This document shows, one piece after another, positions 1 to 46,988 of a stretch of DNA of 46,988 nt. The notes under the pieces were generated by a model. It had not been told where the DNA came from. It was given only the letters and a program-made list of their open reading frames with translations, and made no database searches. Every line of letters starts with the position of its first letter. Position 1 is the first letter of the stretch. The position numbers and the translations under genes are program-made. This stretch comes from Octopus sinensis. Lineage: Eukaryota. The DNA lies in contig NW_021834642.1 in the NCBI RefSeq assembly GCF_006345805.1, positions 1 to 46,988 of the forward strand, in the 5' to 3' direction.

Positions 1-90
1 TGTTGTTGTTGTTGTTTAGAGCCAAATGTAATCTGATCGGGCAGAGCTATGACCAAAGACAATTCGGCTGTGACCAACTGTGTCGTATTA
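1..90 (-). mobile_element. Possible 3' fragment of a retroposon with (AAC)n tail
   Basis: (GTT)n followed by ...ctgatcgggcagagctatgaccaaagac...; a similar segment lies at ~34470-34550. Confidence 0.3.
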
Positions 91-417
91 AAAGGTATGC
101 AAGAGTGCATTATCGAACGCACCCTTTGCTTAGGTCAGACGATAGGAAGCGATCTGTGGAAGACTTGGATTCTGTTTCTACCTCTCCTGCGTAAAGTTTA
201 ACTTATTTGCTTATACTGATAAGGTTGTTGTTGTGTGTTTAAAAATTTCACTGCTTCGTTGTTCGTAGCTTTTTTAGTTTTTAGGTTGTTCGAATATGAG
301 ATAACACAGTGTGTTTTGAGGTCATCTGTAATTAAACATATAATTAGAGGTCATATCTAATTAAAATAATCAATATACACATTTGCACAACTATATACAC
401 TCGAACACTTACACACA

Positions 418-467
<50 letters not shown>

Positions 468-774
468 CATATACATGTAATACATGCAGTGTGTGTGTGT
501 GTGTGTGTGTGTGTACTGTCTCCGTATATGAATGAATGAGCATAGGAGAATAAATACATTCATACAAACACGCATATAAATATGTATGTATTTGTGTATG
601 TATGCATGTATGTTTGTATGTACATATGTATGTACTCTTATGTAAATGTATATATGTATGTACATCATTTCATCATCATCATCATCATCATCTGCCAGTT
701 AATTTATTCCAGAATTACAGCTAAATTACACCACATTCTTGCCGCTCTACTACTGTTGCTGCTGCTGCTGCTGA

Positions 775-895
775 TACACTACTACTACTACTACTACTAT
801 ACTACTACTACTACTACTACTACTACTGCTACTACTACTACTACTACTACTACCAACAATAACAACAATAACAAAAACAACAAAAACAGCACTAC
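775..895. repeat. (ACT)n/(AAC)n trinucleotide microsatellite
   Basis: Direct reading; it explains the poly-T/N/Y ORFs. Confidence 0.95.
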
Positions 896-1310
896 AATTA
901 TTTCTATCAACTTTACTGATTGTAACAAAGAAATCCCTACACGGTCTGTTGACCAGCTGGAAAGAGAAACCAAAGTCCACATACCTTCTTTTCATACTAC
1001 TAATATTAACAGCTCAGTTAGTCATACTAGTTGTCGGAAAACAGTGTCATATCAATGTATTGCAAAGCATTAAAATTTTAGTGTGTTTTGTGTGGCGTGC
1101 GTTCGTGGTGTGTGTGTGTGTGTGTGTGTACATACTTTGGACTAAATATATATAATATAATATGTATATATATAATATAATATATATATATATTATATAT
1201 TATTACTTCACATGTAAACAACATAAGTTTGTTTTTGAAGCGCCGAACTGTATTGTAGTACAAGTAGAAAGATATATTTTTTTTCAACGCGTAAGTACTG
1301 ACAGAACAGC

Positions 1311-1379
1311 ATATATAGGATAAAATCCTTACAGAGCAGATGCAACCAGCCATGAGACTGCTCTATAAGGATTTTATCC

Positions 1380-1386
<7 letters not shown>
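1311..1386. repeat. 76-bp hairpin: 29-bp inverted arms, 18-nt loop
   Basis: atatataggataaaatccttacagagcag (1311-1339) vs ctgctctataaggattttatcctatatat (1358-1386), 1 mismatch. Confidence 0.9.
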
Positions 1387-1418
<32 letters not shown>

Positions 1419-1419
<1 letters not shown>

Positions 1420-1572
1420 GACAGGCTTCATTCAGTTTCCAACTGCCAAATCCACTCGCAAGGCTATGGTCGGCCTGAGGCTATAGTAGAATACACTTGC
1501 TTAAAGTGCCACGCAGTGGGACTGAACCCGGAACCATGAGGTTGGGAAGCAAGCTTCTTACCACACAGCCAC
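1419..1572 (-). mobile_element. SINE family AB, 5' half
   Basis: Reverse complement reads gtggctgtgtggtaagaagcttgcttcccaacc...ggttccgggttcagtcccactgcgtggcac..., with tRNA-like A/B-box remnants; multicopy in the window. Confidence 0.85.
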
Positions 1573-1807
1573 TATTTATTACATATATGTACATACATAT
1601 ATGTGTGCTTGAGCTCTGTGTGTTGTGCGTGTGTATGTCCCGGGGGCAGCCTTCGACTTTCCTGTCCAGAGGAGTTTTTAACCCAGTATTCACATGCAGT
1701 TTTTCATTGCTTCATCTGCTTCGAGTTCCACCGTTCCAAAAAGGTATTATTTCACGTTCTCTCAAAGTTTGTAAATTCTCATGACGTCAGCAATGCACAC
1801 GCACACT

Positions 1808-1838
<31 letters not shown>

Positions 1839-1841
1839 ACC

Positions 1842-1883
<42 letters not shown>

Positions 1884-1893
1884 ATATATATAT

Positions 1894-2365
1894 GGCGGCG
1901 TGGCCATGTGGTAAGAAACTTGCTTCCCAACCACATAGTTCCGGATTCAGTTCCATTGCATGACACCTTGCGCAAGTACCTTCTACTATAGCCTCGGGAC
2001 GACCAAAGCCTTGTGAGTGGATTTGATAGATAGAAGGAAATTAAAAGATGCCCGTCTTATATATGTATATGTCTACGCGCGTGTGTCTTTGTGTCCGTGT
2101 CGGTGTGCTTACGTCCTCGTAACCTCCCTAGCGGTTCGGCAAAAGGGGCCGATCGAACAAGTACCAGGATTGTAAAACGTAAGCACTTGGGGAGATAGGT
2201 TCGACTAGAAATTCTTCAAGGTGGTGCTCCAGCATGGCTGCAATCTAAATACTGGTCCAAGTAGGAAAGGAAACAAAATTCTGGCGTCGACACATCCGAC
2301 TAAAAATTCCTCAAGGTGGTGCCCCAGTATGGCCGCAGTCTAATAAGCGAAACGAGTAAAAGATA
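1894..2365 (+). mobile_element. SINE family AB (tRNA-like head, internal TA/TG tract, tail with partial duplication)
   Basis: Homologous to copies at 32630-33045, 36600-37010, 37965-38420 and 42488-42897. Confidence 0.85.
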
Positions 2366-2480
2366 CATATATACAAACATACAGGAATATCTGCTGATGA
2401 CGTGTACTTTTCAGTGAAGGACCATTGTTCCTAGTTTGAAAACCAGTTCTAAAATCCCTGGTGATAACTCTTATAAATAT

Positions 2481-2817
2481 TGAGACCCTCTTTGGTCATG
2501 ACTGACCATGGGATTGCACCTAGAAAGTTACCTTCCCAGGCACAAGTCCAGGCAAGGTTGTTTATGGAAGACCAGCAGTCGCCCATGCATACCGGCCTCC
2601 CTTCTCCACGCCACCAGTGTTATACAAGGGAAAGGCAAAGGCCGATACAGCTTGGCACCAGTGACATCGCAACTCATTTCTACAGCTGAGTGAACTGGAG
2701 CAGCGTAAAATAAAGTGTCTTGCTCAAGAACACAACGCGCAGCCCGGTCCGGGATTCGAACTCACAACCTCACGATCGTAAGCCCGACGCTCTAACCACT
2801 AAGCCATGCGCCTGCAC
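2481..2817 (-). mobile_element. Full-length tRNA-derived SINE (family C) with 15-bp TSD
   Basis: A box TGGCTTAGTGG and B box GTTCGAATCCC on minus; TSD aactcttataaatat at 2466-2480 and 2818-2832. The head resembles tRNA-Arg (possibly the octopus OR1/OR2 type; inference). Confidence 0.9.
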
Positions 2818-3357
2818 AACTCTTATAAATATAACTAGAATAAAATGCATACACACGGGTATATATGTGTGCGTATTTACATGTATGCAGGGTGGAAAGT
2901 ATTTGTGAGGACACATGTGAATGCGCGTCTATCCACCTGTTTATCAGTTCTATAACAACACGCAGCCCGGTCCGGGATTCGAACTCACAACCTCACGATC
3001 GTAAACTCGACGCTCTAACCACTAAGCCATGCGCCTTCACAACTCTTATAAATATACATACACACAGGTATATATGTGTGCGTATTTGCACGTATGCAGG
3101 GTGGGAAGTTTTTGTGAGGACACATGTGAATGCGCGTCTATCCACCTGTTTGTCAGTTCTATAACAACACGCAGCCCGGTCCGGGATTCGAACTCACAAC
3201 CTCACGATCGTAAACTCGACGCTCTAACCACTGAGCCATGCGCCTTCACAACTCTTAAAGATATAACTAGAACAAAATACATACACACAGGTATATATGT
3301 GTGCGTATTTGCATGTATGCAGGGCGGGAAGTATTTGTGATGCACCTGTTTGTCAGT
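2732..3357. repeat. Tandem triplication (~210-220 bp unit) of SINE head, TSD and flank
   Basis: cgcagcccggtccgggattcgaactcacaacctcacgatcg recurs at ~2738, ~2960 and ~3170, each followed by the same flank. Confidence 0.95.
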
Positions 3358-3799
3358 GTTCGCAGCAATGTAATTCTCCTTTGCATCTTCTATTACGGAT
3401 TCTTTTTGTTTCTATACTAGAGGATTTTTGAAATGATATTATTTTATCTCATTCATACTTCATGGTTTTCCTTTTCTTCTTCAAATATTTATAAGATTCT
3501 TGAACAGATTTTGGCAATTCCGAATTAATTAAAGGTAACTACTACAGCTTCTAATTAACTACAGAATTTCATTGAGGTAATTAACTTTAAGTAAATAAAA
3601 GGTTTATCTGAATGAATAAGATAATTTCAGCGTGTGAATATGTGCGCAAAGCACGTAGCGAGAACTATGTAAGATCCAAACAATGATTAACTGCAACATG
3701 TGTCAACAAATATATAGAAACACGCGCGCGCGCACACACATATGTATACATCAATATACGAATATGTATTTGGGTGTATATAGATGCTAGCATAAATAC

Positions 3800-4072
3800 A
3801 CATGTATTTATATATATATATATATATATATATGTACATATATATATGTATATACATATATATACACACACACATATATATGTACATGTATATATATATA
3901 TAGATATATATATATATATATGTATATACATATATATCTATGTATATATATACATACATACATATATATACGCATATATATACATACATATATATATATA
4001 TGTATATATATATATATGTATGCATATATATATGTATATAATATATGTATATATACGTATGTATATATATGC

Positions 4073-4109
<37 letters not shown>

Positions 4110-4120
4110 ATATATATTAT

Positions 4121-4157
<37 letters not shown>

Positions 4158-4190
4158 GAGAGAAGTTATATATATATATATATATATGCT
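3800..4190. repeat. Degenerate (TA)n followed by (GA)n
   Basis: Direct reading. Confidence 0.95.
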
Positions 4191-5122
4191 TCAACATCTA
4201 CGTGTCGATAGTTATATTTACGAGTACATAATTGTGCGTATATGCGTGTGGTTGGGATGAATGTGGGGTTGAATGTGGGGCGAGGTACATAATCATTATT
4301 AATATTATGAGTATTACAGTTATAATTATAATTATAATTATGATCATTATTGTCTTCATCGTCATTATTATTGTTATTATTAGATAAAATATAAATTAAC
4401 TGTGACTTCGAAGGCTAGCTGGTGACTGCTGTATTGAGTTCTACTTTTCTTCTATTCTTTTTTCTTGTGAACATTACCCGTTGCATTTAATATAATTATT
4501 TAACTATGAATATCTCTGAACACAAACCCGTTATTAAACATTCCATCACGTGTGAACGCGTATATATATGTGTGTGTATGTCTATGTGTGGCCGAGTGTG
4601 CGAGTGTATCTGAGTGTGTTTGTGTTCGTGCGTGAGTGCGTCCATGTGTGTTTGATGTGTAATTATGTGCGCATGTAAATGTATTTTCACTTAGTTTTAC
4701 TCCCAACATTTTAACATCCTCGATTCCGCGGCCATGTTGGCAGGCACTCGCTCATAGCGTCGATTACCACGATTGACACACACACGCATGCCTACATACG
4801 CAAACCTATATACGCATATCTACATACACACACTCACGCATATACATCCTATTTTACCCCCGTTGCCTTCTGGAATGACTAAGAAAACTTTCCACTGTTT
4901 GATTATAGCCTCCATTTTGTCAGACACACACGCACGCGCACCCACGCACAAGGAGATATTGGTTGTGAGTTTAAGAAGTTCACATTGTAACCACATGGTT
5001 TTTGGATTCAGTCCCGTCTTCTACAATAGCCCTTAATTCAATTCCTTGTGAGTGAATTTAGTAAACAGAAACTGTGTAAAAACAATTACATACGGGCATA
5101 CATACATGTATGTATGTATGTA

Positions 5123-5300
<178 letters not shown>

Positions 5301-5302
5301 AT

Positions 5303-6281
5303 GTTTCTTTATTAGCCACACAGGGCTGCACACAGATAGAACAAATTACAAGGTAGAGCTTTTCTTTTGAGGTTTAAAAAAAAAAAAAATAAAAAATAAA
5401 AAAAAATAAAAAATAAGAAAAAAATAAAATAAAATAAAAATAAAATAAAAAAGGGGGGGTCGATCAAAAGGGATCGTAAAAGGAGAGAAAGAGGACAAAA
5501 AAAAAAAAAAGGGGGGGTTAAAAAAAAGGGGGAGAGGAAAAAAAATTGATCAATAGGGATCGTTATCACAGAAATGTCAATATGAAGTGTAAAGGGGGGG
5601 ACAGGTGAGGTTTACCCGTGGAAAGAAAAGCCTACGGAAAAGACCACGGTAACCTCGGTCAATGAAGTCACATGTTATATTTCTTTTTTTTTTTTTTTTT
5701 GCAAATAAGCAACTCTCTGATTAATTTTTACGGTTCATAGAATCATAGTCAAGGTGGCTTCGTCATTCATACGTGCCATTCTGCTACATTCACCCATCTT
5801 TTTTTAAACCTCACTAACAAAACTTGCCTCTCTACTCTCACTTTTTTCTTCAAGTGATACTTGAAGAAGTTGATGAGATTGACCAGAGAGGAAAGTGTTT
5901 GTCTCTAATCCTTTCAGACGCGTCCACCAGATACATTCTTTCGCCATAGCCACAAGTATGATAAAATAGCTCTTCCTTCCGTTGGAAGGAAGGAGGCGTG
6001 ACGATATTAACGATAGACTCGGCTGATAAACCGACACGTCCACACGTGACAGCAGTCGTTCGACATAAGCCCACAGGTGGGAAATTGCTGGACACTGCAC
6101 GATTGCGTGCAGAGCGGTTTCGTCGCTCTGCCCGCATCTCGGGCAGTCGGCCCCGTGTTTCTCGAGCCATGCCTATAGAGCTTATCTCGAACGGGTAGCG
6201 CTTCTCGGTAGCACCGCCAGGCCAGGGATCTCTGGAAGTTGTCCATAGGTCCCGGGCCGAAAGTCGTTTGAAACAGGCGAG
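5303..6281 (-). mobile_element. 5'-truncated L1/Tx1-clade LINE, copy 1 (ORF2 C-terminus and 3' UTR)
   Basis: Minus frames give FQTTFGPGPMDNFQRSLAWRCYREALPVRDKLYRHGS and QCPAISHLWAYVERLLSRV...MAKECIWWTRLKGLETNTFLSGQS, homologous to the C-terminus of the long copy. Confidence 0.92.
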
Positions 6282-6283
6282 AC

Positions 6284-6361
<78 letters not shown>

Positions 6362-6490
6362 GCAGAGAGGGAGATACGGAGAGGGAGATTCAGAGAGTGA
6401 TAGTCAGACAGAGAGACAAATAGAGATAGAGAGACAGACAGAGACTCACGGGTAGACAGACAGACAGACAGACACACAGTCAAGCGAGCT

Positions 6491-6569
<79 letters not shown>

Positions 6570-6570
6570 T
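6282..6570. repeat. (GATA)n/(GACA)n array, 5' flank of Tx1 copy 1
   Basis: Direct reading. Confidence 0.95.
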
Positions 6571-7305
6571 GTGTAAGAATGCAGTAATCTTTGGAAAGCA
6601 AAAGAGGGCCAAACGGGTCGAAGATTAATGAACGAGCGGGCGAAGACGGGGAGGGGGAAAAGGAAGAAGAGGAGATGGGGAGGCGGAGGAGTCGAAGGAA
6701 GCGTAGGCAGGGGAGGTGGACAAAGAGAAAACGGGGATAGTTAGATTCAGGCAAGTTTCGTTACATTTTGACAGTTATAATATCACTCGTGATGACATTC
6801 CTCTTTAAATACAATGATATTCTAATCTTAATGATAATATTTGTGTAAGATCCATTGAAATCATAACCATAAATAGATTAAAGTCCACTCTATTAATTCT
6901 TCATTTATTGATGACTAATTCACACGGTGTTTAATTAATACGGTTAACCCTGACTGTCTGCAAACATAAATCGGCTCATTGATGTTAGCTGTACCTGAAA
7001 TTAATGCTAGCTATTCGGTAAATATCAGCAATGACGCAAGTAATTCTGCAAGATAATGCAAACAATTAACTTATTAATATTTCGGTCTAGTTAAGTTTAT
7101 TTACACACCAAGCAACATTTTCACTGCAATACAATCGTTTCAAGAGATGTAATAAAGACGAAATACTGGAAAATAATAGGTTATGATTAGTGGACGTGTA
7201 ATTTCTTGAAATAATGAAATACTGTACATAGAGACGCATACATCTGTCTCCTTTCTCTCTGTCTCATACTCTCTTTCTTTCTCCCCCTCTTTCTCTCTCT
7301 CTCTC

Positions 7306-7401
<96 letters not shown>

Positions 7402-8728
7402 GCACACACACAAACACATACATACAAACATCCATGTGTACATGCATACACACACACACACATATGCATACACACACACACACAACATATATATATATAT
7501 GTGTGTATGTGTGTGTGTGTGTGCTTACAGTGTTTATAGTAAACACCGTGTCGGATTTGAACACAGTAAGAGAAAAATAAAGAGAAAGAATAATTGGAAA
7601 GAAGAGCGGGAAAGTGAAATGAAAGTGAAAGTAGACTGAGTTTCACTATCAGTGACCACGACTGCTTAATGACAGATACTTTGGAAGTCTGTTCTTTATA
7701 ATGGAACAGTGTAAGCAGACGTATGAAACATATTGGACAAATAAAGGGCAGTCATTCCCTTCTGTCTTTAGATCTGTATGAACTTCATTAGGAAACTCTA
7801 TTAATTACGATTCTTATACTTTAAATTCCTTCTATTGTAGCCTGCATCAACTGAAAGCTCATTTTTACATGTATGAATGTATTCGCTAATTCTTTGCTTT
7901 TCTGGAGAGGCATAAAAAAGAAATAGATAGTTATGGAAATTATTCATATAATTTCCTGTCCGAAATGTCTGAGTTATGTTCTAGTTGAAACGATATAAGC
8001 TAAACTGCTAATGGATCCTCAGATTCCTCTTGCCGAAACTTTAGACGAAACGACAGAGTTAATCGATGTACGTGTTTTGTTTTGATGCAGGTCCGGAAAT
8101 GAAAATATATAACATATAGGAATCAGCAGAACTGTTGTCTTTATTGTTTTGAGAAATGCAGATGGTAACTGTTTGAATTGTTTAGGTTCTGCAGAAAGAA
8201 GAAAACAATGTTGCAGCAACTTAATAATACAAACAATATGAAGAACCAAAAATAGTCTTTATGTTTTATAAAGTAACAACTTTTATAGGAATATTTGGTA
8301 TATAAGTTAATATGTACTTTTACTACATTTTCTAAGTGGACGTTTCTGACACAATAAATTCGTTAACTAATTATCGAGAGGTAATTTGTATCATTACCGT
8401 TTATATTTTACAGTTTTATTTATTGGACTGTGACCAAACTGGGGCAACGCCTTGAAGCGTTTAGTGAAACTAACCACCCGTACCTCCACCAACACTTCCA
8501 CCACTACCCCCACTACAAATCATCTGTTGGTATGCCCCAAGAATATAACACACCACCCGGTTTGGAAATAGAAACCGCGCTATCCAATTTGCCTCTTGCA
8601 AATTGAATAGCTTGTCCATGACTATATGTAAAATGTGTAAAAATCATCTGCTGGTATGAACGAACGATGTATACACAGCAATAAATTCAAATATGAATAA
8701 AACGCAGCGTAAGCATTGTAAACAATGT

Positions 8729-9114
8729 CGAACACAGATACACAATGAATGTGTTTTATTTGTTCACTGGTCGGTTGCGATTTAACGCGGAGGAGATGAC
8801 CTTAAAATGCCGGGTGTTAAAGTATCTGAAAGTCTTAGTCATAGACAAGCGAAACAACTTTTACCGAGTCCCATTCAGGAGTGATTTGCCTCCGGTTCGG
8901 TTGAGGTACGTGATGTTGATAAGCTACAAAAACAAGGGTGAACGGTCAATGTCCATCGCTCTTGAATGGGATTTGAGGTGAGTTGTCTCGCCTGTCTATG
9001 ACGATTACTTTCAGGTGTTTTAACATCCGGCACTTTGAGAAAGCCATCTCCTCCGCGTCAGAATCGCAGCCGACCGGCGTACTAGTAAAGCAAATACATT
9101 GCGTATGTGTGTTC
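8729..9114. mobile_element. Old MITE-like fold-back element
   Basis: 8769-8859 and 8981-9075 are ~80% identical inverted repeats; outer gaacaca(g/c)atac(a/g)caatg also matches inverted. Confidence 0.7.
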
Positions 9115-9202
9115 AATAATGCGGTGCTTCTAATTTATAATTGAATGCGTGTGTGTTTGTGTGTATAACTAGAGACACACACATACGCACATATACTCAT
9201 GT

Positions 9203-9261
<59 letters not shown>

Positions 9262-9274
9262 TATATTATATATA

Positions 9275-9334
<60 letters not shown>

Positions 9335-9429
9335 TCAATATAGGGTGGCAAAAAATTTCGCAGAATTTTTTGCCAGCAGCGGCCTAGTGGGAAAAAATTA
9401 AATAGTCATAGACCATTTATAAATTCAAC

Positions 9430-9627
9430 AGCAAAATCAAGGAACGGCCATAATAGGCCATTCACCCACTAGAAATAACAGCCAAGGCTTCAACCGCAAA
9501 CAACATTAGGGTAAATGTTTTTTTAATTTTCTCCTGGTTTACGGAATTAATGTTGTTTTGCGGTTGAAGCCTTGGCTGTTATTTCTAGTGGGTGAATGGC
9601 CTATTATGGCCGTTCCTTGATTTTGCT
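9430..9627. repeat. Near-perfect 198-bp palindrome (79/80-bp arms, 39-nt spacer)
   Basis: Arms 9430-9508 and 9548-9627 differ by one T indel. Confidence 0.95.
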
Positions 9628-9970
9628 ATATATATATATATATATATATGCATATATATATATATTTGTGGTGCCCCAACATGACCACAACCTTAGGGCT
9701 GAAACATATGAAGGAAGACACACACGACGGGCTTTCACATAGTTTCCGCCTACCAAATTCACTGACAAGTAATTTCTAATAATTAATCATATTTCAATTA
9801 AGTCACATACACCACAATATGGTATACATTCTAAAACTATGTAATTTTTTTAGAGCTAATTGAACTATTTTCTTCTCAAAAAGTGAATATAATAAAGTAC
9901 ACGGTGGTGGGGGGGTTTCTGTATGTGTGCAATTCGCTTAAATGTATTGAAACGTGCACATGTGAGTCTG

Positions 9971-10032
<62 letters not shown>

Positions 10033-10033
10033 T

Positions 10034-10080
<47 letters not shown>
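9971..10080. repeat. (GATA)n array, 3' flank of Tx1 copy 2
   Basis: Direct reading. Confidence 0.95.
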
Positions 10081-10081
<1 letters not shown>

Positions 10082-10379
10082 CTTTTTTATTGTAGCCACA
10101 CAGGGCTAAACACAGAATAAAAATGGACGAAATACAATGTAGAATTTTTTTCTTTTCGAGGTGGGATGGGTGGGGCACAAAAAAAAAAAGAAAAAACGTT
10201 CGATCAATAGGGATCTGTGGGTTGTGTGGTGTATAAAAAAGCAATATATATATATAAAGTTCACAGTTTAGGTGTAGCCTTGGAAAGAAAAACCTACAAA
10301 AAAGACCAAGGTCACCTCAGACAGTTCGAAAATGAACACATGAGTAAGTCACCTTACCTCTCGTTGTCTCTTTTGGTTA

Positions 10380-13300
10380 CAGATTCACGCTTAAAATAGA
10401 ATCGTCTTTCATACTGACCATTTTTGCCACTTTTACTCACTTTTTATTAAAACATTCGTTCGACAAAGCCTTCCTCTCTATTCTCATCCTCCTTTTCAAG
10501 TGGTACTTGAAAAAGTTGACGAGAGACTGACCAGAGAGGAAGGTGTTTGTTTGCAGTCCTTTCAAACGCGTCCACCACACACATTCTTTCGCCATAGCCA
10601 TCAGCGTATCGAAAACCGTTTTCCCTTCCCGTTTAAAAGAAGGTGGTGGAACAATATTCACGATAGACTCGGCCGATAAGCGGGCCCGTCCTACACGCGA
10701 CAACAGCTGTTCGACGAAGGTCCACAGCTCTGAAATATCTGGACACTGCACGAGTGCGTGCAGAACGGTGATCTGGCAGAAACGTTAGGACGTCGGGCGA
10801 AATGTTTAGCGGTATTTCGTCTGTCTTTACGTTCTGAGTTCAAATTCCGCCGAGGTCGACTTTGCCTTTCATCCTTTCGGGGTCGATTAAATAAGTACCA
10901 GTTACGCACTGGGGTCGATATAATCGACTAAATCCCTTTGTCTGTCCTTGTTTGTCCCCTCTATGTTTAGCCCCTTGTGGGCAGTAAAAAAATAGGTTTC
11001 GTCGCTCTGACCGCATCTCGGGCAGGTCGGTCCGGTGATGGTTTTCGAACCGTGCCTGTAGCTCTTCTCTCGAACAGGTAGTGCGTCTCGATAGCATTGC
11101 CAAGCCATGGATTTCTGGAAGTTATCCATAGGCCCCGGCCTAAACGTCGTCCTGAATAGGCGAGTTAGGAATTTCTCGTCGACTCCCAGGTTTGCCCCGA
11201 GTGTGTCGTCGGACCTCCCCTCCACTAGTCCTCTATAGAACGCTTTAGTCGTTTGTAAGTTGCACAAGTTTGACACCGGTCGGCAGAGCTGCTGTAGAGC
11301 TTGGCGACACTCTCAGTGCCAATCGCCCAGTTTCGGTCTCTTCTTGATCCACGTTTGCAGTTCGGTCAGTGAGACGAGCTGCGGGAAGGCGCGCCTCACA
11401 AACGGCGCCCACACCTGTTCACCGTTATCGATGAAGTTCCAGAGATGTCGCAGTCTCAGCGCATGCCTGCGCATCATCAACCACGGCATGCCCAGTCCTC
11501 CATTCAACGGATGTTGACAGCAAATGGACTTCCTCACCATCGGAACGACACCCTTCCACAGGAAGCGGAAGAGTATGCGCTCCAGTTTGGTGATGGTGGC
11601 GTGAGGACAAGGCACGACGGTCAGGCGGTAATCGATGACGGATGCAATGTACGCGTTCGCCACCTCCGCCCGACCTTTTATAGACAGCTTTCTCTCGGCC
11701 CATGTTTGGCTGAGAGCGACCACTCTACTCGTGATCTCGTCCCAGTTCTTATCCATTTGGAGGTCCGGACTGAACCAGACCCAGAGCAATTTAACCGGTC
11801 CGTCCGTCCAGCGTCCCACTACTGAGCCGCAGTCGGACGGCATGGGCTTACCTCTCTAGGTGCCGAGTAGCAAACCCACTGACTTTTCCGGGTTAATCTT
11901 CGCTCCCGCCACCGTTTCGTATTTTCTTAGTGTCTCGCCTATCATCTGGATGTGTTTGTCTCTCGACACTATGACGGTGACATCCTCTGCATATGCCGAC
12001 ACGCTCGTTCCGCAACCCAGTTCCCGTGGGATGCCCCTCAGTGTCGCCAGCTTCCGTAGTAGCGGCTCGAGAGTCAATACATACAGAAGCGCCGACAGGG
12101 GACACCCCTGACGGACCGAACGCGTGATGTCAAAAGGTTTCGACAGGTGGCCGTTCACCCGAATCACCGATCGGATGCCGCTATACAAGGCAGCGATCCA
12201 ACCGCGGAAGACGGGACCGAAGCCAGCCGCCCTGAGGACGGACGCCAGGTACCGATGGTCGACCCTATCGAAGGCTTTAGACTGATCCAAATTTATCAGC
12301 GCCCCACCCATGCCAGGATCCTTAACTACCCTGTCCACAATGTAGCGCATCAGATGGAGGTTGTCATGTATGGTTCTGCCTGGCACGGCGTATGTTTGCG
12401 CCCTGTCGACCAGTTTACCAATGACAAGCGCCAATCTCTCGGCTATTACTTTGGCCAAAATTTTCAAATCTGCGTTGAGCAGAGTGATGGGCCTGAAATT
12501 ATTTATAAAATTCCCCTTGTTTTGGTCTTTCTTCAGCAACGTCACTGCACCTCGGTTCACGAAACCGGGGATTCTCCCGTTTTGTTGCCAGTTGCAGTAG
12601 ACTGATGCCAAGAGGTCGCCAAACAAGTCTGGCATTTGACAATACAGCTCGTAGGGTAAACCATCCAATCCAGGCGACTTATCCCTCGCGCAGCCCGCCA
12701 TCGCATCCCGCACGTCAGCGGCTGTGATGGGACTTTCACAACACTCCGCTTCTCTTGCCGAGAGCCGCGGCGGGTCGGTCAGGTAGGCACTGAAATCCAT
12801 CCCGCGTTCCGACCCACCACTCGCACCAAACATTCGAGCAAAGTGCTGTTGAAAGACCTCACACATCCTTTCGGGTTCGAGTAAACTGCATCCCTGTTGA
12901 TCTATTAGAGACCGAATGGTGGCTCTGTTGCCACGCTGCGCCTGCGCTACCCGGGCCTCTCGCGCAGCTTCGATCCCTTCGTTCTTTAAGGCACGCATTT
13001 TAGCTCTGACGACGTAACCCTCGTGCTTGGCGTTGAGGTGTTGGTCGAGGGCCATCCTCGCAACCAGCACGCTGGTTGCGCTGCCAGTGGTAAGTGCCTC
13101 TTCTAGTTTCTTAACCAGGTCTCCCTCTACTCTATTTCGATCTATCGCTAATTCCTTGCTAAACCTAATTGATTCCGATTTTATTGCCATTTTCAGGGCG
13201 AACCACCAGCGGTTGTTAACGACGGCTCCTGTCAGCGCCCTCTTAATTAACTCGCTAATCCGGTTCCTGTAAACCTGTCGCGCTAAGAGCGACGTGATCA

Positions 13301-14046
13301 GTTTCCAGTAACCGGGACACTGTCTATGTGTCTTATCTAAGTCGGGCGTACACGTCACAAATTTGTGATCTGTGTAGCTGACTATTTTAAATTGTGGATA
13401 TCCTACACTATCCCTATCCGCTGTCCTGCATAGAATTCTATCTAGATAAGATCTCGACGATCCGACGCGGTTTGTCCAAGTCCACGTTGGCACGTTCGGA
13501 TGGTCGAGTCGGAACCTGTCAGACAAATGGAAATGTCTGAGTAGGTCTTTGAAGCACTTACACCCCCCTTCTATTCCTATCCATTCCCACATAATCTAGA
13601 TGCGTGTCCAAGGTAGCGTTCCAATCCTCTACTAACAGTAAAGGTTTAGACGTAACCAGGAAAACCTCTAGACGTCTGAAGAAATCCGCCCGACCCGCTA
13701 AGGACGGTGCATAAACTGCCATCAGATGGAATGCACACCCATTTCTTCCATCCACGTCCAAGACAACCAGCCTACCCTCCGGGTCTAGGAATATTGTTCT
13801 TACTTTTACATTTAGACTCTTTCGAAAAAGCACCGCGGTACCTCCACCACTCATGTTCGGCAAACAAGGAGAAAAATAAATGTCGAATTGATCGCCAAAC
13901 ATGGACGCGAGGGCCCGCGGCTTGCTGAGTCTGGTTTCACTGATAGCTACTATATCCACGTTCAGTGACTTGATGTCGTTTAGAAGGTAACCTTGCTTCC
14001 AAGCCGACGCCAAGCCACGCGCATTCACACAACCTAATTTAAGCAT
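10380..14046 (-). pseudogene. Tx1 ORF2 (APE endonuclease, reverse transcriptase, CCHC), disrupted
   Basis: APE motifs NARGL, SETRL, VYAP, EDWN (normally GDFN), SYLDR, TDH. RT motifs KSPGLDGLP, FRPITLLNADLKILAKV, LDQSKAFDRVDH, VRQGCPLS, YAED (normally YADD). C-terminal CPRCGQSDETVLHALVQC. Lesions: frameshift ~13570, in-frame stops at 11856 and 11313, SINE insertion at ~10770. Confidence 0.95.
10770..10994 (+). mobile_element. SINE family D inserted antisense into Tx1 ORF2
   Basis: Absent at the homologous positions of copies 1 and 3 (cggttt...cgctctg); flanked by GGT at 10767-10769 and 10995-10997; homologous to 19656-19882 and 26185-26407. Confidence 0.92.
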
Positions 14047-14134
14047 AATTGACGTTTAAGAAATTTGTGTTTCACACACTACATTGGAAGAGACAAGAGG
14101 CAAGAGGGAAGGTCACTTACTCATTTCGAAAGTT

Positions 14135-16079
14135 TCAGTTTTTTCTTCTTCTTTTGTAGTGTCTTTGAGGAGGTGTTTGTATAGTTTTTTTGAGAGGTAT
14201 CGTTGAAACCCGCCTACCGCATTTGGAAATATTGTTTTCAGTGTATGGTGTTGTGTTTGCGTTATGTGTACAATTCTTATGTGTTTCGGTGGTGTGTCTT
14301 AAAGTCATCTTCACAGATGTTCGTGTTGGATGCAATGTAATCCATTAAGTTTTTTATTGTCTGTGTCTATTGCAGTTAGCTGTGTGTGTGTGGTTTTGCG
14401 GGTTCATTGATGTTTTTGATTGTCTAAGGAGATGCTGTCCGGAGTTAAAAATCTCCCTGCTTTACTTACTTGTTTGGTGGGCTTTTTTGATCTTTTCCTT
14501 TTACCCCCTGTGGCTATTTGCCATTCCGTCGAACTTTCGTCGTTGGACGATGAGTCCGACGAATCAGAAGGGGGTAAAGGCAAAGCGTTTGCGTTAATAT
14601 GTATGCTTGTAGAAATTGTTGATGTTTTGTGCGGTGTTTGTGTTGTTGGGGTGTTAGGGGTAGAATTTGTCTCCTCGTCACTGTTTTCTGTTTGTTTAGT
14701 TGTCGTCCTCGGTGTTGGTGTTGGTCTATATTTTGTTGGTTCAGTATGTTGAATTGGTTGCGACGTGAACGGTGATTGTGTTGGTGCTGTTTCTTTTCTT
14801 GGTGATGTTGTTGGTGTTTGTTTGCTGGTTTGTTGTTTTTCTTGGCATTGTTCCATAATTGAGTGTGTTGGTGTTGGTGTTGGCAACAAGGGTTTTTAAA
14901 TTTTTTTTCTGTTTTGTTCTTTCTTGTTTTTTCTGTGCCAGAGCGCACTTGGCAATTAAATGTTCTGGGCTGCCACAGTTGTAGCATCTGGGCTTTTTGC
15001 CTTCTGCTAAATGGATCCTATCAGGTAGGTTCTCGATAGAGGACCCCTCAACCTGGATGGTCACTACTATTGTTTTACCACCCCAATTGTCGTTTTTGTA
15101 CACGGCGATTTCTAATATGTTTATCGTTTTCAAATGGTAACAGATCGCTCCTGTTATCCATTTGTTAGGTATCTCGGGAGGTACATTTTAATGCTAATTC
15201 TACTCACTCTCTGGCCTTTGTAATATGGGATCGTGATGATTTCATCATTTTCCAAAGACTCCGTAGAGTGAGCTTTTGCCACTTCCTGGTTAGGGAAGCG
15301 GACCACCACTGTATTAAACTGGGGACCCCAGTTTATATATTCTTTTTTTCATTATGTTTTTTAAACACATTTCTATGTCCTTTTTTGTAATCTGTTCATT
15401 TTGTTTTTTGTTTTGTTTTTTATAATTTTATATATAATTGTCTTATTTTCTATTTGTTCCTTTATGTGTTGAGGTCTATGCAGCACTAAATCCTGCCCTT
15501 GGGTTGTAAAGAGTGCTCTCGTTTCTATTAATTCTTCATTCGTAAATTTTATCATTTCTTTTTTCTGACGCAGGGCGTCAGCGAAATTTACTGTTATATT
15601 TTGGCAGTTGTTGTTGTTGTGTGTTTTTGTTGTTGTTGTATCCGAAATATTCTTGGACGTGGCTTTTCCAGGTGCCGTTGATTCTCTTATGTTAATATCT
15701 TCACTATTAGATGGTAAAATATTTATTTCATTTTTGTTGTTGTTCTTCTTGTTGTTGTTTTTGTTAATAGTATTCGCGTGAATTTCATTTTTATCATTTA
15801 TGTTGGTCGTAGTGGTGGTGGTGGTGGTGGTGTAGGTTGTGATGGTAGCAGTAGTAGTCTCGTTGTTGTTGTTGTTGTTAGTGGTGGTGGTGGTGGTGGT
15901 GGTGGGACAGGGCTGTTACCGCAAGTGGTTGCAACGTTCACTACCACGTCACTCAGGTTTGTCTTTGTCGAATGTGTGTGCGTGCATAAGTTCTTTTTTT
16001 CTCCTAGCGTTTCAAGTCTGGGAAAATGCTGGTCCATAAAGGAACGCGACCAGCGTTCTACAATAACATTTCTCGACAT
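14135..16079 (-). pseudogene. Tx1 ORF1 (Gag-like), frameshifted
   Basis: CYNCGSPEHLIAKC (CX2CX4HX4C) at ~14945-14986, upstream FADALRQKK...VVVRFPNQEVAK, and a Thr/Pro/Ser-rich C-terminus. The start position is uncertain. Confidence 0.75.
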
Positions 16080-16308
16080 TTTTTAACGTCGAGAAGAAAA
16101 ATATACAAATTAAATAGGGTTGAAACTGCCCCTAGGGGCGAATTCCTCCCTTGGAAAAGCACTCAAACGAAAGTTGGGTGCCTTACACACCTTATTTACA
16201 AAAATGTACACAAAATATGGGCTATAAATAGTCAAAATAAACGATTACCTTCGGAGCCGATGTGACAACACGTCTGTCGATAGATAGATAGATACATACA
16301 TACATACA

Positions 16309-16341
<33 letters not shown>

Positions 16342-16449
16342 CAATACAAGCATACATATGAATAACATACATCTATATATTTATATGGTCATCTCTATCT
16401 CTTCTTCTCTCTCTCTCTCTCCCTGTCTCTTTCTTTCTCTGTGTATATA

Positions 16450-16499
<50 letters not shown>

Positions 16500-16574
16500 A
16501 ATTCAAATAAGCAAAGAATTCAAATAAACAAATAAAAAAAAGAAAACGATGAATGTGAGAACGTGCGGCAAGAA

Positions 16575-16680
16575 ATTTATTAATTTGACGCTCGGTGAAA
16601 GGAGAGAGTTTAATGTTTCGAGCATAGCTCTTTGTCGGAAAAGAGAAAGTGAAAAGTCAAAAGAAGAAATCGCCGACGGC
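16575..16680 (-). mobile_element. Penelope-like terminal fragment with degenerate hammerhead core
   Basis: Minus reads ctttt-ccgacaa-a-gagctatgctc-gaaac-att-aaac...ccgagcgtcaaattaata; similar to 40925-41000. Confidence 0.5.
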
Positions 16681-17672
16681 CCATGTGTAATTACACTGTG
16701 TGTGTGTGTGTGAGTGTGTGTGTGTCTGTGTGTGTGTGTGTGTGTGTGTGCGTGCGTGCGTGCGCGCGCGATTGTACAATAAATACGCATAAATACACAA
16801 CACATCTATATGTATGCGTGCGTATGCATATATATACATGTGTCTGTGTGTGTTTGAAAGGATGTATGCATGCGTCTCGTCTATGTCTGAAAGTATTTGT
16901 GCACGTGTGTCTATTTCCGGGAGTGTATTGGTATCTATAAAATGTACTTGTATGTGTGCGTCGTGGTGCGTGTGCGTATTTGTGTATTTGTGTGTATACC
17001 GCACCTCTGTATGTGTATGTGCATGTTGTATACGCGTGTGTACGTGTATGTGTATGTGTGTATGCGAACGCACTCGCTCGCGCACGACAAGATAGCCATT
17101 TCTTCCCGCCATTTCCCACACCAGATGGAGCTGTCAAACATTTCCATCGACAAATGGTCAGAAGAAATAACGATTGCTTTTGTCCATGATTGATTCCACA
17201 TTCCAATACATTCTCCTCTACAGACTTGTGGAGAGGGGTGGGGTCTAGCGTTTGGACTAGTGTGGCGTGTGATGTGATGCACTGGGTCCGGTGTGCTCTT
17301 TGTGGTCCATAGTTGTTTGTTGTGTACAGTGCTGTGTGTATGTGTGTCTATGTGCATGTTTAAATGCGAGTATGTATATGTCTATGTACATGTTTAAATG
17401 CGTGTATGTATGTATTTATGTCATTAGTGCATGATCCATAGAGCCTGTGTAGAACTTTAATCTTTAATCTTTTACATGTTTCGTTCATTGGACTGTGGCC
17501 ATTCTAGGGCACTACCATGAAGGGTTTGGTCGAATAAGACGATTGACTTTTTAATTATTTTTTTTTAAGTGTTGTGCATATTCTGTTGAACTCCTTTGCA
17601 GATTTGTTGAGTTACAGGGAGTTAAACAAACCGACACCCGTTATTAAACAGTAGGGAGACAAATACAAGCAA

Positions 17673-17721
<49 letters not shown>

Positions 17722-18142
17722 CAAACACATACACACACACGCACACATACATATATACGACGTGCTTCTACACAGCTTCAAATTCACCTGCAAGCCATTA
17801 GGCGGCCGAGTGCTATAGCAAAAGTCACTGAACTCGAAACCGGAGTGTGTCAAGTATATAAAATAATGTGTAGTGCTTGTGTGTACATACGTGTGTATCA
17901 TGTGTGTGTATGTGTGTGACATGTATGTAGTGAAGTGTAGTGCACATTTGTTTGTGTTAGGCGCTATATGCATGAATTGTATAGCGTGTGCATGTATGTC
18001 TTTGTGTGTCTGTTCGTGAGCACGCGTGTATGTGTATGAGCTTGTTTTTGTGAGTGTATGTGTGTACAGTGTCAGATGAGGAGCATAATGTGGTCATTTT
18101 GGTCCGTTTGGTCAACTTGGTACTGTGTAGTGTCATAGTAAT

Positions 18143-18208
<66 letters not shown>

Positions 18209-18864
18209 TTTATCCACTTGTGAACGAGGAAGACTGTCTCTACTGACCATTGCCCATGCAAAATGTCAGCAATGCCTATTAGGTCATTGCACTTGCCGTC
18301 GGCTACATCCAGGTTCGTCCCACTTAGCTACCATGCACACTGCAGCGTCTTCCTATTCGACTGGGCATCGGTAAGTCATATCGCCGGCGATATTAGATCC
18401 GAAAAGGTTCGCTCCAATAAGGCTTGCACAACACTTCACGGACCATCCGCACCCCTTTGACTCGATCCAGAGACAAACCAGGACAAGATATCTAGTGCTA
18501 ATATGGGTTGCAGGTTCAGGAATTTGGGAATACCATAATCTCAAGCGTAAGCAAAAGATCCCTAAAATGGCCAATGTCATTCCTTTCATATCAGAGTGAC
18601 CTTTTCTTAGATACGTACTTTAACAAAAGCTGAGGGATGCCTTACTCCCAGTGGTCTTCCACCAACCCGGACATCAAACCGGAATTTCTGAAAGATCCTG
18701 TTATTGCTAGATGGTCGTTGAACCTAGACTTTTCCATAGTCTCTCTCTCTCTTTTACCCAGCTCGCAGCACTCACACACTTCTATTTTAACTACTACCTA
18801 TTCACTTCCCCTCTTTCATTCTTTCCTTTTCTCCCCTACTAGATCTCTTTCTTCTTTCCAATTT

Positions 18865-19034
18865 TACATACATACATAATACATACATACATACATACAT
18901 ACATACATAAATACATACATACATACATACATACATACATGCATACATACATACATAAATACATACATACATAATACATACATACATACATACATACATA
19001 CATACATACATACATACATACATACATACATACA

Positions 19035-19063
<29 letters not shown>
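18865..19063. repeat. (CATA)n array, 5' flank of RLE-LINE fragment
   Basis: Direct reading. Confidence 0.95.
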
Positions 19064-19065
<2 letters not shown>

Positions 19066-19503
19066 GTGTAAGTATAATAGTCCGGATATTATTGTTTGGG
19101 GCAAACAAGAAAAGACATGTACTGTCATAGAGGTCAATTGTCCTACTGATGTGAATATCCCTTTGAAAATCAAAGAGAAAGAAGATAACTATGGACAACT
19201 GCTTCGTATTCTATATCCAGATTACAAATTTACATTTATACCAGTAATTGGTGCACTTGATTTTGTGAGTTAATAATGCCTAATTGACAGTCTGGATAAA
19301 GTTGGATTTTCAGGAAAAGGATTCAAACAATTCAGTCACACATTACAAATACAATCTGTAAGTGAAACAGCATAAAATATGCAAGGCTTGTCTCAAGTTT
19401 AAAATGTGACATTGTCTTCGCTCTCTATATCCCAACGAGCTTTGTATCTTTGTTAGAAACCAGCTCCTTGTTCACAGGAAGAATGTAAATAAATAAAAAC
19501 GAG
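19064..19503 (+). mobile_element. 5'-truncated RLE-type non-LTR retrotransposon (R4/Dong/NeSL-like): endonuclease C-terminus and 3' UTR
   Basis: KYNSPDIIVWGKQEKTCTVIEVNCPTDVNIPLKIKEKEDNY...IPVIGAL fits the PD..(D/E)..K..Y restriction-like endonuclease; the ORF remnant ends ...KICKACLKFKM*. Confidence 0.8.
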
Positions 19504-19655
19504 TACATACATATCCCTATTCAAAAGCATTTCAGGCATGCTACTCTGTCTTTTTGTTTATATATCCTGAGCTGATCACTTACCCCGTGAAACCTTTCTT
19601 GTCTTCATACGCTAGGCTATAGTTTGAATGTAAATTATGGTTTGGCTACTATTCT

Positions 19656-19882
19656 TATTTCTTTACTGCCCACAAGGGGCTACACACAGAGGGGACAAAC
19701 AAGGACAGACAAACGGATTAAATCGATTATATCGACCCAGTACGTAACTGGTACTTATTTAATCGACCCCGAAAGGATGAAAGGCAAAGTCGACCTCGGC
19801 GGAATTTGAACTCAGAGCGTAGCGACAGACGAAATACTGCTATGCATTTCGCCCGGCGTGCTAACGTTTCTGCCAGCTCGCC
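19656..19882 (-). mobile_element. SINE family D, full length
   Basis: Head ggcgagctggcagaaacgttag...gagttcaaattcc (A/B-box-like); tail ...tagccccttgtgggcagtaaagaaata. Confidence 0.9.
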
Positions 19883-20639
19883 ACCCTTTTTTTGGGGGGT
19901 GCTACTATCTATCAGGCTACTATTGGCTACTATTCTATCAGGTACAGATACCACGAAGGAACCACCTTGATATTTTGATCACACCTTATGATCGTTGAAT
20001 GAGAATAGAGGGATTTAACGTACAATAAACTAGCTTCCAATCCCAGGATATATCAGATTTGTTTCTCTTTTGTTGTTAGTGGCTCTTTAGAAGACGGAGA
20101 CATGTATTAGTCTCCTAGAGATATGGCTGTTCGTTGCAAGAATTAGCGTTAACTAAGTTAAACAGAATTACTTGGCTAGAAACGCCAGCAGCACTATCTA
20201 CATAAGTGTCGTCTTTAATACGTATTAAACAACTGCTGACAGCATTGTAGAATCGGAGACACGGCAACCAATCAGCTCAATAGATTGTGTGGAGGATGAC
20301 ATTAGTTGAATCATACGTTATCTCCGCTCTAGGGTGTCTTTCTTTTCATTTTTCCAGTTTAGCAACTTCACAAAGAAATGGCAGAAGAAAAGATATAAGA
20401 TTGGGAAAGAAAGGACAAAGAAGAAGAAAAAAGAGATCTAATAGGAGAGAAAAGGAAAGGAAGGAAAATAGGAAGAGTGAAGAGATAGTGGTTAAAAGAG
20501 AAGAGAGAGAGAATGCTAGGAACGGGGCTGGAAGAAAAGATAGAGGTAGATAGAAAAGAAGATGGTCGATGGGGGAAGACAACATGATAGAAGCTGTGGC
20601 GAAAATTGAGTCGTAAGAGATGATATATATATATATATG

Positions 20640-20713
20640 CATGTATGTGTGTGAGTATGTATGTATGTATGTATGTATGTATGTATGTATGTATGTGTGT
20701 ATGTATGTATGTG

Positions 20714-20747
<34 letters not shown>

Positions 20748-20794
20748 TGTATGTATGTATGTATCTATGTATGTATGTATGTGTGTATATATAC

Positions 20795-20825
<31 letters not shown>

Positions 20826-20835
20826 TGTATGTATG

Positions 20836-20865
<30 letters not shown>
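20640..20865. repeat. (TATG)n array
   Basis: Direct reading. Confidence 0.95.
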
Positions 20866-20866
<1 letters not shown>

Positions 20867-21853
20867 GAGAAACAGCAGCGAGGGTAAGTTTGCGGAATAG
20901 CTAAAAAGAAAATGAAAGAGGGAAGAGAAAGATGAAGAAAGACAAATTGTACTGAGATAAATTTGCATTCCAAGAGAAGAGACTGAGAATGATAAAGTGA
21001 AAGGAATGCTTGTTAGAGAAAGAAAGAGTAAAAGAGAGAAAAGTGGAGTAAGAGGGAGAGAGAGAGAGAGTAAGAGAGAAAAGGTCAGTAAGAGAGAAAG
21101 AGAGAGAGAGAAAGAGCTAGAGGTGTATCCTTCATTAGAATACGTGCGAATCACTTGACCGACGTACTACATGTTACGTTCCATCGATGTTAGTAGCGAG
21201 TGATCGATCGATGCCTTTGTAATTGGCGGTGAGCACTAGTGATTTTGATTGATGGATCTTCAATCAGTGCAGAAGAGTGGCGTTAAGCGTCGGAACAAAC
21301 TTCTTCCCCTAATGGCCAAAACAGAGAATTAATCACTAGAAGGTTTCTTTCCCAACCCAACCACCTACTCCTCCTCCACTTCCTCCTCGATCTAACACTT
21401 CGCCATCTTGTAGCCGCTTCTCTGTCTAACAAGAGTTTTCCCCCGTTTTTTTTTTTCTTATTTCTTTCTTTCTTTCTCCCCTTCACGACAACTACCACCA
21501 CCACCATTACTACTACTGCTTCTATGTTTACCATTATATTCTTGCTGAATTCCGAGTTCTTGCAGTGTTTAACCGTTGCTTCTTCCCAGTTGTTCCTCCT
21601 ATTCTATAACACTCACACCGCACTTACTTTATTTTCGAGTGTCTATTTGTATTTTCTGTCGTGAAATTTTGATCGTTTATTTTGTAGTTTTTTTCTTATT
21701 TCTTATTATATATTTTCCACTTTTCATACATGAGTATATATATGTGAGTGCGTGCGCGCGTAGTGTGTGCGTGTATGTGTACAAATATGTGTTTGTGTGT
21801 GTGTGTGTGTGTGTGCAATTATATATAATATATATATATATATATATACTTTG

Positions 21854-21903
<50 letters not shown>

Positions 21904-22036
21904 TGTGTGTGTCTGTGTCTGTGTATGTATGTATGTATGATGTATGTATGTATGTATGTATGTATGTATGTATGAATGCCTGTATGTATGAATGCATGTA
22001 TATTGCTTTTCCCGATTTGGATAACTTCGAAAGACA

Positions 22037-22037
22037 A

Positions 22038-22114
<77 letters not shown>

Positions 22115-22136
22115 CAACAACAACAACAACAACAAT
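22037..22136. repeat. (AAT)n(AAC)n microsatellite
   Basis: Direct reading. Confidence 0.95.
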
Positions 22137-22419
22137 AGAAGCTGCTATAAATAGTTCTGAATAATTCGCAGTATTTATTTTCGATATAATGACGTCACTG
22201 ACAATTCATAAAATAATCTCCTCTCTCAGAAAATCATTTTCTCTCGTTATTTTTATTTGAATTTCTCTTTTCTTTTCTTAAACGTTACTAAATCATTTTT
22301 TAAACTATTGTCATGATTTTTTGAAATGCCGTTCAGAGGAATATATTTTTCTCTTTACTTTCTTATTTCATCTCCTGTTTTATTCGTTAGGTTTATTTTT
22401 CAAGCAATCTGTAATTCAT

Positions 22420-22452
<33 letters not shown>

Positions 22453-22453
22453 T

Positions 22454-22494
<41 letters not shown>

Positions 22495-22547
22495 GAGACA
22501 GACAGAGACAGAGAGACAGAGAGAGATAGAGAGAGAGAGAGTGAGAG

Positions 22548-22586
<39 letters not shown>

Positions 22587-22598
22587 TAGATAGATAGC

Positions 22599-22634
<36 letters not shown>

Positions 22635-22642
22635 CAGACAGC

Positions 22643-22722
<80 letters not shown>

Positions 22723-22740
22723 AAGACAGACAAAAAGATA
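22420..22740. repeat. (GATA)n/(GACA)n/(GA)n array with no LINE insertion
   Basis: Direct reading. Confidence 0.95.
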
Positions 22741-22855
22741 CATACATACACATAACATATACATATGTATGAATATATATGCATACATATACATATATAT
22801 ATATATATATATATACACGCATATGTATAGATATGTATATATATATGTATGCATA

Positions 22856-22894
<39 letters not shown>

Positions 22895-23143
22895 TATGTG
22901 TGACTTTGACTCATCCGCTGAGTTAGTAAGTTTATTTCGGTTAAGATGATGTATTTTAGGTGGTTTTAAGTAGCTTAATCTATCTGGGATTTGATTATTG
23001 GAAAAATAACTGCTAAAATGCTTATGTAAGTGTGTATACATACAAGCATACACACACAGAAATATACATCTATACATGTGTATATGAGTATATGTATATA
23101 AGTGTGTGTGTGTGTGTGTGTTACTGCGTGTGTATGCATATGT

Positions 23144-23197
<54 letters not shown>

Positions 23198-23240
23198 TAT
23201 ATACATATATATATATACATATATATATATATTATATATA

Positions 23241-23307
<67 letters not shown>

Positions 23308-24173
23308 CATATAATATACGTACATATATACATACATACATATATATGTGTGTATATTACATAGCTATATAACAGAAATAGATATAGATATATTATGTGT
23401 GCCTGTGTGTCTGCCTGTTTGCGTGTGTTTATTATGACTAATGTTCTCATATCGTGTATGCAAAAATCATAGAATACACGGTACGCACAGATGTATTCAT
23501 GGGTGTGTCTGCAATTCTATTATCTATACACACATACATATATATGTATATGTGTATATATGTATGATATATATGAATGTATGTATATGTTTCTTTATGT
23601 GTATGTGTGTGTGTGCGTGTGTGTGTGCGTGCGTGCCTTTGTGCATTTCTATGTATGTATTTATGTAACAAAATGTCGTTCTTTGTAGGCAATTAATTAG
23701 TAAATGGCTTGTATTTACTACCAAAGTCACACGATTCCGTCAAGTGGAAGATTGTTTCCTTTACTTCACTGATCTTTACATTTGTTCTATTTTGCAGACA
23801 GTTCAATGCGATAGCTTAAAATAGGAATGGTCGCATTTCATCGTTCCGAAAAAGATACACGAAATTATTAACATTTCGTTGACTTCGTTATTTTAGGTGT
23901 AGGCGTAGAATGTGTTGATACGACAAACAAAAGAACACGTTATATAGTTTCTCTTGTTTCTATTACTGCAACTTTTCTACAGTCTTTGGTAAAATGTTCT
24001 TCACGGGCCGCAAGCTACATTTAAAAATTTTTTTGAAGTACGTGAGACAAATTTAATCTCTGAATTATTATGAAAATGGTGATGTCATGCTGTTGAAATA
24101 GTGACCACGTAGTCTCTGACGTCAAGGACAGTAAACTGTCCTTTATGATTTCTGATGAGCCATTACTGTATTT

Positions 24174-24430
24174 GATCATTTCCGGTAAGTTCACCGTCAT
24201 CAATTCACTGCAGGGAAGGTTCACCGCCATCAAATTCGTCATCAATTCACCATTCGTTTTTTGTTTTGTTTTTTTTTGTTGTTTTTTTTTTTCAATAAAA
24301 TAGTTTTTAGCTATTGATGGTGAGATATTATGGATATATTTTCTCGGTAAACTTTCCTCCCGGCGAACTTTCCTCACGGTGAACTTTCTTCAGGGTGAAT
24401 TGATGGCGGTGAACTTACCTGTAATCGATC
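24174..24430. mobile_element. MITE-like element with inverted ends and subterminal repeats
   Basis: ggtaagttcaccgtcatcaattcac at left vs gtgaattgatggcggtgaacttacc at right; the gttcaccg-like motif is repeated internally. Confidence 0.65.
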
Positions 24431-24598
24431 TCAAAAAAGGCGCACACGCGGGTATATTAGACGCAGCCCAATTTGGGCAGCGCATATTCAGGTAAAAAGA
24501 TATTTTGGCGAATTAAAGCATGCAATATAGGCCCAATTTCATATATAGAGCCCGAGATAATTGTTTAAAAGATTTTTGGTAGGGAAAACGTGTGTCTT

Positions 24599-24629
<31 letters not shown>

Positions 24630-24635
<6 letters not shown>

Positions 24636-24840
24636 TGTGTATCAGTGTTTGTCCCCACCATCGCTTGACAACTGATATTGGTGTGTTTACGTTCCCGTAA
24701 CCTAACGGTTCGACATAAGAGACCGATTGAATAAGTACTAGGCTTACAGCGAGTCCTGGGGTCGATTTGCTCGACTTAATGGTGATGCTCCAGCATGGCC
24801 ACAGTCAAATAACTGAAACAAATAAAAGAATAAAAGAATT
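24630..24840 (+). mobile_element. SINE family AB, 3' half
   Basis: gtgtttgtcccca...ggggtcgatttgctcgac...cagcatggccacagtcaaat...aaaagaataaaag. Confidence 0.85.
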
Positions 24841-25164
24841 GTAGAAGCATAAGCATACAAATTTGAACAAGAAGATCGTATATGAACCGCCAAGGGCCAT
24901 GTGGACCCTAATTGAGAACCACTGCTTTAGAGCGCCATTTTGCTTACCGAGACGCTATGCTACCGTTCGCCTATAAGAATTATTAGCCAAATCTCTGTCA
25001 AGTCACGACCTCTCGCCTTCAAAATGGACACTTTTGGTGGTAATGCGTTCCAGATGATTATATACAGAAAGATGGTGTGAGCATGGCTCAAATGATTTTG
25101 CTCATCTGTAATGCACTTCCAATACAGTAAAAAAATAACAAAACTGAAACAAAAAAGATAAGAC

Positions 25165-25228
<64 letters not shown>

Positions 25229-25273
25229 GGTGCTTGTGGTGGCGGCGGTGGCGGTAGCGGCGGCGGCGACGGC

Positions 25274-25344
<71 letters not shown>

Positions 25345-25363
25345 CAGCAGCAGCAGCAGCAAC

Positions 25364-25397
<34 letters not shown>
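25165..25397. repeat. (TAG)n array with (GGY)n and (CAG)n interruptions
   Basis: Direct reading. Confidence 0.95.
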
Positions 25398-25998
25398 TAC
25401 AAGCATAGAAATTGTTCTTATGATCATTGGTGCACTTGGTGCATCGCCCAAATTGCTACTTAAGGCTCTGAAATACAACAGAAGTGATATTACGTTGTGA
25501 AGGTCTTTGCAGAAAGTGCTATCCTGTATTCTGTAAAACAGATTCTTGAAACTCGAGTAGATTTCTTCTTAACACCAAACTTCAAAATAAAAACCTCTGC
25601 CAATTAAATTTCTCCTGTCAACGCAAGGTTACATCTGGATTCACTCTGTGAAGTTCGAAAACAATTGTTTGTTTGTTTAGCGATTTAGGGATTTGATATA
25701 TTCTATATTTGCTGTGTATTTTGCTGCAGAGGTGACAGTGAGCAGATGGTAGTCCCAATGATCTGTTTGACCCTTGTTAGGGACTGAACTGTTTGAAACA
25801 CTTTAACATTGTTGTTTACAAATTCTTTGAAAAAATAACTAAGAATTGCAAACGGCGTCGTGTGATGAGGAAGAGAGTGGTAAGAGAAGGTAGAAGTGAA
25901 GAGGAAGGAGGGGTGGAAACAGACTGATTTACACATTCACAAAAGAATATGTTTTAGCAATGGTTCAGTGATTTAAAAAAATATTAGCTACACACCCC

Positions 25999-26407
25999 AT
26001 TTCTTTATTGCCCACAGGAGCTAAACATAGAAGGGACAAACAAAGACAGACAATGGGATTAAGTCGATTACATCGACCCCAGTGTGTAACTGGTACTTAA
26101 TTTAATCGACCCCGAGAGGATGAAAGGCAAAGTCGACCTCGGCGGAATTTGAAATCAGAACGTAGCGGCAGACGAAATACCTATTTCTTTACTACCCACA
26201 AGGGGCTAAACACAGAGAGGACAAACAAAGACAGACAAACGGATTAAGTCGATTATATCGACCCCAGTGCGTAACTGGTACGTATTTAATCGACCCCGAA
26301 AGGATGAAAGGCAAAGTCGACCTCGGCGGAATTTGAACTCAGAACGTAGCGACAGACGAAATTCCGCTAAGCATTTCGCCCGGCGTGCTAACGGTTCTGC
26401 CAGCTCA
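25999..26407 (-). mobile_element. Two tandem SINE D copies (one full, one lacking ~40 nt of head)
   Basis: The body gtcgacctcggcggaatttga occurs at ~26133 and ~26318; the junction on minus reads aaagaaata-ggtatttcgtc. Confidence 0.9.
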
Positions 26408-27559
26408 TCCACCACAGCATGACCATCCCAGGCCGTATTGACATCACTCCAAGAAAACAATAAGCCCAGTGTGACCAGATCGACAGCAGCTGCAACAGCA
26501 ACATCTCCACCACCAGCATCACCACATCCTCGATGCGGAGTATATGGCAGTTGGTATTTGTAGAATAACGAGTACCACTTCTACTGTGTTCGGAACACAG
26601 CAGCAGTAGAAATATGTACAGCAGTAATAAGATCTTTGTAAAAGGTGATTGTGCAAGAGCTGCAAGAAAAATTGAGAAGGTCATTCAAGAAGAAAATAAG
26701 AGAGGCCATTACGCTCAACCTGAGAGAGTAGTCTCAGTTGCCCAGTGCTTATGATGCAGACGGCTAAGATAGTGTTATGGTGCAATGCGGTATTTCTTAC
26801 TCGCACAAGGGAATATAGGATGTCGTAGTTAATATTCTCACAGAAGTCGACGTTCAAAGGAATTCGACTGTCTTGTGGAGTAATTAGGATTCCACTCTTG
26901 TTTCGGCTGATGAGTATCGAATGCTAAGGTAGAGATGAACCGGTACGATTGAATATCCGGTGAATAGCAGTTTGTGTTGTCTTGGAGAAAGAAAACACAA
27001 TTCTTCATGTGAAGCAGTGTCGCAAGAAAAACTGGTTGACGATGTTGTTTCGATCCTGATGAATCAAAACATACTTGACAAAATCGCCTTACAAGATTGA
27101 TTCTCCAAAGAAGATAACATTTTACATTATGACTGAGAGTAAAAGAACCAGATGGCACCCAAGAGCCTACCGTCCTTGGTAGAAGCCAAGGTACCAAAGA
27201 ACCACATTACAGTTGATGCTAAACATCAACAAAAATACTAATACCAGTAGTAGCTTGCAAAGCAGTGGCTAAATCAATAGCGGAGACAGAAAAATTGTTA
27301 GGTATATCACTGCCACCAGCAAAAAAGAAATACTCATAGCAGTTCCACCTCAAGTGGGCAAAAGCACAAATACGCACCAACACGTACACATGCGCAGATG
27401 TGTTTCTGTTCTCTTCCCCGGACTACGACCCCTATTCCAACTCTTCGTCAAGCGACGAATTAGAAGACAATGCGAAACAATGCTAAGTTTTAGCCTCACC
27501 GTACATCTGGAGGGTAGAGGTGGTATTGCCTGAACAGTATAAATCTTCCTAATGCTGTA

Positions 27560-27880
27560 GCGTTGTCAGCCCTGTCTATCTGAGATGTACTCAGAGCGAC
27601 GAAACTGTTCTGCATGCAATCTTTTAGTGTCGAAGCATTTTAGTCAAGCAACAGCTATTTCATGAGAGAGGGATCTGGCTATCAGTCGAATATATCACGA
27701 AGATCCTCCAGATGCTTGTCCAGTAGCTATAGCTAAAAAGAGTGTAAGATAAACAAGATTGAAAGGATTGATGCATACTCTTTGCCCTTCGATCAAGCTT
27801 TCATCAAGGGCCATTCTTCAAGTACCGCTTGGAAACGGAAAAGAATCTGGGGAGGGAAAAGTAATTACTTTCTTGGAAAT
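27560..27880 (+). mobile_element. Old, diverged Tx1 ORF2 C-terminal fragment
   Basis: gagatgtactcagagcgacgaaactgttctgcatgcaatc (CLRCTQSDETVLHAI) and ttcttcaagtaccgcttgg match the copy 2 C-terminus with deletions. Confidence 0.75.
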
Positions 27881-28699
27881 AAGCAGAAAGTGGGGTAGAA
27901 GGACAAGTAAGGCCCAAGCGAAGGGGTTTACACTAAGCATGCTCCTGTAATTCAGGAGACACAATTGAGAAAAGAACTTGCTTTTGATAATGTGTGTAAC
28001 CCAAGCTATTTGGGGCTTCTTTAGTATCTCTCTTCTTATTTTGATCTTTCATATAAATCATTTTTGTATAACATTACAATTCACGCCAATGATCAAAAGG
28101 ATTCCAAGCGTGACCATCCCACCACATAAAAGAATCCACACCGACATAATGCAGCAAGTACCTTTTCTTCCACGAGGGTAGAACGAGATTTCCACTCCCT
28201 CCTTCCTCTTCACTTCTATCTTCTCTTACCATCCTCTTCCACATCACACGACGCCGTTTGAACGAGATTTCGTTTGGTTGCTATTTCTAGCATGTCTAAG
28301 GAGATTCACTATGTAAAGGTTTCCTCGTTGACTCGGAAGAAGCAATAATAAGTAGATACAAGATGTGGAAGCAAATGAAGATGGCATCATTAATTAATGA
28401 TGTTATTGATTAAGTCAACTGACATCTTTAGTAGTTTAATAGCTGCAGCAAGTCGTTGGTGAAGTGGTAGAAACTATCAACATTAATAGCTTTGGGTGTT
28501 GTTTGATAACGGAAGTATGTCGGCTTATCAATGAGACGGACAAACTGAGGAAATGAGCTTATTCTGTCTTCATTCTTTTACCACTTGTGCATTTTGGACA
28601 GAGACAGAGAGGATAAGTTGATTGTGACTAGTATCATGGCTCTCTACAGACGATGTACATACAGATACGAACACAAATATATATACATGTGTGTATATG

Positions 28700-28754
<55 letters not shown>

Positions 28755-28937
28755 TACATATATGTATGTATATGTATAAAGATATATATATACGCAAAAT
28801 TACAATGTACGCATAGAGTTACACATGACACATAAATAGATACAAGGTGGACATTGATACACGCAAACATACACACGAGCATATTATACAGAGAGAGACA
28901 GACAGGACAGACAGACAGAAAGACAGACAGACAGACC

Positions 28938-28993
<56 letters not shown>

Positions 28994-29192
28994 GCAGGCA
29001 GGCATGTAAGCAGGCAAGACTGACAGACAGACAGACAGAAAGCAACAGACCAAACCTATGCAGTTTCGCAAAACTATTTCTACGGATGTAAAACGCATTG
29101 ACTAAATATGCAAAAGACATACAACCGTATAGAAATATACAATTTTAACTACATTTGCATATATTGGTATGTATGTATGTATGTATGTATGT

Positions 29193-29926
29193 AAGTCATG
29201 ATTCAGTTTTATTTCAAGATATCTTGTCAATAGAGAAAGAGCCGGTTTCTAACCTAGAACCAAGGCTTCTTCATAGGAATTTCAACATCAACAACAAAGT
29301 ATTTTTGTTTGTGTATATTCGTATGTATGTATGTATGTGTATGTATGTATGTATGTAGATGTAGTATGTATGTTATGTATGTATGTATGTATGTATGTAT
29401 GCATGTATGTATGTATGTATGTATGTATGTTGGTATGTATGTATGTATGTATGTATGTATGTATGTATGTATGTATGTATGTATGTAGTATGTATGTATG
29501 TATGTGTGTGTGTGCAGATTTGTATGTTTTGTTTTATGTATGTATTCTTATACATACATACATACGAATTAGCTTTCTCCTTTCTGGTTTTGTGAAGCCT
29601 AATTTATCAAGATTGGTATTTAGGCAGTGTGTTACACATCCCAGTGCCCCAATAATTACTGGTATAAACCTGAACTTGTAATCTCGATAGAGTAACTGCA
29701 GATTTCTCAATAGTTCAGCGTAGGTATTCTCTCTTTCACTGATATTCAGCTTTATGTTAACATTCGCTGGACAGCTGAATTTCCACAACTGTACACATGT
29801 ATGTGTGTATGTATATCATTATTTAGATTATTTCAAGATTTCTTACCAGTAGAGAAAGAACAGGTTTCTAACCTAGATCCAAGGTTCCTACATTGGTATT
29901 TCAACATCAGCATCAGGGTATTTTTG

Positions 29927-29927
<1 letters not shown>
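29193..29927 (-). mobile_element. Cluster of three RLE-LINE fragments separated by (CATA)n tracts
   Basis: 3' ends at 29193-29320 and 29815-29927 share gttagaaacc.g.tc.tt with 19450-19475; 29565-29795 encodes FSCPANVNIKLNISERENTYAELLRNLQLLYRDYKFRFIPVIIGALG. Confidence 0.8.
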
Positions 29928-29960
<33 letters not shown>

Positions 29961-29989
29961 TGTATGTATGTATGTATGTATGTATTTAT

Positions 29990-30025
<36 letters not shown>

Positions 30026-30831
30026 GTTGTTAGAATGTTGGACAGACCGCTTTTCATTGACTGTTCTGGCTCTTTACATTTTGAATTCAAATCCGATTGA
30101 AGCTAACTGTCCTCCTTTCGAGTTCGATTAAAAAGAGTACCAGTCCTGTACAGAGATCGATACTTCTCTTTTACACACTCTTTATTTTCCTCACTTTCTG
30201 TTTCTCCTTTCTCTCTCTTTCTCTCTTTCTCTCTCTGTTTCCCCCACCTCTGTCTCTTTCTGAAACAAATCGTGAATGGACATGAAAAGGGAAGGGCACT
30301 GCCAAATCTAAGAATAGTTCTCAAGACACGCCCTATGTCAGACAGCGCATCTCGAAGTACAAATTGTTGCTTGTGCACGCAAGGGAAGAAATGTTTAAAA
30401 TATTCTCTGTCGATATTATAATACTTGGTCCTTAGGTTATGCAGAGCTCGCATATGCTGCTCCATTGCCTGTATTTGCTGGCCTTAGCTATAATTTCATT
30501 CCTTTTTAAGGACATCTAGGATATAAAAGCCACCACAGATGCCCATAGCGATAGCAAATTGCTCATCTCCGTTCTTTTTAATGCCATATGAAATATCATG
30601 AAGTAATGATTTCAGCATTTCTCACTAGAGAGGCCTTTAGCCAACAGGTCTTGGGATCTGATGATACACCATAAAGCTACGCCCTTTATGGACGGGAAAC
30701 TTAAGATAATCCCATAAATCTGACCTTATCTAACTTTAATATATATTGCTCTTTAACTTTGAGTGTGCTTCTTTTTTCGGATTTATATTTACGGACGATT
30801 TATATATATATACATTTACATATATATATAT

Positions 30832-30912
<81 letters not shown>

Positions 30913-31308
30913 TTGTGTGTGTGTGTTTGTGCATGAGTATGTATACACGCACATATGCATACACGTATCCTCGTCTCAGATATATAGAATTGTATTAACA
31001 AAAATCAGGTTCCATTCTATCTTCACTGTCAGAGCATGAGGATCGACCGCATAGTGGATTTCATAAGTTATTTCCTCTGTTCAATTCCTGGTTAGCCCTA
31101 ATTGGGGAGACTCGCGAATCAACATCAGTCTAGCCTTAGCTATCTCTTTTGTTTTTCTACATCTCGAGAACCTGGGAGAACATTAATCAACGTATGTTCT
31201 TTTTGTCTTGGCTTCTGTTTCTACCTATTTGATTGGTTTTCTAAATTCATCCATCTACACACACACACACACACACACACAACACATATATATATATATA
31301 TATATATA

Positions 31309-31417
31309 TATCCGTAAATGTAATATGTAACAATTATTCGGTATCCATGATAAAACTCCGAGTCTCGGAGATTTATCATGGCTACCGAATAATTGTCACA
31401 TATAACATTTACAGATA
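31309..31417. repeat. 109-bp hairpin (53-bp arms, 3-nt loop), MITE-like
   Basis: tatccgtaaatg...aaaactccga-gtc-tcggagattt...catttacagata, about 5 mismatches. Confidence 0.9.
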
Positions 31418-31584
31418 AATTCCTCTTTTTACATATCGAGGTCTCTTTCATTCTTTTATTGTATTACCATTTTTATCAGTATATATATATATATATATTA
31501 CTCTTTTACTTGTTTCAGTCATTTGACTGTGGCCATGTTGGAGCACCGCCTTTAGTCGGCCCGAGGCTATAGTAGAAGACACTT

Positions 31585-32625
31585 GCCCATAAATTAAGTA
31601 CCAGTGAAACACTGGAGTCGATGTAATCGACTAGTCCCTTCCCCCAAAATTGCGGGCCTTTTGCCTTTTGTATAAAGGATTATTAACATTGGTAGTTCAC
31701 TGGTAAAATCGGTAGAGCGTCGGACAAAAGGCATTACTGTGTTTCATCTGATCCATTGTGTTCTGAGTTCAAATTCTGCCGAGATTTACCCTGCCTTTCC
31801 TCCTTTTTGATTCGATAAGATAAAGAACTAGTTTAACTCTACGGTGGATACAATCGTCTGACCCCTACACCTCAAAATTACTGATCTTGCACCGAAATTA
31901 CCAAATATTATTAATATAGGTTTCTAAGTTAGGTACTAGGGCAGCAATATTGAGAGCATAGTGTCAGTTTATAACATACCTGAACTAGACTGGCCCTTTA
32001 TTTTATCGATCTCGGATGGAAGAATGAAAGGCAAATATGACTTCGGCAAGATTTGAACTCACAAGTTAAAGACCAGAAACAAATGCCGAAAAGTATCCAA
32101 CGCTCTAACGTTTCTGCCAAACTACTGATGATGAGCAAGTGCTTGACACATTGACACATGTAGTTTTGAAGGGAAGGGTTAGTCGATTACATCAGCCCCG
32201 TACTCGTCTGCTACTTTATTTTATCGACCCCGAAAGGATGAAAGGTAAAGTTTAGCTTGGTGGCATTTGAACTCAGAACGTAAAGAACCGAAAGAAATGG
32301 CGCTGAGCATTTTGTCCAGCGTGCTAACGATTCTAACTAGTACTTAATTTATCGACCTTGAAAGGATGAAGGGCAAAGTCGACCTCGGCGGAATTTGATG
32401 TTAGAACGTAAAGACAGACGAAATACCGTTCAGCATTTCGCCCGGTGTGGTAACAATTCTGCCAGTTGGCTGTCTTAACAACGATGAATAGTTCTTTTTA
32501 ATTTTGACACAAGGTTAGCAATTTTAGGGGTAGGGTTCAGTCGATTACATTCCTCTAGAACTAGACCTTCATTTTATCGACCACAAAAGAATAAAAGGTA
32601 GAGTCGACCTCTACGCGATTTGAAC
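31585..32625. mobile_element. Cluster of ~5-6 decayed SINE D-related copies in both orientations
   Basis: Recurrent ttatcgacc(c)cgaaaggatgaa.ggcaaagtcgac and gagttcaaatt variants. Confidence 0.75.
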
Positions 32626-32629
32626 TTAT

Positions 32630-33045
32630 ATTCTCTTTTACTCTCTTTTATTTGTGTCAGTCACTTGACTACGGCCATGCTGAAGCACCGTCTTTAGTCG
32701 AGCAAATCGACCTCAGGACTTATTCTTTGTAAGCCTAGTATTTATTCTACCGGTCTCTTTTGCCGAACCGCTAGGTTACGGGGACATAAACACACCAGCA
32801 TCGGTTGTCAAGCAATGTTAGTGGGACAAACACAGACACACAAACATACACACGCTCATATATATATATATATACATATATACAACGGGCTTCTTTCAGT
32901 TTCTGTCTACCAAATCGACTCACAAGGCTTTGGTCGGCCCAAGGCTATAGTAGAAAACACTTGCCCAAGATTCCACGCAGTGGGACTGAGCCCGGAACCA
33001 TAAGGTGGTTAGCAAGCTACTTACCACATAGCCACTCCTGTGCCT
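32630..33045 (-). mobile_element. SINE family AB, complete
   Basis: Head ~33045-32880, internal (TA)/(TG) tract, tail ending (aaaagag)n at 32630. Confidence 0.88.
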
Positions 33046-34053
33046 ATATCTAAAAAAAATAGTTGGAGCAAATACCTTAGTATTTTGCCCAGCGTTCTAA
33101 CGATTCTGTCAAATCACCGCCGGTGAATAATTACCGGTAAAAATATGTCAGTAAGCAGAAATATGCGGGCATCGAGAACCTACATACATATTGGTGATTA
33201 GATGAATAGCCATCCCTGTTCAAATTTCTTATTGCTTTCTCACCCAATAATCTTATTTACTTTCTCTTTCAATGACGTTGAGAAGAATTATGTTTGTAGT
33301 CAGGTATGTGTATGTGTATGTGTATGTGTGTGTGTGCGTGTATGTGTGTGTGTATAGTATGTGAGTACATTTGTTTGCCTCAGTGTGTATTTATGTAAAT
33401 AGTGAAACTGTGTGTATTTATATTTGATAATGTTGCAATCAGTTAAGTTGTAGATCTTCTGCATATTTCTTCTCTCGGCAGCTTCCCACACTCAGGAGTG
33501 GGTCTTTCATCAATTGACAAGTGGAAATTGCAAAGAAGCTTGGAACCGTTCATTGGCTGAGGACAGTTAATTATAATTTCCCATCAGATTTGAAGGCAAG
33601 TGGGATCTCCACCGCACCAACCAATACTCATGTACTATATGAAAAACATGATTAAAATATAATATCAAATGATCGCGACCAGGATTACAAGATATCTGAA
33701 AGCCGAGATGAAACGGATCCTAAGTTATGCTGTCACCGTCGCTGTTGCTGTCACTGCCGCAGTTGCTGCTGCTGCTGCTGCTGCTGCTGCCTCTGTTGTT
33801 GCTGCGACGGCGGTGGCAATGAGGACAGTGATGTCAGATTAATGAATTAATATATGGAGATGTATTTGCATATATGGACTAATGTGCTTATGTATATGTG
33901 CAAGTATGTGCGCACTTTAATGAGCGAGGAACTAAGATGCTGTACTCCTAACCTATGGATTAATCTTTTGATCATATATTCTCATTGCTCTTAACATTTC
34001 CTCTTTAACAAACTTCAAAGTCTCACTCCTCCCTATCACACACACACACACAC

Positions 34054-34141
<88 letters not shown>

Positions 34142-36599
34142 TCAACTGCAGCTTAGATATATATATATTCATAAATACATATGTATACATATTTATATAT
34201 AACACTTATAGCGGGACTTGATTTCAATTTGAATTGATTCAAATGTTTACTGATACCAATAGAAGGTAATATGAGGAAATATTAAATCAGAGGCAGATAT
34301 CATAGCTGAAACGACCAGATATTCTAAATCTGACAAAATATCAATGAGAACTGGTCCTATTTAAGCTTCAATTGAGAATTAGATAACTAGCAGTTGTCGA
34401 TGTCGTCGTTATTGTTGTGGATGCTGTTGTAGTCGTCGTGGGTGTTGTTGTTGTTGTTGTTGTAGTTGATAATGTTATTTAATCACAAGTAGGCCCTGAT
34501 CGATCAATTGATCAGATCTATGATCTAAGTCATTCAAAGTGCCTCTTTTTTCTTTCGGATGAGTGTAACCTTGATGGGTGACATTTTTTTCCATTGTAGA
34601 GTGTGCTTTAAGAGAGATTTCGTTTCTATTTCTAGAAGGAGAAATTTCCCTCAGTAGCTCTTTAACAAGAAGTATTTCAACAAGACTTGCTTTTAATAGC
34701 AGCTATGACTTCAATAAAATAATTTATTTTCTAAATAAAGCACAAAGCAATTTCCTTAACAGATAAAAGTGAGTGTAAGTTGGCAGTTGAATCAATCGCA
34801 TATATTACTGGTATGTATTGTTTCGATATCGACTTTCGAAGTGAAACAATAGGTTTCATTTCATTTAAAACATACAATATTTCAAACATAGAATGTGAAT
34901 TAAACAAAAGACCATAAATTTAGCAATAAATGAACGAGAATAAAAGGAACAACGAAAGAGATTTAAAATAGCAGAGGAGATGAGGACATCAGATTAGTGT
35001 TATACAACAGACGAGATTTGAAGACATCAAACGATATTTAAACAATAAATGAATTTAAGCAATAATAAATTTAAGCGAGATGCAAGAATTAAGCAGAGGA
35101 AATTGAAACAACTAAAGTTAATAGATAATCAAACATCAGCCGAGATTTAATCAACAGATGGGATTTGAATAAGTAATGAGGTTTCAACAATGGAAGAATT
35201 TGTTTACACCCAGTGGTCCGTTTAATGAGTACAGCTTAATTGGCTATTAAGTGTATTCGACAATCTCAAAACTTGAGATATTTGACTTGCTACATAGCTC
35301 CATTGAAAACTGTCAGCAAAAGAGCCAGTGAGATGGAAAAATAATTTTCATGCGTCTATACATGTGTGTGAAAAAGTGAGATATATTGGTGTGAAAAAGA
35401 AACACCTAACGTTTCTCATTGAAGCCATCACACTTTTCAAATGAATGGACTTGTTCGAAGCGTTAAATTTTCAGCCTGTGGCAAATCAACATACGTCACT
35501 TTTCGCTTTCTACTCTGACTAGAAGGTTTTCACACATAAATCTCAAAAACATGGTCGAATTCTTCTGAAACACAGTGTTACACAACATAAAATTGACCAT
35601 TAATCGAATATTTGTCTGTTGATTGAAATATCGGTCAGTATTAGAGACCATACAACGTGATCGATAATAATATTGTTAGAGCCCAGAAAACAAAATGGCT
35701 GGCGGAATTTGAGTAAAAGTTTTGATTTCAAATCCCGCTGCGGTCGGACATTACATTTGTTCCTTCCTGAATCGATAAAATAAATAACAGTCAAATACAG
35801 AGATCGATACGCAACGTCATATCTAAGTTAAAAACAATATTAACACCCCTCAAAACAAATACTAAATTTAGAAATCAATATTTGTTCAAAACTTCAGTTT
35901 TGTTATTCATGTTCTTGTAATTTTGACAAAAGCTTGCCTTGATCGTGCCTGCACTACTGTGATGTTTGCTTGTATATTTATGATAGGTTTGGTTGCTATC
36001 TCTAGAAGATTGATCGGCAATTTAGATCAGTGCTAGCTAATCTCGACTCTCGAGTCCTCTACAAGACCAAAATGGTAGTGGTGGAGGTTGATGAACCTCG
36101 TTCAAAATTGTGAAAAGCTGCTATGAAACCCGGTATAACTATTCAGATATTTATGTCTTTCTGTTGAGAGATAATACTGGAAAAACGAAGTTTAGTTGGT
36201 TAATAAAATTAGCTCATTGAGTAGAACGACCTCTCAAAACCTGGGGTCCGTACGAAAATTAATTCATAACAAGGGGTCCTATATAGTGAAAAACTTGGAA
36301 TCATTCTCTCAGTATCTCGAAAATAACACCGGGTGTTGAACCCGGGCAGCCATGTTGATAGGCAGGTAATTTTTGGTATTACATTATTGTTGCTGTTGTT
36401 TGTTTGTTTGTTTTATCTCTGTTTAGTTCTGATTACAAAGTACTTATACTCAAAGCTACTCCAACCGTGACCACTCTATCTCTTTCCCTGACCGAAGACA
36501 CATCATCCAGCACAAAGGCACACACAGAAGCACATGCACACACACACACACACATACACGCGCGCTCATACATGCGCGCACATACACACACGCACACAC

Positions 36600-37010
36600 A
36601 TCGCTGTGTGGTTAAGAAGCTCACCTTGCAACCACGTGGTTTCACGTTCAATCCTGCTGCACAGCACATGGAAAAAGTGTTATCTTCTACCCAGGCCAAC
36701 CAGACTAAACTTGTTAGTGAATATATGATAGACGGAAACTGTACAGAAGTCCTAAAAGCGACGTGTGTGTGTGTGTACACGTGCGTTTATATGTGTGTGT
36801 GCATTTGTGTTCAACTTTTTTCGTCCCCACTGTTTCACAACCGATGTTAGCTTGTTTACGTCTCCGTAAGATTAGGGGTTCGGCTTACCAGAACGATAGA
36901 ATAAGTTCCAGTTTTGAAAATAAGTCTTGGGACGATTTGAATGACTAAATTCTTCAAGACACTGCCTCAGTATAGATGCAGTCCAATGACTGAAACATGT
37001 AAAAGATAAA
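36600..37010 (+). mobile_element. SINE family AB, decayed
   Basis: gctgtgtggttaagaagctc...(TG)n...tagaataagttccag...gcagtccaatgactgaaacatgtaaaagataaaag. Confidence 0.75.
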
Positions 37011-37925
37011 AGATATATATAATAACAAATTAATAAATAAAACATATGCATACATACATATATGTACATACCTACATCTATATGTATATACACATGCATA
37101 TATGGGTACAGAACACCGAAAAACGTAGAACACAACGAGAAACGAAAACATAAAAACAAAAACATGGAAACGGACTTTTTCAAACAACGAAAAAACAGAG
37201 TACAAGACATACAACACAGGGAACATTCCCCTTCCTCAGCTGCCCCTGCTTCGACTACTCTGTGTTTCGAAGGTAAGGGCAAGACACGGCTTCGTTGAAA
37301 CAGCCCTTCCCGCAAAGCAAATTAAATAAAATTTGGGATTTTTTGTGGAGGGGTAAAAATGATGAAAAGAACAGGACAGTAAAAACAAAACAAGACAGTA
37401 AAAGCAATACAAATAAAAACAGTAAAAGACAGGACAAGGAGAATAGCACAATAAAAACGTACGATAAGGGCTTTTAAGCTGAGACGATGGAAATATTATT
37501 TTGAACGCATTGAGAAAACGGCTTACATGAACAGGAGAAGCCGTTGTAGACTTGTTGAAGGTAGTAGTCAGAAAGGAAGTTAGTTACCCTCAGGTCAGTG
37601 ACGAGAGGGAGGAGGAGGAGTAAGAGAGAGGGAACGGTGAAAGGGAGAGGAGAAGAATAGGGAAGGGTGGGAGAGAAAACCAGAAAGGATGAAAAATAAG
37701 AGAGGGAGAGAGACAGGCAGGGAGGAAAGTAGGGAGGAAAGGTCAAGTTAAGAGTTAAAAATGCCCGTAAATATATATATATATATATATTATATATAAT
37801 TATATATATATATATATAATATATATATATATATGTTATTTGGAGATAGCAGTCCCCACCATAACACCATATGAAAGAATTTTATTTTAATACTTACTAC
37901 TCATGTATGTATATATGTATGTATG

Positions 37926-37959
<34 letters not shown>

Positions 37960-37964
37960 TGTGC

Positions 37965-38169
37965 AATTATTCTCTTTTACTCTTTCACTCTTTTAATTGT
38001 TTCAGTTATTTCATTGTGGCCATGCTGGAGCACCGCCTTTAGTCGAGCAAATCAACCCCAGGACTTATTTTTTATAAGCCTAGTACTTTTTCTATTGGTC
38101 TCTTTTGCCCAACCGCTACGTTGCGGGGATGTATATATATATACTGAAAGAAGGCCATCGTATATATGT

Positions 38170-38256
<87 letters not shown>

Positions 38257-38420
38257 TACGATAGGCTTCTTTCAGTTTCCGTCTACTAAATCCACTCACA
38301 AGGCTTTGATCGGCCCGAGGCTATAGTAGAAGACACTTGCCCAAGGTGCCATGCAGTGGGACTGAACCCGGAACCATGTGGTTCATAAGCAAGCTACTTA
38401 TCACACAGCCCTGCTACGCC
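37965..38420 (-). mobile_element. SINE family AB with long internal (TA)n
   Basis: Same head and tail as other AB copies; internal tract ~38140-38257. Confidence 0.85.
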
Positions 38421-38891
38421 TATGTAATATGTATATAATATAAGTATATGTACGTGTGTGTACGACCGTGTGTGTGTCCGTGTTTATGTGCGCGCACGTG
38501 TATGTGTGTGTGTGTGTGCGCGCGCTTGTGTGTGTCTGTGTGTGCATCTATATGAATATATTCACCCAAGAATGTGCGTGTATGATGTACGTTTGTAGGC
38601 ATATATCTTCGAATAAAAAAATTCGATTTGAATATGTCATTATTATGTATGAATTAATATAAATATACTCTTTCTATACATATGAATAGGTCGGTGTGAG
38701 TGTGTGATATGAAGAAAAGAAAGGGAAAGAGAAAGAGGGAGGGAGAGATTAGAGAGAGGCAGGAAAAGTAAGAAAAGAAAAGAAAGACGTATGAAGATGT
38801 GTACATGCGTATGTATGTGTGTGTGATTGCCTTTATACGCCTATATCTTACAAAATCTCACTGAAAATAGAAGTGCATAATTTTTTCATAC

Positions 38892-38892
<1 letters not shown>

Positions 38893-38934
<42 letters not shown>

Positions 38935-38974
38935 TATTATTATTATTATTATTATATTATTATCATTATCATCA

Positions 38975-39035
<61 letters not shown>

Positions 39036-39078
39036 CATTATTATTAATATTATTGTCATTTATCATTGTTACTATTAA

Positions 39079-39117
<39 letters not shown>

Positions 39118-39227
39118 CATCATCATTATCCTCGTCATCAAAATTATCATTATTATTATTTATCATTATTTTTATCCTTATATTTATTATTATTATAATT
39201 ATCATCATCATATTATTTATTATTAAT

Positions 39228-39264
<37 letters not shown>

Positions 39265-39280
39265 ACGTCAGCATTATTAT
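38893..39280. repeat. (ATT)n/(ATC)n compound microsatellite
   Basis: Direct reading. Confidence 0.95.
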
Positions 39281-39697
39281 TTTTATTAAATTTTTCTTTT
39301 TTTTTTTTTATTCTCGTAATTAAATTTCAATTAAATTCTCTAAGATATCACATCACATTATATCGCTTCTGTGTTCAGGGGAGAAAAAAAAATAGAACTG
39401 ACAAAATTCGGCTCTGTAAACGTCACTCAAAATTGTCGAAATGTAATGATTTCTAGAAGTTTCAATTCTGATATTCACAGAAACACTGAAGAAGATTATT
39501 AAAGACACTTGAAGAATGGAAGATCGGAAATTAATTAAGAAAACATTGAAATGTATTTCTTCCTACAGACATGGAATTTATGTTCCTAACACTGTCTGTG
39601 TATTTGCATGTCTTTTTTTTATTTTCTTTATTCTTTATTCTATATTTATTCTTCAAATATATGTGTATTTATGTACATACATAAATACATATATACA

Positions 39698-39762
<65 letters not shown>

Positions 39763-40307
39763 GCACACGCACGCATGTACATGCACATATATATCATCTT
39801 TTTAATTATTAATTCTACTTCATTCTTTTCTCTCTCTCTTTCTCTCTTTCTCTCTCGTCCCCCCTCTCTCTCTCTCTTTCTCTCTCTCTCTCCTTTTGGT
39901 GATATATTTATAATTGGCTTCGATGCTCGTTTCGGAGTCTATTCTCTACGAACACATGCCTTTTGAACGTTTTCTGTTTTTTTTTAGAAATTTATACTGT
40001 AAGTATTGGCAGCGTTTTCACTTTGGTACACTCCTCTCTTTATTTCAATAAACTGGATATATGCATTGGAAAGCATTTTGATATATGAATGTATGGGTGT
40101 GTGTGTGTGAGAGAGAGAGAGAGGGGGGGAGAGGGAGTGAGATAAATAAATTGAACAAGTTACATGAGTCAAAGAAGCATGCACTCAATATAAATAATTA
40201 TAAACTTGAAATATGTGTGATACAACAGAGCCATGGTTGTGTGGAATGTTATAAATGTCCTGAGTAGTGCACACACTCTAAGCTTTGTTGTCTCATTTTA
40301 TTTAACA

Positions 40308-40706
40308 CTAGCAGTATCGCCCGGCGTTGCTCGGGTTTGTAAGGGAAATATCTATATAAGCATTTTTTAGAGATGTAAAGTATAATAGCCATCTCAAGAT
40401 GGCTAACCACAAAGGGGGTGTGTTACTGTAGCTTTTTACGTTCTGAGATTTAATAATACATTTTAGAGAGTCACTTCCCTTATATGATAGCAAAAAATGC
40501 ATTAAAAATGGGAAAAAATGATGGTAATTTTTTTTTTCAAATCGTAGACTCATCGTAGATGCGCGCTAATACCCAGAAGGGCTCGATATGAAACACGACT
40601 ACAAGATACCCGCTTTTGGTTACACTGCACCGCAAAGTGTGGGAGTAGTAAGGAATCTAAATCGTAGGAGACAGACACACAACTTCACTTTTATATATAA
40701 AGAAGA
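40308..40706 (-). mobile_element. Non-autonomous Helitron (399 bp)
   Basis: On minus: 5' TC (TCTTCTTTATATATAAAAG...), 3' CTAG preceded 8 nt upstream by the hairpin cccg-agcaacgc-cggg, inserted between A and T, no TSD. Confidence 0.85.
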
Positions 40707-40924
40707 TATACATGCTCATACAAGACCCGCATTAGACTTCTCACTCGTACCATTATCAAACCAAGAGTTTCACTATGGTCCTTCCATAGCACTTACATAG
40801 CGTTACCTGCCACCTTGGGTCTTCTGGATACCAATACCACTTATATATAGAGTGAGGGGGGAGGGGAGAGAGAGAATTCACAAAAAAAACAAAAGACGAA
40901 GACAAGTGGTGTAGACAACTATCA

Positions 40925-41000
40925 GATGTATTAGTTTAACGCTCGGGAAGTGAAAAAGTCTTTAACGCTTCGAGCCTATGCTCTTCCACAGAAAGGAACA
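40925..41000 (-). mobile_element. Penelope-like terminal fragment with degenerate hammerhead core
   Basis: Minus reads cttt-ctgtgga-a-gagcataggctc-gaagc-gtt-aaag...cccgagcgttaaactaata. Confidence 0.55.
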
Positions 41001-41001
41001 C

Positions 41002-41022
<21 letters not shown>

Positions 41023-41097
<75 letters not shown>

Positions 41098-41110
41098 GTA
41101 TGTAGGCAGA
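41023..41110. repeat. (GATA)n array, 3' flank of Tx1 copy 3
   Basis: Direct reading. Confidence 0.95.
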
Positions 41111-41111
41111 T

Positions 41112-42456
41112 AAGTTTCTTTATTGGCCACACAGGGCTGCACACAGATGGGACAAGTTACAAGGTAGAGCTTTTCTTTTAGGGGATGAAAAAAAAGGGGG
41201 CGGCGTAGGTTTTCGATCAAGAGGGATCGTAAAAGGGAAGAAAAGAACAAAAAAAAGAAAAAAAGAAAAAAAATAGAATAAAAAATAAAAATAATAAAAG
41301 AAAAAAAAAGAAAGGGAAAGGAACAAAAGAAAAGAGAAATGAAAAAAGAAGAAAAAGGGGAAAAAAGGGGAAGAGGAAAAAAAAGAACGATCATAGGGAT
41401 CGTGTATCACCGTGTTATGATATTGGTGTAAGGGGAAAGCAAGTAAGGTTTATCCGTAGGAAGAAAAGCCTACGAAAAGACCACCGTAACCTTGGTCAAT
41501 ATTGTTATATGTTACCACCACATTTGTTTGCAAGTGGGTAACCCTCTGTTTTCAATTTCTGGTTTCATAGATTATGCTCAAGTGGCTTCGTCATTCATAC
41601 GTGCCATCCTTGCTACATTCACCCATCTTTTTTTAAAACATTCGCTAGACAAAACTTGCTCTCTACTCTCACTTTCCTTTTCAAGTGGTACTTGAAGAAG
41701 TTGATGAGAGATTGACCAGAGAGGAAATGTTTGTCCTCCAATCCTTTCAGACGCGTCCACCAGATACATTCTTTCGCCATAGCCACAAGGATGATGAAAA
41801 TAGTCTTCCTTCCCGTTTGAAGGAAGAAGGCGTGACAATATTGACGATAGACTCACTGATAAACCGACTCGTCCCACACGTGACAGCAGTTGTTCGAGTC
41901 ACAAGCCCACAGGTCGGAAATTGTTGGACACTGCACGATTGCGTGCCGAACGGTTTCTTCGCTCTGACCGCATTTCGGGCAGGTCGGCCCCGTGTTTCTC
42001 GAGCCGTGGTCTGTAGAGCTTATCCCGAACGGGTAGCGCTTCTCGGTAACACTGCCAGCCAGGGATCTCTGGAAGTTGTCCATGGGCCCTGGCCGAAAGT
42101 CGTCCTGAACAGGCGGGTCAGGTACTCCTCGTCGACGTCCAGGTTCGCCCCGAGCTCGTCGTCGTACCTCCCCTCCACTAATCCCCTATAGAATGCTTTG
42201 GTTGTGTTGAAGTCACTCAAGGTCGACCCAGGACGGCAGAGTTGCTTGAGAGCAACGCGACACTCGCGGTGCCATCGCCCTTCCTCGGCCTCTTTTTGAT
42301 CCACGACTGCAGTTCGGTCATGGAGACGAGCTGCGGGAAAGCGTGCCTCACAAACGGCGACCACACCTGTTCACCGTCGTCTACATAGAGCCAGAGATGT
42401 CGCAGTCTCAGCGCGTGTCTGCGCATCATCAACCACGGCATGCCCAGCCCTCCTTT
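41112..42456 (-). mobile_element. 5'-truncated L1/Tx1-clade LINE, copy 3
   Basis: GGLGMPWLMMRRHALRLRHLW...TGPTCPKCGQSEETVRHAIVQCP; the 3' UTR resembles copy 1 more than copy 2. Confidence 0.93.
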
Positions 42457-42487
42457 TGGTAGATAGATAGAGAGATAGATAGATAGA

Positions 42488-42897
42488 TTCTTCTTTTATT
42501 CGTTTCAGTCATTTGACTGCGGCCATGATAGAGCACCGCCTTTAGTCGAGCAAATCGATCCCAGGACTTATTTTTTGTAAGCCTAGTACTTATTCTATTG
42601 GTTTCTTTTTGCCGAACCAATAAGTTAAGGGGACATGAACACACCAATATCGGTTATCAAGCGATGATGGGAGACAAACACAGACGCACACATACACACA
42701 CACACACACGTGCGTGTGTGTGTGTGTGTGTGTACATGACAGGCTTCTTTTATTTTCTGTCTACCAAATCCATTCACAAGGATTTAGTCGGCCCGAGGCT
42801 ATAATAGAAGACACTTGCCCAAGGTGCCACCCAGTGGGACTGAACCCAGAACAATGTGGTTGCTAAGCAAGCTACTTACCACACAGCCACTCCTGTT
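42488..42897 (-). mobile_element. SINE family AB, complete
   Basis: Homologous to the other AB copies. Confidence 0.88.
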
Positions 42898-42915
42898 TGT
42901 ATGTATATATATTAT

Positions 42916-43310
42916 GTGGAGGTACAATGTCCCAATGGTTAAGGCAGCGGACTCGCTGTCGTAGGATCGCGGTTTCGATTACCAGACCGGGAGTTGTGAG
43001 TGTTTATCGAGCGAAAACTCCTAAAGCTCCACAAGGCTCCGGCAGGGGCTGGTAGCGAACCCTGCTGTACTCTTTCTTTAAAACTTTCTCTCACTCTTTC
43101 TTCCTGTTTCTGTTGTACCTGTATTTCAAAAGGCCAGCCTTGTCACACCCTGTGTCACGCTGAATCTCTCTAAGAACTACGTTATGGCTACACGTACCTG
43201 TAGAGTGCTCAGCCAGTTGCAGGTTAATTTTACGAACAGGCTGTTCCGTCAATCGGATCAACTGGAATCCTCGTCGTCGTAAACGACGGAGTGCCACGAG
43301 ATAATATATT
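42916..43310 (+). mobile_element. tRNA-derived SINE (family E)
   Basis: Head tgtcccaatggttaaggcagcgg...ggtttcgattacc; 3' part shared with 44080-44230. Confidence 0.75.
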
Positions 43311-43727
43311 ATGTAGGCCTGTGCGTGTATGTGTGTAAGTAACATAGTGCGTACATTTTTGTGAAGTGATGTGCGTTTCCTGTACTGGTGTGTGTATGTG
43401 TGTGTGCGTATGAACGTGTGTACATGTGTGGGGGTTGCCATGTGTGTGTGTGTGCTAACGCATGGGCCTGTGTGTGTATATGGGAGCGTATGTGTGTGTA
43501 CGAGTAACCTAGTACATTGTGTGGAGTGATGTGCGTTTCGTGTATTTGTGTGTGTGTGTATGCATATGGACCTGTGTATATGTATGTGAGGCTATCGTAT
43601 GTGTGTATGTGTGTGACAAGTAGTGGAGGGGCGTGGCTTAATGGTTAGAGTATCCGGCACACATCTCGAGCAGACAAAAGCCTTGTGAGTGGATTTGATA
43701 GACAGAAACTGAAAGAAGCCCGTCGTA

Positions 43728-43765
<38 letters not shown>

Positions 43766-43857
43766 CGTTTGTGTGTCTGTGTTTGTCCCCCACCAACATC
43801 GCTTGACAATCGATGCTGGTGTGTTTACATCCCGTATATATATATATATGTGTGTGT

Positions 43858-43898
<41 letters not shown>

Positions 43899-43906
43899 GC
43901 GTGTGT

Positions 43907-44230
43907 AGTGGAGGGACGTGGCTTAATGGTTAGAGCACCTGGCACACGATCGTAACGTCGGGAGTTCGATTCCCGACAGTGCATTTTGTCCTTGGGCAAG
44001 ACACTTTATTTCACGTTGCTCCAGTCCACTCAGCTGGCAGAAATGAGCAATACCTGTAATTCAAAGGGCCAGCCTTGTCACACTCTGTGTCACGCTGAAT
44101 TTTCCTGAGAACTACGTTAAGGGGACACATGTCTCTGGAGTGCTCAGTCACATGCACGTTATTTTCACGAACACGATGTTCGGTTGATCGGTTCAGCTAG
44201 GAACTCTAGTCGTCGTAACCGTCGGAAAAC
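43907..44230 (+). mobile_element. tRNA-derived SINE with C-type head/core and E-type tail
   Basis: tggcttaatggttagag...gagttcgattccc...ttgggcaagacactttatttcacgttgctccagtccactcagctgg, then ggccagccttgtcacac...gtcgtcgtaacc. Confidence 0.8.
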
Positions 44231-46377
44231 CACTCATGTATGTGTATTAACAAAACTCTGTTAATCTTTGGAACTACTTAGGGTTTATACGTATACATAT
44301 ACACACATGCATATAAGTGAGTGTGTCTGTTTATAGGATTATGATTAGGCATATATGTCAAAGGAATATGCGTTCCGTATATAGAATTATAGACTTGAAA
44401 TATACATGTGTGCATGTGTATCTATAAAATCCTTCAGCCCACTCAGAGGTTCATATCTGTCCACGAACCGGATAATATCTTTGCAGATCTCCCGATGACA
44501 TTAACTGACAGATGTGTTGTCGAAAACAGAGAAGAAAACCTTTCCACCTCCTCCTGGATCATTCAATGTGTTCTAGGAAGAAAAAAAAAAAGACTGAGCG
44601 GATTCAAATATAAGTAGTAGCTTATCTCCAATTTCAGACGCCCCCAGACGAAAAAAGAACCATTGAAATATCAATAGTTCAAAAGTTTAAGTCTAAAGTA
44701 TTGCATACATACATCAGCTTAGAAATTTCTTGCAACTGATTCTTTTTTTTTTTTTTTACCCTCCTGAGTAAAAACAATATTGATAAATCAGAAAAGTAGG
44801 ATAGACAGAAAAAAAAGCAGAGAGAAAGTAAAAGCTTCAGCGCAATTGGATGAAAATATTAAAATGGATATATTTGTGTTGAGGGTGCTAAATTTGAAAG
44901 TGTGACTTCAGGAAATGTTTTACGAACTCAATGTCAGTTATAGATTTTCAGTTAATACTGGAATAAATTTCGAAAAAGACGTTGTTAAGTACTTTATATA
45001 TGGAATAAAATAAAACTTAAACGGTTCAGTTGAAGAAATATGTTAAGAAAAATATTTGGCAATTTATGTTAGAAGTATAAGAGAAGTGGCCATTATCAAG
45101 ATATGAAGAAACGTTTGGCATTGGAAGAGAAACATTATTTAACAAACAAATTTATGGCCGTATAAAACAATAGAATTTATAACATTAGAGATATATAAAA
45201 GCTGGGTATGTATTATTAAAAAGTAGTACAGCAATACCTAAAATCCTTAAGAATGTTTTCTATATTGTGCATTAACGAGCTTCTTTTCTTTCCTGAAATT
45301 CTATGCTAATGTTTCAAAAGAAGGATTATATAGTTCTATACAAAGCTATCAACGATTACAAATTTTCAGACCTCTTACGATGTGTTGGAAACATTTTTTT
45401 TTTATGTGCATATTCTGTATGCCTTCTATACTCTGATTTAAATTTCAAACTTCCAAACCCGTCTCAATTTAACTTCAGTCTAGAATGGATTGTTTCCTCT
45501 ATCCTAACTGACTACTATGGATAGATACACCACGCGTTTAAATCACTCCAGTTCCTTAATTTCAAATCTCAAGCTGGTCCTTAGATTTTCAAGCTGTTTT
45601 AAATCCGGATTTCAATGGTAGCATTTTCAAATTTAGTAATTTAGCTTACTTTACACTGTCCCAACCATAGTTTTATGCCTCTGCTCCGATACTTTTTCTT
45701 TCACGTTTCTGTTCTTCTTCCTATCCTGTAATGATAATTTCTGAAGCAATTTTTTTCTAATTAGTTTTGAAGAAATCAAACTTGTCGAAACAAATTTGCA
45801 AGCTGATATATGAAAACATGTATGTATGTATGATTTATTTATGTATGCATGGATAAATATGTGTATGTGCATATATTTGTATGTGTGTGTACTTATAATT
45901 ATACATGTATACATATCTATACGTGCACCCACATATATTCATATATGTATACACACACACAGATACATATCTATGAGTTTGCGCATATATATAAAATCAT
46001 ATAAGTAGATATATTTATACGTCCGTTAAATTATGCAGTATTTTCAGTATTTTTGTAACATGCATGCATGTAATACATTCATATATAAACCATTTATATA
46101 CTTGTATATAGATGCATACATACATGCATATACCTATGTACATCCATGCAGTGTTGCAAGTATAAGTATGTATGTGTACATATATATCTATCTATATACA
46201 TATATACAGAGAGAGAGAGAGATAGTTTGCAAAAGTCGAGATGCGTGGAGTTCAGTTACTCGTGGCGTTCAGTTACTCAATAAATGAAAAAATGAACTAA
46301 ATACAACAAAACCCACACGTAGGACAGCCACAGAGAGACCCTAATTCTTCGTCAGTTATTGACCAAAAATACTAATA

Positions 46378-46921
46378 CAGAGTTAACCAAAAAGAATGAA
46401 CCGATTTCATTACGCAATATTTTAGTAAGAAAAAGCAATAGAAACCTCCAGCTAAGTCACAAGTATTTACTCTCAATCAACTTTTATTTCCGGTCTTACA
46501 AGTGCTCAATGTGGCCACCATCTGCAGCACGGGCAAGATCAATGCGATGAGAGAATTACTCGCAGTATATCCCGATCCATTTAGTGTGTGATCCACCGTG
46601 TGTGATTTTTTTCTTGTGGGGATATGTAAAAGATCGCGTTCGTGTTCCACCGCTACCCGCTAACCTCGATGACCATAAACATAGAATAACAACAGCGATC
46701 AACTCAGTGGATCGTGATATGCTGATACGCGTCTGGGAGGAATTCTCTGATCACATTGATGTTGCCCGTGCTGGAGGTGGTGGCCACATTGAACACTTGT
46801 AAGACAGGAAATAAAAGTTGATTGTGAGTAAATACTTGTGACTTGGCTGGAGTTTTCTATTGCTTTTCCTTATTAAAACATTGCGTAATGAAATCGGTTC
46901 ATTCTTTTTGAATCAACGTTG
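46378..46921 (+). mobile_element. Internally deleted Tc1/mariner element with ~180-bp TIRs and transposase C-terminus
   Basis: TA|CAGAGTT...aaaaagaatg start; arms 46378-46557 and ~46741-46921; ORF remnant (D)FFLWGYVKDRV...GGGHIEHL* typical of DDxD Tc1/mariner subgroups. Confidence 0.85.
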
Positions 46922-46988
46922 TCTGAACTTGTGTAGTGTACCGCGTGTCAGGTGTCGAAGTGACCGCATCGTAAGATGAAGTGTTTTG

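What the first reader, a model, noticed from the sequence alone, without database searches (positions are those of the whole stretch)
19064..19503. RLE-type LINE apparently targeting (CATA)n arrays
Seen: a PD-(D/E)xK-like endonuclease fragment begins directly after a ~200-bp (CATA)n array and ends in tacatacata. Related fragments at 29193-29927 have the same strand relationship to the repeat. Established: RLE-bearing non-LTR elements are often site-specific, e.g. R2/R4 in rDNA and Dong in (TAA)n. Inference: a (CATA)n/(TACA)n-specific family. Clade assignment is weak because no RT is present here.
Basis: partly seen in the sequence, partly recalled or inferred. Interest (0 to 1): 0.75.

Follow-up and report, generated by a model that had tools for sequence, protein, structure and literature searches.

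The report
Octopus Dong LINE fragments in ACAT microsatellites
The flagged 440 bases are the dead, front-truncated tail end of a Dong-type jumping gene (a LINE with a restriction-like nuclease) sitting inside an (ACAT)n microsatellite; about ten related copies show the family inserts into that repeat, a new target for an element type already known from octopus.

Summary
A (TACA)50 array (18865-19064) runs straight into a 3'-terminal LINE remnant, which ends at 19503 and is followed by tacatacata.

- **What the remnant is.** It encodes the last ~112 residues of an RT-CCHC-RLE protein, with three premature stops, followed by a 101-bp 3'UTR.
- **Clade.** Full-length relatives recovered from public assemblies fall in the R4/Dong clade. 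They score 320-384 bits to Dong, against 175 or less for R2, NeSL, Utopia, HERO and CRE, and the clade has 100% bootstrap. The modelled C-terminus matches the R2 endonuclease region.
- **Other copies in the window.** The second locus is two minus-strand copies at about 29193-29927. A fourth, old tail lies at about 2391-2848.
- **Junctions.** Ten ACAT-family copies come from the window, O. vulgaris and other assemblies. Nine have ACAY repeats directly after the 3' end (background 1-4%). Six of seven visible 5' junctions abut ACAT or ACAY repeats (the seventh is degenerate), at different truncation points. All are in one orientation.
- **Relatives.** Related families carry (CTGA)n, (CTTA)n or the classical (TAA)n.

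Dong-R4 LINEs are already known to be abundant in octopus. Only the tetranucleotide target appears undescribed. Interest is moderate.

The parts
18865..19063 (+). (TACA)50 / (ACAT)n microsatellite: upstream half of the insertion target
   Evidence: TRF period 4, 50.5 copies, 94% matches. The sequence upstream of the array (18720-18864) has no similarity to the element's tail.
19064..19402 (+). Decayed C-terminal coding remnant of a Dong-clade LINE ORF: the RLE domain and C-terminal helices, equal to residues ~1021-1135 of P0155. Premature stops at 19271-19276 and 19373-19375; natural stop at 19400-19402.
   Evidence: Translation. tblastn with P0155: 48% identity, E 1e-19. Profile hits to RT-CCHC-RLE proteins.
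19403..19503 (+). 3'UTR (101 bp) with the family's conserved block GTTAGAAACCAGCTCCTT at 19452-19469; end of the element
   Evidence: Tail alignment and nhmmer hit, E 1.8e-22.
19504..19513 (+). tacatacata: the ACAT repeat after the 3' end (rest of the target and/or the element's repeat tail)
   Evidence: Sequence; junction table.
29928..30027 (-). (ACAT)25 on the minus strand: 5' flank of the solo tail copy
   Evidence: TRF 29925-30027, period 4, 25.8 copies; sequence.
29813..29927 (-). Solo 3' tail (~115 bp): an extremely 5'-truncated copy of the same subfamily as the next copy
   Evidence: 82% identical to 29193-29306; nhmmer E 2.1e-25.
29791..29812 (-). Short ACAY stretch (acatacacacatacatgtgtac) between the two copies: 3' flank of the solo tail and 5' flank of the next copy
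   Evidence: Sequence and junction table.
29193..29790 (-). 5'-truncated Dong-clade copy. RLE fragment at 29564-29790. About 90 bp of the ORF end are deleted. The internal 3'UTR (ACAT)n is expanded (29321-29513). Terminal tail at 29193-29315.
   Evidence: Translation. tblastn with P0155, E 7e-14. 92% identity to O. vulgaris L002, which has the same internal repeat.
29167..29192 (-). (ACAT)6.5 directly after the 3' end of the minus-strand copy
   Evidence: TRF 29167-29193; junction table.
2391..2848 (+). Old, diverged tail of the same kind, split by a SINE insertion (2488-2810, target duplication ctcttataaata). Degenerate ACAY on both sides.
   Evidence: nhmmer E 4.6e-05; sequence. This is the weakest part.

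Best explanation
The finding is a dead, 5'-truncated copy of a non-LTR retrotransposon of the R4/Dong clade. It keeps the last ~112 codons (with three premature stops) and a 101-bp 3'UTR. The element has one ORF: an N-terminal three-helix domain, a reverse transcriptase, a CCHC knuckle and a restriction-like endonuclease (RLE). The copy lies inside an (ACAT)n microsatellite.

The family inserts preferentially into (ACAT)n arrays, in one orientation, in the way classical Dong inserts into (TAA)n.

**Inferred mechanism**
1. The ORF protein binds its own RNA through the conserved 3'UTR.
2. [quoted passage not shown]
3. The RLE nicks the (ATGT)n strand.
4. The nicked end pairs with ACAU repeats carried at the RNA 3' end, probably by read-through into the array.
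5. The nicked end primes reverse transcription (TPRT).
6. Frequent early termination gives 5'-truncated copies that are flanked by the repeat on both sides.

**Shown versus inferred**
- Shown: the identity of the peptide, the clade of its full-length relatives, the RLE fold, and the junction pattern and its orientation.
- Inferred: the nick site, the pairing of RNA tail with target, and the role of the N-terminal domain.
For: **Identity**
- The peptide matches RT-CCHC-RLE proteins. The profile search gave 428 hits, and the long ones have RVT_1 plus zf-RVT plus the C-terminal domain. tblastn against P0155 gives E 1e-19.
- Hits include Octopus bimaculoides and O. vulgaris proteins.

**Clade**
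- Full-length relatives score 320-384 bits to Dong of Bombyx and Aedes over ~600 aa. They score 220-280 bits to R4 and 175 or less to R2, NeSL, Utopia, HERO and CRE.
- In the NJ tree, R4 + Dong + queries have 100% bootstrap. Queries + Dong excluding R4 also have 100%.

**Fold**
- The AlphaFold model of the C-terminal 170 residues has pLDDT 85-98.
- Its best PDB matches are the R2Tg, R2Pm and R2Bm proteins at probability 1.0, followed by PD-(D/E)xK cap-snatching nucleases.

**3' junctions**
- ACAY repeats directly follow the 3' end in el19, both 29-kb copies, the old tail, L001, L004, L012, L013 and L006.
- L006 is a full-length 1130-aa element from another assembly.
- L002 has only ACAT + AT.

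**5' junctions**
- Junctions at different truncation points abut long arrays: (TACA)50 for el19, (ACAT)25 for the solo tail, (CCAT)n(CATA)3 for L002, (ACAT)n for L012 and (ATAC)65 for L013.
- The DNA upstream of the el19 array contains no element tail.

**Other support**
- Background for an ACAY 8-mer is 1-4%.
- All ten copies have the same orientation.
- Related families show the same architecture with other repeats. (CTGA)n lies on both sides in L007. (CTTA)n follows the 3' end in L015. (TAA)n lies directly before the 5' end of the full-length L014.
- The literature states that R4/Dong elements insert into rDNA or microsatellites (PMC7998251).
Against: - No RT is present in the window. The clade of the window copies therefore rests on 43-49% identity of ~100 RLE residues to relatives that do carry an RT.
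- Only about ten ACAT-family copies were seen. Several come from short contigs that end in the repeat. The species of the Logan and ENA contigs is unknown.
- No full-length octopus copy was seen, and no 5' junction of a full-length ACAT-family element.
- No empty orthologous site was examined.
- In several copies the 3' repeat is short (10-27 bp), as a templated tail would be.
- L002 has almost no repeat after its 3' end.
- L011 (CTGA family) has 62 repeats at the 3' end and none at its 5' end.
- No consensus RNA structure was found in the 3'UTR.
- The Myb/SANT assignment of the N-terminal domain was not confirmed here.
Confidence: 0.8

Rival explanations
1. Tail, not target. The (ACAT)n is only the element's own 3' microsatellite tail, as in RTE, CR1 or I elements. 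The arrays are seeded and expanded from those tails. Insertion is not directed at pre-existing arrays, and the 5' arrays belong to neighbouring older copies.
For: - Every copy has the repeat directly after its 3' end, and it is often short at 10-27 bp.
- One subfamily carries an internal ACAT repeat in its 3'UTR that has expanded in the window.
- L011 has the repeat only at the 3' end.
- LINE tails are known to generate microsatellites, and the octopus RTE has a microsatellite 3'UTR (PMC2887409, PMC9115989).
Against: - Copies truncated at different internal positions abut long arrays at their 5' ends (el19, solo tail, L002, L012, L013, L007).
- No element tail lies upstream of the el19 array.
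- The full-length (TAA)n relative L014 has the repeat immediately before its 5' end.
- The two readings are not exclusive. In Dong the tail and the target are the same repeat.
Confidence: 0.14
2. Chance juxtaposition in an unusually microsatellite-rich genome.
For: The window has 111 TRF rows. ACAT-type arrays cover about 2-3% of it.
Against: - 9 of 10 3' junctions and 6 of 7 5' junctions carry the repeat, against a 1-4% background.
- Orientation is constant in 10 of 10 copies.
- The same pattern appears in unrelated assemblies.
Confidence: 0.01
3. An RLE LINE of another clade (HERO, NeSL/Utopia or R2), as the first reader left open.
For: The window holds only the RLE part. HERO families with microsatellite specificity and the (TG)n-specific Togen are reported (PMC4640811).
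Against: - All long proteins recovered with the RLE profile are Dong-like. They score 320-384 bits to Dong and 51-95 bits to HERO.
- The R4/Dong clade has 100% bootstrap.
Confidence: 0.03
4. A fragment of a host gene encoding a PD-(D/E)xK nuclease, not a mobile element.
For: The short ORF has an ATG at 19064.
Against: - There are three premature stops.
- Multiple dispersed copies share a 3'UTR.
- Relatives carry an RT.
Confidence: 0.01

Closest known systems
Dong (Bombyx mori and mosquito Dong; R4/Dong clade of RLE LINEs)
   Same: - Single ORF with RT, CCHC and a C-terminal RLE, and no N-terminal zinc fingers.
- Best RT+linker match (30-35% identity over ~600 aa) and the same clade at 100% bootstrap.
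- Inserts into a microsatellite, with the repeat on both sides.
   Different: The classical target is (TAA)n, reported for most insects, molluscs and cnidarians (PMC7998251). The octopus family and its nearer relatives sit in the tetranucleotide (ACAT)n instead. Sister families sit in (CTGA)n and (CTTA)n.
R4 (Ascaris and other nematodes)
   Same: Same clade and domain order. It is the second-best RT match at 220-280 bits.
   Different: R4 targets a site in 28S rDNA, not a microsatellite. The tree places the queries with Dong to the exclusion of R4.
Waldo (R1 clade, insects), from my own knowledge of Kojima & Fujiwara's target-specific LINE surveys; not checked here
   Same: Reported to insert into (ACAY)n repeats, which is the same kind of repeat seen at these junctions.
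   Different: Waldo uses an apurinic-like endonuclease and belongs to a distant clade. This would be convergence on the target, not relatedness.
Togen ((TG)n-specific, fish) and microsatellite-specific HERO families (leech)
   Same: RLE LINEs with microsatellite targets (PMC4640811).
   Different: They belong to different clades. HERO references score only 51-95 bits against the relatives found here.
Octopus 'Dong-R4' LINE families in published repeat libraries
   Same: Very probably the same families. Five Dong-R4 families with 1129 recent insertions are reported in O. vulgaris (PMC13282606). A full-length Dong is in the O. bimaculoides library (PMC9115989).
   Different: Those papers do not describe insertion sites or any microsatellite association. 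Their sequences could not be compared here.

Membership tests
R4/Dong clade of RLE LINEs | One ORF with reverse transcriptase followed by a CCHC motif and a C-terminal PD-(D/E)xK restriction-like endonuclease | tested here: met
   - Relatives P0155, P0160, P0117, P0051 and P0008 have RVT_1 plus zf-RVT/CCHC plus the C-terminal domain.
- The C-terminal model matches R2 proteins at Foldseek probability 1.0.
- The window copies retain only the RLE part, with the PD, E and K residues present.
R4/Dong clade of RLE LINEs | RT phylogeny groups with R4 and Dong | tested here: met
   - Met for the full-length relatives: blastp 320-384 bits to Dong, and NJ bootstrap of 100% for the clade and for Dong + queries.
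- For the window copies this is an inference, because no RT is present. Their RLE is 43-49% identical to the RLE of RT-bearing relatives.
R4/Dong clade of RLE LINEs | No N-terminal zinc fingers; a diverged Myb/SANT-like domain near the N-terminus (PMC7998251) | tested here: inconclusive
   - The N-terminal W..W..HP motif is conserved between P0117 and the upstream-extended P0155/P0160 ORFs.
- It is modelled as a three-helix bundle with pLDDT about 90.
- Pfam and PDB sequence searches found nothing.
- The fold search lists Myb domains only at E of about 1.
R4/Dong clade of RLE LINEs | Site-specific insertion into rDNA or a microsatellite | tested here: met
   The repeat lies on both sides of copies truncated at different points, with constant orientation. 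The sample is small, at about ten copies.
Dong in the strict sense | Target is (TAA)n | tested here: not met
   Octopus copies and L006, L012 and L013 are flanked by (ACAT)n. Only the more distant relative L014 is preceded by (TAA)n.
HERO clade | RT groups with HERO references | tested here: not met
   51-95 bits to HERO-1_SP, HERO-2_DR and HERO-1_PP, against 320 or more to Dong. HERO forms a separate clade at 100% bootstrap.
NeSL/Utopia clade | RT groups with NeSL or Utopia references | tested here: not met
   81-137 bits. These references form a separate clade at 100% bootstrap.
R2 clade | RT groups with R2; insertion in 28S rDNA; N-terminal zinc finger(s) | tested here: not met
   - 68-175 bits to R2Bm, R2Dr and R8Hm.
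- PDB R2 proteins match only the RT, at E of 1e-28 or weaker.
- The flanks are microsatellite, not rDNA.
LINEs with microsatellite 3' tails only (e.g. RTE) | Repeat at the 3' end only, random 5' flanks, APE endonuclease | tested here: not met
   Six of seven 5' junctions lie in ACAT or ACAY repeats (the seventh is degenerate), and the endonuclease is an RLE. L011 is the one copy that would fit a tail-only pattern.

The most novel reading that the evidence does not exclude
The Dong lineage has repeatedly switched its microsatellite target. (TAA)n would be the ancestral state. A tetranucleotide subgroup would use (ACAT)n, (CTGA)n and (CTTA)n in different families. [quoted passage not shown] In octopus these elements would both target tetranucleotide arrays and seed or expand them, contributing to the genome's very high microsatellite load.
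Probability: 0.3. Interest if true: 0.6.

Novelty: new variant of a known kind. Interest (0 to 1): 0.42.

Why it matters
- RLE LINEs are the natural models for site-specific, nick-primed insertion, and R2 is being developed for gene insertion.
- A set of closely related Dong families with different, simple repeat targets would be a compact natural experiment on how such elements change target. The families seen here use (TAA)n, (ACAT)n, (CTGA)n and (CTTA)n.
- For octopus genomics it links two known features: abundant, recently active Dong-R4 LINEs and an exceptional microsatellite content.
- It also warns that many 'simple repeat' loci carry LINE tails.
- It is an increment rather than a new principle. 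Microsatellite targeting is already the hallmark of Dong.

Tried and rejected
- **Pfam on the two window peptides** found nothing useful.
- **The first word-indexed homology search** found a single 82-aa hit. Only the profile search without a word index reached RT-bearing relatives.
- **A PDB sequence search with the C-terminal profile** found no RLE. The fold comparison was needed.
- **Ends of the full-length contig L005** were uninformative, with no repeat at either end.
- **The N-terminal Myb/SANT domain was not confirmed.**
  - Pfam and PDB sequence searches were negative.
  - The second job gave a confident three-helix bundle. Its fold matches were not significant, with Myb domains at E of about 1.
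- **Consensus RNA structure of seven 3'UTR tails:** none predicted. The conserved block GTTAGAAACC.G.TCCTT is a primary-sequence feature only.
- **Literature searches for an ACAT-specific non-LTR element** found none.
- **No further RT-bearing or tail copies** were found in the window or in the 20-kb O. vulgaris locus.
- **Readings considered and rejected:** host gene fragment, chance juxtaposition, and HERO, NeSL or R2 membership.

Full report
**Observation**

The window is eukaryotic DNA very rich in microsatellites, with 111 TRF rows. It comes from an octopus. The peptide's closest named relatives are Octopus bimaculoides XP_014788340 and an O. vulgaris predicted protein on chromosome OX597824.

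TRF gives a (TACA) array of 50.5 units at 18865-19064. From 19064 one frame reads MCKYNSPDIIVW...IEVNCPTDVNI...KIKEKEDNYGQL...IPVIGALDFVS, then two stops, 32 more codons, a third stop, 8 codons and the natural stop at 19400-19402. A 101-bp 3'UTR ends at 19503 and is followed by tacatacata.

Pfam does not recognise the fragment.

**What the peptide is**

A profile of the two window peptides plus one Logan hit was run against 1.84 billion representative proteins. It found 428 relatives. The long relatives (649-1492 aa) have RVT_1, then a CCHC 'zf-RVT' motif, then the matched domain at the extreme C-terminus.

Two full-length members were recovered from cluster listings with their DNA: P0155 (1135 aa) and P0160 (1130 aa). 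The finding aligns to residues 1021-1123 of P0155 at 48% identity, E 1e-19. The minus-strand fragment at 29588-29782 aligns to residues 1041-1105, E 7e-14.

An AlphaFold model of the C-terminal region is confident over the last ~170 residues (pLDDT 85-98). Its best PDB matches are the R2 retrotransposon proteins of zebra finch, turtle and silkworm at probability 1.0. PD-(D/E)xK cap-snatching nucleases follow. The 'PD-(D/E)xK-like endonuclease fragment' is therefore a genuine restriction-like endonuclease (RLE) of a non-LTR element.

**Clade**

I took RT+linker reference sequences for R2, R8, R4, Dong, CRE, HERO, NeSL and Utopia from the supplementary alignment of Mahbub et al. 2017 (PMC5678591).

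| Reference | Score of the four full-length relatives |
|---|---|
| Dong (Bombyx, Aedes) | 320-384 bits, ~600 aa aligned, 30-35% identity |
| R4 | 220-280 bits |
| All other clades | 175 bits or less |

A neighbour-joining tree on 450 columns puts R4 + Dong + the queries together at 100% bootstrap. It puts the queries with Dong, excluding R4, also at 100%. HERO and NeSL/Utopia form separate clades at 100%.

The window copies have no RT. Their assignment rests on the RLE similarity to these relatives.

**Anatomy of the second locus**

On the minus strand, 29813-29927 is a solo 3' tail of about 115 bp. Its 5' side abuts (ACAT)25 (29925-30027).

A short ACAY stretch separates it from a second copy at 29193 to about 29790. 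That copy has the following parts:
- an RLE fragment (VQLWKFSCPANVNI...IGALGCVTHCLNTNLDKLGFTKPERRKLIR);
- a ~90-bp deletion of the ORF end;
- an internal (ACAT)n at 29321-29513;
- a terminal tail at 29193-29315, 82% identical to the solo tail, followed by (ACAT)6.5.

The O. vulgaris relative L002 is 92% identical to this copy. It shows that a short ACAT repeat inside the 3'UTR is a feature of this subfamily. The window copy has simply expanded it.

A tail profile also detects an older copy at 2391-2848. It is split by a SINE with a 12-bp target duplication.

**Junctions**

ACAY repeats directly follow the 3' end in nine copies:
- el19;
- both 29-kb copies;
- the old tail;
- L001 and L004 (Logan contigs);
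- L012 (Logan; the contig begins and ends in ACAT);
- L013 (ENA long-read contig: a copy of residues 927-1134 lying between (ATAC)65 and (CATA)56);
- L006 (a full-length element ending ...tatttagaaacga followed by (ACAT)10 to the contig end).

L002 has only 'acat' plus AT repeats.

5' junctions occur at different truncation points and abut (TACA)50, (ACAT)25, an ACAY stretch, (CCAT)n(CATA)3, (ACAT)n and (ATAC)65. The DNA upstream of the el19 array holds no element tail.

An ACAY 8-mer within 14 nt of a random position occurs at 1-4% per strand. Nine of ten 3' junctions and six of seven 5' junctions cannot be chance.

All ten copies carry ACAT, never ATGT, on the sense strand.

**Relatives with other repeats**

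| Locus | Repeat and position |
|---|---|
| L007 (= L008 = L009) | (GACT/CACT)n and (CTGA/CCGA)n on both sides of a copy of residues 827-1134 |
| L011 | (CTGA)62 after the 3' end, none at its 5' end |
| L015 | 3' end followed by (CTTA)n |
| L014 (full-length, more distant) | 5' end directly preceded by (TAA)n, the classical Dong target |

In the C-terminal domain the tetranucleotide-associated families share 32-54% identity with each other. They share 25-40% with the (TAA)n family.

**Mechanism**

The pattern has four features:
- the repeat lies on both sides;
- orientation is fixed;
- 5' truncation points vary;
- the 3'UTR is conserved and ends in the repeat.

This is what target-primed reverse transcription into a repeat array produces, as accepted for Dong in (TAA)n.

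I infer four steps that are not shown. The RLE nicks the (ATGT)n strand. The RNA carries ACAU units at its end, probably by read-through into the array. Pairing of these with the nicked target sets the start of cDNA synthesis. The N-terminal domain contributes repeat recognition.

That N-terminal domain shares a W..W..HP motif between distant relatives. It is modelled as a three-helix bundle. Schön et al. describe it as Myb/SANT-like in R4/Dong (PMC7998251). My own sequence and fold searches could not confirm that assignment.

No consensus RNA structure was found in the tails.

**Rival**

The main rival is that the repeat is only the element's tail, as in RTE elements, and that arrays grow from tails. 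Three observations favour it:
- the short 3' stretches;
- the internal 3'UTR repeat;
- L011.

The 5' junctions of truncated copies, and the (TAA)n before the full-length L014, argue against it as a sufficient explanation. Both processes probably operate together.

**What is known**

- Dong-R4 LINEs are established components of cephalopod genomes (PMC8967140).
- O. vulgaris has five families with 1129 recent insertions (PMC13282606).
- The O. bimaculoides library holds a full-length Dong (PMC9115989).
- R4/Dong elements are described as inserting into rDNA or microsatellites, with (TAA)n as the Dong target in most insects, molluscs and cnidarians (PMC7998251).
- Microsatellite-specific HERO families and the (TG)n-specific Togen are also reported (PMC4640811).

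I found no paper describing an (ACAT)n, (CTGA)n or (CTTA)n target for a Dong-clade element. Repbase and Dfam entries could not be consulted.

**Verdict**

- The clade is resolved as R4/Dong.
- The element type is known. The tetranucleotide target is a new variant.
- Limits: a small and heterogeneous sample of copies, no full-length octopus copy, and no empty-site comparison.

Noticed in passing
window 10900-15133 (minus strand): A separate, largely intact APE-type LINE. Its ORF1-like protein has a CCHC zinc knuckle (14744-15133). It also has an Exo_endo_phos endonuclease (13561-14046) and an RVT_1 reverse transcriptase (11859-13592). It is unrelated to the RLE element.
   Followed up: partly
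window 19652-19882, 10766-10994, 26182-26406 (tandem pair 25999-26362); L002 17728-17960: Copies of one SINE-like repeat of about 230 bp, 88-89% identical to a copy in the O. vulgaris locus. One lies only 150 bp downstream of the finding.
   Followed up: no
window 2488-2810: A tRNA-like SINE inserted into the old Dong tail. It has a clean 12-bp target-site duplication, ctcttataaata.
   Followed up: partly
L013 2040-2290: The 5' (ATAC)n array of this copy is interrupted several times by a 13-bp unit, aatgaatgtaaag, each followed by more CATA repeats. These may be extremely short 3'-end copies from repeated insertion into one array. This is not proven.
   Followed up: no
L007 9440-9560 and 11150-11260; L011 10854-11101; L015 2761-2818; L014 1-92: Related Dong-clade families in other, unidentified organisms are associated with different repeats: (CTGA)n, (CTTA)n and (TAA)n. 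This suggests family-specific microsatellite targets.
   Followed up: partly
window 29540-29563: At the deletion in the minus-strand copy's ORF end, a short (GTAT)4 sits in the opposite orientation to all other repeats of the locus. Its origin is unexplained.
   Followed up: no
window 2839-3340: A 209-bp unit repeated 2.3 times at 90% identity (TRF score 810). It lies directly after the old tail copy and was not examined.
   Followed up: no
window, whole: Tetranucleotide arrays other than ACAT are frequent: (ATAG)n, (AGAT)n, (TAGA)n and (AGAC)n at 5124, 6280, 9971, 22420, 28892 and 41002. Whether other LINE families are tied to them was not checked.
   Followed up: no

What the first reader, a model, noticed from the sequence alone, without database searches (positions are those of the whole stretch)
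19658..19698. SINE D carries the 3' tail of the Tx1 LINE (putative SINE-LINE pair)
Seen: the SINE tail ttgtcccctctgtgtgtagccccttgtgggcagtaaagaaa (19658-19698, minus) matches the Tx1 copy 3 terminus ttgtcccatctgtgtgcagccctgtgtggccaataaagaaa (41115-41155, minus) at 35 of 41 positions. The same tail is in SINE copies near 10952, 26000 and 26185. Both keep a small stem-loop with different stem bases: AGCC-ctgtgt-GGCT in LINE copies 1 and 2, GCCC-cttgt-GGGC in the SINE. Established: shared 3' tails mark SINEs mobilised by 'stringent' LINEs, whereas mammalian L1 relies on poly(A). Inference: SINE D is mobilised by this Tx1 lineage through a 3' stem-loop.
Basis: partly seen in the sequence, partly recalled or inferred. 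Interest (0 to 1): 0.75.

Follow-up and report, generated by a model that had tools for sequence, protein, structure and literature searches.

The report
Octopod SINE with L1/Tx1-like LINE tail
A short mobile element in this octopod genome ends in the same roughly 50-base, hairpin-bearing tail as a long L1/Tx1-type mobile element nearby, so the long element's lineage most likely copies the short one; this is a new example of a textbook arrangement.

Summary
SINE D's tail (19658-19698, minus) matches the 3' end of LINE copy 3 (41115-41155, minus) at 35 of 41 positions, where chance predicts no match. The same tail ends three more SINE D copies and two more LINE copies.

The LINE has an ORF1 with a CCHC knuckle and an ORF2 with endonuclease, reverse transcriptase and zf-RVT domains. 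Its closest solved structure is human L1 ORF2p. Placement in the Tx1 clade was not tested by phylogeny.

Its closest relatives are cephalopod elements. In Argonauta hians, the same tail ends both LINEs and two SINE families. A full-length Argonauta LINE and four SINEs share 13-17 bp target duplications that start (C)TATT. Each SINE tail is closest to a LINE tail from its own genome.

A 3-4 bp hairpin, usually with a CTTGT loop, is present in all 24 tails examined. It persists across LINE subfamilies whose synonymous sites are saturated. Covariation and folding-energy support for it are weak.

One complication: all three window LINE copies sit inside (TATC)n microsatellites in one orientation, and SINE D copies do not. 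The actual driver is therefore probably a sister subfamily that inserts at scattered sites.

Verdict: a real SINE-LINE pair at lineage level, a new member of a known kind, and moderately interesting.

The parts
19656..19886 (-). SINE D, full-length copy (231 nt). It has a head with a B-box-like motif GAGTTCAAATTCC, a core shared with other SINE families, and a LINE-derived tail.
   Evidence: Neither ARAGORN nor the Rfam tRNA model recognises the head.
19656..19707 (-). LINE-derived tail of SINE D, about 50 nt (CCTTGTTTGTCCCCTCTGTGTGTAGCCCCTTGTGGGCAGTAAAGAAATA). It contains the finding's 41 nt.
   Evidence: blastn SINE positions 197-243 vs 41164-41115, 82%. SINE D and the SINE family at 31.7-32.6 kb diverge just upstream of this segment.
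19668..19680 (-). Hairpin GCCC-CTTGT-GGGC in the SINE D tail.
19642..19655 (-). Target-site duplication AGAATAGTAGCCAA of SINE D, 3' copy. The 5' copy is at 19923-19936. Between the 5' copy and the SINE head lie 36 extra nt (19887-19922).
26182..26413 (-). SINE D copy 2, full length.
25999..26181 (-). SINE D copy 3, 5'-truncated. It abuts the tail of copy 2 directly (junction GAAATA|GGTATTTCG).
   Evidence: (184-bp tandem).
10763..10994 (+). SINE D copy 4, inserted antisense into the C-terminal coding region of LINE copy 2. Its TSD is at most 2 bp.
41115..42457 (-). LINE copy 3, 5'-truncated, ORF2 C-terminus plus 3'UTR. The tail is at 41115-41164 and the hairpin at 41125-41138.
41002..41097 (-). 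(TATC)24 array directly 3' of LINE copy 3. A short (TCTA)n tract at 42458-42487 lies on its 5' side.
10081..16278 (-). LINE copy 2, near full length (about 5.97 kb without the SINE). ORF1 CCHC knuckle around 14741-15133, endonuclease 13561-14055, RT 11856-13595, hairpin 10094-10107. It is flanked by (TATC)n at 9971-10080 and 16279-16294.
5304..6281 (-). LINE copy 1, 5'-truncated. Tail 5304-5356, hairpin 5314-5327. It is flanked by (TATC)n at 5124-5301 and 6280-6569.

Best explanation
SINE D is a short retroposon of about 231 nt, presumably transcribed by RNA polymerase III. Its last ~50 nt were copied from the 3' end of an octopod L1-superfamily LINE lineage with Tx1-like features.

Inferred mechanism: the LINE's ORF2 protein (endonuclease plus reverse transcriptase) binds this tail in trans. 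The tail consists of a small G+C-rich hairpin, usually with a CUUGU loop, flanked by UCUGUGU on one side and A(A/G)UAAAGAAA on the other. The protein nicks the target and primes reverse transcription at the tail, which produces TSDs of about 13-17 bp.

Shown here: the tail homology, its position at the terminus of both elements, its conservation in the LINE lineage despite saturated synonymous divergence, its use by SINEs in two octopod lineages, and, in Argonauta, a TSD length and (C)TATT target motif shared between a LINE and SINEs.

Inferred: that the hairpin is the recognition determinant, and that the driver in the window's genome is a dispersed-inserting sister subfamily rather than the three (TATC)n-embedded copies seen here.
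For: - Tail match: 35/41 identities, E = 3.6e-8, no matches in shuffles.
- The tail is integral to the LINE. It ends all three window copies. Copy 2 differs from copies 1 and 3 with dN/dS 0.26-0.28 and dS 0.4-1.5, so these are distinct subfamilies that diverged while active. The hairpin core AGCCCTGTGTGGCT is nevertheless identical in all three.
- The same tail ends three Argonauta hians LINE copies and the related LINE on L006. Homologous GGC-CTYGT-GCC hairpins end the more distant LINEs on L004 and L005.
- Argonauta has two SINE families with this tail.
- The full-length Argonauta LINE (L002 6886-12650) has a 17-bp TSD, TATTTTTAAAATTTGTA. Four Argonauta SINEs have 13-17 bp TSDs. All five TSDs start (C)TATT.
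- Species-matched best hits: SINE D's best LINE tail is window copy 3 (41/50). Argonauta SINE A's best is the Argonauta L002 LINE (43/55). SINE D versus SINE A is only 36/52.
- Hairpin: at least 3 bp in 24 of 24 tails and 4 bp in 16 of 24. RNAalifold returns it as the only consensus helix. 88.6% of cells are paired, against 6-50% when the partner is slid.
- AATAAA is intact in 9 of 9 LINE tails but in only 2 of 15 SINE tails. This fits a poly(A) signal that only the Pol II-transcribed LINE needs.
- A SINE D copy sits inside LINE copy 2, so SINE D was still active after that LINE inserted.
- Literature: shared tails define stringent SINE-LINE pairs, and Tx1 elements are known to mobilise SINEs (PMC4494074, PMC4824008).
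Against: - All three window LINE copies lie in (TATC)n arrays, and no SINE D copy does.
- SINE D ends ...GAAATA followed by GG or AG. The window LINEs end ...GAAAC(A/T)TATC, and their loops differ (CTGTGT vs CTTGT).
- Only one of four SINE D copies shows a clear TSD, and it does not start with TATT.
- Covariation in the hairpin comes down to one lineage event: G-C to C-G relative to the Argonauta and L006 tails, or a register shift relative to the window LINEs. The RNAalifold covariation term is about 0, and 22-30 of 500 shuffles reach the observed measures.
- Single-sequence folds have z-scores from -1.0 to +1.2.
- No tRNA-like head was detected by ARAGORN or Rfam.
- The LINE repertoire of the source genome outside this window was not available.
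Confidence: 0.7

Rival explanations
1. The three (TATC)n-embedded LINE subfamilies seen in the window are themselves the drivers of SINE D. On this view the protein accepts any template with the tail, and where an element lands depends on the template's 3' end rather than on the protein.
For: SINE D's best tail match is window LINE copy 3 (41/50). About 20 nt of degenerate TATC-like sequence after GAAAC is shared by copies 1 and 3, so TATC repeats belong to the LINE transcript. The related LINE on L006 ends in (ATT)n instead.
Against: There is no direct evidence. Loop and terminus differ between SINE D and these copies. In Argonauta, the LINE closest to the SINE tails is the dispersed one, not the TATC-embedded ones.
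Confidence: 0.2
2. The tail is a relic. SINE D once took its tail from this LINE lineage, but a different LINE clade amplified it, using only a few terminal bases or another part of the SINE.
For: Octopus genomes hold active RTE, CR1 and Dong-R4 LINEs as well as L1-Tx1 (PMC13282606). SINE D's TSD and target data in the window are thin.
Against: The tail lies at the extreme 3' end of all four copies, which differ pairwise by 7-10% (K2P), and keeps the hairpin in each. In Argonauta, SINEs with this tail share TSD length and target motif with the tail-donor LINE. SINE tails track the LINE tails of their own genome.
Confidence: 0.07
3. The direction is reversed or the junction is chimeric: the LINE copies end in a captured SINE fragment rather than the SINE carrying a LINE tail.
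For: Homology alone does not give a direction.
Against: The tail ends every LINE copy examined, across subfamilies with saturated dS, across species, and in the distant LINEs on L004 and L005, where no SINE D-like copy was detected in the ~16 kb held for each locus. The homology stops at the SINE's body-tail boundary, where sister SINE families carry a different tail.
Confidence: 0.02
4. The similarity is chance or low-complexity sequence.
For: None.
Against: No matches occur in 100 shuffles, the blastn E-value is 3.6e-8, and the tail recurs in a second genus.
Confidence: 0.01

Closest known systems
UnaL2 / UnaSINE1 of the eel (stringent-type SINE-LINE pair; Kajikawa & Okada 2002, cited in PMC4494074 and PMC4824008)
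   Same: The SINE and LINE share a short 3' tail that contains a conserved stem-loop. The LINE's 3' end carries short tandem repeats.
   Different: UnaL2 belongs to the L2 clade, whereas this LINE belongs to the L1 superfamily. The hairpin here is only 3-4 bp. The SINE lacks the LINE's terminal (TATC)n repeats. No functional assay exists for this pair.
SINEU / Tx1-Mar of crocodilians (PMC4494074)
   Same: SINEs mobilised by Tx1-type LINEs. In Argonauta, a target preference shared between SINE and LINE is used as evidence, as it was for SINEU.
   Different: SINEU has snRNA-derived heads, and its link to the LINE was argued mainly from a shared transposon target. Here the link is a shared 3' tail. 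In the window itself, the SINE and LINE targets differ.
Kibi and Koshi, microsatellite-specific Tx1 LINEs of teleosts ((TC)n and (TTC)n; Kojima & Fujiwara 2004, cited in PMC4494074)
   Same: LINE copies flanked on both sides by a single microsatellite in a fixed orientation.
   Different: The target here is (TATC)n and the host is an octopod. A close relative ends in (ATT)n, and another inserts at dispersed sites with ordinary TSDs. Any relationship to Kibi or Koshi was not tested.
Known cephalopod SINEs: OK, OR1 and OR2 of octopus (Ohshima & Okada 1994) and Ceph-SINEs with RTE-like tails (PMC5786205)
   Same: Abundant SINEs with a modular head, core and tail in cephalopods.
   Different: Ceph-SINE tails are RTE-like, not L1/Tx1-like.
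Stringent L1 lineages of plants (PMC3472496)
   Same: L1-superfamily LINEs that recognise a specific 3' sequence rather than poly(A) and share it with SINEs.
   Different: A different kingdom and a different tail. Those elements are not associated with microsatellites.

Membership tests
SINE-LINE pair with a shared 3' tail (stringent type) | The 3' terminal sequence of the SINE is homologous to the 3' terminal sequence of a LINE in the same genome | tested here: met
   35/41 ungapped and about 41/50 gapped; E = 3.6e-8; the tail is terminal in both elements
SINE-LINE pair with a shared 3' tail (stringent type) | The SINE has an internal Pol III promoter or a small-RNA-derived head | tested here: inconclusive
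   A B-box-like motif GAGTTCAAATTCC is present by eye. ARAGORN finds no tRNA and Rfam gives no tRNA hit at E up to 10
SINE-LINE pair with a shared 3' tail (stringent type) | SINE copies are dispersed, flanked by TSDs and often 5'-truncated | tested here: met
   Four copies at three loci; a 14-bp TSD at 19642-19655 / 19923-19936; one 5'-truncated copy. TSDs were not found for the other copies
SINE-LINE pair with a shared 3' tail (stringent type) | SINE and LINE share insertion-site features (the same endonuclease) | tested here: inconclusive
   Met in Argonauta: 5 of 5 TSDs are 13-17 bp and start (C)TATT. Not met in the window: the LINEs lie in (TATC)n arrays and SINE D does not
SINE-LINE pair with a shared 3' tail (stringent type) | The LINE proteins mobilise the SINE in trans, and this depends on the tail | not testable with these tools
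   Needs a retrotransposition assay
Tx1 clade of the L1 superfamily | ORF2 with an APE-type endonuclease, RT and a C-terminal zinc-binding domain; ORF1 with a CCHC knuckle | tested here: met
   Pfam Exo_endo_phos, RVT_1, zf-RVT and zf-CCHC. The closest solved structure is human L1 ORF2p at 1e-33, against R2 at 1e-18
Tx1 clade of the L1 superfamily | The RT domain groups with Tx1 reference elements in a phylogeny | not tested
   No named Tx1 reference sequences could be obtained with these tools. The only named homologues are from Argonauta hians and Acanthosepion pharaonis; most hits are unnamed ENA or JGI contigs. L1-Tx1 is the only L1-superfamily class listed for octopus (PMC13282606)
Tx1 clade of the L1 superfamily | Sequence-specific insertion (common in the clade but not universal) | tested here: met
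   5 of 6 octopod LINE copies lie in (TATC)n arrays, all in one orientation and one junction phase
Microsatellite-specific LINE (Kibi/Koshi-like) | Both flanks of the copies are the same microsatellite, including at 5'-truncated copies | tested here: met
   Copies 1, 2 and 3 in the window. In L003, LINEs lie head to tail and are separated by (TATC)n
UnaL2-type stem-loop recognition | A stem-loop in the tail that is conserved and supported by covariation | tested here: inconclusive
   Present in 24 of 24 tails, with the loop CTTGT in 15 of 24. Covariation score 0.236 vs 0.177 in shuffles (22 of 500 reach it), resting on one double change in one lineage. Energy z-scores are not significant

The most novel reading that the evidence does not exclude
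One L1/Tx1-like protein machinery serves templates whose 3' ends decide where they land. LINE RNAs ending in (UAUC)n home to (TATC)n arrays. A sister LINE ending in (AUU)n sits at an (ATT)n array. LINE and SINE RNAs ending in only ...AUC(UAU) insert at scattered (C)TATT sites. On this reading, target choice is guided by base-pairing of the RNA's 3' end with the nicked target rather than fixed by the endonuclease, and SINEs escaped the microsatellite niche by dropping the repeat.
Probability: 0.2. Interest if true: 0.65.

Novelty: new member of a known kind. Interest (0 to 1): 0.4.

Why it matters
SINEs are the largest repeat class in Octopus genomes. The newest O. vulgaris annotation puts SINE elements at 11.6% of the genome, and among recently active insertions it lists 893 SINE families as unclassified; it names no LINE partner (PMC13282606, PMC8967140).

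If SINE D and its relatives ride on an L1/Tx1-like lineage, that names a driver for at least part of the octopod-specific SINE expansion. It would add a stringent, tail-recognising animal member of the L1 superfamily. It would also offer a natural set of near-identical tails with different terminal repeats ((TATC)n, (ATT)n, none) for testing how the 3' end of a template sets the insertion site.

The concept itself (shared tails, Tx1-driven SINEs, microsatellite-specific Tx1 elements) is established.

Tried and rejected
- ARAGORN and Rfam (E up to 10) on the SINE head returned no tRNA or other meaningful family.
- Pfam scans of ten other long ORFs in the window gave no hits; these ORFs are translated simple repeats.
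- tblastn with L1/Tx1-like ORFs found no further LINE copies in the window. Other LINE clades could not be screened because no references were available.
- Folding energies of single tails are no better than shuffles, so thermodynamic support for the hairpin was dropped.
- A longer helix (UUCU/AGAA and UGU/AUA around the hairpin) appears in several folds. Its columns are invariant, so it is not claimed.
- A search of full-text papers for sequence strings from SINE D and its tail found only unrelated papers.
- The papers read on cephalopod and mollusc SINEs do not describe this pair.
- Two metagenome DNA scans for the tail returned 0 hits and one chance hit in a soil contig, L007.
- L001 carries too little 3'UTR to show a tail. 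The look-up of P0123 found no record.
- The dN/dS estimate for copy 1 vs copy 3 double-counted overlapping HSPs and was discarded.
- I considered whether the LINE's (TATC)n is only a self-made 3' tail. I rejected this because both 5'-truncated copies also have the repeat on their 5' side and no upstream LINE tail is present.
- The third homology search and the remaining contig look-ups were not spent. The window's own species is not in the protein collection: no hit to the window's RT ORF exceeded 70% identity.

Full report
**1. The observation**

On the minus strand, 19658-19698 reads TTGTCCCCTCTGTGTGTAGCCCCTTGTGGGCAGTAAAGAAA and 41115-41155 reads TTGTCCCATCTGTGTGCAGCCCTGTGTGGCCAATAAAGAAA. 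They agree at 35 of 41 positions without gaps.

- blastn extends the match to about 50 nt at 82% identity, E = 3.6e-8 for the window.
- With up to 3 mismatches, the SINE version recurs at 10952-10992(+) and 26184-26224(-), and the LINE version recurs at 5304-5344(-). Shuffled sequence gives no matches.
- A looser motif scan adds the 5'-truncated SINE copy at 26000-26022(-) and the third LINE terminus at 10085-10106(-).

**2. The two elements**

SINE D is about 231 nt long. Its copies are at 19656-19886(-), 26182-26413(-), 25999-26181(-; 5'-truncated and abutting the previous copy) and 10763-10994(+).
- Pairwise K2P distances between copies are 0.07-0.10.
- The head has a B-box-like motif, but neither ARAGORN nor Rfam recognises a tRNA.
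- Head and core are shared with another SINE family clustered at 31.7-32.6 kb. That family diverges from SINE D just upstream of the last ~59 nt and ends in a different tail. The tail is therefore a separate module.

The LINE is present three times, always on the minus strand.
- Copy 2 (10081-16278) is near full length. It has an ORF1 with a CCHC knuckle and an ORF2 with Exo_endo_phos, RVT_1 and zf-RVT domains.
- Copies 1 (5304-6281) and 3 (41115-42457) are 5'-truncated.
- The closest solved structure is human L1 ORF2p (1e-33), against R2 at 1e-18.
- The closest homologues that carry a species name are from Argonauta hians (51-68% identity), and Acanthosepion pharaonis is also named. The window is therefore from an octopod genome.
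- I could not run an RT phylogeny against named Tx1 references. "Tx1" is consistent with the data but not demonstrated.

**3. The tail belongs to the LINE and is under constraint**

- The three window copies are only 77-81% identical to each other.
- Copy 2 differs from copies 1 and 3 with dN/dS 0.26-0.28 and dS 0.4-1.5, so these are distinct subfamilies that diverged while active.
- Most of the 3'UTR cannot be aligned between them. The hairpin core AGCCCTGTGTGGCT is nevertheless identical in all three.
- The same tail (GGCCCTTGTGGCTAATAAAGAAA) ends three LINE copies in Argonauta hians (L002, L003) and the related LINE on L006.
- More distant LINEs, at 44-54% protein identity (L004, L005), end in a homologous GGC-CTYGT-GCC hairpin followed by a second hairpin with compensatory changes: GTAC/GTAC versus GTAT/ATAC.
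- This rules out the idea that the LINE copies merely captured a SINE fragment.

**4. Corroboration in a second genus**

- Argonauta locus L002 carries six copies of a SINE homologous to SINE D (about 72% identity over core and tail). It also carries five copies of a second short element with a different body. All eleven end in GGCCCTTGTGGCYAATAGAGAAATC(TAT).
- A full-length LINE (L002 6886-12650) has an intact 476-aa ORF1 and an ORF2 that is open apart from a single interruption. It is flanked by a 17-bp TSD, TATTTTTAAAATTTGTA, and is not in a microsatellite.
- Four SINE copies have TSDs of 13-17 bp. All five TSDs begin (C)TATT, which is also visible in the 5' copy of each TSD. This points to one shared endonuclease and priming system.
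- In global alignments of the last ~50 nt, SINE D's best LINE match is window copy 3 (41/50). Argonauta SINE A's best match is the Argonauta L002 LINE (43/55). The two SINE tails match each other at only 36/52. SINE tails therefore track LINE tails of their own genome.

**5. The hairpin**

- In a hand-registered table of 24 tails, all keep at least 3 bp and 16 keep 4 bp. The loop is CTTGT in 15.
- The stems observed are GGCC/GGCT, GGCC/GGCC, AGCC/GGCT, AGCT/GGCT, GCCC/GGGC, GCCC/GGGT, GCTC/GGGC and GGC/GCC.
- RNAalifold returns this hairpin as the only consensus helix, at -3.6 kcal/mol with a covariation term of about 0.
- On alignment A3, 88.6% of cells pair, against 84.8% in shuffles (30 of 500 reach the observed value) and 6-50% when the partner is slid. 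The covariation score is 0.236 against 0.177 (22 of 500).
- The only change on both sides of a pair (G-C to C-G) is in SINE D, which is one lineage. Relative to the window LINEs, it can equally be read as a one-base register shift.
- Single folds are no better than shuffles, with z-scores from -1.0 to +1.2.
- The hairpin is therefore conserved and plausible as a recognition element, but that role is unproven.
- The AATAAA hexamer is intact in 9 of 9 LINE tails but in only 2 of 15 SINE tails. This fits a poly(A) signal needed by the LINE alone.
- The LINE-SINE homology starts downstream of the last long T run in the LINE 3'UTR, as a Pol III-transcribed element would require.

**6. The complication: microsatellite residence**

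- All three window LINE copies have (TATC)n directly 3' of the tail, in the same orientation and junction phase (...N|TATC). They also have TATC repeats on their 5' side, including both 5'-truncated copies.
- In Argonauta L003, LINEs lie head to tail and are separated by (TATC)n.
- These subfamilies therefore insert into (TATC)n arrays, as the Tx1 elements Kibi and Koshi do with (TC)n and (TTC)n (PMC4494074).
- About 20 nt of degenerate TATC-like sequence after GAAAC is shared by copies 1 and 3, so repeats are part of the LINE transcript.
- The LINE on L006 ends in (ATT)n instead.
- SINE D copies are not in TATC arrays. They end ...GAAATA followed by GG or AG. Only one shows a clear TSD (AGAATAGTAGCCAA), and it has 36 extra nt at its 5' junction.
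- In the window's genome, the most likely driver is therefore a dispersed-inserting sister subfamily like the Argonauta L002 LINE, which was not sampled here. The alternative is that the template's 3' end, not the protein, sets the target. I give that reading a probability of about 0.2.

**7. Age**

- A SINE D copy interrupts LINE copy 2, so SINE D was active after that insertion.
- The LINE lineage predates the split between Argonauta and the window's species, and it has a nearly intact, TSD-flanked copy in Argonauta.
- L1-Tx1 families are among the recently active LINEs of O. vulgaris (PMC13282606).
- Overlapping activity is therefore plausible but was not measured.

**8. Comparison and verdict**

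This works like a stringent SINE-LINE pair of the UnaL2/UnaSINE1 type, in an L1-superfamily lineage with Tx1-like behaviour. Three things are already known: SINEs driven by Tx1 elements (SINEU/Tx1-Mar), microsatellite-specific Tx1 elements (Kibi, Koshi), and stringent L1 lineages in plants (PMC4494074, PMC3472496). I found no description of this octopod pair in the searchable literature, but Repbase and Dfam could not be consulted. The finding is real and is a new member of a known kind. Interest is moderate (0.4), because it names a candidate driver for part of the octopod SINE expansion.

Noticed in passing
window 5124-5301, 6280-6569, 9971-10080, 16279-16294, 41002-41097, 42458-42487: Every LINE copy in the window is embedded in a (TATC)n microsatellite, in the same orientation and junction phase. 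This indicates (TATC)n-specific insertion. One large array, at 22420-22748, carries no LINE.
   Followed up: yes
window 25999-26413: Two SINE D units lie in tandem. The downstream unit is 5'-truncated at about position 49 of the 231-nt element and starts exactly at the end of the upstream unit's tail (GAAATA|GGTATTTCG). This suggests template switching or insertion at a SINE tail. No common TSD was found.
   Followed up: partly
window 19887-19922: 36 extra nt (TAGTAGCCTGATAGATAGTAGCACCCCCCAAAAAAA) lie between the 5' TSD and the SINE D head. They partly repeat the target and include GATAGATAG.
   Followed up: no
window 31700-32640 (also 30107-30162, 35723-35809): A cluster of older SINE copies shares SINE D's head and core but ends in a different tail (...CCCTAAAATTGCT[GA][GA]CCTTGTG[CT]CAAAATT...). 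Its CCTTGTG motif resembles the GGC-CTTGT-GCC hairpin at the 3' end of the more distant LINEs on L004 and L005. This may be a second SINE-LINE tail pairing.
   Followed up: partly
window 42488-42800, 32644-32946, 24636-24833, 37989-38129 and others: A further abundant repeat of about 310 nt has an internal (CA)n/(TG)n tract, a hairpin CAGTCA-AA-TGACTG and an end ...AATAAAAGA. The copy at 42488-42800 runs straight into the short (TCTA)n tract that holds LINE copy 3.
   Followed up: partly
L006 1990-2105: A LINE 67% identical in ORF2 to the Argonauta LINE has the same hairpin tail, but an (ATT)n microsatellite follows it rather than (TATC)n.
   Followed up: partly
L003 9758-19074: Argonauta LINEs lie head to tail and are separated by (TATC)n. 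The 165 nt after the second array repeat the 5' end of the second LINE at 98.8% identity.
   Followed up: partly
protein P0123: A protein labelled as coming from a Herbaspirillum sp. metagenome-assembled genome is 61% identical to the cephalopod LINE ORF2. This is probably host DNA contaminating a bacterial bin.
   Followed up: no
window 2839-3340: A 209-bp unit is repeated 2.3 times at 90% identity. It was not characterised.
   Followed up: no
tails listed: The AATAAA hexamer is kept in all 9 LINE tails. In the SINE tails it is changed to AGTAAA, AATAGA, GATGGA and similar forms.
   Followed up: partly
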